A stretch of DNA of 62,687 nucleotides, filler included, from Craspedostauros australis (GCA_030167865.1; 10 parts of 10 records of this genome joined end to end with filler, not necessarily neighbours in it); one strand, 5' to 3'. Counted from the whole stretch's first letter, positions 1-62,687 are shown. Numbers and translations are program-made. Notes: a model not told the origin generated them from the sequence alone.

Positions 1-295
1 AGGGGATCCTGAGAGTTCCATCTGCATCACTGCCTGCATATCGAGTCCAGTCCCGATTCATCTTCATATAGCAAATGCTATCTTGCAAGAAGCTTATCCA
101 TTTGGATATGGGGTGCCCGAAGCAAAGTGCTCGCGACCTGGGTCGCTGCCACATCCCAAAGTGACGTACGTCACTCAGCCTCTCACTTGATCCTGCAATG
201 CCGATATTCCGAGAACCGCTTGTCGGTTGAGTGCCGAAATCCTTCCCCCTCCGGGTCCCAGCTGCTTTCCCTTCTTCGTTCGGACGCCAATCCGA

Positions 296-1852
296 TCAAA
301 GGGCAGCGGAATATCGTAGCAGGGACGGCAGCATCTGCATGACGTCCCCGTAATGTTGTTGCATCTGCAACCTCGGCTGCCTCCCAGCCGCTGCCTCAAA
401 TCGACGCCATCTGTTGTTCAGGTCAACGTCGCGCTCATCTACCTTCTGGTTGATGGCCTGTGTGTTGGAGCCTCTGCGAAAGCTCCGTCCCACTGCGTAC
501 TCCTCAGTGACATCGAGATGCAATGGTATGAGATCTGGTCTGTCATCCTGGATCTCCAAGAGGACTTCATGGATCTTGGGTTGAAGTTTGACCGGCTTGA
601 TTCGATCTCCCATCGAGGATCGAAAGACAGGTCCATCGATCACTGTTCGCTTCTCGTACCAGACCAGCATTCGATCCACCCATGCCGCTGGTTTCAAGCC
701 GGAGCGAGATTCCAGCGCTATTGGCATCAAATGGTATTTCTCTCCAGTCTCCGTCTTGAATCGCCCCAGCAAGGCGATGACCGTGTGTCTCAAGGTTGGG
801 TCCCTGTGGTTCGTGCCCATGTTGTGGTGCTTCCGCATTCCCACGAGATCGCACAGCACCACTTCTTCTGCTCTGAGTCCACCCATGAAAGCGAGCACCG
901 CAAAGAGTGCCGGGAACAAGATGTGCTCCATGTCCGAGTCCGACCACCCGTTCGCGATGCCTTCACACCATCTGTTCTCAAACCGAGCCATGAGCTCGAG
1001 CATTACTCCGATCGAAATAGCCAGGTCAGGGCAGGTTTTGTCTCCCATACGGCTGTGCATTCCCCTGGTGAAGCGCTCAAACCATACCCTGCTGGAGGGA
1101 CTGGTCGTCATCTCGAACTTCTGGGCTTTGCGTACCGCTACTGTCTGTGCATCTGCACTGTTGGCAGAGGCCTGCCAAAGGTTGAAGTAGGATGATCTCA
1201 TCTTCCGAACCGTGTTGAACTGGACCGTTGGCTCGTTCTTTCCTGTGTCGAGCGATCTGTAGAGTAGATTCACCGCAAGAAACATGCCGATCTCGTCTTC
1301 CACTTTCGTTGGGCCCAGAGGTGGGAGATTGTATGTTGGTGACAATCCCAGTGCACTGGACTGCATGACCATCCGGTGTAGGTGAGACCAGTTCCGTGCC
1401 ACGGTGGAGCTCTCTCGACTCCAGAACGCATCGAGGTTCGCTCGCTTGATGAACTTCATGAGAGCGGAGTCCTTTCCGCTTCCCACCACTGGATCCCTCT
1501 GTTGCAAGTTGCGGAAGTGACACAGCTCGCACTGGAAGCTGAGCATAAGGTGGTCCCCAAGGCGGGCGTGCTGGAAGCGGCGTTCGTCCAGCTTGAACTG
1601 CATGACATTGCCATCTTCGTCCACTGGTCTGCGGATCGGGAACGTGTCGTCGCCAAGGAGATGGTAGCAGTTACCGCACCATGTCCCACGACACTCGCTG
1701 TCGAAGCCTCGCTTGTGACAGTAGTTCGCGTAGAACAGCCCTGCTCCCTTCCGCACCTGTCTCCCACACTGCTTGCAACTCCCGCTTAGCTCGTGAAATG
1801 GTGGGTGAGTTTTTGTATTTCCAAGGGGAAGTTTTGCTGAGAGGAAGAACAA
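296..1852 (-). CDS. Tyrosine recombinase of the retroelement with N-terminal Cys/His-rich (Zn-finger-like) region
   Basis: GLRAEE (catalytic R), LLGRFKTE (K), RSFRRGS (HxxR box with H replaced by R), NRW, and C-terminal HYGD (Y). The N-terminus has CKQC..YCHK..CRGTWCGNCY..CELCH. The listed start is TTG and the ORF overlaps the 3' end of pol in the +1 frame. Confidence 0.85.
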   Translation of the reverse strand: MFFLSAKLPLGNTKTHPPFHELSGSCKQCGRQVRKGAGLFYANYCHKRGFDSECRGTWCGNCYHLLGDDTFPIRRPVDEDGNVMQFKLDERRFQHARLGDHLMLSFQCELCHFRNLQQRDPVVGSGKDSALMKFIKRANLDAFWSRESSTVARNWSHLHRMVMQSSALGLSPTYNLPPLGPTKVEDEIGMFLAVNLLYRSLDTGKNEPTVQFNTVRKMRSSYFNLWQASANSADAQTVAVRKAQKFEMTTSPSSRVWFERFTRGMHSRMGDKTCPDLAISIGVMLELMARFENRWCEGIANGWSDSDMEHILFPALFAVLAFMGGLRAEEVVLCDLVGMRKHHNMGTNHRDPTLRHTVIALLGRFKTETGEKYHLMPIALESRSGLKPAAWVDRMLVWYEKRTVIDGPVFRSSMGDRIKPVKLQPKIHEVLLEIQDDRPDLIPLHLDVTEEYAVGRSFRRGSNTQAINQKVDERDVDLNNRWRRFEAAAGRQPRLQMQQHYGDVMQMLPSLLRYSAAL

Positions 1853-4800
1853 GGAAGAGTGTGAGGGGTTCGAGTTGTACAGTATCCCACCAGCTGGCCA
1901 TTCCTGCCTTCACCATCATGTCGAAATCGGATGCCTTCAGACCGATCTTGTACCACCACGCCGTCATGATACGAGGAATGGCGATCACATGCGTTGAGAA
2001 TGGTCGCTTGTGTATGGAGCCGTTCATGAACTCGATCGCTGCTGCAGCCGCTGCTGGTGGAGGTGTCCATACATAGGTGCCTTGGTTGAAATGTGTCTCG
2101 GCCCATCTGTTTGGTGTCAGGAACTCGACATTTGCTGGTGTCCAGGATCGTATCCACTGCTCCAGAGAAGGGGATAGCACCAGTGCCGTGGTCCGCAATG
2201 GCAGGAAGGAATGGATGTCATGGCCGGCCATCACCCCGGCATTCATATCACCGCGAGAGAGGCCGTCCACGCCTGAGTGGATCATTCGCTTGCCCGAGAC
2301 GTGGACGAGGATCACCCGGCATCCACGAAGCATCTCAAATCGACGCAGTCGCAGAACCTGGTTGAAGAGTGCTTGTGATGAGGATGTCCCACGAAAGAAA
2401 GCCCTCTCGGCGGTGGTGTTGTCGGTAAACATGAACACCTCGCTCTGGTACAGTGCAATGGCTGGATCCAGTTTGTACATCGCGTCCACCAAGTTGGTGA
2501 GTTCCCGATAGTTCGAAGATTCCTCCGAGATCCGAACTGGCCAAACGCCGTTGCGCCAGTGGAGATGGCCTCTGATCATGATTCCTGATCCATAGCCTCG
2601 GCCGGACGCGTCCCCAAAACCATATATCACATGCATGGAGGATGGGCTTCTGATTCTTCGTTTGCTTGGCGTGTCGTCCTTCATGAGTTGTCGTAGAGCG
2701 TGCACATCCGATGACAGTCGGGGCACCATCCGCACACGAGCCGGGGCGTTCTCAGTCTTCCGAGCAAACAGTTCTGAATCGGCATCCCAATCGTCGGGAT
2801 CTTCTTCTTCATGCTCTGCAGCTCGTCGTTTCCAGCCCTCCATGTCTCGGTTTGGCCTCCATGAGTCGAGCGTGAGGTGGATACCTTTCAGATAGGGTTT
2901 CATCGCTGGGTATGACCTGGTCACGTACACCAAGAAGCCCCGAATGGACTCCAACTGTTTGTGATCCAGCTTTCCGTCCTCGTTTCCCAGCTGATCGTCG
3001 ATCCACTGCAGGTGCTTCTTGGACTTATCCCACTTGTCTTGGGACACACGAACCGAAACCATGCCGTTGGATGAGCTGACCATGGCTCCAGCCCAGGCTC
3101 CTGGATCTTGGCTGGGTTCTCATCGCTTGCGACTGGCATCCTGCAGTCCGAGCCAGGCGAGCACCGACGACAGCCGTTGAGATGCCCGCCAGCACTGGTG
3201 CGTGGTGCGTCCTGTTGGGCGCATGTCATCCACGTAAGTGAGTAGATCGCAGGCGATAGCCCCATCGCCTCGGCGCTTGTACACCCAGGGTCTTGCGGGG
3301 TCATAATCGCTGCCCCCTGGTAGGTTGAGGACCATGGTATCCCATTGGAACACGTTGGCGTTGTTGTTTCGATCTCCGAACACCGTCTCTCTCGCGACCA
3401 TGGCCCCCAACACAGCGTTATGGGGCGATGACTTCAACCCCATCGCTGATCGGTTCCATCGGTACAATCCATCATCATTGTTCGGATTGTTTGTCAGGTA
3501 GGCTGACATATCGACACCACAGAGTTCCCGGACTTCCTCATGGAGATAGAAGTTCAGAAACATCTCGCCGAAGTCGTTATCGCACATGAATGTCCCACCT
3601 TCGACACACCGCAGCAAGGAATCGACAGTCGGCAAACTGAACCAGGGAACCCACATTTGGGTGTTGAGTCCGCACTTGGTTCTGTCGTATACCATCCGGA
3701 TGTCATCCTCCCCCTTGGGCACGGCAAAGAATGACATGAAGGAAGCAATCTTGCCCTTCTCCAGGTATCCCTTCCTGACCACAGATAAGAGCTTGTCACA
3801 GACCTGTTGGTTCTCTTGTTTTGTTCCACGGGGTCTGTGTGTCTGTCTCCAGCTGATTGCTTTGCTGTGCAGAAATGGAGGAACGCCTTCTTGGATCATG
3901 GATTGGAATTCAGGTGGCCAGTTCCAAAAGAAGGGAGATGACCCATCCTTCCATTCCCACCACGATGCGCTCCCCATCCGGCTGAGTGCATCACGGGCAG
4001 AATCGAGTTGCTTTGTGGTTGGTGTGACACCGGATTGACGCCATCGAATATACGAGCGGAAGATAGCTCGCTTCCACCACCGGAGAGCGAAACCACGCAG
4101 CCGTGGAGCCGCTCGACGGTATGCGTCAACATCGACCTTCCACGACAATCCGGAAAGCAAGTACCCGTCCCATAGCTCGACCGGTGCGGTGGCGCTGTCA
4201 CTCTTGGTTGCGGTTTCATTCCGATCCGCTGTCACTGGATCGTCTGCCTTGTGCGAGTCGCTGACAGTCGTACCAGTAGGTGCAACCGCAGACGTTGACT
4301 CGATGATGGGATCCTCTGGCAGAGCTGTTGATCGTGCTTTGACTCGTCTGGCAGTTTGGCATCCAGCTTGGTCTTGTGGTTTTCGTTTGTGGTCCATGTG
4401 ACATACCCGAGCAAGCATTTCCAAGCTTGCTTGGTACAGCTTGACAGGCGTTTGTTCTTGTCGAATCCATGCCTCGAGCGTGCTGGTGGAGCTGGCGAGG
4501 ATCAGGTCCTCTGGGAAGTCCATCAGCTTCAGCTTCTCCTGCAAACGCAGAGGGCGATTGATCCGACACCCTGGGAGGTAGTTCAGTCTCACCATCTTTG
4601 CGTTGAGATCAAGAGAGGACGAACCGAAGAATCCTCGCCCATCGTACAGGTCATCCCGTATGGATTTCACATACAGCAACCGTGTGCCGAGGTCTGCCTC
4701 CTGTCGATAGGCTGTTCCCTTGATTCCCATCCTGCACGAATCCTGTATGACCTCGTTAGAGACTGCAGTCCTGTTGTGTTTGAACTGGTATACCCGACTG

Positions 4801-5264
4801 TCCGTCGAGTACACCGCAAACGTTTGTTGTATGATGGACGCTCCCCCGCAGCGATGGTGAATTACCTTCTGCCGTTTCTGCCTCCACGAGGAAGGGAACT
4901 TGGCCAGCGGTGTCGATGTCATCACGAGTCGCTGCGGGATGCTCCATATCCGAGCGGATGTTGGCATTGGATGCAAGTCGAGCAGCAGGATATCTCCAAG
5001 CTGTTCCCAGCACATCAACACTACACAATCTATTCGTTCTATACTGAAACCAAGAATAGAAGAGAGTCGCGTGAGCTGGCTGTCCAAACTGGTGTGTCTA
5101 ACCATGATTACTCGGTCCACAGAGAAACCACAATGATGCCCCACCAGTGCCCACCAGGGGAACCGGTCAGTCACCACTGTAGCAATCTGCTTCACTCTTC
5201 CTGAGTAGATCACTCCAGTCCTTTCCGGCTCAACACCTTGATCTGGTACTGATGGGGGTCCCCG
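1671..5264 (-). CDS. Pol polyprotein (MTase-like N-terminus, reverse transcriptase, RNase H, MT-like tail), broken by one in-frame TGA at 3120-3122
   Basis: RT motifs FAVPKG..DIRMVYD, DNDFGEMFLN, MGLKSSP, YVDD. RNase H motifs FGDASG, NYREL, FTDN, VDGLSR. ORFs 3120-5213 and 1671-3083 are in frame: QDASRKR*EPSQDPGAWAGAMVSS. The frame stays open upstream to the gag stop at 5265-5267. Confidence 0.88.
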
Positions 5265-5267
5265 TCA
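5139..5267 (-). promoter_or_regulatory. Putative stop-codon readthrough cassette (UGA-CGG plus 3' stem)
   Basis: The minus strand reads AAC TGA CGG GGA CCC CCA TCA GTA CCA G. The arm at 5257-5243 (CCCCAUCAGUACCAG) can pair with 5157-5139 (CUGGU-GGGC-ACUGGUGGGG). Confidence 0.6.
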
Positions 5268-8021
5268 GTTTTCGGCGCCGCTTGCTGGGGCACCGCTTCC
5301 TCGTCCTCGCCCGCCTTGTTGTCCACCGCCGTAGCCGCGACCTCCGCCTCCGGTGTTGCGCCCGCTGTTTCTGTTGGAAACCAGCTTGTCAACCTGGCTC
5401 GTGAGCTTGGTCAGCGCAGCGTGCGTTTCGTTCACACGTCGTTCCAGTCGATGAACCGCCTCATTGGGGGCTCGCTCATGGAACAGGAAGGAGTTGAAAG
5501 TTGGAGCCATGGATGGGTGCCGCTCCACTCCCTTGGCGGACAGCTCCCGCATGAACTTGTGGGCCCGCAACGCCGCATACAGGGCAATGGAGCACTTCAT
5601 GGGCTCTGATCTTGCGCTGTTGGCGGATGCTCCTGCTGCTCGACGGGTCGCGATCTCGTCGAAAATATCGCGCAGCACTGTCTTCACAAGTCTCCATGCG
5701 CTGGTCTGCATGGTGGCTTGGGTTTCTTCCACCTCTTTGGCAGACGAACCTCCTCCTTGACCCAGAGCCAATGCAAAACGTCCTTGACGACGGTAGAACT
5801 CTGCCATCCAGTTGCTGAGCTCAATCCAGCATGCTCGAGAGCGACTGATCAAGCTGGTTGCCAGGACGTAAGCACTGCCCTTTGTGGCTGGAGGGAAGGC
5901 AAGAGAGACCGCTCTGCGCTGTTGTTCTTCCCAGATTTGCAGCCGGAAGGTAAGGGTGTTGACCAGCCCGGTATGGCTGTCGTTGGGGTCAAACTGCTCG
6001 TACTTGTTGATGGCCGACATGTCGTCCGAGCCCTTCCCGCTGGGGTTGAACACGGATGGGACTGTTGTGCTGAACGACCCGAGGACACGAGCTTGTGCCA
6101 GGTCCTCGTAGCCTCCCTTCTTGGCGGACCCTTGGTTGACGATGGCTTCTCCGGAGCTCACGCCGACGTCACGAGCAGACTCGAGCATCGAGACCAGATC
6201 AAACCACAAGTATGCTGGTGCGTAGGCGCCGATGTTGTCAACCACCCACTCCTCAATCTCCTCCGGAGAGTGGTAAGGGCGATGCTCGATGTACACCACT
6301 TCGTTTCCTGCTCCAGACTTCATTCTGTGGAGTTCCTCTTCGAGACGGTCCAGACGCCCATCAGTGTGGGGCGAGGGCCCTGAGGCTGCAGAACTGTTGA
6401 GACGGCGGTCCAGGTTGTTGAGGCATGCCCAGATGTTCACCTCTCCTGAGGAGTGATGTTCACCTGCCGTGCGAGTGTACAGAGCACCTGTGACGCTGTG
6501 GATGTTGTCCACCCGTTCATCAGAAGCCATCATCCGGTTCTGAAGGTTGGTGCATTGTCGTGCGAACGCGTTGGTGCGTTCCATGCCTTCCACGGCATGC
6601 TTGTCCACCTTGGCCCCCATGTCGGTGAGCTCTTCTTGAGTCGCAGAGCAGCGAGCAGAGAGGTCCACCAGGTTTGGCCAGACTTGGGCGGCCTCCAATC
6701 CGGCGTCTGTCTTCGGTGGGTTGCCCAGAGAGCTCTTCAGACTGGCTGTTCGGAGGTCTGCATCACCAAGGGCGTCGCTTGTTGACTCGGTGAGGACATG
6801 CATCGCGTCGTCGATGCGTTTGATCCCGTCTTGAAGGATCGCGATGGCTGCGACGATGGCCTCGAGTTCTTGTTCTACCTCCACAGGCTCCACTCCAAAG
6901 CCAGCAGCATGGCCTCTCCCAGGATGACCAGGGAGCGCCATGACGTCGACCTTCATTGGAGGGCGCTTCTTTGTGATGGGTGTGGCTGTTCCTGCGATGG
7001 CGGGGTCCTCTGGTCGGATCCGCTTCAGGAATGGCGTCTTCTGGTACGACACAGGCTCGGCAGCCTGTGCAACTTGCTCCACATCGGTGTTTCCTTCCTT
7101 GATAGAGTCGAAGACTTGAACCCAAAGCTCGAACGGGCGCTTGTCCTCGAGTATGGTGCGAATGGAATCAGGAACTTCGATGGCACTCAGCGATGGAGCC
7201 ACAAACGCGCCGCCACGCCCTGCACCTTTCCCAACAGGACGACAGATGAAGAGGCCGCCCACCTCCAGGTCGGCCTTCGCCTTGCCATGGCTGACCACGC
7301 CGCAGTGATTGAAACCCACAGCGACCATGTTCGTGCAGAACGCTTTGCCTGACTTCCCAATGAGACCACCACAGAAATCCAACCCAACAGGCGTCCTTGC
7401 TTCGAAGAGAGAAACGAGTTCCAGCTCCGACGAACCGACCGGATCAACCAGCATCGCGCCATGAGACTCACCACCCAAACTGCTCCCCCCGGAACCCAAA
7501 CCACCGCCGCCAAGCGACAAGGACCCAGCACCATCGAAACCGAGACGAGCCGCGGCCGCGGCGAGGTCGGAAGAAGACGACATGAAAAGAAAAAGAGAGA
7601 GGATCCAAACAATCTCCCGCACCAACTTGCGCTGTTGTTGCCGCACGAGATGTCTGTATTTGTGATCCTGTTCCATGCTCTTGTTGTTGTTGTCCAAGGT
7701 GTTGCGACTGCTGTTGTTGCTCACAGCTCCGTGACTGTTGTTGTTGTTGTTGTTTCTGTTGTCACTGTGGGCGTCCTCGCTCTGTATCGACGGCCTACGG
7801 CGGTCGGACCGTCTAAAATTCCAAGGCTGGTAGGCGTTCACGAGTTCGCCTCTGAGTCCCGATTGCTGCTTGGTGGTGTTGTCGTCCTGTCTGTTTCCTG
7901 TGTGTGTCGTTCCCGGGTTAATTGGTACAACACGGGAGGCAGGTGCCACCCTTCTCCAACCGCCACTTGAATCGTTGATGTGGCTGCCGTGGAAAGGGTT
8001 CCTTCTTGTGCTTTGTGCCAC
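5265..8021 (-). CDS. Gag-like ORF1 of the retroelement (true start may be ATG 7583)
   Basis: First long ORF of the element. It has a Cys/His motif (FCGGLIG..FC..HCGVVSH), a predicted coiled-coil middle and a C-terminal RGG/RG-rich tail (GGGGRGYGGGQQGGRGRG). The call is mainly positional. Confidence 0.7.
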   Translation of the reverse strand: MAQSTRRNPFHGSHINDSSGGWRRVAPASRVVPINPGTTHTGNRQDDNTTKQQSGLRGELVNAYQPWNFRRSDRRRPSIQSEDAHSDNRNNNNNNSHGAVSNNSSRNTLDNNNKSMEQDHKYRHLVRQQQRKLVREIVWILSLFLFMSSSSDLAAAAARLGFDGAGSLSLGGGGLGSGGSSLGGESHGAMLVDPVGSSELELVSLFEARTPVGLDFCGGLIGKSGKAFCTNMVAVGFNHCGVVSHGKAKADLEVGGLFICRPVGKGAGRGGAFVAPSLSAIEVPDSIRTILEDKRPFELWVQVFDSIKEGNTDVEQVAQAAEPVSYQKTPFLKRIRPEDPAIAGTATPITKKRPPMKVDVMALPGHPGRGHAAGFGVEPVEVEQELEAIVAAIAILQDGIKRIDDAMHVLTESTSDALGDADLRTASLKSSLGNPPKTDAGLEAAQVWPNLVDLSARCSATQEELTDMGAKVDKHAVEGMERTNAFARQCTNLQNRMMASDERVDNIHSVTGALYTRTAGEHHSSGEVNIWACLNNLDRRLNSSAASGPSPHTDGRLDRLEEELHRMKSGAGNEVVYIEHRPYHSPEEIEEWVVDNIGAYAPAYLWFDLVSMLESARDVGVSSGEAIVNQGSAKKGGYEDLAQARVLGSFSTTVPSVFNPSGKGSDDMSAINKYEQFDPNDSHTGLVNTLTFRLQIWEEQQRRAVSLAFPPATKGSAYVLATSLISRSRACWIELSNWMAEFYRRQGRFALALGQGGGSSAKEVEETQATMQTSAWRLVKTVLRDIFDEIATRRAAGASANSARSEPMKCSIALYAALRAHKFMRELSAKGVERHPSMAPTFNSFLFHERAPNEAVHRLERRVNETHAALTKLTSQVDKLVSNRNSGRNTGGGGRGYGGGQQGGRGRGSGAPASGAEN

Positions 8022-8871
8022 AACCTATGCGCTACCAGATCTAGCTGTGAATGCCTTCGGAACGTGCAGGTTGCAAAAGCAAGAGGCACCACCACAACCA
8101 CGTCAAGCCGCAGCTTCACACGGATATGTTTGTTAGCGCGAAGAGAACCTTTCGTCTTTGGCCAAGGAAGGAAGAAGCACCGCTTTTCAAGCAGAAGAAA
8201 GTTACCTGGAACCAAGCTTCGCACTCTGTACTGGAGTCTCCAACTGGTACATCCGCTGAGTGAAGCTGAATCAATGACGACGTGTTCAGGGTGAGGGGCG
8301 GAATTCTCCTTTGTCGTTGGATTAGTGACCGGCGGCGAAGGCGACGCCAGCAGATCAGGCACATGGTGGTCGTGGGGCTTCCCCAGCCGCTCTGCGACTA
8401 CGAGGATTGTGTGATGACACCACGAGACGATCCTTCCACGAATGTCAATGTCAATCTGTCCGCTTTGTGCGGTGTCGCGAGATGTGACTTTTGTGAAGGA
8501 AGAATAATGAGAAAGAACGAGCCATGCGACCTCGCTGGAGCGGAGATCGCCTCCCATGGGCGTTTGGAGCTCTTCGACAAAACGAAATACTGCACTCTTC
8601 GTAGTAGGTCTACGCATGTGTGGTGTGGCAAGGCAGCGGAGAAACGAGTGTTTCAACTCTCTGTTTGGTCGATGGGACGGAGTGGGGCCTTTGGTTAAAA
8701 CATGGATGCCTGTCATCCTGTGCTCACAATTAGTATTCCGCTTTCTTCTCAGTCTTTGACTCCATCATCGATCATCAGGTCACCTCCAGCGTCACCCAAC
8801 CGAGCACAATCCCTCGCTCCCACCAACATCAAACAACCATCTATCCATCTCACTCATCGAAGACTCCGAAG

Positions 8872-11800
8872 ATGGCATCGAAGGGCGACTCAACGACTGA
8901 CAGCAGCGCCCGCGATATTGGCGATGAGCGTGACGAGATCAAAGAGCTCCAGAAGATCTCCCAAAAGGAGACAAACAGAGTCCGGACATGGCGTTTGCTT
9001 CTCTGTCTTGCTCTCTTGCTGGCTGCCATCTCCGTCACCATCGCAACCTACCAGCTACTTCGTCGACAGGAAACGCGCAACTTTGAGCAGGCCGTAAGTT
9101 TGGAACAATATCGAGGACAGGCGGCGTATGCTCTACTCGTATGATGATGTTGTGCCTGCTGTGTGACTGTCGTTGAAGCAAGCAGAGCATCAATCTGAAT
9201 CGCCGGATCCTTGCGTGGCACCTCAACACTTGACGATTCTACCAAGTCGTGTCATACTCACTCTGACACACATCTATCTTCTTGTCGATGTATACTCTTA
9301 TATTACGTACTGCTCAAATTCTCACCGCCCCCGTCACGCGTGTGCCGATCCATCAGTTCACCCAATTCGCTCGCACCATCAAGAGTTCAATGCTGCAGAA
9401 CCAGGAAGATATCCGACAGTCCCTGCACGGTTTGAGCAGAGTGTGTTCATCAGATGCCGAGACTGCGAACGCAACTTGGCCATTCCATGTTGTGAACAAC
9501 TTCGAAGCTCATGCCAGGACGGCAAGGGATCACTCTGGCAGCGAGGTCATAGCCGTTGGCAGGCTCGTGCCGCGCGAGCAAAAGGACGAATATTTGGATT
9601 TCGTTTCAGACACCTACAGACAGACGGTCATCGACAGTCACATGCAGGACAAGGGAAACCTGGATCAACTCGTGGACAACACTGCCGACTACACCAACTA
9701 CATGTCCAAGCCTGGATCTCCGAGGTTCGTCCCGCAGGATGAACTTGACTACTACTGGCCCATGTACGAGTTCTCGCCTCCGTACTTCTCGTATGGCGTG
9801 ATCAATTGGGACCTCAGATCAATTCCCCTGTACGATGAGCTCCTCAAGACGATGCTCGTGCTCAAGAATGAGACCCTGAGCACGCAGGTCAAGGGATACA
9901 CGACTATCGGTATCTCTTTCACCTACGAAGAGCACCAGCAGATGCACAGCCAACCCAAGAACTCGGACGAGGACTTCCCGCACAGTTTCACCTACTATCC
10001 GGTATACAATAAGACTGGAGACTCCAACTCCGGCATAGTGGGCTTGGTCGTTGTTGCAGTCGCTTGGGATGCGGCCATGCGATTCCTTCTCCCCACCGGC
10101 GTTTCTGGTATCGTCGCCATCCTACGAAACACGTGTGATCAGGTATTCACGTACAAGATCGATGGTCCGGACGCCATATTCATTGGTGAAGGCGAACTGT
10201 ACAAGAATAAGTACCCCGATCTCAGGCATAGGGTCGACCTGGCAGTTCACACTCATCCAGACTTCGCCACGGCACCCGGTCACTGCATGTACTCACTGGT
10301 AAGATATCATCTGAGGAAGTCATGGGTCTGTTTGCAGCTGCGATTCGTACTGGCATGACCTGTTGTTTGCTCTACTTCGTCCATTTCTGCGCGCTCTTAC
10401 ATTGGCAACGCCATCAACATTCTTCTTTACAACACACTCCACTCCTGCACCTGCACCTGCATCTTTATCTTCACCTTTACTCACATTGTGGCATGAATAG
10501 GATATCTTTCCATCAAAGGAATTAGAGGATGAATACACCACGGACACACCTGTCATCTACGCCACTGTAGTTGCCGTCACCTTCGTCGGAGTCATCCTCA
10601 TCTTCTTCGTGTACGATCTCTTCGTCCAGAGACGCAACTGGAAGCTGATGGGACAAGCGGCACGATCCAATGCCATCGTCACGTCCCTCTTCCCAGGCAA
10701 GCTCCGAGACCAGATCATGGACCAAAGCCGAATGGACCAGAAGGAGTCACGAAGAGGAACGGCATCCGAAATGAAGTCCTTCCTGTCATTCGCCCTGAGC
10801 GAGGACAACGATTTCGTCAAGTTCGAATCACGGCCCCTGGCTGAGTTCTTCCTGGAGACGACCATCATGTTCGCTGACATCACCGGCTTCACAGCATGGG
10901 CGTCCGTCCGCGAGCCAAGCCAAGTCTTCACTCTGTTGGAGACCGTGTACAGCTCCTTCGATCAACTCGCGAAGCGCCGGCGCGTGTTCAAGGTGGAGAC
11001 CGTCGGTGACTGCTACGTCGCAGTGACAGGATTGCCCGAGCCCAGAGCAGACCATGCCATCTCCATGGCGAGATTCGCCCAGGACTGCCTCTGGAGCTTC
11101 AGTACCGTGGTCGACCAGCTCGAAGTCATCCTTGGTCCTGACACAGCCGACCTGGGCATCCGCATTGGGATCCACAGTGGGCCTGTGACTGCCGGCGTGT
11201 TGCGTGGTGAGCGCTCTCGCTTCCAACTCTTCGGAGACACGATGAACACAACAGCCCGACTGGAAAGCACGAGTATGAGAGGCAGGATTCAGGTGTCGAA
11301 GCAAACAGCCGAGCTCATCGCAAAGTCAGGCAAGCCTCATTGGCTGCAGAAGCGAGCCGACGTTGTGATGGCGAAGGGGAAGGGGGAGATGGAAACCTTC
11401 TGGCTCTCGCCTGGTAAGGGAAGCCCTGATGGCGAGACAGAGAGTGAGACAGACATGAATGCTCAAATCTTCGAGCTTGCCGATGCCATTCAGGGGAACA
11501 AGTCCATCAGTCTGGACTCAAGGATCGCTCGCCTCATTGACTGGAACGTCGAAACTTTGGTGCGGTTGCTGAAGCAAATCGTCGCAAGACGACGCGCGTC
11601 ACACGATTTCTCTTCGAAACCAAGTCACGTTGACCGCAGCATGTGTCTCAGTGTCGATCACAGGAAAGGAGAAACCTTCCTAGACGAGGTGAAAGAGATC
11701 ATCGAACTCCCTGAGTTCGACGCGGGTATTGCTCAGAGGGAGCAGGCGCAAGGCCCCGCCGAGGTCAGCTCTGTCGTTGTCGAAGAGCTCCGAGCGTACG

Positions 11801-12603
11801 TGACAGAAGTCGCGGACTTGTACCGCAAGAATCCGTTCCACAGCTTCGAGCACGCAAGTCATGTCACCATGTCCGTCATCAAGCTCATGACACGCATTGT
11901 GGCCCCTTCGGATCTCGATCTTGGCGGCACCGCAACGGAGGCAACCATTCACGAAGGCGACGAGAATGCCGCAGACAAGGGCAGATTGCAAAAGGAGGCA
12001 TCTTCATTGCACGATCACACCTACGGAATCACATCCGATCCGCTGACGCAGTTTGCATGCGCCTTCACTGCACTCATCCACGACGTCGATCACACCGGCG
12101 TTCCCAACCAGCAGCTCATCAGCGAGAATCCAAGGCTCGCGGCCATCTACAAGAACAGGAGCGTCGCGGAACAAAACTCGCTCAGCCTCTCATGGGATCT
12201 CCTCATGGATGAACGCTTCGAGAACCTGCGCAACACCATCTTCTCCACCAAGGCCGAGCTCTGCCGTTTCCGAGAGCTTGTGGTGAACGCTGTCATGGCC
12301 ACAGACATCGTCGACAAGGACCTCAAGGTCCTCCGCAACGAGCGCTGGAACAAGGCATTCGAGACCACCGACAACAGCAACAACAACAATGTTGGCAATG
12401 TTGCTGCCGACAGCAGCAGGAAAGGTCGATCGGTCAGTGCGAAACGCGCAGCTCGTGATGGTGTCAACCGCAAGGCGACCATCGTGATCGAGCATCTCAT
12501 CCAGGCTTCGGATGTTGCCCACACCATGCAGCATTGGCACGTGTACCGCAAGTGGAACGAGCGGTTGTTCCACGAGCTCTACGCTGCCTACCGAAGCGGA
12601 CGA
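8872..12603 (+). CDS. Transmembrane guanylate/adenylate cyclase-phosphodiesterase fusion; exons 8872-9093, 9357-10298, 10501->12603 (3' truncated)
   Basis: Two phase-0 GT-AG introns join the frames cleanly. Two TM helices flank an extracellular domain. Cyclase motifs FADITGFT, KVETVGDCY, RFQLFGDTMN. PDE motifs NPFHSFEHASHV, LIHDVDH, ATD, SDV. Confidence 0.92.
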
Positions 12604-12703
12604 NNNNNNNNNNNNNNNNNNNNNNNNNNNNNNNNNNNNNNNNNNNNTTAATTAATTAANNNNNNNNNNNNNNNNNNNNNNNNNNNNNNNNNNNNNNNNN
12701 NNN
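12604..12703. other. Artificial contig spacer; also at 29767-29866, 32646-32745, 36799-36898, 51570-51669, 52931-53030, 54311-54410, 56119-56218, 57954-58053
   Basis: Identical 100-nt N-runs containing TTAATTAATTAA, which puts stops in all six frames. Confidence 0.98.
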
Positions 12704-13199
12704 CATGGAGGGCATTCTCACCCTTCTCATCTTGCACGAGAGCGCTTGCAGAATGTGACTCGATCAGAGTCTTCACGATGGCCACATGACCCTCGGTACA
12801 AGCGTCGTGGAGTGCCACCTTGCCGGAGTTATCCTGGAGGTTGACATCTGCGGCATGCGATCCGGCCAGGTATTCCACGACATCAAGGTTGCCCTGTGCG
12901 CATGCATAGTGTAGCGCAGTCTCTCCATCCATGGATTTGGCATTGACGTTTGCTCCGCATGATTCCATCAACTGTTTGATCGTTTCAAGTTGGCCGTTGG
13001 AGCATGCGAAGTGGAGTGCAGTCTTGTCGCGGTCATCCTTGATCGTGTCGATGGAGGTTTGTGGGAATGCTGTCTTCCACGCAGTGAGGGTATCCATGTC
13101 TCCTTGTTCTGCGGCGCGTAGGAGATCCTGATGGGTGATGATTGACGGGGATGCATCATCAGAGGTCGACTTGGGCGGAATGAGAGACGGTGAGGTCAT
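12704..13199 (-). CDS. Ankyrin-repeat protein, 3' truncated by the contig end
   Basis: TALHFACSNG, TALHYACAQG and VALHDACTEG repeats. Likely start is MTSPSL at 13199. Confidence 0.85.
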
Positions 13200-14617
13200 G
13201 GATAGTGATGTCCGGACTTGATGGTTGTGGTTGCGCAATGGTGAGGCGAACAGCGCAACAAGTGGGGGGAGGATGAAGACCACGATGGAGCTGGTATGTG
13301 TCGAAAAGGGATGACTTGTTGCTGGGATCAGATCAATGCGACGGGCTTTTTCGATGCGATTGATTGATTGATTGTTTGGCTGATCGTGGTCGCTTGATCG
13401 CATCTCTGTCTGCTTTTTTTGAAGCGATCATCTTCTGTTTCATGGTCGTTGGTGGTGGTATCCCGTGCTCCGTTTCACGCAGCGTGCATGGCATTGCGTT
13501 GATTGTTGCCTGGTGATGTTTCTCATTTCATATTGGTACCGCGATGTCGCTGTGGTCACCCCCATCAACTTTGGCATCAACGTGAACATCAGCTTGGACA
13601 TAGTCCTGAACGTGAACGTGATCGTGGCCGTGGCCAGCCACAGAAGGAGAAAGTTGATCGTGGCCGTGGACGTCGGAAGTCATCATTGTGCGTGTCATCA
13701 TTCCTGGAATGTGGATACGACCGAGGATCCTGCGAGTGTGGTATGACTATGTTGCAAAGGACGGGAGTCAACACGAATTTGGAGAAACCGCTGGTGTTCC
13801 GTGTTGGATCGTGCCCGCTCTGTGGCGCCGAAATTGGTCACGGCTCCCTTTTGCGCTACTGCTGCTGTTGTTGTTGTTGTTCTCATCTGTTTTCCAGGAA
13901 GGTACGATGGATCGGTTGCGTCCTCGTAGTGCCATGGTGACTGATGTCCCTCCTGAATGCAATTCTCCGCGTGTGCGTGGACGAGAGGAAGAACACGGCG
14001 GAAGTGTTCGTGCCGTGGGATCTCCGGCTGCTGATGCTAATACTTCGAATCTCTCTACTCGTTGGTCGATACTTCTGTTGGTAACACTTCTGTTGGTACC
14101 ACTTCTACTCGTATGCACATCATCATCATTGTGTTTGTTGCAGCGTCGTCAGTTCCGTGGCTGGTGGTGCAATGGGGCATCCATGATCGTCATACGACTA
14201 CGAGTGCTCATCTCACACCACGCTTTTCCTCACTCTCCGTGCCATTCTTGTTCTCGGAATGAAGTTGTTGGTGGTGTTCGTTCATTCACGAATCCGTTGT
14301 TCTCTTCGGCGTTGAGTCACGCGATGCACTCAATCAACATTCACCCAACGGTCGCTGCGAATCTGGCCGCTGCCGTCATTTCCAATAATTACCATCATTG
14401 CCACCATTGCCATCACTGCAGTCATAGCACAACACCAGTCAGTGCCGAGGCTGGTGCCAATCAAAGGCATGCGCAAGAGGAAGCGGTATCGCACCATACC
14501 ATACCACACCATACGTACTTCATCCTGATCGCAGCGGTGTGCGCACTGCATTGGCTCAACAACGCAACGGCAGATGGCAGCCCACTGCACTAACACGATG
14601 GATCGTTCGCGCGAAAG

Positions 14618-16823
14618 ATGATGGTCGGCATTTTGGTGTGCTTCATGCTTCTGCAAGCCAAGGGTCTGTACAATGTATCGAATCATCCCTGGTTTTTAGA
14701 CTCTTCAATTCCACTGGAGGGTACCGACTATGCCACTCACATCGATCTGGCTTCTCCTCGTCAGGATGCACGCACGGATGGTTGGAACGAGATGGCGACC
14801 ACCGCATCCGCCAAGTCATTGGTGCAGTCATTGACTCAGGTGTCAATGGCAATACCAGCGAATACCAGACTACGAGTGAATGGTGCACTGCAATCCCTGC
14901 ATGCTCATCACATGCAACAGAAGATGCCGCAACTCGTTCTTCGTGTTGGATCATCGAAGACAGCGACATCCACCATGCAAGCCAACATGGACGAGCTCAA
15001 GCAACAAGGGATTGTTCAAGCAGGACAAGTACGTCTACTGGGGGCGGGGATCTTTTGATGGAAGATATGGTGGGATTGAACTGAACTCCATTGGTGACTT
15101 ATGGAACGTCACTTGCATGCACAAGGAGTACGCAGACTATCTCCAACGGAAACAGCATTCCGTCGAAGCCAGGAATAATAGAGCCCAAACGTAATGGCTT
15201 ATCACTTGTTAGCTGATGTTGGCTGTAGAGGCTTGATTGGCAAGCGGGTCCGGACGAGAGTCTTCTGTTCCACAAGTAGTCAATTGAGAATACTGGTAGA
15301 TGGTGAAGAAACGTGCGGATTATGTGATTAGTGCAATTATTCTTGTTGGTGTGACACCCTGTGTGGGTTGCCCTGGAAAAGGGTCGTAGGGTTTGCGTAG
15401 CCCAAGTACCACAGGAGGGGGCCCTTTTGTTGGGTTGCTGTCAGAAACGGGTCGTAGGGTTTGCGTAGCTCCAGTACTATGGGAGAGTTTCCTTCATGGA
15501 GTTGGAAGCTGGGCGAAGGTCATCTCGCGTGTACTCCCACGTGGAACCGTACCGTCAATCCAGTAGTCTTGTATCGGCATCAAGTTTTTGGTGGGGAGGG
15601 GTTCTGGTGACCCAGTCATTGGGACCCTTTTCCATGGGTCCTGGACTTCAAAGAGTTTCTTCGAAGACTTGTGCCTGCTCCAAACGTGGTTATGTCCAAA
15701 ACGTGGTTCAGACCGATTCGTGGGAAAACGAGTCATGTGTTCCAGGAAATCCTTCCTTAGCCTAACTGCTAGTTTAGCTCTATTAAGGAACGCCAACAAT
15801 ATGACGATTTCGTCCACTGAATTCGATTCAGCAGCGTCTTCGCCCACGCAAGCTGTTCTGGATTGCATACGGAACGTCAAGAACCTTCTGGATTCATTGA
15901 GGCAGGATGGTATGTCCTTGATTGTGAGCGACGAATTGTATTCCTGGAGAACACGATTTCGAAGCAAGGGGATCTATCACAAGCCCACGTTCTTTGATCA
16001 CCTCCAGGACTTGCTACAGGGATGGAATGTGACCGCTGTCGTCACCTATCGCCGTGTCTTCGACTGGATGCTCAGCAGCATCAAGCAGGATCACTCCCGC
16101 AAAATCGACAAGGCGTTGGTAATAAGCCAATGGTCTGCCAACGGTGGAAAGCCTCAAGAACGGACCTGGCCCATCATTTGCGGCTGGGTCTGCCAGAGCT
16201 TGCCTCTTGCGCGCGATCCCAACAGGTGCAAGACGGTCACAGGGACGTACGTCTTCATGGATGGTTCCATACATCTCTGGAATTCAGGCGGCTTTGCAAC
16301 GCACATCCTCAACATGCATTCCCAACGCCACATCACGCAGCAGCTGATTTGCGATTTCATCCATGATGCGCCCCATTCCTGTCGTTATCTGCAGGAGAAA
16401 AAAGACAACGCACCAAGGAACGTTTGCAACATGCTGTGGTACAAGCACAATGACATTGTCTTCTCAGCAGCGGAGCGAGGTGTGATTAGCAAGAACAAGC
16501 AAGCCCGCCGATCAAGGATAAGCTTTGCGAATCTACTGGCACTCTACCATGGTCACACATGCAACAAGACGATGGCAGATCTGCCATCGGTTTGCCCTTC
16601 CGACGATCAGCTGGAGCACTTTCTCAACATGTCGGTGAGTATAGAACGCCAATTGATGCCTGATTGGTACGCTTCTCCAGAAGGCGAATCGCTGCATCGA
16701 TCAGCATTTCAACACACCGCGTATCGCAAACGTGAGTTTTGCGGAGTGGACTTGGACCGACTCTTTCAGAATGTCACATCCTGGAATGGTCTGTTGCGAA
16801 ACCTCAATCGGACCTGGGATTGA
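14618..16823 (+). pseudogene. Disrupted P-loop/sulfotransferase-like gene
   Basis: N-terminal TM segment, then LVLRVGSSKTATSTMQ (degenerate HxGPxKTATxxxQ), LIVSDE, VVTYRR..W..S. There is a frameshift near 15010-15040 and an unrelated ~600-bp insert at about 15190-15800. Confidence 0.55.
15364..15477. repeat. Two ~67-bp tandem units inside a putative insertion
   Basis: GGGTCGTAGGGTTTGCGTAGC occurs at 15381 and 15449, each preceded by TGGGTTGC. Confidence 0.8.
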
Positions 16824-17544
16824 GGCGAGGCTGCAAGATCCTGCAATTGCTATCCACGCGCAACGTCGCAACCAGCAATGATGGGCTTCTTCGCTGTTGT
16901 GGGTTCCGACATGCCATTGCATGTCAATTGAGTAGAGTACATACCCATGCATTGTAAATGAATCAATTTGATGAACATGGAAATGAGTTTCGTCGATCAT
17001 ATGGTACAGTACAGTGTTAGGATCTACGGAAGGTACCATGCTGTCGAGAGTAAGTACTCTGTTTATTTGCAGGTATGGGTTGGAAATGAGATGGCTCTCC
17101 TTTCGAAATCACGAGATTACTGGTACAGTCATGCGCAGATACTCCACGGTCTCGACTCGAACTCGTAGACTTCATCTCATTGTATGTACATACGGACAGA
17201 CGATTGCAGTGTCGAACACCGAAGTGAACTCGGGATTGTCGCACGACTGAGAACACAATGGAATTCGATCGAAGAACACATCGAGAATTCCTCCGAAAAT
17301 CGATCAATCATGGCACGACTCGTCTGAGAATCACAAACCTCCTCACAAAATGTAACAACAAGCCACAAGCAACAACGAAGGACACGACAATGATATTCTC
17401 ACTTTCACCATTCGATACCTACGATGGCGAGTACGAGCCGTACTTTCGCCGCAGTCAGCCGCAACACTATACGACTATGAACGCCGATGAGATGTACAAT
17501 CGGAGACACGCGGCCGCTGCTGCTCACAGAGAAGCGCAACGACG

Positions 17545-18378
17545 ACCCTTGACAACCGTCAGCGCTTCTTCCGCCAGAATGAGGAACGTTGCCACGAGCA
17601 GGGTTGCTCCGGCACCGCCTGAACCCGCCGTGAAGAACCCGAAATCGACATTGAGATCGGCCGGCTTGAGGTTCTTGTTTTGCTGCAGGACTTGCCGCAC
17701 GAGCTGCTTGGCCATGAGACTGGAAACGCCTGGCCAGCATCCGGTGCTGATGATGCAAGGGACGTTGGATTCGATGGACTTGGCATTGTACTTCGCCTTG
17801 GCGGCAGAGCCTGTGCAGTAGTCATCGCAGACGTCGATGTAAGCAACGCTGTTGGACACGCAGGCCGCGATGACACCGTTGGGCATCTTGACCTTGCCTT
17901 GGAAGGGACCGGCCGTGTGGACGCACATATCGTAGCTGCCCCGCTGCAGCACCGATGCGACGGATTGCTCCTCCTCGCGGTCCAGAGCCTGGAATTACAC
18001 ATCGTCCACCGACAGGTTGGGGGAGCTGGTGCGCCAACGTTACTGCGCCGCGAGGAAGGGATCGATGCTGGTGCCACCCACGGTGACCACCGATCCTCGC
18101 TTCAGCAGCTGCGTCACGACGTTTCCGCCCACACGTCCTGATCCACTGACCACCAGGACATTCTTTCCATTCAGCGCATCAAAGGTGATCTCTTGCTTGG
18201 CTGCCACGTGCAACGAAGGAAGTCTCCGGGCGGCGCAAGCACCAGCATCCCCATGAGCCTCGTGACCTACTATCGAAGCTGATGAAGGCCATGAAGGTGA
18301 TGAAGGAACGAACGCAATGCTTGTTGACAGACAGCAGGCGAACGCATAGCACGCGACGAGGAAGTGCGATCTGATCAT
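17545..18378 (-). pseudogene. Plastid-targeted saccharopine-dehydrogenase-like (Rossmann) pseudogene, 3' truncated
   Basis: Signal peptide plus SIAFVP leader, VLVVSGSGRVG, VHTAGPFQG, YIDVCDD, TGCWPGVS, FTAGSGGAG. In-frame TAA stops at 18040-18042 and ~17995-17997. Confidence 0.8.
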
Positions 18379-18900
18379 CGTCGAGCAAGGGAGTTGTATG
18401 ATGTTTACTCTCGAGAAGAGCACGTATTGTGTTTGGGTATCGTGGGTCGAAGTTTGTGCAATGTGTGTTGTCGTCTTCTCGAGGGAGAATCTGAGCGAAC
18501 GCAGATGGCGAACATTTCTGAGTCAAGGATACGCACGTGCACGTGACAAAGTGGAGTCGCGAATCTTTCCTCACACTCGCACGACTCGTTTGAGTGACGG
18601 GACCTGAAGATCGCATTCGAAACACCCACAATGACACAGGCCGCGCTAAGACTTGTGCGCAAAGAGAGGAAGAGAGGACCAAGACAACAAGGCAACAAGA
18701 CAACAAGACAACAACACACACCATTCACTCCCATACTCGAGCACATCAGCAACAGACATCGAGTTACCACACAGTGCATCGTACTCATCCTAATACTAAT
18801 ACAACCTATTGAAGACACACGATCGATATCTCGGCCATAGATAGCTCAGACTACGTGCTTCCTCAACAGCCAATCCAACGCCATCGACCATCCCCTCAAA

Positions 18901-19647
18901 ATGCCGAATGTCACTGACCAACAACTCCTTCGTGCTGCCAGGGTAGGTGACTTGTTGGTGTTGAAGGAATGGAAGAAGCAGAACAAGACGCAGCATGAAG
19001 GAGTTGATGTCAACCAGGTTAAAGACTGGCTTGGTTGGACTCCCCTTTTTTGGGCATGCTGCAATGGCCACCTGGAGTGTGTGCAGTACCTCATCGAATC
19101 ATGTGGGGCCAATGCCAACTGCAAAACCAGCAAAGGCTTCACTCCCCTTCATGCGGCATGCCTCAGCGGCCACCTGGAGTGTATCGAGTACCTCATGAAA
19201 TCGTGTGGAGCTGACACCAACTGCCAAAACAACAATGGTGACACTCCCTTTCATTGGGCATGCCACAACAACCAGCTGGAGTGTGTGGAGTCCCTCATCC
19301 GAGGACTTTCACCTTCACCTTCAGCTCACCCACAACTGCAACAACTGCAGCAACTCTTACAACAAAACGAGCAAGAGAAGAAACAACCACAAGAACAGTT
19401 GAGAAAGCAGTTGAAGCGAAAGAAGCAAGAGAATGAACACAAACATAGCAACCACAAGAGGACAACATCAGTATTGGAGAAGACTGGCTCAGATCCTTCC
19501 AAATCGAGAACAGGGCAAACACCATCTTCTTGTGTGGACAGGGCGACCGACAACAACCAATCAAACAAACGCGGAAGTCCTGATGATCACCGTCCCATCC
19601 ATTGTGACACTGATCGACAAAGGAACCCAACATCAGCACGCGAATGA
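18901..19647 (+). CDS. Ankyrin-repeat protein (about 3 repeats) with Q-rich tail, family copy A
   Basis: TPLxxACxxGHLEC..YL..SCGA repeats of 34 aa. Paralog of the ORFs at 26389 and 31804. Confidence 0.85.
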   Translation: MPNVTDQQLLRAARVGDLLVLKEWKKQNKTQHEGVDVNQVKDWLGWTPLFWACCNGHLECVQYLIESCGANANCKTSKGFTPLHAACLSGHLECIEYLMKSCGADTNCQNNNGDTPFHWACHNNQLECVESLIRGLSPSPSAHPQLQQLQQLLQQNEQEKKQPQEQLRKQLKRKKQENEHKHSNHKRTTSVLEKTGSDPSKSRTGQTPSSCVDRATDNNQSNKRGSPDDHRPIHCDTDRQRNPTSARE

Positions 19648-20252
19648 TGGCACCGAAGACGGCGCGGCCCCATGTAAGTAACTGTCCTCTTCCCATCCTT
19701 CAACCAAAACACGTCCGAGACGTCCTCCAATGCATCTATACAGGTGAGATATCCTTTGATGACAGCACTCGCGACAACGCTGCTGCTCATGTCAACGCTC
19801 ATGTCGGCGCTTCCGCCGACGCTCACCACGATGCAGATGCCTCTCACCAGCCAACTCCCACCCTCAATGGACAGGACGATCTGCAACAGCTGATCCTTGT
19901 GGCCAACGAGATCGGCTTCTGGCGACTTAAGCTTGTTCTTGAAGCAGAGTTGGCCCGCAAGCATCTCACCAAGAGCACCATGATAGATGCGTTGATATTC
20001 GCCGATCGACACAACTGCGTGGTGTTGAAGGATGCAGCAATGAGAATGGCAGCTGAAAGTGAGAAAGATATGTTCGCTCATCCAGATTTCAGCAAGCTGA
20101 TTCCACACCATCAACTGATGGGAGGCATTCATGTCCTCCGCAGTGGCGGAGAGGAGAGTGATGGTATTGATGATGAGTACAGTCATATGTCCATGATGGA
20201 GCTTTACAAGGTTACGGATGAGGACAAGGGTACAGCACAAGTGGATTCATAA
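19515..20252 (+). pseudogene. Frameshifted BTB/POZ-BACK-like segment downstream of ankyrin copy A
   Basis: TIFLCG../TNAEVLMITVP/..VLQCIYTG..LILVANEIGFWRLKLVLE..ALIFADRHNCVVLKDAAM is spread over three frames. Confidence 0.7.
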
Positions 20253-20429
20253 ATGGATTGGGCGACATTGGTGGACTTCGTCTGCTCTATGAGAACCAAT
20301 TGATCCAAATGATTGAGACGGACGGTGCTGCTGAAGAAGAGGAGTGAAATGCCAGACCATAGCATGCCATACCACAGCATAACAGCAGTCTTCGAGAAGT
20401 GGAAGCATGGCGGAGTTGAGTTGATGGAT

Positions 20430-21550
20430 AAACATAGTCGTCAGAATAGTCATTAGGATAGTAACTGTGTGACTAGAGGTAGAGCCAGCAGTGATCCATT
20501 CATTCAATGGTGCGTCCGGCATGCCTTCACTGTCGCCTTTGGCAATGCACGCAGTATGTTGCTCCATGCACTCCTGTATCGTTCACAGCACGGTCTGGCT
20601 GAACCATGAGATACGCATGATCCTCTGTGCATGAACTGCAAATGATCCCGGTTGGCGTACGGCACGTTGCTGTGCAGTACCATTGGCCAATGTGACGTGA
20701 AGAAGAAGGTTCAGCCACCGCTGTCATCGTCATGGTCGTCATTGCCGATCCTATGGTTTCCGCGTTCGTTCGTTTCGTTGGTGTGGAAGGATCTTCGTGG
20801 GAAACGATGGCGGACTCCAAGGGTGTCATGCATGGCTTGTAGGAATCGAATCCAACTTGATGAAGTGGAACGTACTGCGACAGTCAGCTTGTTGGTGGTG
20901 GTGGTTCAACAGTTCGTGCACGATGTCGCGCAAGGCACAAGTGCATGCCAGGTGCTGCATGGTTTTCGATATGGCGGACAAAGATGACGAGTCATGGGAG
21001 AAGTTGCCAACGTAATTGCACACGATTTCTTTCATCTGTCGATGGGACGAGACAGTGCCTCTGTCTCATCATTTGCAATTTGTGGCTGCGACGCATCTCT
21101 TTGAGCATCGGTATGAACAAGCGTGGCTGGTTGTGGTACGTGTTGTTGTAACTGAGGAACATCTCCGAACAACAGGCTCTGCAGGTCTCGGAAGAAGTCG
21201 CTGCGCTTGATCTCACGGATGCACCCGTCCAACATGTGCTGAATCTCCGTTGCCGACAGCGCATCGGACGTCTGTGTGAGTGGATGCTGCTGCTGCTGAC
21301 TTGAATCCAGACCGCACCATGGGCCATGACATGTCTTGCCGTTGTTGTTGGCACTGTTGTTGCTTCTGTTGTTGGCGCTGCCATTTCCCATGCCCCAAGA
21401 TCTTCTCTACTCCGGAGCAGTTTGTGTGATATCTTCCTTTCTGATGGCGCTGAGCGATGTGGCACGTTGGAGATCGCTGTTCGTCGCCGCTTGCCATTCA
21501 TCATCTGTATCAGCGTCATCATCGGCATCGTCATCGTCTCTTGCCATGGC
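20430..21550 (-). pseudogene. Fragmented gene with Cys-rich C-terminal motifs
   Basis: Consecutive ORF pieces 21032-21391, 20826-21035 and 20527-20829 carry CTATC, CSSC and CVHC motifs and are separated by frameshifts or stops. Confidence 0.4.
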
Positions 21551-22203
21551 CGCCTTCGTTGATTCTGGTTGGCGTGCCATATTTGCGCAGCCGCTGCTTG
21601 CTTGATTACTTCATTTCTTCGTTGCTGTTTTGATTCATTTCTTTGTTGGAGAATGTCTCAGTGTTGGCTGATACCTCCATCAATGCAACATAGTCATGCC
21701 ATTTCATCACCCTCTCTCTCTCTCTCTCTTGTTGTGTTGATGTTGTTTGATGGATCGTGGCGCAAAATCGAAGATTCGTTGTTTTGGGTGGTGTCAAGAA
21801 TTTTTGGCGCGTTTGGTAAGCACTCGTCTGTCTGCCATCCGTTGTTCATTCACCAATGCGTTGTCTTCGTGCAATGCAACTCTGTTCGACGATGGCGATG
21901 ACGATGACGATGACGATGGCAACCACTCCAATGACGCCGCATCCCTTCACATTGGTACCACCAACAACAACACCAACACAAACAATCAGACAATCAGACA
22001 AGATGATGAGACATCGACATCCAAGAGGAACTGTGGGAAGGCTCGCCAGTTGCTCCGCACCTTGACCCACCCGTCGTACGACTATGAGTATTACTATGGA
22101 ACCTTCCATGAGTACGATCTACTCTGGGAGTTGTCACAGCAAAGCGTCCAGCCTGATATTCTGTTCAAACCTTTGTGCGGTCATGAGGTCATGACGATCG
22201 GAG

Positions 22204-24381
22204 TTGGTAGAAGAGGACGGTGTCAGACTGATAGCAGAGAATCAAACGGAGATCAAGCAATCGCAACAGGCCGACACGAAATCGAAGGCGAGCAAGCCCA
22301 CAATCATAGCCAAAGAGGCCAAAGCAGCTGCAAAATCAGGTGGTCGTGCGAGTGTCAGCACAGATACACCAAGCAGGGCCAATAGAAGTACAGCAAAAGA
22401 TGCGAAAGCTTCAGCTGTGAAACGATCATGTGCAAAGAGTCTGGACATGCTCGACATGCAAGATCACGAGATGTCATTCAGCTCCCCTGATCTCACCAAG
22501 TTCAACAACAACGAATCCATACAGACGCCAAACACCCCAGGTGGACTCAGCTTCGCCACAGCCCCGGCACTCGGCGCAACCCGTGAACGAAGCAGTCAAG
22601 ACAAGATGAAGTTTGCCCAGAGTCGGAGACGCAGGCCAAGGACACAACCGAATTCCAACGGAACGACCAGCAACGCCAAATCGAGGAGCAAGAGTTTGGA
22701 ATTCTCGAAGGACGGACACAACATGCCAGGCACATCAGTCACAACAGTCACATCAGGCGCGATGAGTGCAGCCAGCATCCCGGATCTATCTCGAGTTGGA
22801 AGATCGAAGAAGTCACGCAGCAAGAGCCTGGAGTCACTGTCCAATCTGCCAAGTCTCCACAACGACGACGGCAGCGTCGAAGTTGCGACAAGTGCTGCTG
22901 CAACGAACGGTGGGAGAAGCTTGGCGGCCCCTGTCACGCCTGGAGGTCGGAGCGCGGCATCTACACCAGCCCCCTTTCCCTTCAGCCGCACACATGAAGA
23001 GAGACAACAGTCTTCGTCGTTGAACAAGCGCAGGTCAACGTTGGAAAGCATCCTCAAGATCAAATCATCATCATTACGTGAAGTATCGTCGACCAATCCT
23101 CCCAAACCGAAGCAACGACCATCTCTCAAATCTCGACCATCGCAATTGGCCGATCTCGCCTTGACTGAAGCATCCGCAAAGGCGCCATCATCGTCGCCAC
23201 CGTCATCATCATCACAGTCCAAATCCAAACTCGATCTTCAACAGTTCGAACGCAAACACGAACATGGAGGCGTCTCGGCCACACACCTCAAGCCTCATCC
23301 AGTCCTGGAACCTTGAGTTTGGGAATCGAATTGCAATCGAGCAAGAAGGACCAGGTGGCTCCTTCTCACAACAGATCCGCACGCAGTTCGTTGCGCCCAA
23401 GCGAAGACTCAAAGCAACGACGTTCACACGGACGAAGCGCGGGTGTTCTGCGTGATGAGAAGCGATCAAGGAAAGGATCTCCAAGGTGCTTGGCAATGGG
23501 CCCCAACGTCACCACTCCAGCAAAACAAGAGACGTGTCATCACCATTGATATTACCATCGATATCACCGTGGATATCACCGTCGCCACGGCATCGGCGGA
23601 GAAGCGCACAGCACACCAGCGGTAAGCCGCACTCAACATTGTCAAGATCAAAGAGTGTGGAGCATTCGCCATCATTGCGTCATCGTCGTGACGGAGAAAT
23701 TCATACTTTCTCCTCTGGAAGAAGCCGCCGCTCGTCATCGGCGCAGAGTCGTCGAGGCCCGTCCGATCGCGATCACAGAAGACTGCGCAAGTATCGACGG
23801 ACTCATCGCCATCATTGGAGAGACAACGGACATCTGGCAGCTCGGATGACATAAACGCAGCCTCGCGCTCACGCGAAACCAACTCAAATGCGCACTCCAC
23901 CGGTACTGGTTTGCACCAACGCAAGGGCTCACCTTCACGAACGCATGTCCGGGGAAGTTCGCGAAGACCAAATCAACGTGGCCATAGCCAATCGACACCA
24001 TGTGGCGAAGATCAGCGAAGGAAATCCTCTGATGAACGATCACGATCAACACGACCACGAAGCAGATCAAGAGGATATCGAAATTGCAGTGTCGAACAGC
24101 ACAGCGATGAGAGAGATGAAGATGGACGACATGGCAAGGAACGCCATGGCAAAGAACAACATGGCCAACAACAGCATGGCAACAAACGTTCGTCATCACG
24201 CGGGGCCCTTCAATCAAATTGTTGTGCACGAAGCAGATCATCGACTCGCGATGCTGTCTACCATGAGAAGCTGTCTGGCACAAAACCACTGCAATTCACA
24301 CCAAAGAATGCGGCCAGGAGCAAGATCGCGTCTCAGTGCCGCCATCGCTTGATGAATGGTACCAAAACTCCCACCCCGTGA
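22204..24381 (+). CDS. Ser/Arg-rich low-complexity hypothetical protein (interrupted; frameshifts or introns)
   Basis: The 370-aa ORF with repeated SRSKSLE is followed by similarly biased ORFs at 23486-23854 and 23815-24381. Confidence 0.45.
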
Positions 24382-24534
24382 TGCATCACGACATGATGGG
24401 ATGGAATGAGATGGATGGGCCGCTCCGTATTTGTATCATGCTCATAGAGGTATGGTAGACTCATGTCGCTGTAATGCAATACACCTACGAATAAACTGTA
24501 CTTCTCTACGTATGCTTGGAACAGTACCGCATGC

Positions 24535-25890
24535 ACTATATCTGCTCGTGCAATAGAACACTGTGATGAAGTGACCAGATGTTTCAAGAGATTGAAGGGC
24601 TGGATACTGCTCCCGCGCTGCCTCTGCCTTGTCTGCAACTTGTCTGGTCCGCTCTCTGCGGTATAGTACATACCCACACAGGGATGTTGCCAATGTCATT
24701 CACGAGCAGATTGGACGTCCGTGGTTCCATCCACACTCCGCCATCAGCATCCTTGTTGGTTCATTGCTCAGACAAAGGACGCATGGCAGCAGCATTTTCA
24801 CAAGCCGTGCGGTCGTCACAGGGCGGTCGTCACCATGCCACCGGATTCGCACACAGAGCAATCTCCACTCCAAGTTACACTACCAGGCAGATGCAAAGCA
24901 ACAGTGCCGATGCCAGTCGATCCAAGTTTCTGGAAGAGGCGATCGACGAAGAACACATGGCGAACAAGGCAGAGAGAAATGGTGAGAAGCCGCGAGGAGC
25001 ATGGTTGCTACACGGTTCCATTGACCGTCCCGTATCGCGCTGTTGTCCTCATCTCACCATGAGTTGCACTCCGCCATTGCGCCAACACTGCAGTCGAGAC
25101 CCTCACCAAGTCTCAGGAGGAGCAATCACTCGCGGTTACAGCAACAATTGCCAGGGTCACCATCCATTCCATTCTTCGAAGCGAGCAGTGCCAGCATGGC
25201 GGAAAGACAAGAACCGGCGAGCCAGCGCAGTCCAAACATCCAGAGTGCTTGACGAGCAAAAGAAGAAACCAACGAACCAACCAACCAACAAGCAACCCCA
25301 TGCAGAGTGCGAGTACTGTATTGCGGATCATGGTTGACACAGAGTTCCATATGGCACACGAAGCACGTGGCCAGCGATCAATGGCCCATTCGCACTGTAC
25401 ACCCACATATCCTCCTTTGTGGTGCTCCCAACTTCGTTCGTGAGGCGGAGGTTCCTGTCGATCGCCTCGGTTGAGCATCGATGCTCTGGAAGTCACGAGC
25501 CAAGACGGCGGCACTCATGCCTATTGATAGAATGCGCGTGGTGTTGTGTGTTGGTGGTCCGTGTGGCAGGAACAGTGGAGGCGGCACGGTATCGCTCCGT
25601 CTGTTGATTGCTCAACGTGTCAGCCCATCCCAATATGCAATGTGGTGTTGGTTTGATGTTGGGGACTCTTGTTGCCCGCGCTGATGGTGATGCTTGCAAT
25701 GCGGTGGGATGGCAACCAGCCAAATCCAAATGAGATGGGTGGCAATCAACACAGGCAATCAACAAAGGCAGTCACATTGGTGGCTTCATCGGTGGCTTCA
25801 TGGTTGTTCGAGGCATTGGCTCACACCTCAAGTTGGTGCTTGCGATGGCAGGCGGACGAGGGTCAGCGGTCTTGCAGATGCCACGATGAC
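24535..25890. repeat. Segmental duplicate of about 27915-29245
   Basis: Colinear, diverged sequence, for example ACACAGGGATGTTGCC.ATGTCATTCACGAGCAGATTGGACGTCCGTG in both copies. Confidence 0.9.
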
Positions 25891-26388
25891 AGCTCTCTCT
25901 GTTTCCGATGACTTTCACGTTGTTTGCTTCGGATTGGTGTTGCGTTGATTGTGGCCAAACGAGAACTCTGTTGTGGTGCTTCTTTCTTGTTGTTGGTCGC
26001 ACGCATTTTCGTGATGGATGGGAACAGAAAGATCCAATCCGCGCGAACCAGACGCGTTTGATCAAGAGAAGGAGACAAACACAGGCAAACAGAAGGAGGA
26101 GACCATGCGAACAAGACAACAACACACACATCACCCAACACCATACTTGAGCACATCAACAACAGACATCGAACTGCCACTCATATTCATCACACAGCGT
26201 ATGGTACTCATACTCATACTAATACAAGCTGTTGCATACACCACCATCGATATCTCTTCCATAGGCAGCTCAGACCACAGACATCCTCGACAGCCAATCC
26301 AACGTAAATCGTCCAACGTCCAACGTCTATCGTCCAACGTCCAACGTCTATCGTCCAGCAACCATCGACCATCCACCACACTCTCAAA

Positions 26389-27027
26389 ATGCCGAGTGTT
26401 ACGAACAAACAACTCATTGATGCTGCCAAGGCAAGTGACTTGTCGGTGTTGAAGGCGTGGAAGAAGCAGAACAAGACGCAGAATGAAGGAGTTGATGTCA
26501 ACAAGGTTACAGACAGCTTTGGTTACACTCCCCTTCATGTGGCATGCCGCAACGGCCACCTGGAGTGTGTGAACTATCTCATCGAATCATGTGAGGCGAA
26601 CATCAACTACAAAAACAACCATGGTTGGACTCCCCTTCATCATGCATGCGACTATGGCCACCTGGAGTGTGTGAAGTACCTCATCGAATCATGTGAGGCG
26701 AACATCAACTGCAAAGACAACAATGGTGAGACTCCCCTTCATCGCGCATGCTACAACGGCTACCTGGAGTGTGTGAAGTACCTCATCGAATCATGTGGGG
26801 CAAACATCAACTGCAAAGACAACCATGGTGACACTCCCCTTCATCACACATGCGACGATGGCGACCTGGAGTGTATCGAGTACCTCATCGAATCATGTGG
26901 AGCGAACATCAACTGCCAAAACGACCATGGTGAGACTCCCCTTCATGAGGCATGCTACAACGGCCACCTGGAGTGTATGGAGTCCCTCATCAGAGGACTT
27001 TCGCCTTCAGCTCACCCACAACTGTAA
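26389..27027 (+). CDS. Ankyrin-repeat protein (5 repeats), family copy B
   Basis: 102-bp tandem DNA repeats encode TPLHxACxxGxLECVxYLIESC.ANIN. Confidence 0.9.
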   Translation: MPSVTNKQLIDAAKASDLSVLKAWKKQNKTQNEGVDVNKVTDSFGYTPLHVACRNGHLECVNYLIESCEANINYKNNHGWTPLHHACDYGHLECVKYLIESCEANINCKDNNGETPLHRACYNGYLECVKYLIESCGANINCKDNHGDTPLHHTCDDGDLECIEYLIESCGANINCQNDHGETPLHEACYNGHLECMESLIRGLSPSAHPQL

Positions 27028-27199
27028 CAACTGCAGCAACGCTTACAACAAAACGAACAAGCAAATGAACAATCACAAGAACAGTTGGGACAGCAGTTGA
27101 AGCGAAAGAGCCAAGAGAATGAACACAAACACAGCAGCAACAAGAGGACCAACATCAACATTTGAGAAGGTCAGCCATATCCTTCTAAACTGGGAACAG

Positions 27200-27934
27200 G
27201 ACAGACTCCATATTCTTGTGTGGACAAGGCGACGAACAGCAACCAATCAAGACAAACGCCGAAGTCCTGATGATCACCATCCCACCCATTGAGACACTGA
27301 TCGACAAAGGAATCCAACATCAGCACACGAATGATGACACCGAAGACGGCGCGGCTCCATCCAAACAACCATCCCTCTTCCCAACATTCAACCAAACCAT
27401 GTCCGATACGTCCTCCAATGCATCTACACAGGCGAGATATCCCTCAATGACAGCGCTCGTGACAACGCCGCCACTCACATCGGTGCTCACGCCAACGCTC
27501 ACCACGATACAGATGCCTCTCACCAGCCAACTCCCACTCTCACTGGACAGGATGATCTGCAACAGCTGATCCTTGTGGCCAATGAGTTCGGTTTCTGGCA
27601 ACTCAAGCTTGTTCTTGAATCAGAGCTAGCGCACAAGCATTTCACAGAAGACAGCATGATAGATGTGTTGATATTCGCTCATCAGCACAACTGCGTGGTG
27701 TTGAAGGATGCAGCAATGAGAGTGACAGCTGAAAGTGAGAAGGATACGTTCACTCATCTAGATTTAAGCAAACTGATTCCGCAACCCCAACTGATGACGG
27801 AGATCCAGGTGTCTTGCAGTGGGAGAGCCAAGAGTGATGGTACTGATGATGAGTACAGTTGTATGTTCATGATGGACCTGTACAAGGTTACGGATGAGGA
27901 TGAGAGCACAGTACTACATCTGCTCGTGCAATAG
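27200..27934 (+). pseudogene. Frameshifted BTB/POZ-BACK-like segment downstream of ankyrin copy B
   Basis: DSIFLCGQGDEQQPIKTNAEVLMITIP ... VANEFGFWQLKLVLE ... HNCVVLKDAAM. Paralog of 19515-20252. Confidence 0.7.
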
Positions 27935-29866
27935 AACGCTGTGATGAAGGCACCGGATGTTTCAAGAGGTTGAAGGGCTGGATACTGCTTCCACGCTACC
28001 TCCTTGTCTACGACTTGTCTGGCCCGCTCTCGACGGTACATACGCACACAGGGATGTTGCCGATGTCATTCACGAGCAGATTGGACGTCCGTGATTCCAT
28101 CCATGCCCCGCCATCAGCATCGTTGTTGGTTCGTTGCGCAGACAATGGACACATGGCAGCACCATTTTCACAAGCCGTGCGGTCGTCACAGGGCGGACGT
28201 CACCGTGCCACCGGATTCGCACACAGAGCACTCCAAGTCACACACTGCCAAGCAGATTCAAAGCGACAGTGCCAATGCCAGCCGATCCAAGTTCCTGGAA
28301 GAGGCGATCTGCGAAGAGCATATGGCAATCAAGGCAGAGAGAAATGGTGAGAAGCCGCGAGGAGCATGGTTGCTGCACGGTTCTATCGACCGTCCCGTAT
28401 CACGCTACTGTCTTCATCTCACCAGGAGTTGCACTCCCACCATTGCGCCAAAGCTGCCGTCGAGACCCTCACCAAATCCCAGGAGGAGTGATCACTCACC
28501 GTTGAAGCAACAAATGCCAAGGTCACCATCCATTCCGATCTTCGAAGCTGCCAGTGCCAGTGTGGCGGAAAGACAGGAACCGACGAGCCAGTGCAGTCCA
28601 AGCATCCAGAGAGCTTGACAAGCAAAAGAAGAAACCAACAAACCAACAAGCAACGATCAACCCCATGCAGAGTGCGAGTGCTGTATTGCGGATCATGGTT
28701 GACACAGAGTTTCCATTTGGTGCAAGAAGCATGCGGTCAGCAATCCATGGCCCATGAGCACCATATCCCCACATGTCCTCCTTTGTGGTACTCCCAACTT
28801 CGTTGATGAGGTGGATGTTCCTGTCAATCACCTCGGTTGAGCATCGATGCTCTGCAAGTCACGAGCCAAGATGGCGGCGCTCATGCCTCAGGATAGAATG
28901 CGCATGGTATGATATGTTGGTGATCTGTGCAGCAAGAACAGTGGAGGTGGCACGGTATCGCTCTGCTTGTTGATTGTTGAAGGTGCCAACCCATCCCAAT
29001 ACGCAATGGGGTGTTGATTCGGTGTTGAGGACTCTTGTTGCCCGCGCAGATGGTGATGCTTGCAATGCGGTGGGATGGCAACCAGCCAAGTCCAAATGAG
29101 ATGGGTCGCAAGCAACAAAGGCAACCAACAAACGCAGTCACGTCAGTGGCTTCATCTTTGTTCGAGGCATTGGCTCGCACCACAAGTTGGTGCTTGCGAT
29201 GGCAGGCGGACAAGCGTCAGCGGTCTTGCAGATGCCACGATCACACAAGCAAGCGTGGGTCATGGTGTACATGGTGGTGGCATCATCTCTTACCTTGGTC
29301 GTTTCTGTTCAATCTGTTCGGCGTACCCCACCGCATTTCGCGCAGCCGCTTGCTTGCCTCGCCGCTTCGTTGCTTGGCTGGCGCTGCTTCCATGTTGGCG
29401 ACACTTCCATCAACGCAAACGTGGTCATGGTCATTTGGTGGGAACTTCGCCGAACCAAAGATCTCTTTTTCGGGCGGTGTCAAGAATTTTGGCGCGCTTC
29501 ACTCGTCTGTATGTCATCCGTGGCTGATTCCTCTCAAAAATGGCGGGTCTCGATTTGCCACGATTGTGCGGCTGGAAAATCAACGATGACGAGGACGCAA
29601 ACACATGCTCAAGCTGGAACGGTCATTTTTGTTGTCACTCAGCTCTGTTCGACGATGGCGATGATGGCGATGATGGCGATGATGACCCTCCCAAAGGCCG
29701 GAAATGAGACCCAACGCTGGGATCGCAGAGCGGAGCAGGAGACAACATGAGGAAGTGAAGCTCCACNNNNNNNNNNNNNNNNNNNNNNNNNNNNNNNNNN
29801 NNNNNNNNNNTTAATTAATTAANNNNNNNNNNNNNNNNNNNNNNNNNNNNNNNNNNNNNNNNNNNN

Positions 29867-30362
29867 CATGGAGGGCATTCTCACCCTTCTCATCTTGCAC
29901 GAGAGCGCTTGCAGAATGTGACTCGATCAGAGTCTTCACGATGGCCACATGACCCTCGGTACAAGCGTCGTGGAGTGCCACCTTGCCGGAGTTATCCTGG
30001 AGGTTGACATCTGCGGCATGCGATCCGGCCAGGTATTCCACGACATCAAGGTTGCCCTGTGCGCATGCATAGTGTAGCGCAGTCTCTCCATCCATGGATT
30101 TGGCATTGACGTTTGCTCCGCATGATTCCATCAACTGTTTGATCGTTTCAAGTTGGCCGTTGGAGCATGCGAAGTGGAGTGCAGTCTTGTCGCGGTCATC
30201 CTTGATCGTGTCGATGGAGGTTTGTGGGAATGCTGTCTTCCACGCAGTGAGGGTATCCATGTCTCCTTGTTCTGCGGCGCGTAGGAGATCCTGATGGGTG
30301 ATGATTGACGGGGATGCATCATCAGAGGTCGACTTGGGCGGAATGAGAGACGGTGAGGTCAT
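29867..30362 (-). CDS. Ankyrin-repeat protein, near-identical copy of 12704-13199
   Basis: Same translation and the same contig-end breakpoint. Confidence 0.85.
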
Positions 30363-31803
30363 GGATAGTGATGTCCGGACTTGATGGTTGTGGTTGCGCA
30401 ATGGTGAGGCGAACAGCGCAACGAGTGGGGGGAGGATGAAGACCACGATGGAGCTGGTGTGTGTCGAAAAGGGATGACTTGTTGCTGAGATCAGATCAAT
30501 GCGACGGGCTTTTTCGATGTGATTGATTGATTGCTTGGATGATCGTAGTCCCTTGATCTCATCTCTGTCTGCTTTTTATGAAGCGATCATCTTCTGTTTC
30601 GTGGTCGTTGGTGGTGGTATCCCGTGCTCCGTTTCACGCAGCGTGCATGGCATTACGTTGATTGTTGTTTCACGATGTTTCTCATTTCATATTGCTTCCG
30701 CGATGTCGCTGTGATCACCCGATCTACTTTGGCATCAACGTGAACATCAGCTTGAACATTGTCTTGAACGTGATCGTGGCCGTGACCGCGGCCGTGGCCA
30801 GCCACAGAAGGAGAAAGTTCATCGTGGGCGCAGGTGTCGGAAGTCATCATTGCCCAAACATCTTTGGAACGTGGAGACGATCGAAGATCCTGCGAGCGTG
30901 GTACGACTATGTTGCAAAGAATGAGAGTCAACACGAATCTGGAGAAACCGCTGGTATTACGTGTTGGATCGTGCCCGCTCTGTGGCGCCGAAATTGGTCA
31001 CGGCCATCTTCTGCACTGCTGCTGCTGCTGTTGTTGTTGTTGTTCTCATCTGTTTTCCAGGAAGGTACGATGGATCGGTTGCGTTCTTGTAGTGCCATGG
31101 CGACTGATGCCCCTCCTGAACGTAATTCTCCGCGTGTGCGTGGACGAGAGGAAGAACACGGCGGAAGTGTTCGTGCTGTGGGATCTCCGGCTGCTGATGC
31201 TACTACTTTGGATCTCTCTACTCGTTGGTCGATACTTCTGCTGGTACCACTTCTGCTGATAGCACTTCTACTCGTATGCACATCATCATCATTGTGTTTG
31301 TTGCAGCGTCGTCAGTTCCGTGGCTGGTGGTGCAATGGGGCATCCATGATCGTCATACGAGTGCTCATCTCACACCACGCTTTTCCTCACTCTCTGTGTC
31401 ATTCTTGTTCTCACGATGTTGTTTGTTGTCTTCTTGAGGGAGAAGCTCAGCGAACGCAAATGGCGAACATTTCTGAGTCAAGGGATCCGCGGATCCCTCC
31501 TCACACTCGCACGACTTGTTTGAGTGATGGGACCTCAAGATCGCATTCGAAACACTCACAACGACACAGGCCGCGCTACGACTCGTGCGCAAAGAGAGAG
31601 ACAAAGAGAGGACCATGCGACCAAGACAAGACAACAACACACACCATTCCGCCCCATACTCGAGCACACTAACAACAGACATCGAGTTGCCACTCATAGC
31701 AATACAAGGTATTGAAGACACACGATCGATATCTCTGCTGTAGATAGCTCAGACCACGCACTTCCTTAACAGCCAATCCAACGCCATCGACCATCCCCTC
31801 AAA

Positions 31804-32643
31804 ATGCCGAATGTCAAAGACCAACAACTCATTGATGCTGCCAGAGCAGGTGACTTGTCGGTGTTGAAGGAATGGAAGAAGCAGGACGAGACGCAGAACG
31901 AAGGAGTTGATGTCAACAAGGTTACAGACTGGGTTGGTTCCACTCCCCTACATGCGGCATGCCGCAACGGCCAGCTGGAGTGTGTGAAGTACCTCATCAA
32001 ATCATGTGGGGCGGACGTCAACTGCCAAAACAACCCTGGTGACGCTCCCCTTCATTTCGCATGCGACCGTGGCTACCTGGAGTGTGTGAAGTACCTCATC
32101 AAATCATGTGAGGCGAACATCAACTGCAAAGACAACCAGCGCAACACTCCCCTTCATCGGGCATGCTCCAACGGCCACATGGAGTGTGCGGAGTACCTCA
32201 TCGAATCATGTGGAGCAAACATCAACTGCCAAAACAACAATGGTTCCACTTCCCTTCATTGGGCATGCATGTTCGGCAAGCTGGACTGTGTCAAGTACCT
32301 CATCGAATCATGTGGTGCTAACATCAGCTACAAAGACAACCATGGTGACACCCCCCTTCATTCGGCATGCTTTGGTGCCCAGTTGGAGTGTATCGAGTAC
32401 CTCATCGAATCATGTGAGGCGAACATCAACTGCCAAACCAACCATGGTTGGACTCCCCTTCATTACGCATGCAGTGATGGCTACCTGGAGTGTATCGAGT
32501 ACATCATTGGATCAGCCAATGCCGATGTCGACATACAAAACAACGGCAACAACACACCCCTCGATTTGCTCGATGCAGAAGATTACGCCAAAATCAAGAG
32601 ATTAATCATTAAGCGTCCCAGCCACCGCAACCCACAACTGTAA
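31804..32643 (+). CDS. Ankyrin-repeat protein (6 full repeats plus cap), family copy C
   Basis: Intact 279-aa ORF built from 34-aa ankyrin units. Confidence 0.92.
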   Translation: MPNVKDQQLIDAARAGDLSVLKEWKKQDETQNEGVDVNKVTDWVGSTPLHAACRNGQLECVKYLIKSCGADVNCQNNPGDAPLHFACDRGYLECVKYLIKSCEANINCKDNQRNTPLHRACSNGHMECAEYLIESCGANINCQNNNGSTSLHWACMFGKLDCVKYLIESCGANISYKDNHGDTPLHSACFGAQLECIEYLIESCEANINCQTNHGWTPLHYACSDGYLECIEYIIGSANADVDIQNNGNNTPLDLLDAEDYAKIKRLIIKRPSHRNPQL

Positions 32644-32745
32644 CANNNNNNNNNNNNNNNNNNNNNNNNNNNNNNNNNNNNNNNNNNNNTTAATTAATTA
32701 ANNNNNNNNNNNNNNNNNNNNNNNNNNNNNNNNNNNNNNNNNNNN

Positions 32746-34114
32746 CTACGAGACCTTCAGCATGCAGGAGCAAATCGAAGCGTTCCAAAACATCGACATC
32801 ATTCTCACGCCACACGGTGCACAGGAGAGCACCTTGTTTTTCATGCCGCAGTGTTCGTCAGTCATCGAAGTCTTCCCCCACACCTTCGACTTTCGACGGT
32901 GGTTCGGGTCGTTGGCTGCACTATCCAATCTTAACCATACCGTCATCTACCTTGGGAAGGATATCGACGAAGAGAGGAAGGAGGCCATGAAGACACTGGA
33001 ATCTCGAAGAATAGCGCGCGAACAGCTATTATGCACGCCGATCGATACGATCCTGGAAGCTTTGTCGCAGCAGATCCACAATTGGAGACAGCGCTGCGGT
33101 TTTACGTCTACGAGTATGCCAGACCTCAACTAGAAAGAAGCCTAGCATTTCATGCCCGCAGTTTCATTTGCGGCGCAGCCGCTGCTTGAGTTCCTGCCCT
33201 CCGCATTCTCGTCTTCAACGATGATTTCTCTCTCTCTCTCTTCTGGACTGTCTTATCGTAGAGTGCATATAATAGCTTCCGATTGGATCTGAACATATTG
33301 CATTATTGATATGATGTCATGCTCGACTCTGTTTAGCTCGTACAGTGCGAGTATGTTCCATACGAGCTATTCTACGAGTTTGTACAATGATCTCTGATGA
33401 TGTTACTCTTTCCTCTGCAGGTTTCTCTCTGGATTTCAGAACTCCATTTCTGTTTTTTTGTGGCGTGTGCTGCATTCTGTTTTTTGTTCTTTCCTGTTGT
33501 GCTTCGCCATTTGTCATTCGCCGCCTTCTCCATTGAACTTCGGACAATCTCGTCTCACCACACGAATCAAGTGTGCGAAGCAACAAACTGGTGAAATTCG
33601 CGGTTTTTCCTTTTGGAGAGGGCGCCATTCTTTCATGTTCCATCGGTGCTCACATCATGGTCTGCGATTGTTTCTTTCCTGACTCGTACCTCCTCCCCTT
33701 TCGTGGTCACAATTTGCCACGACTTCATGGACGGGAAATACTCCCGAAGCATGCGCTGACCACCAACGGGGGAGAACAGATGGGTCGAGGGTGGAATAGA
33801 TCGACGATGTGGGCGGATGGCATCCGTGCTCCTCGCTGTCATAAATCCAATCATCCAATCGTCGCAAGCGGCACGACCACCAACAACCATGGTCGATTCC
33901 ACTCAGATCATCATCCCAACTCATGCACATGCGCATGAGCATGCAAGTGACGACGACAGCTCATCTGCAAAGAGCACGAACATTGGTGTTGGCATTGGCA
34001 CCGATGTTGTTGTTGTCAGCCACCACGATGGCTATTATGACGACGATGACAACGACGCTGCCCCAATCATGGACGGAAGGGGAGCAGACAAGCCTTCCTT
34101 CGGCACCATCAACA
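32746..34114. repeat. Reverse-complement overlap with 36899-38267 (unmerged contig overlap; includes the GT61 3' end)
   Basis: Apparently identical 1369-bp sequence in opposite orientation at two contig ends. Confidence 0.95.
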
Positions 34115-34470
34115 GCAACCGCATGAATGAACAAGCATTGCGCAAGAAGAGGCGGCGCCGTCACCTTCGTCGATGTTGCCACGTGGCACTGCTTGGAGGT
34201 ACCATCGCTTGCATGGTTGTGGGAGGGACTACACTGCTCGCTGTCGCTATCACCGTCAGGGGCGTCCAATGTATCGTGCTTGTGCGCCGACAAGTAAAGC
34301 GTAGAAATCGTCGCAAGCGGGAGCGCAGGGCGCAGGCCGATGGCACGAACGACTCCGACGATATGACTGTTGATACTCAAGGATCCGTGGTGTCGATCGA
34401 AGACAGTGTTGAGAGGGACAATGTGGACGAGGATGAAGAAGCGGCCTTTGTGCCCACAAAGGTCGCATGA
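33817..34470 (+). CDS. Hypothetical membrane protein
   Basis: 217-aa ORF with acidic ends and a hydrophobic segment flanked by basic clusters. Confidence 0.6.
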   Translation: MASVLLAVINPIIQSSQAARPPTTMVDSTQIIIPTHAHAHEHASDDDSSSAKSTNIGVGIGTDVVVVSHHDGYYDDDDNDAAPIMDGRGADKPSFGTINSNRMNEQALRKKRRRRHLRRCCHVALLGGTIACMVVGGTTLLAVAITVRGVQCIVLVRRQVKRRNRRKRERRAQADGTNDSDDMTVDTQGSVVSIEDSVERDNVDEDEEAAFVPTKVA

Positions 34471-37400
34471 TGGTCCGGTCGGATCGATTGTATCAAACAG
34501 ACTCGTACTCGTACTCTTACTCGCACGCATACCATACAGCAATGCTGTTGCAATACATTGGAGAGGCGTACGTGGGAATGCGAAATGCGCAACTCCACCG
34601 CGATGCATGTCACCGCCGATGTAGTGCATACGTACGAGCTACACATGGCGACTAGAGCCAAGAACCGTGGTCAATAGCGTGATTGACCATCGAAGATGAT
34701 GCAACTCAGAATTGAATGATACCACAAGCTCCCTTTTCAGAGCCTGGCGGAGCGCACATGGAATCAGCAGTTCCATAGGAGCAACCAATAATAGTCGTAC
34801 GATACTCAATGGATACATACTCATACAAGAATAAACCATAATAATTCATTCGATAAAGTTAGTAATGTGATACAACCTACTCGTAAATGACACAAGCACA
34901 TGGAATTGCGATGAGAATAGGTCGGGATCAGTTCACATCCTTTGTGGGTCCTACGAGTACGATGGTTGGCGGCCACGCACTCCACGTTGCTCGTTGTACA
35001 CGTACGACGATGGCTGCACGGAGTGTGCTTTGGCAAAGTGGGTTTCATGACACGCTTGCACAGGTCGTGTACCATGCAGCATACGTGCTCGGTGATGGTC
35101 TCTACACCGAACGTACTTCTCTTCGCCCGTGCGTGCATGAGCGGTCAGGTACCTATGCGATTTCATGCTTCCCGCTGTGCCCGCCCACACGAACGAACAA
35201 CCACCACGACCGTAGACAAAGCTGCGGCAAACAAACAAAAAACCATGATTCGGTGGTTGGAGCGACCAGTGAGAACAACCTTGAAACTTCTTCATTGCGG
35301 CAAATGCTGACGAATTTGGCTCCTGTGGAGTTCGCCGGCCACCACAACGAAACTGTCCAATAAACACAAACGCGAAACCAGTCACAGAACGGATGCCTCA
35401 GTCACAACTTCGAAGCCTCAACCAGTGTGCCTCTTGTTGAGCTACTACTATGTCGCACCCACTCTTCGACTATTGGAGGGGTTCGAGTGGCCCCAGAACT
35501 TGGGTACTGAGACACACCAGGATGACTCAATGCCAGGGGGAGCCCCGCAATAGAGACTCGTCTGGGCGCAATGGAGACAGTCACTTTCGTGAGGATTAGG
35601 GTCTTTCCAATGCCCATGTGACGTCACGATTCGCTTTCTTCCTTTCCTGTCGCCCACACTGTTTCGTCAAACTGTTTGTTTCCTCATGGTACCAACATTG
35701 GTTTTCGCGTTTTTCCCAATCTGAACAAACATTATTGATTGACTGTCCGGATCTCTCTCTTTTTGTAACTTGTGTGTGCCAATCAATGCATGATTCTTGT
35801 CTCTTCGTGTTGCTTTCTGTCCAAACAGCAGCCACCGCTCAAAAATACGGACGATAATGCCAAAAATTGAGTACTTTGATACGTGATCTACTAGCGTTGT
35901 TGGCAACGAGGAGGAGCGTTGGTTTCTTGTGTGTGGCAATCCACGCTCTACTCTGAACACAACCATTCAGAAACTCGTTGACAAGACCACCAATCGACAC
36001 TGCCTCCTCCCTCCCACCCTTCCAACTCAACTTCATCCGTGGAGCAATTGTGTAGCTCATGCAGCAGTGGGATCGAGAGTGAAAGAAGAAGCATGCCATG
36101 CCAAGAACCCAAGCCATGCCAACAAACAATCCCCAACAATAAATATACTTCAACACAACAGTCCCCCACCCTCTCATACTCAGCTGTGCCATACTTGGCA
36201 TTCAACAAACACCCATCCATCCATCCCTGTCACATCAATGTGCGTGTAGAGATATCATTGACACCTGTGTCGAGATGTACATTCGTGTATGTGCATCGTT
36301 CACCCGTTTTCTTTTTACTCATGTACAGATGGTACAACTACATTCGTGTCAATAGTGAACTGTGATTTGCCAACATCACATCATGAAATGGAACACACGA
36401 AAACGAACTGAATTTCTGGAGGAAATCTGTAAGCACGGATTTCTGAGATTATGAGGAACATCGTCTGTCCATCCATCAACAAAACATGTGATATCAAGTC
36501 AGGCTTGATATACTTCCCAACTAAACCTCAAATGACGATACCCTTGCTGACCCATTGCATCATCAATGGAATGTGGAATGACAAGGACCTTGGAATCTGA
36601 CAGCTGACATCAACAAGATGTCATTGTGTCACCACATTGGCATCTGTCTCCACATCAGATCAAGAAGGCAAAGATTCAATGACCAAGGGACATCAAGATC
36701 ATAAGTATGCAAGGAGGAATACAGTGTGGGTGCATTGACAATTACTCATGGAGTAGTGAGCTTGTAGATAACGAAATGCGGAGTATGCATCGAATACANN
36801 NNNNNNNNNNNNNNNNNNNNNNNNNNNNNNNNNNNNNNNNNNTTAATTAATTAANNNNNNNNNNNNNNNNNNNNNNNNNNNNNNNNNNNNNNNNNNNNTG
36901 TTGATGGTGCCGAAGGAAGGCTTGTCTGCTCCCCTTCCGTCCATGATTGGGGCAGCGTCGTTGTCATCGTCGTCATAATAGCCATCGTGGTGGCTGACAA
37001 CAACAACATCGGTGCCAATGCCAACACCAATGTTCGTGCTCTTTGCAGATGAGCTGTCGTCGTCACTTGCATGCTCATGCGCATGTGCATGAGTTGGGAT
37101 GATGATCTGAGTGGAATCGACCATGGTTGTTGGTGGTCGTGCCGCTTGCGACGATTGGATGATTGGATTTATGACAGCGAGGAGCACGGATGCCATCCGC
37201 CCACATCGTCGATCTATTCCACCCTCGACCCATCTGTTCTCCCCCGTTGGTGGTCAGCGCATGCTTCGGGAGTATTTCCCGTCCATGAAGTCGTGGCAAA
37301 TTGTGACCACGAAAGGGGAGGAGGTACGAGTCAGGAAAGAAACAATCGCAGACCATGATGTGAGCACCGATGGAACATGAAAGAATGGCGCCCTCTCCAA

Positions 37401-37879
37401 AAGGAAAAACCGCGAATTTCACCAGTTTGTTGCTTCGCACACTTGATTCGTGTGGTGAGACGAGATTGTCCGAAGTTCAATGGAGAAGGCGGCGAATGAC
37501 AAATGGCGAAGCACAACAGGAAAGAACAAAAAACAGAATGCAGCACACGCCACAAAAAAACAGAAATGGAGTTCTGAAATCCAGAGAGAAACCTGCAGAG
37601 GAAAGAGTAACATCATCAGAGATCATTGTACAAACTCGTAGAATAGCTCGTATGGAACATACTCGCACTGTACGAGCTAAACAGAGTCGAGCATGACATC
37701 ATATCAATAATGCAATATGTTCAGATCCAATCGGAAGCTATTATATGCACTCTACGATAAGACAGTCCAGAAGAGAGAGAGAGAGAAATCATCGTTGAAG
37801 ACGAGAATGCGGAGGGCAGGAACTCAAGCAGCGGCTGCGCCGCAAATGAAACTGCGGGCATGAAATGCTAGGCTTCTTT

Positions 37880-39343
37880 CTAGTTGAGGTCTGGCATACT
37901 CGTAGACGTAAAACCGCAGCGCTGTCTCCAATTGTGGATCTGCTGCGACAAAGCTTCCAGGATCGTATCGATCGGCGTGCATAATAGCTGTTCGCGCGCT
38001 ATTCTTCGAGATTCCAGTGTCTTCATGGCCTCCTTCCTCTCTTCGTCGATATCCTTCCCAAGGTAGATGACGGTATGGTTAAGATTGGATAGTGCAGCCA
38101 ACGACCCGAACCACCGTCGAAAGTCGAAGGTGTGGGGGAAGACTTCGATGACTGACGAACACTGCGGCATGAAAAACAAGGTGCTCTCCTGTGCACCGTG
38201 TGGCGTGAGAATGATGTCGATGTTTTGGAACGCTTCGATTTGCTCCTGCATGCTGAAGGTCTCGTAGTAATAGACTGGTGGCGTGTAGGCCAAGCCAAAC
38301 CGATCCTTGATGGCGGCGGATATGTTTTGGGACTGCAGCAGTCGACGTGTGAATCTCCGGCTGAGAATCCCAATCCGCGGCATGTATTCGCTCGATTGCT
38401 CCATCAATTGCTGCTGCTCTGCGGGAGTCATGTTGAAATATAGTTCGGTATCATCAACTCTGAGATCTGTGGAGCAGTGCGGCATTGAGAGTTTGGATCC
38501 TGGAATGCTCTCGAGCAATGTCTGCTTGAAGGTTTCCAGATCGTCGCTGTTGGCCATGTTGTAGTCGACGAATGAAAATGTCTGCGCCACGAGAAGCTGC
38601 TTGAGATCTGACGTATTACCGTACATCTCAACGTACTCTGCCTTCGTCATTTCGTAGATAGGGGTGTTTGCATATTTGAGCATTTCAAGGAGTGCCCGGT
38701 TGAAAGGATGCTTCCTGATTTGGTGGAGCCTTCCGACGTCGATCACCATTGTGCGATTTGCATCAGGGAAGCGTTCCCACAGGGACCAGCACTCGAGCAT
38801 CTGTTGCAGGAAATGCGGGAAGTGGTGCACGATGCTTGTTCTGAAGAAAAAGCATGCCACCATCTCGAAAGGTTCACCAGTAATCGACTTTCGCGTTTTC
38901 CATGCTTTGTTGAGACTCCCGTGGACCTTGCCCAGAAATTGCTCCGGACGATACCGATTGGGGTAGTCGGTGGTCATGTAGGTCGATTCGAGACTGGAGT
39001 TGGTGATGGTGCAGGTGCGGGGTTCCGGATCTGCGAATTGCGGGTCGTTGTGATGCTGTTTCATGAAGTCTGGGAACGCAGAGATTGATCGAGGAGGGTC
39101 GAGTGGTGGCGGTGGACCCTGTGCTAGGCTCTGTTGCGAAAGGCCCACCGAATCGCCGATAGTCGACGAATGGACTGCTTGGTCAACGAAGCTCGTCATG
39201 ATCGAGGGCTGAATGATGGGACTTTCATCTATGGCAGGCTTCGGCCGGACGTTGGGATCAAATAGAGGCATGGCGGAAAACATGATGATGGCCACAACGG
39301 AGACCATCGGCGTGACCTGTCTTCCTTTCTTCTTATGTGCCAT
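37880..39343 (-). CDS. Glycosyltransferase family 61-like protein
   Basis: N-terminal TM anchor, HHFPHF, IGILSRR..RRL, and SMQEQI..FQNIDIILTPHGAQ....FMP..S.VIEVFP. Confidence 0.85.
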   Translation of the reverse strand: MAHKKKGRQVTPMVSVVAIIMFSAMPLFDPNVRPKPAIDESPIIQPSIMTSFVDQAVHSSTIGDSVGLSQQSLAQGPPPPLDPPRSISAFPDFMKQHHNDPQFADPEPRTCTITNSSLESTYMTTDYPNRYRPEQFLGKVHGSLNKAWKTRKSITGEPFEMVACFFFRTSIVHHFPHFLQQMLECWSLWERFPDANRTMVIDVGRLHQIRKHPFNRALLEMLKYANTPIYEMTKAEYVEMYGNTSDLKQLLVAQTFSFVDYNMANSDDLETFKQTLLESIPGSKLSMPHCSTDLRVDDTELYFNMTPAEQQQLMEQSSEYMPRIGILSRRFTRRLLQSQNISAAIKDRFGLAYTPPVYYYETFSMQEQIEAFQNIDIILTPHGAQESTLFFMPQCSSVIEVFPHTFDFRRWFGSLAALSNLNHTVIYLGKDIDEERKEAMKTLESRRIAREQLLCTPIDTILEALSQQIHNWRQRCGFTSTSMPDLN

Positions 39344-40118
39344 CTTCTCTGTCTGTACGAGTACAAGTATGGAAGCACCGGTCCGAGTGCGGGTGCGAGT
39401 GTGAATTAGAGCACGGTACTATACTCGTACAACGGCAAACAGCAACAGAGTCGTCGAAGGCGTCTGACGGCTGAGTTGGATGCCTTTGTTGCCTTTGTTG
39501 CCTTTGTTGCGTTATTTTCGTTGGTTACACTGGTTGTGCTGAGGATCTGAACCGAAGGTACTTGATGTGTTTGTGCAGCATTTTTGCAGATGGTGTTTGT
39601 GTTCTGACCAGCATTGTCGCCATCACTTCGCTCGCAACCAGTTGCCAATAGTTCCACACTGTGCAGGGGTCTTCCCAGGTTGTTACACACATGAGACTGT
39701 GCAGATGGATATGATCGGCTTGTTGAACCGCGCACGACAACAGGTTTGTTCGTTTTGTTGTTTCTGATTGTTTTCTGCTCATTTTTTGGCAACGCTTGAC
39801 TCAACGGACTCTTCCCAAACAACGAAAGACACGACGTCCTGTTTTCTCAATCACTTGGATTCCAAATTCCATTCCGCAAATGAACCAGAACCTGTCAGCG
39901 AACATTCGACAGTCGCTTCGCCACCCATCAAACCCACAATCTGAACGTGTGTCGATTGGCGCCAACCAAAGCCCACAATCCACGCTCCGTAATCCCGTTC
40001 GCAACTCGTATGTCGTGCTGCGTTGCGCATCATCGCCATCCTCCACGATCCACGCTGCTCCCACACGAGCTACCTCCTGGACGATCCAGCTGATGCCCGC
40101 TTGCCGACCTGATCTTTC

Positions 40119-42329
40119 ATGCTGATGGGAAGCTTCGTTGGTCTGCTGTTGACGTCATCGATGGTGTTGGAGGTAGTATTGCTGGCGAGTGCCCCCGTGC
40201 TCGGGCTCGTACCTTCGGTGGGAGCACTGCAGTCTTCATGGCGAGACCACCAATGCCATGGTGCGCCTCTGAGATCGGAGCCTTTGCATGCCACGCATCC
40301 TGAGGCGCTGGCCTTTGGCGTTGGCCGTGATCGTCATGACGAGACCAACTGTGGCGACGAAAGCAATGACACGGACGGCGACGAGGACAGATTGGAAAAG
40401 AGAGGGAAGCTGCCGCCGCCAGTCAGCGCATTGGATGCATCGTTGCGCCAGATCGTTCGGAATGCGATGCCATCAACACCATCGCATGAGGCTGCGTCAC
40501 AATCATCCCGTGGAGTATATCTGCTGCTGGATGCGAACAACATTCGCGGTTCTGATGACTTTCGCTGGACCCTGTCAGAGCTGATTCACAACCTCATTCA
40601 CTGGTCAACTCAGGAATTGATGATGCCAGAGAGAAAAGCCCGGGCGCAATACATACTCGTACATCCCGTTCTCGTGGTGGACCATGGCTCTCGAATGCAG
40701 GCCTTCGATTATTCCTGCGACGGCCTCGCCGTTCTGTGTGCGGGTCCGCACCAAACTGCCGATGATCTTATTGTGCACACCACCGAGTGGTTGCTCAACG
40801 GAAGCGCCGAGCAACCTGCCGACCTGCTTGCGCACCAACAATCAAGTGAACCTCATGGTGTCAAAGGCAATCCGAGCCGTTCGTCGAAAAAGTCGGTGGT
40901 CCTGGTTGTCACTTCCGACGGTGAATTGAGATCACGGTGTCGCAACCATGGCGCTTCAAAGGTTTATGGTAGTCCGCAAATGGTGAGGCTGCTGAAAGAA
41001 TGGAAACGGGTTCAAGTGGAGCGCCAGAAGATGAGCAATGGGGGAAGCGGCACTGCCGGCCGAGCTGGTGTGTTTCATCAGTCTGGCGTGTCGGTCCAGC
41101 TCGGCTGTGGGTTGCAACTGCTTCGGTTCGTAGAAGATGATGTTCGGGAACACGAGATCTACGTGATGCAGCAATCGAGAGGAGCCAACCCCCGACATTC
41201 CAACTTGCGGAACTCGTCTTTATTCCAAACGACGATTGCGACTGATACGACGGCACCCATCACGACAGTGGGAGCAATAGCATCGTTGCCATCTCCACCT
41301 CTATCGCCGTCTCCACTCTCACCCTCACCCTCAAGCCATGAACACAATCTGGCAGCATTTGCGGAAGAAAGCTGGTATCGAATTGTTGCTGCTGAGAGCC
41401 TTCGGAGGTTGCTTCATCTCCACCAAGGCGATTCGCCAATGCGCACGATCGCGCAACTGAACGAATCGTCTTACGGATCGACAGTTATGAGCAAGCTATG
41501 TCACGCAATCAATGACCAGTCGTATGATGAAGCTTCTGGAGCAGGTTTCCATCGCAGCGATTCTTCGTCCATCACATCATTGTGTCAAGATCACCGCATC
41601 AACGAAGACGTCCACCAACAGCGCCAGATGGCGCAGTACTTCACCCAGTGTCTGGCAAGCCATGATCACGCCAGTGACGGCGGAAAAAGTGCGATGAACC
41701 CTCTCGTTGCCGAACGAGCCCCAGCTCGGATGGATCAGGCAAAGGCGCTGCTGCGAAAGTACGTGGAACAGACCCCGCACAAGACGCAGGACGAGATCCT
41801 GGCTCGTTACTGCAACGAGAGTCCGTCGCAAGTGCAATTCACACGAAAGCATGATCTGAAGACGTTGCTGTTGGAGGAGGTCGCTGTTCGAGAGAAACGA
41901 AAGGGCAACAAGCGCCGACGCTGGTATCTGTTGCCATTGGGTGATGGGGAAATTGACGGCGATGTCACTGCCGACGAATCATCAACCGACGAGAGCGGCA
42001 AAGTATGGGGCGACGATCAAGGCACGTACCAGGCGCAGCTCGTCAATGAGCGGAGGAAGTTCCGACGTCGACGTAGTCCGAATAGGGTGAAGAAGCCACC
42101 AGTCACCGAGCGCGGCAAGTTCCTGGAACAATCGGGGCAAATCGAGTCGCGATGGTTTGCTGCGTTGGACGAGTCCAGTGCACAAGTACAGCAGCAGCGG
42201 GCGAAATCCTTCATCAATAGAGACGCAACGATCTCCTATCCTCTGCCTTTCTGTTGTTGTTTCGCGCTGTCTGCTTCTGGACTCGTATGGTACAATACGA
42301 AAGCTGCGTTTGTTCTTGTTTGTTATTGA
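40119..42329 (+). CDS. NYN/PIN-fold (YacP-like) nuclease-domain protein with N-terminal targeting-like leader
   Basis: YLLLDANNIRG, LVVDHG, QTADDLIV and LVVTSDGELRSRC acidic motifs. Confidence 0.7.
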   Translation: MLMGSFVGLLLTSSMVLEVVLLASAPVLGLVPSVGALQSSWRDHQCHGAPLRSEPLHATHPEALAFGVGRDRHDETNCGDESNDTDGDEDRLEKRGKLPPPVSALDASLRQIVRNAMPSTPSHEAASQSSRGVYLLLDANNIRGSDDFRWTLSELIHNLIHWSTQELMMPERKARAQYILVHPVLVVDHGSRMQAFDYSCDGLAVLCAGPHQTADDLIVHTTEWLLNGSAEQPADLLAHQQSSEPHGVKGNPSRSSKKSVVLVVTSDGELRSRCRNHGASKVYGSPQMVRLLKEWKRVQVERQKMSNGGSGTAGRAGVFHQSGVSVQLGCGLQLLRFVEDDVREHEIYVMQQSRGANPRHSNLRNSSLFQTTIATDTTAPITTVGAIASLPSPPLSPSPLSPSPSSHEHNLAAFAEESWYRIVAAESLRRLLHLHQGDSPMRTIAQLNESSYGSTVMSKLCHAINDQSYDEASGAGFHRSDSSSITSLCQDHRINEDVHQQRQMAQYFTQCLASHDHASDGGKSAMNPLVAERAPARMDQAKALLRKYVEQTPHKTQDEILARYCNESPSQVQFTRKHDLKTLLLEEVAVREKRKGNKRRRWYLLPLGDGEIDGDVTADESSTDESGKVWGDDQGTYQAQLVNERRKFRRRRSPNRVKKPPVTERGKFLEQSGQIESRWFAALDESSAQVQQQRAKSFINRDATISYPLPFCCCFALSASGLVWYNTKAAFVLVCY

Positions 42330-42555
42330 TGTGTTGATGTTAACTATGGATTCGTTCGTTCGTTCGAAACGATTTTATTTGAATTGCTTCAATGTGTTGT
42401 TCATGTGATCGATACAAGTCTCTCCCTCCCCTTTTGCGCGTGATGCTGCAACGTATAATACATACGTAACCATAATGTACCCACATACGAGTATGCCCGC
42501 ATGAGTGTGTGCGAACGCGCGCCCCGTTTGCTTGCGTCGGATTGTTCCAGAGGGC

Positions 42556-45435
42556 TCAATCCACTCGATTGTGATGACTGGAAGAATCGAGTTCGTCGAT
42601 GACAGCACATCGTTTCCGTTTGGTGATGAGGATGTGCTGCAGTCGTTTTGCCAGATCCGCAGACACGACATTGCGGATGTTCGAGTTGTGATAGTTCTTC
42701 TCGTGCTCTTGCGCACACCTGCCGATTGCAACATTGTCGTTGTTGGTGTGGCGATGAGAGGCTGCACCAACCTTGGGCACTGTTCCACGTGAGTTGTCGA
42801 AGTCAGTTTTGCCAAGCCTCTTCCCATCGATGCCGTGGTCCTGCGGGTCTGCACGACCCTGTTGCTGTCGTTCAGAATGACCCTCCCCACAGTCATCCTT
42901 CGACTCCTGTTGTCGGGATACGGTACCTCGACCACTTCCACGATCTTTATCACCATCATGATCGTCTGCGTCGTCGTCGCCCTCGTCGTTCTTCCAGTAA
43001 CCACGAGCCAGGATGTCATCCAGCAACGCCTGTCGGCGCTTGCGACCATGGAAGATATCCTTGAGCTGCGATGTGAATAGATCGCAAGAAGAGCTCGATG
43101 AACCTTCGTTGTTGTTGAAATCCTGCGTGAAGGAAAAGTCTGCAGGACGACAGGTGCTGGCTGTGTCCACCACGAACATGAGATGTGGCTGCGAATCATC
43201 CATGTCATCTCCTTCATTGTCGTCGGCGTCATCCTCAGACTCGGGCTGCGTGTTAGGTGTGTGATCGCTATCGCTGATCCGAGTGTTGTTGGCGATGACG
43301 AGATGATCCTGCGCTGATGATGACGTTGTTGGAGGATGTCCACCGCTCCTGTTGCCGCTGCCGTTGCGCGCGCTGATGGTGCTCTTGCTGCCGCAGCTGT
43401 GCATGGATTCGTTGATGGTCCCCATGCTGTGGAAGGAGTTGAAGTCGATGACTCGTTCCGTTGCCGCCGTGCGGTTGCTATCTGACGGGATGGCATCATC
43501 GCCTCCGGCCAAGTGCTGGGACAGTGCGTCTGACGCTCCCTTGCCGCAGACGGTCGTTGTTCCTGCATTGCTGTGAGTGTTGGCAGTCCTCACTTTGCGA
43601 AGCAGCTCCTTTGGGGACGGTGCCTGCTGGAAGTAGTGTCGCAACGATCTCGCGAAGCTTTGCAGTTGGATGATGCCACGGCCAGCTGACGCGTTCTCGG
43701 AGTGCCGGACGGGCATGACCTGGCTTCGCTTCCGCCGTTCCATGGCCGCCTCCTCGTAGTAGGACGATTCGATCTCGGCCAGGAGGTCGTTGCGTTGCTT
43801 CTTGGAGGAGAAGAGTGAGTTGAGGCTGTTCTGGATCCTCGCGGACGTGATGGCGACCGGCCTTGGGGGAGAGGCGATTGGTGGCAAGGGGGCAGATCCC
43901 AACATGGGTGAGAATTTGTGCGTGCGACCAACCAAGTGGGATGTTGCGCCGGGCAATGCCTGGGAGACAGTCCGTGGTCGGCCACTGACATTCTCGCCCG
44001 CGGTGGCATGATCGACGACGGCGGCGCCTGGTTGTTGCTGCTGCTCGCTGTGAACGATGGAGGGTGGAACAGCGCCTGATTCATTGGCATCCGATGTGCT
44101 GATGGTTTCACCAGCGCTGCTCCCGAAGGTGCTGATGCTGTTGATCGTGCACGTGGTGGAGGTGCTGGCGCTACTGACGGTGCGATAGACGACGGCGCTG
44201 GCGTCCTTGCGGACGACCCCACTTTGCCTCTGCTGCTTGGCGTAGTCCTGCTTGAGGTGCTCCAGCACGACGGCCGCATCGTTGAGACCCATCTGATGGG
44301 CCAGCTGCTGGCTGGGCACGGAGAAGACGGAGTACACCTCCATGATGGCTTCGTCGTCGTAGTCGTGCGTGAGGCTTTCGGAGGAATCCCTGGTGGTGCT
44401 GGCGTCCTCATCCTCCAGGATCTGGTTGTAGTCGGACCACTGCAAGGACTGCTCCTCGAGCACGGCCGCGATGGCATCGAGCTTGAGGTTGCGGCGCTCC
44501 CTGGATCCCCGCTTCGTCTTTCCCTCCAGACCTCTCGTGCAGTAGCAGTCCTGCGTGACCGGGTCGTAGTAGATGGTGGGGTCTATGGAGGACACGACCA
44601 TGAGGAGGGCGGTGGAACCCGCTCGATTTCGCTGGAAGTTCATCATCTGCTTGACGGTGGCCACGCAGCTCCTCTTGATGTCTGCGTACTCCTCCGGCGA
44701 TATCCAGGTCCTCGACTTCTCCAGCTGGCCGATGTTGTTGAGGTGAGGTATGCGGCGGTTCTTGACCGTGCGGTTGAATCTGACAGATCTGCTTTGTTGT
44801 GGTTGTTGCAGTTGTCGCAGTTGTCGTAGTGGTGGTTGTTGGTTCTTCATGATGGACTTGAGGGGACGCTTGAGGTGATGCGATGGTTCGAAGAGATGCT
44901 TCTTGATGGCCTTGGGACCGTTGCCGCTGTGCTTGTGGCAGTGTGAACGTGAGTGCGAATGTGAGGCCTTCGCGTGCTGACGATGACCAGCTGTCCTGTC
45001 CACCCTCTTGCTCGTTGCTCCATGCGCATGGCGTTCTCCATGGCCGCCTTTGGAGCTAATGACACCAGCGATGGAGGCGGTTTCCATCGGGTACTTTTGA
45101 AGCCGCTGGTGGGCCTGTTGCTTTCGACTTCCGCTCTTCAACGACGATGATGATGATGATGCAGATGATACCGACGACGCAGACGACACACTGGATGCCG
45201 ATGATGCAGAGGACGACGACGTCGACTGACTCAGGGCAATGCGCTGCATGAGGCTGTTCTCCTCCGCCATTCTTCTGCTGGACTCCACTGCTGTTGACAA
45301 CCGAGATGCGGCAGGACCGTTGAGCACATATTCATGCTCATATGTTGGTGTTTGTGATTGTGCCTGTCCTTGGATAGTAGACTCGGACAGGGAAGCCTCT
45401 CCGTCCCACGTTTGGGACTGCGAAATGAGCGTCAT
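42556..45435 (-). CDS. Hypothetical low-complexity protein with a motif set common in diatoms
   Basis: Long ORF containing SVRFN..V..IPHL..EK..TW....EY..IK, CTRGLEGKT and AVLEEQ. Likely ATG at 45435, downstream of a (GA)n tract. Confidence 0.75.
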   Translation of the reverse strand: MTLISQSQTWDGEASLSESTIQGQAQSQTPTYEHEYVLNGPAASRLSTAVESSRRMAEENSLMQRIALSQSTSSSSASSASSVSSASSVSSASSSSSSLKSGSRKQQAHQRLQKYPMETASIAGVISSKGGHGERHAHGATSKRVDRTAGHRQHAKASHSHSRSHCHKHSGNGPKAIKKHLFEPSHHLKRPLKSIMKNQQPPLRQLRQLQQPQQSRSVRFNRTVKNRRIPHLNNIGQLEKSRTWISPEEYADIKRSCVATVKQMMNFQRNRAGSTALLMVVSSIDPTIYYDPVTQDCYCTRGLEGKTKRGSRERRNLKLDAIAAVLEEQSLQWSDYNQILEDEDASTTRDSSESLTHDYDDEAIMEVYSVFSVPSQQLAHQMGLNDAAVVLEHLKQDYAKQQRQSGVVRKDASAVVYRTVSSASTSTTCTINSISTFGSSAGETISTSDANESGAVPPSIVHSEQQQQPGAAVVDHATAGENVSGRPRTVSQALPGATSHLVGRTHKFSPMLGSAPLPPIASPPRPVAITSARIQNSLNSLFSSKKQRNDLLAEIESSYYEEAAMERRKRSQVMPVRHSENASAGRGIIQLQSFARSLRHYFQQAPSPKELLRKVRTANTHSNAGTTTVCGKGASDALSQHLAGGDDAIPSDSNRTAATERVIDFNSFHSMGTINESMHSCGSKSTISARNGSGNRSGGHPPTTSSSAQDHLVIANNTRISDSDHTPNTQPESEDDADDNEGDDMDDSQPHLMFVVDTASTCRPADFSFTQDFNNNEGSSSSSCDLFTSQLKDIFHGRKRRQALLDDILARGYWKNDEGDDDADDHDGDKDRGSGRGTVSRQQESKDDCGEGHSERQQQGRADPQDHGIDGKRLGKTDFDNSRGTVPKVGAASHRHTNNDNVAIGRCAQEHEKNYHNSNIRNVVSADLAKRLQHILITKRKRCAVIDELDSSSHHNRVD

Positions 45436-45438
45436 GCT

Positions 45439-45472
<34 letters not shown>

Positions 45473-47466
45473 TGAGAACGGGAGGGCACAGCGCGTGATG
45501 CTGTGGATGCGCTCGCCCGATCCGTCAGCGGTCCCCCAAACCCCAGGTGGCCAAACGACGACCTATTCCTGAACAATGTTTTGCTTTGCTTTGCTCTGTT
45601 GTACACTATTATATGTGGTCCTCTGATAACCAACCAACTGACTGACTGAGTGTTGCTGTTGCGTAATGGACTGTGACTGTAGATGGACAGTGGACAGTGG
45701 ATAGTGGATGGACAGTGGATGGGATAAATGGGATGCCTGCTTCTTTAGTTGATTGAGGAGATAGGAACCTGAACGTCAGATCCAAAGCATTCCGCAACAG
45801 ATCACGATTATCAACAACAAAGCAGAGGATTGATTTGGATTGTCCGTGTGCGACTTTCGCGCGCTTCACTCTGACTTCGACTCCGACTTCGTGCTGGCCG
45901 TGCCCCCTGAGTGTGTGGGACAGGTATTGCCTTCCTCGATGCGAGTATGGTAGAGGTCGTAGTTGTGCTCCTTGCTGATCGAGGTGATGACGATGGTTGT
46001 CTCTGTTGTTGTGTTGCTGTGTTGTTGTGTTGCTGTGGGTTGCCTGTTGTTGGGTGTTGTCGGGTTTACTACTACAACCGACTACCAAGAGAACAGTCTC
46101 CTGAGGCCGTGCGTTGCTTCTGGTGCGTTCCGTTCTGTCTTGCTGCTGCTTGGTCGCTCTGCTGTTTCTGTCGTTGGTGTTGGTCTTGCTGTTCTGTTAC
46201 CAATAGGTCGTGCTCCAAATAATGCTCCATGGCTGTGTTGGTCTGTTTCTCTGCTGGTCTTGTTTGTTACTGTCACGAAACCATCCACACCAGCAAGAAC
46301 AACGATGAATCAACCAGTCAACCAGACCGCCGCACCAACAAACACGCGGTCCACACGTGCAAACCACAACACAACGCGCCAATCGCGCACCCAACCAACG
46401 ACACATACGGTACCGTGTAAACTGGATGATACATCCGGGTCACGTGCGCAAACGGTGAAAAAGTGCGAGAAAAGAATCCGCACACCAAACCAAGTCAGTC
46501 ATTCACCCCCACGATTGCCGCAATTAAGAGTCCTACGTTGATGGCAATGACTCGAGGGAAACAGGACTGTACGCCATGGCGCCGTGAGATGACCGTCTTT
46601 GTGCGGTTCCAGCCATTGTCCGTTCCTCCTTTGCCATCTTGAATCACGAATCACCAAGATTGTGATAAACGCAAACAACATCGACCTGGTGATGTCGCGA
46701 TGTGTCGCAGATGGGATGTCATTGCGCACAAACCAACAGCGCCAGCCCAAACAAGACCGGCAGCGACCACATCCCTCGCCGAAGAACAAACCTTCCCCTG
46801 TACATCAAGACGTGCGTTCACGCAGCACTGTCGTGACAGCAGCGTTGCAAATATCATTGATCTATGTTGATCCATCGTTGTGTTGGAACACCTCCTCCAC
46901 AGTACCCGCGTGTGTCGCTCCGCGTGTCCCGAGGTGCGACAAGTTTGGTATCAACGCGGAACGGATGGTCATGGGTCCCGAATGAAGTATCATGATGACC
47001 CGTCACAAACACGATCGGATTGTTCCTTTCCCCAAGAACACGACTGCTTCGAATGCTGTTGTTTCATGACTCCTTTCTTCTCTTTCTCTCTCAAAAATGG
47101 TTCCTGTGGGAAGAACGCAAGAAAAGTGCCCAAAAATGCAAGTCGACTGGATTGTGCAGATAGACATGCGGAGGATAGGACCCAGACATGCGAAGATGTG
47201 TTGCAGGTGATGGAGCAGTTCACTTTGTGTGGGTGCTCATGTTGATGTACTCTATGACTATAACGCGTTGATGTGCACATATAATATATCGTACCCAAGA
47301 CGATTCCATCGCTACTTTCTACCAGTGTCATTGTTGCGGCTACGCAATACCTCTCTCCTCTCCGCTGCTACTCATAATACAGGGCTGATCTTTCTACTAC
47401 TGCCATTGGCGTGATTGCTGCGGCCGTTGTGCTTTCTTCCTCAGATAATGCAGACGACACTGACGA

Positions 47467-48426
47467 TCAGCTGCCATTTTCGGAACCAAGTTTCTGAGCG
47501 AGTCCTCTGTAATCCTCAAGGGAAGAGTCGGCGGGAACCCCGAGGTAAGCCGCGATCTTGGTCTGGATGGCCAAGGTTGTGTAAGGATCTTGATTCAACA
47601 TCTGCATGGGAGTCGGGGCGGCTGTGTTCGGCCATCCTGTGCCTTCGCACGTGCCTTCACCCGTGAAACCTGGCGCTGCTGCTTTTGCTCCCGTCTCGTC
47701 CTCCATCTCGAGAGCATGCGCTTGCGATGATTTGGCTGCTCCAACTGGCTCTTTACGCGGCGATCGAGTCCGACCATTGCCCTTCATTTCGCCCCAGTGT
47801 GAACTTGACGATGAGTTTGCCAAATCTGCTTTCGGATTCGTCATCCTTGACTTTGGACCTGAGTTGGACAACGTGTACCCCTCCAGAAAGCATCTGAACC
47901 CACGGTGGTTGGAAAGAAGCTGGTTGGTGTAAGATCTCATCGAATTCTTGCATCTCTCGAACTTGTTTTCCATCTGCAGCATGCCTTCCTTGTAGCGCAC
48001 GAAGTCTGCTTCCATCAGCTGCACATGACTTTCGATGAATGATCCCAGCTCCTCGCCTTTGTATTTGCGTGCCAATCCTCGCATCGTGTCAGCAGTCTCT
48101 TCCATCTGGCCCATGTTATTGCGAGCGCGTTTGTATCTGCACTCCAGCATGAGGTAAGCCTCTGTGATGGGCCGCTTCCTCGAATTGGCCGCACAAAGTG
48201 GCTTCTCCTCACGCAGAGCACTCGTAAAGGCTGTTTCTGCTGGCAGCGGCAGTCGCGTGGGTTCCATTTCGCGTTCTGTCGCGGGATGTGCGCCCTGCAT
48301 CGATTGTTCAGTTGGTTTCGCGTTGGTGCTGGCGTTCCTGTCGATATTGATGGCGTTGGTACTTGGCGAAGCCACCGTGTTGCTTGTCACCGATCGACCG
48401 CGGTGTAGAGAAGCCTCTGCGGACAT
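47467..48426 (-). CDS. Hypothetical coiled-coil protein
   Basis: Part of a 387-aa ORF with a helical charged core. The start is uncertain. Confidence 0.5.
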   Translation of the reverse strand: MSAEASLHRGRSVTSNTVASPSTNAINIDRNASTNAKPTEQSMQGAHPATEREMEPTRLPLPAETAFTSALREEKPLCAANSRKRPITEAYLMLECRYKRARNNMGQMEETADTMRGLARKYKGEELGSFIESHVQLMEADFVRYKEGMLQMENKFERCKNSMRSYTNQLLSNHRGFRCFLEGYTLSNSGPKSRMTNPKADLANSSSSSHWGEMKGNGRTRSPRKEPVGAAKSSQAHALEMEDETGAKAAAPGFTGEGTCEGTGWPNTAAPTPMQMLNQDPYTTLAIQTKIAAYLGVPADSSLEDYRGLAQKLGSENGS

Positions 48427-49786
48427 GGTCATTGCCCTTCTTTTGTTCTCGATCCAAGCCGTGCTGGTGGAAGTGTGGTATTGCCTTCGGTTGTTTGTTT
48501 GCACAGAAGCTTCGAAGTGATGGCTTTGATCGATCAAGTGTGATGCGTTTGATATGACGCTCGCGGCGACAACGATGATGGTGTGATGGGCGGAGACTGT
48601 TGTTGGCGTTGTCGGCGTACTAATATGCAATCGTACGAATACTCAATGCGTGTGCATGCACAAGTACTTGTGACTGTCGGTGTGAATGTGATTGTGAATG
48701 TGAATGCGAGTGTAGTTGTGCCTGTGGCTGGCTGCACCGCAAGATCAAGCAACATGAAAGAGTCCGAGCAGCTCGCAGCTGTGCTTCTGCGACATGTCGT
48801 TGCTTCGTTGCTTCGCTTTGTTTGCCTCCATCTGTCCCTTGATGGCAGTGGCATCAACTTGCTCAACTGTTGCTTTGCGATTGATGCCCCTCCCTGCTGT
48901 TACTTTCCCCATGGCGTTGCGTGCAACCTCTTTATCCGCTGCCCCATGCCCATCTGCTGCCCATGCTCGTTTATGAGACAAGACTTGAGATCGTTTCTGC
49001 TTTATGTGTGAGATTATCCACCATAGTTGCTCTCTGTCATGGATGTGACCTGCAGTACTTATCGTCTCAGCACGCACAGTCAGAAAAGACGCGCAGAGCC
49101 TGTTGCCCCAGCTGCCGGAAGCATTTTCGACTTTTTCGACCGTTCCGCCCAAGAACATCCTGTTTCTTCTTCGTTTTCTGCTTCTGCCCACAAGAGTGGA
49201 GTGAGAAGGACCATAGCTGCGAGGTACATGCGCGACGACCTGCGACTATGCTTTGTAGTGAGCAACCACACGTATCTGTGGACATCGTGAAGATGGCCAT
49301 GGTACCAGCCGGCGGCACGGACTCCAACAGGCCCTTGCCTCCCAACGATCTCACAGCCACGGGTAGCCGTGCACAAAACTCATCAATCAATGAGCCGGCC
49401 GCGGAAGGGGAGAGAGCTGGTGAAGGAGATTGATCAACCACCACAGCAGCCAGCTCTAATGATTTGGATGGTATTATACGTCGGAGAGAGTAAATTGAGA
49501 ATGGACAATGTGGAAGAGAACAACGAGGACAAGACGCGAGCCATTCGAGCTAGATTTCGTCGGCGTGCTATGGGCAATTTGTTATTTTCCTATCGTGCCG
49601 TTTTGGACACGGAAAAGGCACCATTTGCCTTGTTTTCGCCAAAAATGGGAGTGTGTCAGAGCGGATGTGTCCAAACCCATCCCAACCAATTATCACCTCT
49701 GTTTGTGGGTGGATACGACCTCCGACATGTGCGATGATCATGGAAGATCCCCCGAATCCACACAGGGACGAGTACTCGCGGATGTT

Positions 49787-50524
49787 TCACACCTCGTCCT
49801 CACTAGCTTCCTCACCAGCTTCCTCCACCATGGATGATTGCAAGGCGCTCGCAACTGACTTCAGACACACAGTGCATCCTGCCGTGCCTCTCTCCAACAA
49901 ACGATGACGCTTCGAGAAAGCAACCACCGCCTTGCCTCCATCAATCACGGCCTTGCCCGATCGTTGGCAGATCTCATGGTCCTTCTCAAGCTGTTTCGCG
50001 CTCTCCCAGCTGCGAGCAGCAGCGTCCTTGGCCTTCGTGGTCACGTCGTACTCCTTGTCAATGGCGACAGCCTTGGCTTGTGTTGCCAATGCGACGTCTC
50101 CCATGGCACGGGCGAGATCTCCGGTCGCTCCATCGTCGGAAGCCGAGGCGTATGCCATTCCGATGGCTGCGATGGCCGCGAGGATGGGACCGCTGATGAT
50201 GCACCCCAGAATGCATCCGGCTGATCCTGAAGCCGCGATCCGTGCAGGTTGGCATGCTTGTGGAGATGGCTGCCGTGGATTTTCATGACGTTCGGCGTGG
50301 TTGTTTTCGATGGCGGCAGCAGTGTCGGCAGCGGTAGCATCGTCCACTTGCGGTTGTGTTGCAGTGCCGACGGCCGTGGCGTCATTCGCAGCTTCATGAT
50401 CGTGCTGATGCGCGTGTTGTTCGTGTTCATACTCCATCAGCAAGAATTCCATTTCGGAGCTGTTATTGCTGCTGCTGTTGCTGCTGCTGTCGCTGTTGCT
50501 GTTGATGGTGTTTGATGAAGTCAT
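49787..50524 (-). CDS. Hypothetical protein with glycine-zipper-like hydrophobic segment
   Basis: 245-aa ORF containing GSAGCILGCIISGPILAAIAAIG and GDLARAMGDVAL. Confidence 0.65.
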   Translation of the reverse strand: MTSSNTINSNSDSSSNSSSNNSSEMEFLLMEYEHEQHAHQHDHEAANDATAVGTATQPQVDDATAADTAAAIENNHAERHENPRQPSPQACQPARIAASGSAGCILGCIISGPILAAIAAIGMAYASASDDGATGDLARAMGDVALATQAKAVAIDKEYDVTTKAKDAAARSWESAKQLEKDHEICQRSGKAVIDGGKAVVAFSKRHRLLERGTAGCTVCLKSVASALQSSMVEEAGEEASEDEV

Positions 50525-52420
50525 GTTCCGAAGTGGTATGCTGATTGTTGTTCGTCTCTTGTGCTCGTTTCGTGATCGGTGATTTGCGGTTGCTGGTGAT
50601 GATGAATTGGAATTGTGAGAGTAAGATACCTACAAGTGCCATCGATGGGGTCATCCTCCATGCTGATGTATCAGTCTCGCATTGATGTGTTCACTTGTTG
50701 CTTACTGTTCCTTCTTCTTCGTTCCTTCGTGTATTGCCCTGTTCTGCGAAAAATAGATCGTGCTCTTCTTTTGTGAACCTGACCACAGAGCCACGAACAA
50801 ATCCACAGAGTTCTCCCACCGAATGCCAAACGCCCCTCCGATTGAACTTCGGACTATTTTGGTGTTCGATTGGTGAATGAAAAAGGGACGTGACAGTATG
50901 CAGAGCAGGGTAGAAAAAGGAGAGTAGATCATGAGTGTTTGCTTTATCTAGTCATAGGCGAGTAGCAAAACAGGCGCATTGTCGATGCAAGGCTTGAGAG
51001 AGTTGAATTCCAAGAGCACCGCAGCCATAATGCTCAGTAGAGTTTACTGCCATACGATTATGAGCAATTTGAATGGATCGTGGAAACCTCTCCAATCGAG
51101 CACCATAGTTAGGATTCGGGCGTAGTCGGCGCGAATCGGTGGAGGATGTCTCTTGAATCTGCCAGCTTCGGGATAGCCGTGTGATGCAGTTCAAGAGAGG
51201 TGTACTGATTGAAGAGTTGTTACTGTAACGATGAGTAGATGAGTGCTTTGTAGCTAATCCTTGTCTGTGTTTATTATGAGTTAGCTTGTAGTGTTAGTAG
51301 GGTGAAGAAACGATGCCACACAACTTGGCGAGACCCTGCACTGATGTACTTGGTTCAGTGCTACAGGGTATACAGTCATTACAGCGCCTTGCTCTCCACA
51401 TACGTAGATACACTGCAGTGTAGATCATGGCATGTGGCAGTGACGACCATGAAGCAGTGGCTGTGGTTGGAGCTGGCTCTCGGATTCCATTGTTTGAGTT
51501 GAAGCAGGTTGGATACACGCGTTAAGACCACGGCAGTGGTGCAGTAGTCATCAGCATGGAGGGAATCAANNNNNNNNNNNNNNNNNNNNNNNNNNNNNNN
51601 NNNNNNNNNNNNNTTAATTAATTAANNNNNNNNNNNNNNNNNNNNNNNNNNNNNNNNNNNNNNNNNNNNCACTACTCAACTGATTATCGTTTCTTCATCC
51701 TACATCTCAAACTGATCAACTCACAATGCAGACTATCCAAATAACCAATAGCACAACTCAAGATCAGCACAACAACACTAATCTACTCATTGTCATCTAC
51801 TACTACTCCCCAGATGGTCACCCCCAGTTGACTTCATCATCAGATTCCTTGAATCTGGCAGTCAGCTAGGCTTTCCCTTCCGGATCGTGTCACAACAGTA
51901 CACGATAGTCCAACTTGTCATGCTAATTTTCGAGCACCAAAGTGGGACGTTTGGAGATAGTCTGTCCCTACTGAATTCCAACGATTACATTGTGTTCGCA
52001 TTTACGGCCTTGTCGAAGATCCAATATTGACTACTTCGACCAGATTCGGGTTCGGATATCAACAAGCGCGATCTTGTCGCTGACCCACATCGCAAAGGCA
52101 GCACTTCAAATGGCTTCACATCACATGACATCGAAGACATGGTGTTGCATAGTTGTAGTATAGTATAATGGTGCAGATTCAATGCCTCGACTTGACTAGT
52201 CTATTCCATTATTGTATTCCAAGAACTTCACATTGCGGAATGTGAGCGCATTCAGCTGCGCCTGCACTTTTGTCCAAGGTGCGGCCATGACACGACATCT
52301 TGCCATCACTCCTTGCAACCAGCCGGTGTTCTCTTCACCGACTCCAAACTTGATCATTGCCAAACTGGCGAGCGGTGGCATCTCCAGTTGACCCACGATG
52401 GCGCGCTCCTCAGCTGGCGA

Positions 52421-52930
52421 TTAAGTACTACTTGGCACATCGTCTTCCTCCTCTTCTCCTCCAGGATTCTCAGGATCGGCTGTCGCTGCAGCATCGGCAG
52501 CTTGGCCTGCAGCGTCTTCCTCGATCTGCGACAGGCGCATGGAGAAGCGACGGGACAAGCGCTCCGCCATCAACGTGCGATTGTCGCGAGCATCGTCGTA
52601 TTCCTCATGGCACTGCGCAGTCGAAGAAGCAACCAAAGATCGTAGCGGAAAGGGATGGATGGTTTCGGAACAAAGACATCAGGTCAGATGCGAGTACGAT
52701 AGCGTGACGAATGAAGGAATGAATGAATGAATGGATGGTTGGCAACATAGATACACCATGCACGCGCACCATCATGGCAGCTGCGCATACTATCCACGCA
52801 AACCACCCACACATACCAAGTGAAACACACGACGCCACCCCACAGAACAGGAAGCACACTCACCTGACCCATGAAAGCACAGAACTCAAGGAAGTCAACA
52901 TATCCGCTGCCATCGGCATCCATCACCGCC
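52421..52930 (-). CDS. C-terminal fragment of an EF-hand protein (exons >52930-52864 and 52612-52421)
   Basis: DADGSGYVDFLEF canonical EF-hand loop. A GT-AG intron at 52863-52613 gives FMGQ|CHEEYDD. Confidence 0.75.
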
Positions 52931-53781
52931 NNNNNNNNNNNNNNNNNNNNNNNNNNNNNNNNNNNNNNNNNNNNTTAATTAATTAANNNNNNNNNNNNNN
53001 NNNNNNNNNNNNNNNNNNNNNNNNNNNNNNCACTACTCAACTGATTATCGTTTCTTCATCCTACATCTCAAACTGATCAACTCACAATGCAGACTATCCA
53101 AATAACCAATAGCACAACTCAAGATCAGCACAACAACACTAATCTACTCATTGTCATCTACTACTACTCCCCAGATGGTCACCCCCAGTTGACTTCATCA
53201 TCAGATTCCTTGAATCTGGCAGTCAGCTAGGCTTTCCCTTCCGGATCGTGTCACAACAGTACACGATAGTCCAACTTGTCATGCTAATTTTCGAGCACCA
53301 AAGTGGGACGTTTGGAGATAGTCTGTCCCTACTGAATTCCAACGATTACATTGTGTTCGCATTTACGGCCTTGTCGAAGATCCAATATTGACTACTTCGA
53401 CCAGATTCGGGTTCGGATATCAACAAGCGCGATCTTGTCGCTGACCCACATCGCAAAGGCAGCACTTCAAATGGCTTCACATCACATGACATCGAAGACA
53501 TGGTGTTGCATAGTTGTAGTATAGTATAATGGTGCAGATTTAATGCCTCGACTTGACTAGTCTATTCCATTATTGTATTCCAAGAACTTCACATTGCGGA
53601 ATGTGAGCGCATTCAGCTGCGCATGCACTTGTGTCCAACTTGCAGCCATCATATGTCATCTCGCTATCACTCCTTGCAACCAGCCGGTGGCCTCTCCACC
53701 AACTCCAAATTTGATCTTTGCCAGAGTGGCGAGCGGCAGCACCTCCAGTTGATCCATGATGGCACGCTCCTTGGCTGACGA

Positions 53782-54310
53782 TTAAGTACTACTTGGCACA
53801 TCGTCTTCCTCCTCTTCTCCTCCAGGATTCTCAGGATCGGCTGTCGCTGCAGCATCGGCAGCTTGGCCTGCNGCGTCTTCCTCGATCTGCGACAGGCGCA
53901 TGGAGAAGCGACGGGACAAGCGCTCCGCCATCAACGTGCGATTGTCGCGAGCATTGTCATATTCCTCATGGCACTGCGCAGTCGAAGAAGCAACCAAAGA
54001 TCGTGGCGGAAAGGGATGGATGGTTTCGGAACAAAGACATCAGGTCAGATGCGAGTACGATAGCGTGACGAATGAATGAAGGAATGAAGGAATGAATGAA
54101 TGGATGGTTGGCAACATAGATACACCATGCACGCGCACCATCATGGCAGCTGCGCATACTATCCACGCAAACCACCCACGCATACCACATGAAACACACT
54201 GAGCCGCCCACAGAACAGGAAACACGCTCACCTGACCCATGAAAGCACAGAACTCAAGGAAGTCAACATATCCGCTGCCATCGGCATCCATCACTGCCCA
54301 CAACGCTTCG
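53782..54310 (-). CDS. Second copy (allele or paralog) of the EF-hand C-terminal fragment
   Basis: Contig 53031-54310 duplicates 51670-52930. Confidence 0.75.
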
Positions 54311-54410
54311 NNNNNNNNNNNNNNNNNNNNNNNNNNNNNNNNNNNNNNNNNNNNTTAATTAATTAANNNNNNNNNNNNNNNNNNNNNNNNNNNNNNNNNN
54401 NNNNNNNNNN

Positions 54411-56118
54411 ACATCGATCTTCCGTCTTGTGAATGACAGCACGCGGTTCACCCGCCAGAGCTTTGCGAAGAGCGCCCCGTATATGATGATGAATCCACTG
54501 GAAACGAGCCAGGGCATGGCGACGCAGAGGTTGGATAGAGTGTCCTGACCCACTCCGCGATTTTCGTCGAAGCCCATCGTGATCGCCCCCGTCGCAACCA
54601 AAGAAGCTCCGAAGAAGAGCATGTACAGGAAGAGCGGTTGCGACGCCCGGACCACCTTGTGGCTGCGATACACAAATACCCAGATGGCTGATCCCACGGC
54701 TGTTGCATACACCATGCCAGCTAACGCGAAGCCAGCGATGCGAGGTCCTGGTGTGCCAAAAGCAAAGCATGGGAGAAGCAATTCGTGATGCCACATTGTG
54801 GTTTGATTTGATTTGGAGGGTCAGTCGTACGTGCGAGCATTGTATTGTGAATGTCGGAATGGATCAATGTCATGAAATGCAAAATCACAGATGATGTGAC
54901 AGCGCATTGTGCGAGAACGAACACGAGCGCGGGCGCGATGTCCATACATGCGGATATATATGCGAGATCATCAACGGACGTGAACGATGGCTGAGATACG
55001 GCACAAAGAAAATGACGCCAAGTTGCTTTGTGAAATCAAATGCAGAAGAGATAGATTGCTCCCAATCCTCGCACGAGTAGACAGGCATCAGAAATGGCAC
55101 CGCCTTGAGTCTGTAACACAACGAAGCAAAGTGCTGGACGTACCGTCACTCAAGTAGTTCTGCTCTGGCACGGTCCTCAGCAGTTTGGGCTGATTGGACG
55201 TGCCATCGGCGTACGTGTATGGCTGGAACTCAATCCATGTCCATGCTCCTCTCTCCCTTGCTGGGAAGTACATGTGAGTCGTGGCATATTCGACAGGGAT
55301 CGATGAGTCAGTGTCTCTCTCAATCGATACCGATTGCAAGATCTCGCTCGGTAAAAGGTTGATAACGAGCCACGGAAAGTTCTCATGATCGCGAACATGG
55401 CCGTTGCTTGTCTGGCTGACCCTCACGTCAGTGTCTTGGTTGGAGTTGGTGGCATTTGATGCCTGAGCGAGGCTAGTTGACTTCTGGTAGGAAACGTATC
55501 CGGAGGCACCATAGAACCGCGCGTCGCGGACTTTCTGGGCGTGGAGCAGGCTGGGCACATTGACTTGGACACTGAGATCATCGTTGCCTGCTGGGTTCGC
55601 CGGTATTGGTGTCAGCGGTGTGAAGAATTCGGGTGACAGGCCCGCTCTGTATTCTTCCTCCGTCGGCCAGGGCTCGGTTGGATCCCCAGTGTGGTTGTTC
55701 AAGAAGAAGTCTGAGATATAGTTGGTGTACTCTTCAACTCGCTGTTCAAACTGAGGCATCAAATTGGCCTCCTCGTAGTATGCCAAGCATCCTCCCATGC
55801 CAAGTGATATGGTGGCATCAAAGAGCAATGAGCCACCGAGTTCTGGTTCGTTGGTGGCAAAGTAATTTTCGTCACCCATGAAGTACCCAGGTTCGTTGGG
55901 GTCCTGGATCGGATTATTGCGATTGGCCTCGTTGATGATATCGAGCGCTGCAGTTTTGCCGCTGCCATACCCACGCCATCTCTGCTCAAAGGTGGTGTCT
56001 TCGGAAATGGCTGGGAAGAACCAGGTGCTACCCCCCAGCAGTTGGTTGACGTTGTCGGTGGTATCGAAGAGGTTGTCAGGCTCGAGATCGCCCCAGAAGA
56101 TCCAGAAGTACTCCGTCT
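54411..56118 (-). CDS. Class C (GABA-B-like) GPCR, internal fragment; intron 55143-54748
   Basis: The open extracellular exon (F.GASG.V, ..ADGT...P..L...QNYL) splices to TM1-3 with VVRASQPLFL and GF.IIYGALFAKLWRVNRV. Confidence 0.85.
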
Positions 56119-56218
56119 NNNNNNNNNNNNNNNNNNNNNNNNNNNNNNNNNNNNNNNNNNNNTTAATTAATTAANNNNNNNNNNNNNNNNNNNNNNNNNN
56201 NNNNNNNNNNNNNNNNNN

Positions 56219-56907
56219 CAGAGGCTCCCTTGCTCAATCGCACATTCCCACCTCCAACGCAAAATCCTGACGAAGACAAAGAAGAGCGACCGTTTCGCAA
56301 AGATCCGACAAATCGAACCTACGTCACCTCATATGTCGGCAGCCCAGTCAATGCACCGCGGGAGATGAGGCGTCAGATGATCGGACGATTGCAACGCCTT
56401 GATAGAAATCCTGAGGCACGAGCAATCAACAACAGCACGCTCAAGATATTCACATCCTTCTACGGATCTGCGTGGAGAGACATCATGGCAGACTCCTGCT
56501 TCTCCTTCTGTCCGCGCGGTTATGGACGAACATCGTACCATGTCATGGAGACCCTGCAGATGGGCTTGATTCCGATCCAGGTTTACCTGGACATACCATG
56601 GATCCCATACATCGACTTGATGGAGCGAGAGGAGATGATCATCACCATCAAGCATGGCTTCGTGGACAAGTTTATGCGAGAGACACTTCTGACCTCGCTT
56701 TCATCACCATCAGTAGCAGCACAGAACAAGAGCTGGACTTTCGAGAAGATTCGCGAAGCAGAGCAGCGCATCCTGTCGTACCGACAAAGCCATTTCACAC
56801 CTGAAGGTGCCATGAACCAGATCCAAGCCTTCATGTTGGACCCGTCGACATCGGACTTGCGTTGTCAGAAGTTGCCGAAGACGCCTCGAGGTGACTTTCT
56901 GTTGTGA
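56219..56907 (+). CDS. 3' part of the exostosin-like gene (duplicate of 58203-~58890)
   Basis: Identical translation to the C-terminus of the 653-aa ORF. Confidence 0.8.
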
Positions 56908-57869
56908 AGTGTCGGTGTATCCAAGAGTGAGCATCCTCGTTGATGGATGTGAATGGAATGCGATGGATAGAAAGTGTCCTCCTTCCACCTTGTCGGTGCT
57001 AGACGAAGCCACTCGCAGCCAAACACAGGATTGGGCAGGGTGACGATCCGCAACCGGACATCTCTCCGGATCTAGAGAGATCCTAGTTAGGTGCGAGGTC
57101 GAAGTCCTCGCCTCACAAGTCGCAGACCTACCATTTTCTGTAGCGAAGAAAAGATGTGATCTTCCTTCGCATTTACGTCGAGACAAGTGCATGTATGCAC
57201 TGCGAATTGGATTGGGGATGCACTTCAAGGAACATCCACCTGCGATATTGCTCGTCCAAAGAACGCTGGTGAGCGACGACGCCATTGCGTCCGGATGTCC
57301 ATGCGAAGAGGAAGTGATTGTGAACAATCCATGGCAGACGGGACATGATCGGGGGGACAGGCCTGGATGAGTTGGATTGTATTCTACAAAGCAATACCAT
57401 AGTATGCGAGGGGAGTGCCAGATATGGATACTCGTATGGTATGCACCAGACAGGTAGGTGAGGAATTGCACGTGCATCACACCATACGAGTACAACTATG
57501 GCACGTGGCGAGTATAATACAATAAAATATAATACAATATTACAATAGATAATAATAGATCCCAGTAAGAGAATAAAGAGTACTCTGGAGAACAGAACGC
57601 AAGGGATGAAGAAGTATTCTACTGTATGCCACTTTGCCGTGCCGCATAGTGCCATAGAAGAATACTCGAGACAGTGAGGCACTGTGGTGTTGTCAGCTGG
57701 GTTGGTGGGTATGGTCTGGTCCCACAGTTCGTACTCGTAGGTCGTAGGTAGTACGAGTATGATGTAATAGGTCGTATTATAATAATAGTTCGTGCGAGTA
57801 TCCGTGGTGATGCTGAATTGGAATGTGTGGGGTGCGCGGTTGCGTGGTTGGCAACAGGGGTTGGGGTGC

Positions 57870-57953
57870 AAAAAAAGGTTTGCTTCTCTTCGATTATGCG
57901 TGTCATTCTTGCTCAGAGACCATGCTAATCTTCTCTGTATAATATAAGCTATT
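57870..57953 (-). ncRNA. U6: U6 snRNA, 3' part (5' cut by the contig end)
   Basis: The minus strand reads ACAGAGAAGATTAGCATGGTCTCTGAGCAAGAATGACACGCA...TTTTTTT, giving the ACAGAGA box, AGC triad, ISL and Pol III terminator. Confidence 0.92.
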
Positions 57954-58202
57954 NNNNNNNNNNNNNNNNNNNNNNNNNNNNNNNNNNNNNNNNNNNNTTA
58001 ATTAATTAANNNNNNNNNNNNNNNNNNNNNNNNNNNNNNNNNNNNNNNNNNNNCGGTTGCGGATCGTCACCCTGCCCAATCCTGTGTTTGGCTGCGAGTG
58101 GCTTCGTCTAGCACCGACAAGGTGGAAGGAGGACACTTTCTATCCATCGCATTCCATTCACATCCATCAACGAGGATGCTCACTCTTGGATACACCGACA
58201 CT

Positions 58203-60164
58203 TCACAACAGAAAGTCACCTCGAGGCGTCTTCGGCAACTTCTGACAACGCAAGTCCGATGTCGACGGGTCCAACATGAAGGCTTGGATCTGGTTCATGG
58301 CACCTTCAGGTGTGAAATGGCTTTGTCGGTACGACAGGATGCGCTGCTCTGCTTCGCGAATCTTCTCGAAAGTCCAGCTCTTGTTCTGTGCTGCTACTGA
58401 TGGTGATGAAAGCGAGGTCAGAAGTGTCTCTCGCATAAACTTGTCCACGAAGCCATGCTTGATGGTGATGATCATCTCCTCTCGCTCCATCAAGTCGATG
58501 TATGGGATCCATGGTATGTCCAGGTAAACCTGGATCGGAATCAAGCCCATCTGCAGGGTCTCCATGACATGGTACGATGTTCGTCCATAACCGCGCGGAC
58601 AGAAGGAGAAGCAGGAGTCTGCCATGATGTCTCTCCACGCAGATCCGTAGAAGGATGTGAATATCTTGAGCGTGCTGTTGTTGATTGCTCGTGCCTCAGG
58701 ATTTCTATCAAGGCGTTGCAATCGTCCGATCATCTGACGCCTCATCTCCCGCGGTGCATTGACTGGGCTGCCGACATATGAGGTGACGTAGGTTCGATTT
58801 GTCGGATCTTTGCGAAACGGTCGCTCTTCTTTGTCTTCGTCAGGATTTTGCGTTGGAGGTGGGAATGTGCGATTGAGCAAGGGAGCCTCTGTCTGCTTGA
58901 ACAACGGTATCGGTACATGCCCGTACCCACCTGCTGATAAAACGAGCACGTTGGGGATGTCGCTCATGGAAAGGTTGGGGTAGGTTGCCAAAAGACCATC
59001 GTCGTTCTGTGACACCACGATGTAAGGAACGTCTGGTCGCAGTATGGATCGTAGTTTTGGCCACAGACCTGGAGGCTGCTTCTTTGGACCTCGCATCCAA
59101 TGATCAGTCCATGGAATGAAAATGGGAATGTACGGACCGAAGAGTTCGAAGAGGCAAAACTGTTTCAATCCAGGTTCTTCTCGTCTTGGTGATGAAAGCA
59201 ACATGCTCTGAATCCTCTCGTCGTATAAGGTCTCAAAATGCGAGATGAAATGGTTCTCGATCCAAGGGCCCTTGTGGCGTGCCGCTCTATGATACTTGTG
59301 TTTTTGGTGTTGTGCCCATTCCAAAAGCGTCACTCGAATCTGGTTGAAATGTGCATGGGCGTCGGCGATGGGATAGACCAAAGAGTCATGCGTCATGGTA
59401 GATGAAGTCTTGCTCAGACAGTCAAATGCGGGAAGGATGATTTTTGACAGAGTTGCCGCGGTGTTGGGATCTGCTGCACATTGCGTGTCCAGTTGCGAAG
59501 ACAAATCTGTTGCCACATGTGTCATGTGCTGGTAAATCGCCACCGCCTTTGCGAGTGTGATCTTCTTCCTTGGTTGCTTCCTTGGTTGCTTGTCCCGCAG
59601 CCTCGATGTGAATGGTCGATGTGAGTTTCTGGACGTGTCATTATTCCAATTTTGCTGTTGCTGTTGTGGCTGTGGTCGCACCTGTCGCTGAGATCCCACA
59701 GAGATTGACGGTGGAACTATCTCTGGTTGAGATGACGAACGTGCTGGGGCAGAGGATTGCGCAGTTGTGTTCAAGGCCTCGCTGGGTATCGAAGTCAGAT
59801 CAATGATGCTTTCATCGACCATGTACTGTGACATGTCCAATGTACTAACATTGGTCACCACTGCGACCGCAACCAAAACCATTATCACGCGTAGTCTGTG
59901 GGCTGTTGTACGAAGCTGTCGTAGCCAAGACGACTTGGGTGCAACGTCATGGGCGAATAGGATGCCTCCTCTTGCTGTTGTCGGCTTTGCTGCTACTGCT
60001 GCACCCAAATTGGTCTCGGTTGCTTCGGGAGATCCATCATTCATTCCATAGCGCTTGTGATGGTGAATGCCATTGCCCATGGTCATCATGGTGATGGCGA
60101 CTGTTGTCACGAGTACTGTTGATAGTTCCCACCGATTGACTCGAAGTCGCTTTGGCCACACCAC
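58203..60164 (-). CDS. Exostosin (GT47)-like glycosyltransferase
   Basis: TM anchor, GPWIENHFI, VSQNDDG, SAGGYGHVPIPL, and FCPRGYGRTSYHVMETLQMGLIPIQVY. The listed start is GTG; the true ATG is probably slightly downstream. Confidence 0.8.
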   Translation of the reverse strand: MVWPKRLRVNRWELSTVLVTTVAITMMTMGNGIHHHKRYGMNDGSPEATETNLGAAVAAKPTTARGGILFAHDVAPKSSWLRQLRTTAHRLRVIMVLVAVAVVTNVSTLDMSQYMVDESIIDLTSIPSEALNTTAQSSAPARSSSQPEIVPPSISVGSQRQVRPQPQQQQQNWNNDTSRNSHRPFTSRLRDKQPRKQPRKKITLAKAVAIYQHMTHVATDLSSQLDTQCAADPNTAATLSKIILPAFDCLSKTSSTMTHDSLVYPIADAHAHFNQIRVTLLEWAQHQKHKYHRAARHKGPWIENHFISHFETLYDERIQSMLLSSPRREEPGLKQFCLFELFGPYIPIFIPWTDHWMRGPKKQPPGLWPKLRSILRPDVPYIVVSQNDDGLLATYPNLSMSDIPNVLVLSAGGYGHVPIPLFKQTEAPLLNRTFPPPTQNPDEDKEERPFRKDPTNRTYVTSYVGSPVNAPREMRRQMIGRLQRLDRNPEARAINNSTLKIFTSFYGSAWRDIMADSCFSFCPRGYGRTSYHVMETLQMGLIPIQVYLDIPWIPYIDLMEREEMIITIKHGFVDKFMRETLLTSLSSPSVAAQNKSWTFEKIREAEQRILSYRQSHFTPEGAMNQIQAFMLDPSTSDLRCQKLPKTPRGDFLL

Positions 60165-62392
60165 CGCGGATGAATGATCGTGGATGACGGTGTCCGCTCT
60201 ACAGGCAGGAACTTGCGTCCTCCATGCTCGTATTTGCGCTGTAGTCGTCGATGATGATGCGTTCGCCCTCGATGAAAAGTAGAGTGAATGAGGACGGTGA
60301 TCTTCCGAGCTCGAGAATGGAGGAAGTAGAAGAGATGCTCAATGGTGATGGTGGCAATGGTGGCAATAGTGACAACGCTCCTGACGCGCGGAGATGGTGA
60401 TGTGCGTCCAGATGTGATGTGTGTAGAGCGTGGGACGCTGAACGTTGACAGAGTTTGTTCTGTTGTCTTCGTTGGTTGGCAACCGAAACAGTTTTCAACG
60501 GTCGCTTCTGTCGACGCACACGTCTCAAAACCAACATTGAGGACCCGCCGACGGACTGACCAATTGAATGAGGCAGATCATTGGCACTCTACACGACAAG
60601 TGTAGAGACTATCATTCAGCGAGGTTGTTCAGTTTTCTGCCGATTTGAAATCGGACAACATGAAATCGTTGAACAACGATGCACTATAGTAGCATGTTGT
60701 GTATCAGGGCTATGGTGACAACAGAGCATCATTTGCGTCGAACAGGGATCCTTCCGCGCCGATACGAGCATCGCCCGGACCAAGGCCGAAATGGGTCAAA
60801 ACGAGAAATTCGGCAATGAAGAATAGAGGATAGAGAGTATACATGAATGCATCTGCAGTGCCATCATGCCTACCGCGGAAGAACGTTTAGAGGTCATGAA
60901 CAAAGCATGAACCAAAATCGGGCAAAGCATGGACAAAGTATGATGGGAGCAAGAGACGACCTTGCATGAAAGTCACCGCCACCGACCACACCCTGGCTTC
61001 TTTCTTGTGTAGTTCCATTCCATGTCACCTTCAGGATGGAGCAGATCGTACACCAGGCACAACCAAGATCCCAACGGCACCAGTGGAAGCGCACCAGCGC
61101 GGAATGGAACGCATGTATAGTAGGCGTAGCACCTCCAGCTGCAGCGTCTGTTCCGTGCTCGTCTCGACAAATCCACTATCGAATCGTCATCATCGATTCG
61201 GACACCATCAACAGCTTGAAGAATCTCATTGATAACATAATTTTGTTGCTCAGTGGAGGCCTCGCTATCTTCTCCAACAACCCCTCTACTCGGGTATCCA
61301 CCAGCCTCCGGCTCGGTCTGATCTGTTCTACCCAGCGCGACAGTTGCGCACCCCAACAGCATCATCGCAGCAGTGATTGTGATTGTGATCGTAGTCGTTA
61401 CCAACTGTGCCAGACAACCATAACCACCAGCTACCACGGATACTGAGAAGCCACAATGGAACGCAAGGGATCATGGATCGTCTTGGTGACACAGGTGATG
61501 TTCACTGCGACCGGCGATGTAGAATAGGCACTGCACAGTATGCCAACATTCCAGAAAATCATCCCACAGGCCGAACGGCTGCACAGCTTCTATACTGTGC
61601 GATCCTACGAGCTGCATGAACCGCAACGCACGTCTTCCAGGACGCAAGTGCAGTCGGTGTCAGAGTGTCTTGACCATTCCGTTCACGCAACATGGTGGTG
61701 GTGGACGAAGCCTGGAGCGACAGTTTGCCTTTCTTCTGTTCTTTGGCATCGACTTGGGTGTCAACTTGGGTGTCAACTTGTGAGTTGCAGAACAACAGGA
61801 AAGATGGGTTCCGTGTGGTTGTCCATTCGAACCGGACAGGATGTGGCTATATTGGTCTTTGGTGTACGACTTATCATGTGATGCAATTCAGGCGCAGATG
61901 AGCACTTGTCATCCTCGACGCTCGTTCGTCGACGTCTCCATCAGAGTTGCTCTTCAGTTTGCTCTCCGTCACTGACGAATGAGAGGAGGAATGTTGAGGA
62001 CTACCGTTGCCAGATGCAAACCCACGAGAACACTTGACCGACATGAGCACATGGACACATGGGTGCTTGGGCGTATGGCTGGCTTGATTTCCGAAGAGGA
62101 AGAGACAGCTGGCAGTAGAAGGTATGATTGGTCCAGGGTGATGATGTTGGCAATACATCTTGCGGCTGATCACCTCGCGCCATGCTGTACGTACAAGTAC
62201 TACGAATATGTGAGTGGAAAGGGAGCACCTGGACAGTGGGGGTATGGTAGGACGGAGCGCAAAGCGTGACAAGTCGTGGAAAGGCGCTCAAAGACAAGGA
62301 AGGAGAGGAAAATGTATGAGTAGAACATGGTGAGTAGTAGAAATGAAAGGCGGATGTTGTCTGCAACATGCTAGTGCGATTATGTATTCATT

Positions 62393-62447
62393 TATGGTAT
62401 GGTATGGTATGGTATGGTATGGTATGGTATGGTATGGTATGGTATGG
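62393..62447. repeat. (TATGG)11 microsatellite
   Basis: Perfect pentamer run about 160 bp upstream of U6. Confidence 0.97.
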
Positions 62448-62605
62448 TGTGGTACCGTACAGATACGCACAAGGGCGTGTCTAATGCCAAGGAGATGAGT
62501 GCGACGGTGCGACTTTGGAAAGGGGTGGAATGGGGAGGGTTTTTGTCGAAGTCAGGTGGAGCCTCGCATCAAAGGTATTGATATGTCAATTGGATGATGT
62601 GTGTT

Positions 62606-62687
62606 GTCCCGGTCTTTGACCGAGGACATCAAACAATAGCTTATATTATACAGAGAAGATTAGCATGGTCTCTGAGCAAGAATGACA
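62606..62687 (+). ncRNA. U6: U6 snRNA, 5' part (cut by the window end)
   Basis: 5' stem-loop GTCCCGGTC-TTT-GACCGAGGAC, ACAGAGA at 62650-62656, then AGATTAGCATGG and the ISL. Confidence 0.92.

Follow-up and report, generated by a model that had tools for sequence, protein, structure and literature searches.

Candidate UGA readthrough at the gag/pol junction in a family of tyrosine-recombinase retroelements

Readthrough and −1 frameshifting between gag and pol are classical for retroviruses and LTR retrotransposons. In MuLV an RNA structure lies about 8 nt downstream of the stop codon, and the type II viral readthrough signals, found in alphaviruses and several plant viruses, consist of UGA-CGG or UGA-CUA together with an extended 3′ stem-loop. 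A junction of this general layout does not always act as expected. According to the available text on the element Tca2, its gag-UGA-pol arrangement with a 3′ pseudoknot gave no readthrough in a yeast reporter (PMC2194720); because that junction was insufficient, the layout alone is not proof of readthrough.

For elements of the DIRS order the expression of Pol relative to Gag is essentially undescribed, and reviews, as far as their accessible portions go, give only separate or overlapping ORFs. A full-text literature search in which early DIRS papers were incompletely covered, so that an earlier mention is possible, returned no description of gag/pol readthrough or frameshifting for DIRS, Ngaro or PAT elements, in line with the original prediction that such recoding had not been described for tyrosine-recombinase (YR) retroelements. 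Gag/pol recoding is likewise not mentioned in the accessible portions of PMC3266345, PMC8547959, PMC6681497, PMC3783388 and 10.64898/2026.05.21.726589.

Here, a locus of the genome of Craspedostauros australis (GCA_030167865.1) is compared with these systems. The window (the whole stretch of DNA that was analysed) has a length of 62,687 nt, filler included, and consists of ten parts of ten records joined end to end. All features described below lie on its minus strand.

The element and its genes

One retroelement occupies the first 8 kb of the window (nt 1 to about 8,100, minus strand). Its gene order is gag, UGA, Pol (linker, DNMT-like, RT, RNase H-like and C-terminal domains) and an overlapping recombinase ORF. 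Pfam searches at E values of up to 10 gave no match beyond noise for the four window ORFs and neither an integrase nor a protease in any ORF; the genes were therefore identified through relatives and predicted folds. A search of PDB sequences gave no match with ORF3 or with the whole-pol profile.

The gag-like ORF (5268–7583) comprises 772 codons by translation if the ATG at 7583 is used. This ATG is the likely start; the frame is open from 8021 and contains an earlier in-frame ATG at 7676. The C-terminal 370 residues matched the C-termini of proteins of 620–800 aa in a library of 1.84 billion proteins (for example P0002, E = 2.4e-59).

After the gag stop the pol frame is open to 3123, where it meets a TGA (3122–3120), and then runs on to a TAA at 1673–1671. 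The N-terminal part of Pol (4212–5264) was delineated using alignment A3, AlphaFold2 and Foldseek and consists of a variable linker followed by a domain resembling the cytosine-C5 DNA methyltransferases. This domain lies within the approximately 350 residues after the gag stop; its AlphaFold2 model, with a pLDDT of only 64.9 and a pTM of 0.66, predicts the topology of the C5-methyltransferase fold. The best Foldseek matches were 8yf3, M.HhaI, Dnmt2 and M.HaeIII (E values of 2e-6 to 2e-4, TM scores of 0.40–0.53), and the matches span 320–350 columns, nearly the full length. No match to Pfam DNA_methylase was obtained for the domain even at E values of up to 10. Alignment A3 has no invariant cysteine column that could hold a catalytic Cys, and at the position that we take to be that of the Pro-Cys motif several relatives have PPG instead.

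The reverse transcriptase core with its YxDD motif (3123–4211) was assigned using alignment A6, RVT_1 and a PDB profile. D328 and D329 are invariant in alignment A6, and Y326 is present in at least 90% of its rows. RVT_1 matched ten of the 23 aligned RT members (best E value 4.8e-5). When the RT profile was compared with PDB sequences, ten of the 11 matches were RTs (E values of 0.026–0.82), those to the Ty3 and MMLV RTs being weak (0.026–0.17). Translation in the same frame gives the rest of pol (1674–3119), with RNase H-like motifs and a C-terminal domain. This part is collinear with pol homologues of 1211–1301 aa; the RNase H identity is presumed from these motifs.

ORF3 (299–1852) is read in another frame and overlaps the end of pol. 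It was assigned as a tyrosine recombinase using alignment A2, AlphaFold2 and Foldseek. R327, K366, R459, R460 and W482 are invariant in alignment A2, Y501 occurs in at least 90% of rows and ORF3 is conserved over its full length in most relatives. The AlphaFold2 model (pLDDT 79.4) has Cre, XerH and lambda integrase as its best Foldseek matches, with a probability of 0.99–1.00 for the top twelve matches listed and E values from 1.4e-3. The fold and the conserved R, K, RR, W and Y residues therefore mark the element as a tyrosine-recombinase retroelement. Judged by the sequences of its RT and recombinase it is probably a retrotransposon of the DIRS order, whose members typically end in split direct repeats or in inverted repeats accompanied by a complementary region inside the element. 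A repeat scan of the window found no repeat involving nt 1–8100, the element lying at the window edge with only 295 nt past ORF3, and no second copy of the element was found within the window. A search with a dinoflagellate spliced-leader motif gave 0 matches, and no tRNA genes were found.

The TGA at 3120–3122, on which the original prediction was silent, occupies a conserved arginine position (ARKRR in relatives). All ten homologues that cover this column in alignment A1 have R there, and the codon is most likely a nonsense mutation of the window copy, for which a change of CGA to TGA would be the simplest route. On account of this stop the window copy is probably inactive, though otherwise intact. 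A dead copy leaves the argument about the junction untouched, because that argument rests on the family.

The junction in the window and in relatives

Translation places an in-frame UGA, the candidate readthrough site, between gag and pol at 5265–5267 (minus strand). The gag-like frame and the pol frame are one and the same. Between this TGA and a GTG at 5213 there are 17 open codons (RGPPSVPDQGVEPERTG), and the first in-frame ATG stands 53 codons past the TGA, beyond the first conserved pol motif. The layout first proposed, with gag ending in frame with pol, open codons as far as this GTG and no nearby ATG, was thereby recovered, as was the claimed UGA-CGG context, the CGG occupying 5264–5262 directly after the TGA.

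A query spanning the junction (400 gag residues, X at the stop and 481 pol residues) was compared with 1.84 billion representative proteins and gave 760 matches at E values of up to 1e-3. The best 150 of these 760 matches contain a gag-like class, which ends by query residue 397 and lies at the C-terminus of proteins of 620–800 aa, and a pol-like class, which starts at query residue 428 or later, 40–50 residues into proteins of 1200–1300 aa. When the best stretch of each match was considered, none of these 150 spanned the stop. In the protein library, identity to the window reached 45% in one short fragment and did not exceed 39% among the strongest matches. No closer relatives were present in the viral contigs or genome contigs searched.

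Relatives of the element are numerous in aquatic metagenomes. A metagenome scan matched 577 stretches, 268 of which encode relatives, and the best 80 of the 268 reduced to 79 distinct loci. Both gag and pol were matched in 45 of the 79, with gag upstream of pol in 39; in the other six gag lies downstream, on permuted or tandem contigs. A single in-frame stop, always TGA, separates gag from pol in 21 loci (L026 and L027 being duplicates); L001 and L054, on permuted or tandem contigs, were resolved by hand and the other 19 by script. Three loci (L040, L047 and L053) have three in-frame TGAs within 20–29 codons, and two (L041 and L075) are in frame 0 with further stops and are degenerate. Pol lies in the −1 frame in 13 loci and in the +1 frame in two degenerate loci (L028 and L070). 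In L067 the TGA is only 12 codons from the end of the contig, and L033, L036 and L042 run off their contigs. A fused gag-pol frame was found in none of the 79 loci.

The original prediction had named, among other things that would speak against it, two observations in homologues: a sense codon at the position of the TGA, and a junction that is out of frame. The first was absent throughout; the junction TGA is not private to the window, because 21 relatives share it and none is fused. On the second the family is divided, since the loci with a single in-frame TGA stand beside those with pol at −1 or, in degenerate form, at +1. The possibility that the TGA is a decay mutation of the window copy in a once-fused gag-pol ORF is ruled out as a private event by these relatives and is hardly credible in any form, even though the window copy does carry a clear nonsense TGA in pol, because the Gag homologues of the protein library also end at the junction.

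On a 41-row tree of the RT core, about 12 deep lineages contain the in-frame UGA, and no more than three changes between the readthrough and frameshift states are required. The clade of the window also holds L005, L001–L003, L025 and L055, and the nearest relative of the window has 49% identity in the RT core.

Among the 13 loci with pol at −1, 11 contain A_AAA_AAN, a heptamer of the X_XXY_YYZ form, in the gag frame inside a short gag/pol overlap; eight of them have A_AAA_AAC, and the endings AAG, AAT and AAA occur once each. Both loci that have no heptamer look degenerate. A stem 5–10 nt past the heptamer was significant in six of the 11 (Fisher 4.7e-9). These sister lineages, as distinct from the window, thus have the sequence features of a putative −1 programmed frameshift signal. 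Recoding at gag/pol appears to be general in the family, and the in-frame UGA is therefore most naturally taken as a site of readthrough.

The identity of the stop was compared between the two groups. In-frame junction stops are TGA in 22 of 22 cases, but the stop is TGA in only six of the 13 loci with pol at −1; the Fisher p is 2.6e-4 when all loci are counted and 0.005 when they are reduced to 12 lineages. This constancy is weaker evidence than it appears, because TGA is also the commonest ordinary stop of these elements (17 of 24 pol stops); on that baseline the probability of TGA in 12 of 12 lineages is about 0.016, and the constant TGA was rejected as a proof of selection in its own right. 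The bases that follow are less uniform still. At +4 the 21 sequences have C in nine, T in six, A in five and G in one, and the excess of C is not significant (binomial p about 0.1). The window alone has CGG after the stop, and L026/L027 alone have CUA, so the idea of UGA-CGG as a signal of the family was abandoned.

The linker from the UGA to W38, the first invariant pol residue, was examined in 19 elements. Its 1358 codons are free of in-frame stops, whereas the two remaining frames contain 78 and 84. There is no ATG between the UGA and W38 in the window, L003, L025 and L055, and in L005, L017 and L077 the sole ATG is located 3–8 codons ahead of W38. The length and the sequence of the linker vary even among the close relatives L001, L002 and L003, all of which remain in frame. 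In 18 loci no stop interrupts the 329–563 codons between the UGA and the RT core. An open linker with missing ATGs fits the prediction of continuous translation through the stop and not that of an independently initiated pol.

RNA structure downstream of the UGA

In the window the stop is followed by a 7 nt spacer, CGGGGAC (5258–5264), which begins with the CGG context, and then by the 5′ arm of a candidate stem (CCCCAUCAGUACCAG, 5243–5257). This arm is part of the variable linker, where it codes for PPSVPD. The 3′ arm (5139–5157) is composed of 5157–5153 and 5148–5139, with a bulge at 5152–5149 between them. The stem was found as it had originally been described, with 15 bp, one G-U pair and one 4-nt bulge, its 5′ arm starting 8 nt past the stop, and it encloses 83–85 nt. 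The 3′ arm and the codons for the conserved FPWW motif, invariant W38 included, overlap, and these codons partly dictate the arm. In minimum free-energy (MFE) structures a competing local hairpin (5127–5183) shares the sequence of the 3′ arm.

The complementarity was assessed by pairing a 16-nt arm, starting 5–10 nt past the stop, with the next 200 nt. The window gave −24.2 kcal/mol, compared with −15.0 ± 3.0 kcal/mol at in-frame control positions (n = 1143; empirical p = 0.005). Against 200 dinucleotide shuffles of the downstream 212 nt the result was z = −3.26 and p = 0.005, the latter being the floor of the test. Among the elements with an in-frame UGA, nine of 20 reached p < 0.05 relative to in-frame control positions of the same locus (Fisher 9e-10) and nine of 20 relative to dinucleotide shuffles (Fisher 2.7e-7); by the same measure 11 of the 20 have no significant stem. 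The pol stop codons were used as a negative control and gave a significant stem in one of 24 (Fisher 0.76). In a simpler test, in which the MFE of the first 60 nt was ranked, the Fisher value was 1.8e-4. A stem 5–10 nt past the UGA is a trend of the family.

Two types of structure were observed. Compact hairpins begin 7–8 nt past the UGA in L010, L024, L043 and L049, and an extended type, in which a GC-rich closing stem surrounds 83–100 nt, is found in the window, L025 and L013. The spacers of the stem-bearing relatives measure 5–10 nt. L024 and L043 have 13 pairs in common, with three double compensatory changes and no broken pair; covariation was seen only in this pair of loci. RNAalifold gave no usable consensus for L001/L002/L003 or for the five-member clade of L024, because the linkers do not align. 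A comparison with Rfam returned no relevant family and no SECIS-like match near the junction.

The folding of the window stem depends on the sequence included. When only 5264–5130 was folded its probability was 0.89–0.97; with 10–30 nt more of 3′ flank it was 0.13–0.25, and with 70 nt more it was 0. When 201 nt with some upstream sequence were folded, the pair probability was about 0.002, and the constrained MFE over these 201 nt was −68.8 as against −78.0 for the free MFE. Free folding does not recover the stem reliably because its 3′ arm also belongs to the strong local hairpin at about 5183–5127.

These values bear on what might stimulate a bypass of the UGA. RNA structure from 7–9 nt past the stop probably stimulates readthrough in this family, and in the window the candidate stimulator would be the long-range stem 5257–5243/5157–5139. 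A serious rival, which we regard as possible but the less probable choice, is that the UGA is bypassed with another stimulator: the local hairpin 5183–5127, other cis elements, a protein factor or simply a leaky UGA in the host. It draws on the loss of the window stem (pair probability 0–0.25) once the folded segment extends upstream at all or by at least 10 nt at its 3′ end, on the 11 of 20 elements in which the stem measure was not significant and on the junction sequence of Tca2, insufficient for readthrough according to the available text of PMC2194720. Against it, the complementarity in the window is unusual in both controls and begins after the canonical spacer of 7 nt, other lineages show this spacing and type of stem as well, and the upstream pairing that competes with the stem would be melted when a ribosome pauses at the stop.

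Readthrough, rival readings and known systems

Programmed Gag-Pol recoding by UGA bypass in this family of tyrosine-recombinase retroelements is well supported by the comparison of sequences, and we consider it probable. The original prediction, that Gag and a Gag-Pol fusion are both made by programmed readthrough, is sustained in so far as it concerns the UGA shared by 21 relatives, the open linker, the absent AUGs and the trend towards a stem; the CGG motif has to be given up as a signal of the family. Most ribosomes would terminate at the gag UGA and yield Gag. In a minority a near-cognate tRNA would read the UGA, and translation would go on in the same frame to yield the Gag-Pol fusion. 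Because the family has no detectable protease, the enzymes would enter Gag assemblies as parts of the unprocessed fusion. We infer both that ribosomes read through the junction and that the window stem is the stimulator.

It would be an unlikely coincidence if pol were translated independently, by internal or non-AUG initiation, by termination and reinitiation or from a subgenomic or spliced RNA, and the in-frame layout were merely incidental. An ATG does stand 0–2 codons past the stop in some relatives (L024, L026 and L018), a promoter at the junction is reported for Tca2 in the available text of PMC2194720, and classic DIRS elements have separate or overlapping ORFs in the accessible part of PMC3266345. 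Such a mode of expression is at odds with the non-random frames: 26 loci are in frame, 13 are at −1 and two at +1, the −1 loci having slippery heptamers and the +1 loci being degenerate. It also leaves unexplained why the linker is free of stops in the pol frame from the first codon past the UGA, and it sits poorly with the four elements in which no ATG precedes the first invariant pol residue.

Special decoding of UGA in the host, in which it would be read as selenocysteine or as a sense codon, reassigned or ambiguous, and would not be a leaky stop, appears very improbable. Its attraction lies in the three loci with three in-frame UGAs within 20–29 codons, which are hard to square with low-efficiency readthrough at each. 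However, UGA is absent elsewhere from the frames of gag, the pol N-terminal domain and RT, which are open for hundreds of codons in the standard code, and UGA ends most pol ORFs; the lack of any SECIS-like or other Rfam match near the junction also argues against it.

Readthrough of a UGA that is ordinarily a stop thus remains the preferred reading. Our judgement is evenly balanced on a broader picture, in which DIRS-like elements with Gag-Pol recoding are widespread in aquatic protists and have a Pol with DNMT-like, RT and RNase H domains; lineages would switch between UGA readthrough with a stem at 7–9 nt and −1 frameshifting at A_AAA_AAC, and one clade would stack three UGAs.

If recoding is confirmed, these would be the first recoding signals described for tyrosine-recombinase retroelements, and elements that have no protease would package their enzymes as an uncleaved Gag-Pol, like the totiviruses. 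The Gag-Pol fusion would then be a functional unit even without a protease. The alternation of a UGA plus stem with a −1 slippery site would mean that the ribosome sets the stoichiometry of Gag to Gag-Pol, as it does in retroviruses. The compact hairpins, extended stems and triple UGAs would provide diverged natural readthrough cassettes from protists for the study of UGA leakiness. In annotation, gag and pol of these elements would be joined across the stop.

Among described elements, SymbioDIRS-Dnmt3 of Symbiodinium (de Mendoza et al., 2018; PMC5890265) is similar, as far as its accessible text shows, in having a methyltransferase domain in the Pol ORF, an RT that is poorly matched by Pfam and a separate tyrosine-recombinase ORF. 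It differs in that the DNMT-like domain described here is recognized by fold only, with no Pfam match and with a Pro-Cys motif that is not conserved. The accessible text on SymbioDIRS-Dnmt3 makes no mention of the gag/pol junction. LTR retrotransposons recode gag-pol through an in-frame stop or a −1 or +1 frameshift, and they resemble this family, in which some related lineages have a stop in frame and others a −1 slippery heptamer; unlike it, they encode a protease and a DDE integrase.

The arrangement is also like that of MuLV, in which gag and pol are in one frame with a single stop and the Gag-Pol fusion is made at low frequency, according to the available text of PMC4178896. The signals differ, that of MuLV being UAG with a compact pseudoknot and those here UGA with simple or extended stems, and so do the enzymes: the Pol of MuLV has a protease and a DDE integrase, whereas here no protease was detected and a tyrosine recombinase would integrate the element. 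With respect to the type II viral signals, the CGG/CUA context is not conserved here and the carriers are DNA-integrated protist retroelements and not RNA viruses. The likeness to these signals lies in the UGA-CGG of the window with its long-range stem from 8 nt past the stop, in the UGA-CUA of L026/L027 and in the extended stems of L013 and L025, which are similar to the viral type.

Gag/pol junctions among relatives of the window element

Three of the metagenomic loci encoding relatives of the window element, L040, L047 and L053, form one clade in which the gag/pol junction carries three in-frame TGAs spanning 20–29 codons (L040:1422-1481, L047:2565-2624 and L053:1647-1733). The second TGA is followed by CCY TGG/TTG CC in all three loci, as is the third in L053. 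The TGA count is constant among these diverged copies, and the triple-TGA arrangement fits poorly with readthrough at low efficiency. In 11 sister-lineage loci pol lies in the -1 frame and a canonical slippery heptamer is located within a short gag/pol overlap. The heptamer is A_AAA_AAC in L012, L016, L030, L038, L044, L061, L066 and L073 and a variant of it in L039, L050 and L062. A significant stem was found 5–10 nt 3' of the heptamer in six of the 11 (L012, L016, L030, L038, L039 and L061).

Integrity and layout of the elements

A second in-frame TGA is present within pol of the window copy (3120-3122, minus strand). Arginine (ARKRR) occupies this column in all ten homologues covering it, and the copy was probably inactivated by this single nonsense mutation, being intact apart from that. 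The first ~120 residues of ORF3, the tyrosine recombinase ORF (299-1852, minus strand), constitute a conserved cysteine-rich region containing the motif FQCDLCHFRN, with C54, C108 and C111 invariant and C29 and C62 nearly so; its sequence suggests a zinc-binding DNA-binding module.

In L051 a single continuous frame of 1323 codons (L051:3-3974) appears to hold both pol and recombinase, whereas these are separate overlapping ORFs in other family members. Because both ends of the L001 contig (1-130 and 8720-8850) encode the same pol peptide, this contig is circularly permuted or derived from a tandem array. Such contigs are expected for elements with circular intermediates.

Elsewhere in the window, a 102-nt tandem repeat forms three arrays (18881-19324, 26369-27016 and 31784-32635), perfect inverted repeats of 1369 nt (32746-34114/36899-38267) and 838 nt (56219-57056/58054-58891) are present, and several dispersed direct repeats were observed.

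The Pol N-terminal domain

The N-terminal domain of Pol (4212-5264, minus strand) was not recognised by Pfam, and no conserved catalytic cysteine was seen in it. Its predicted fold is cytosine-C5 DNA methyltransferase-like, matching M.HhaI and Dnmt2, and the domain may be a DNMT, divergent or inactive, within a DIRS-like element.
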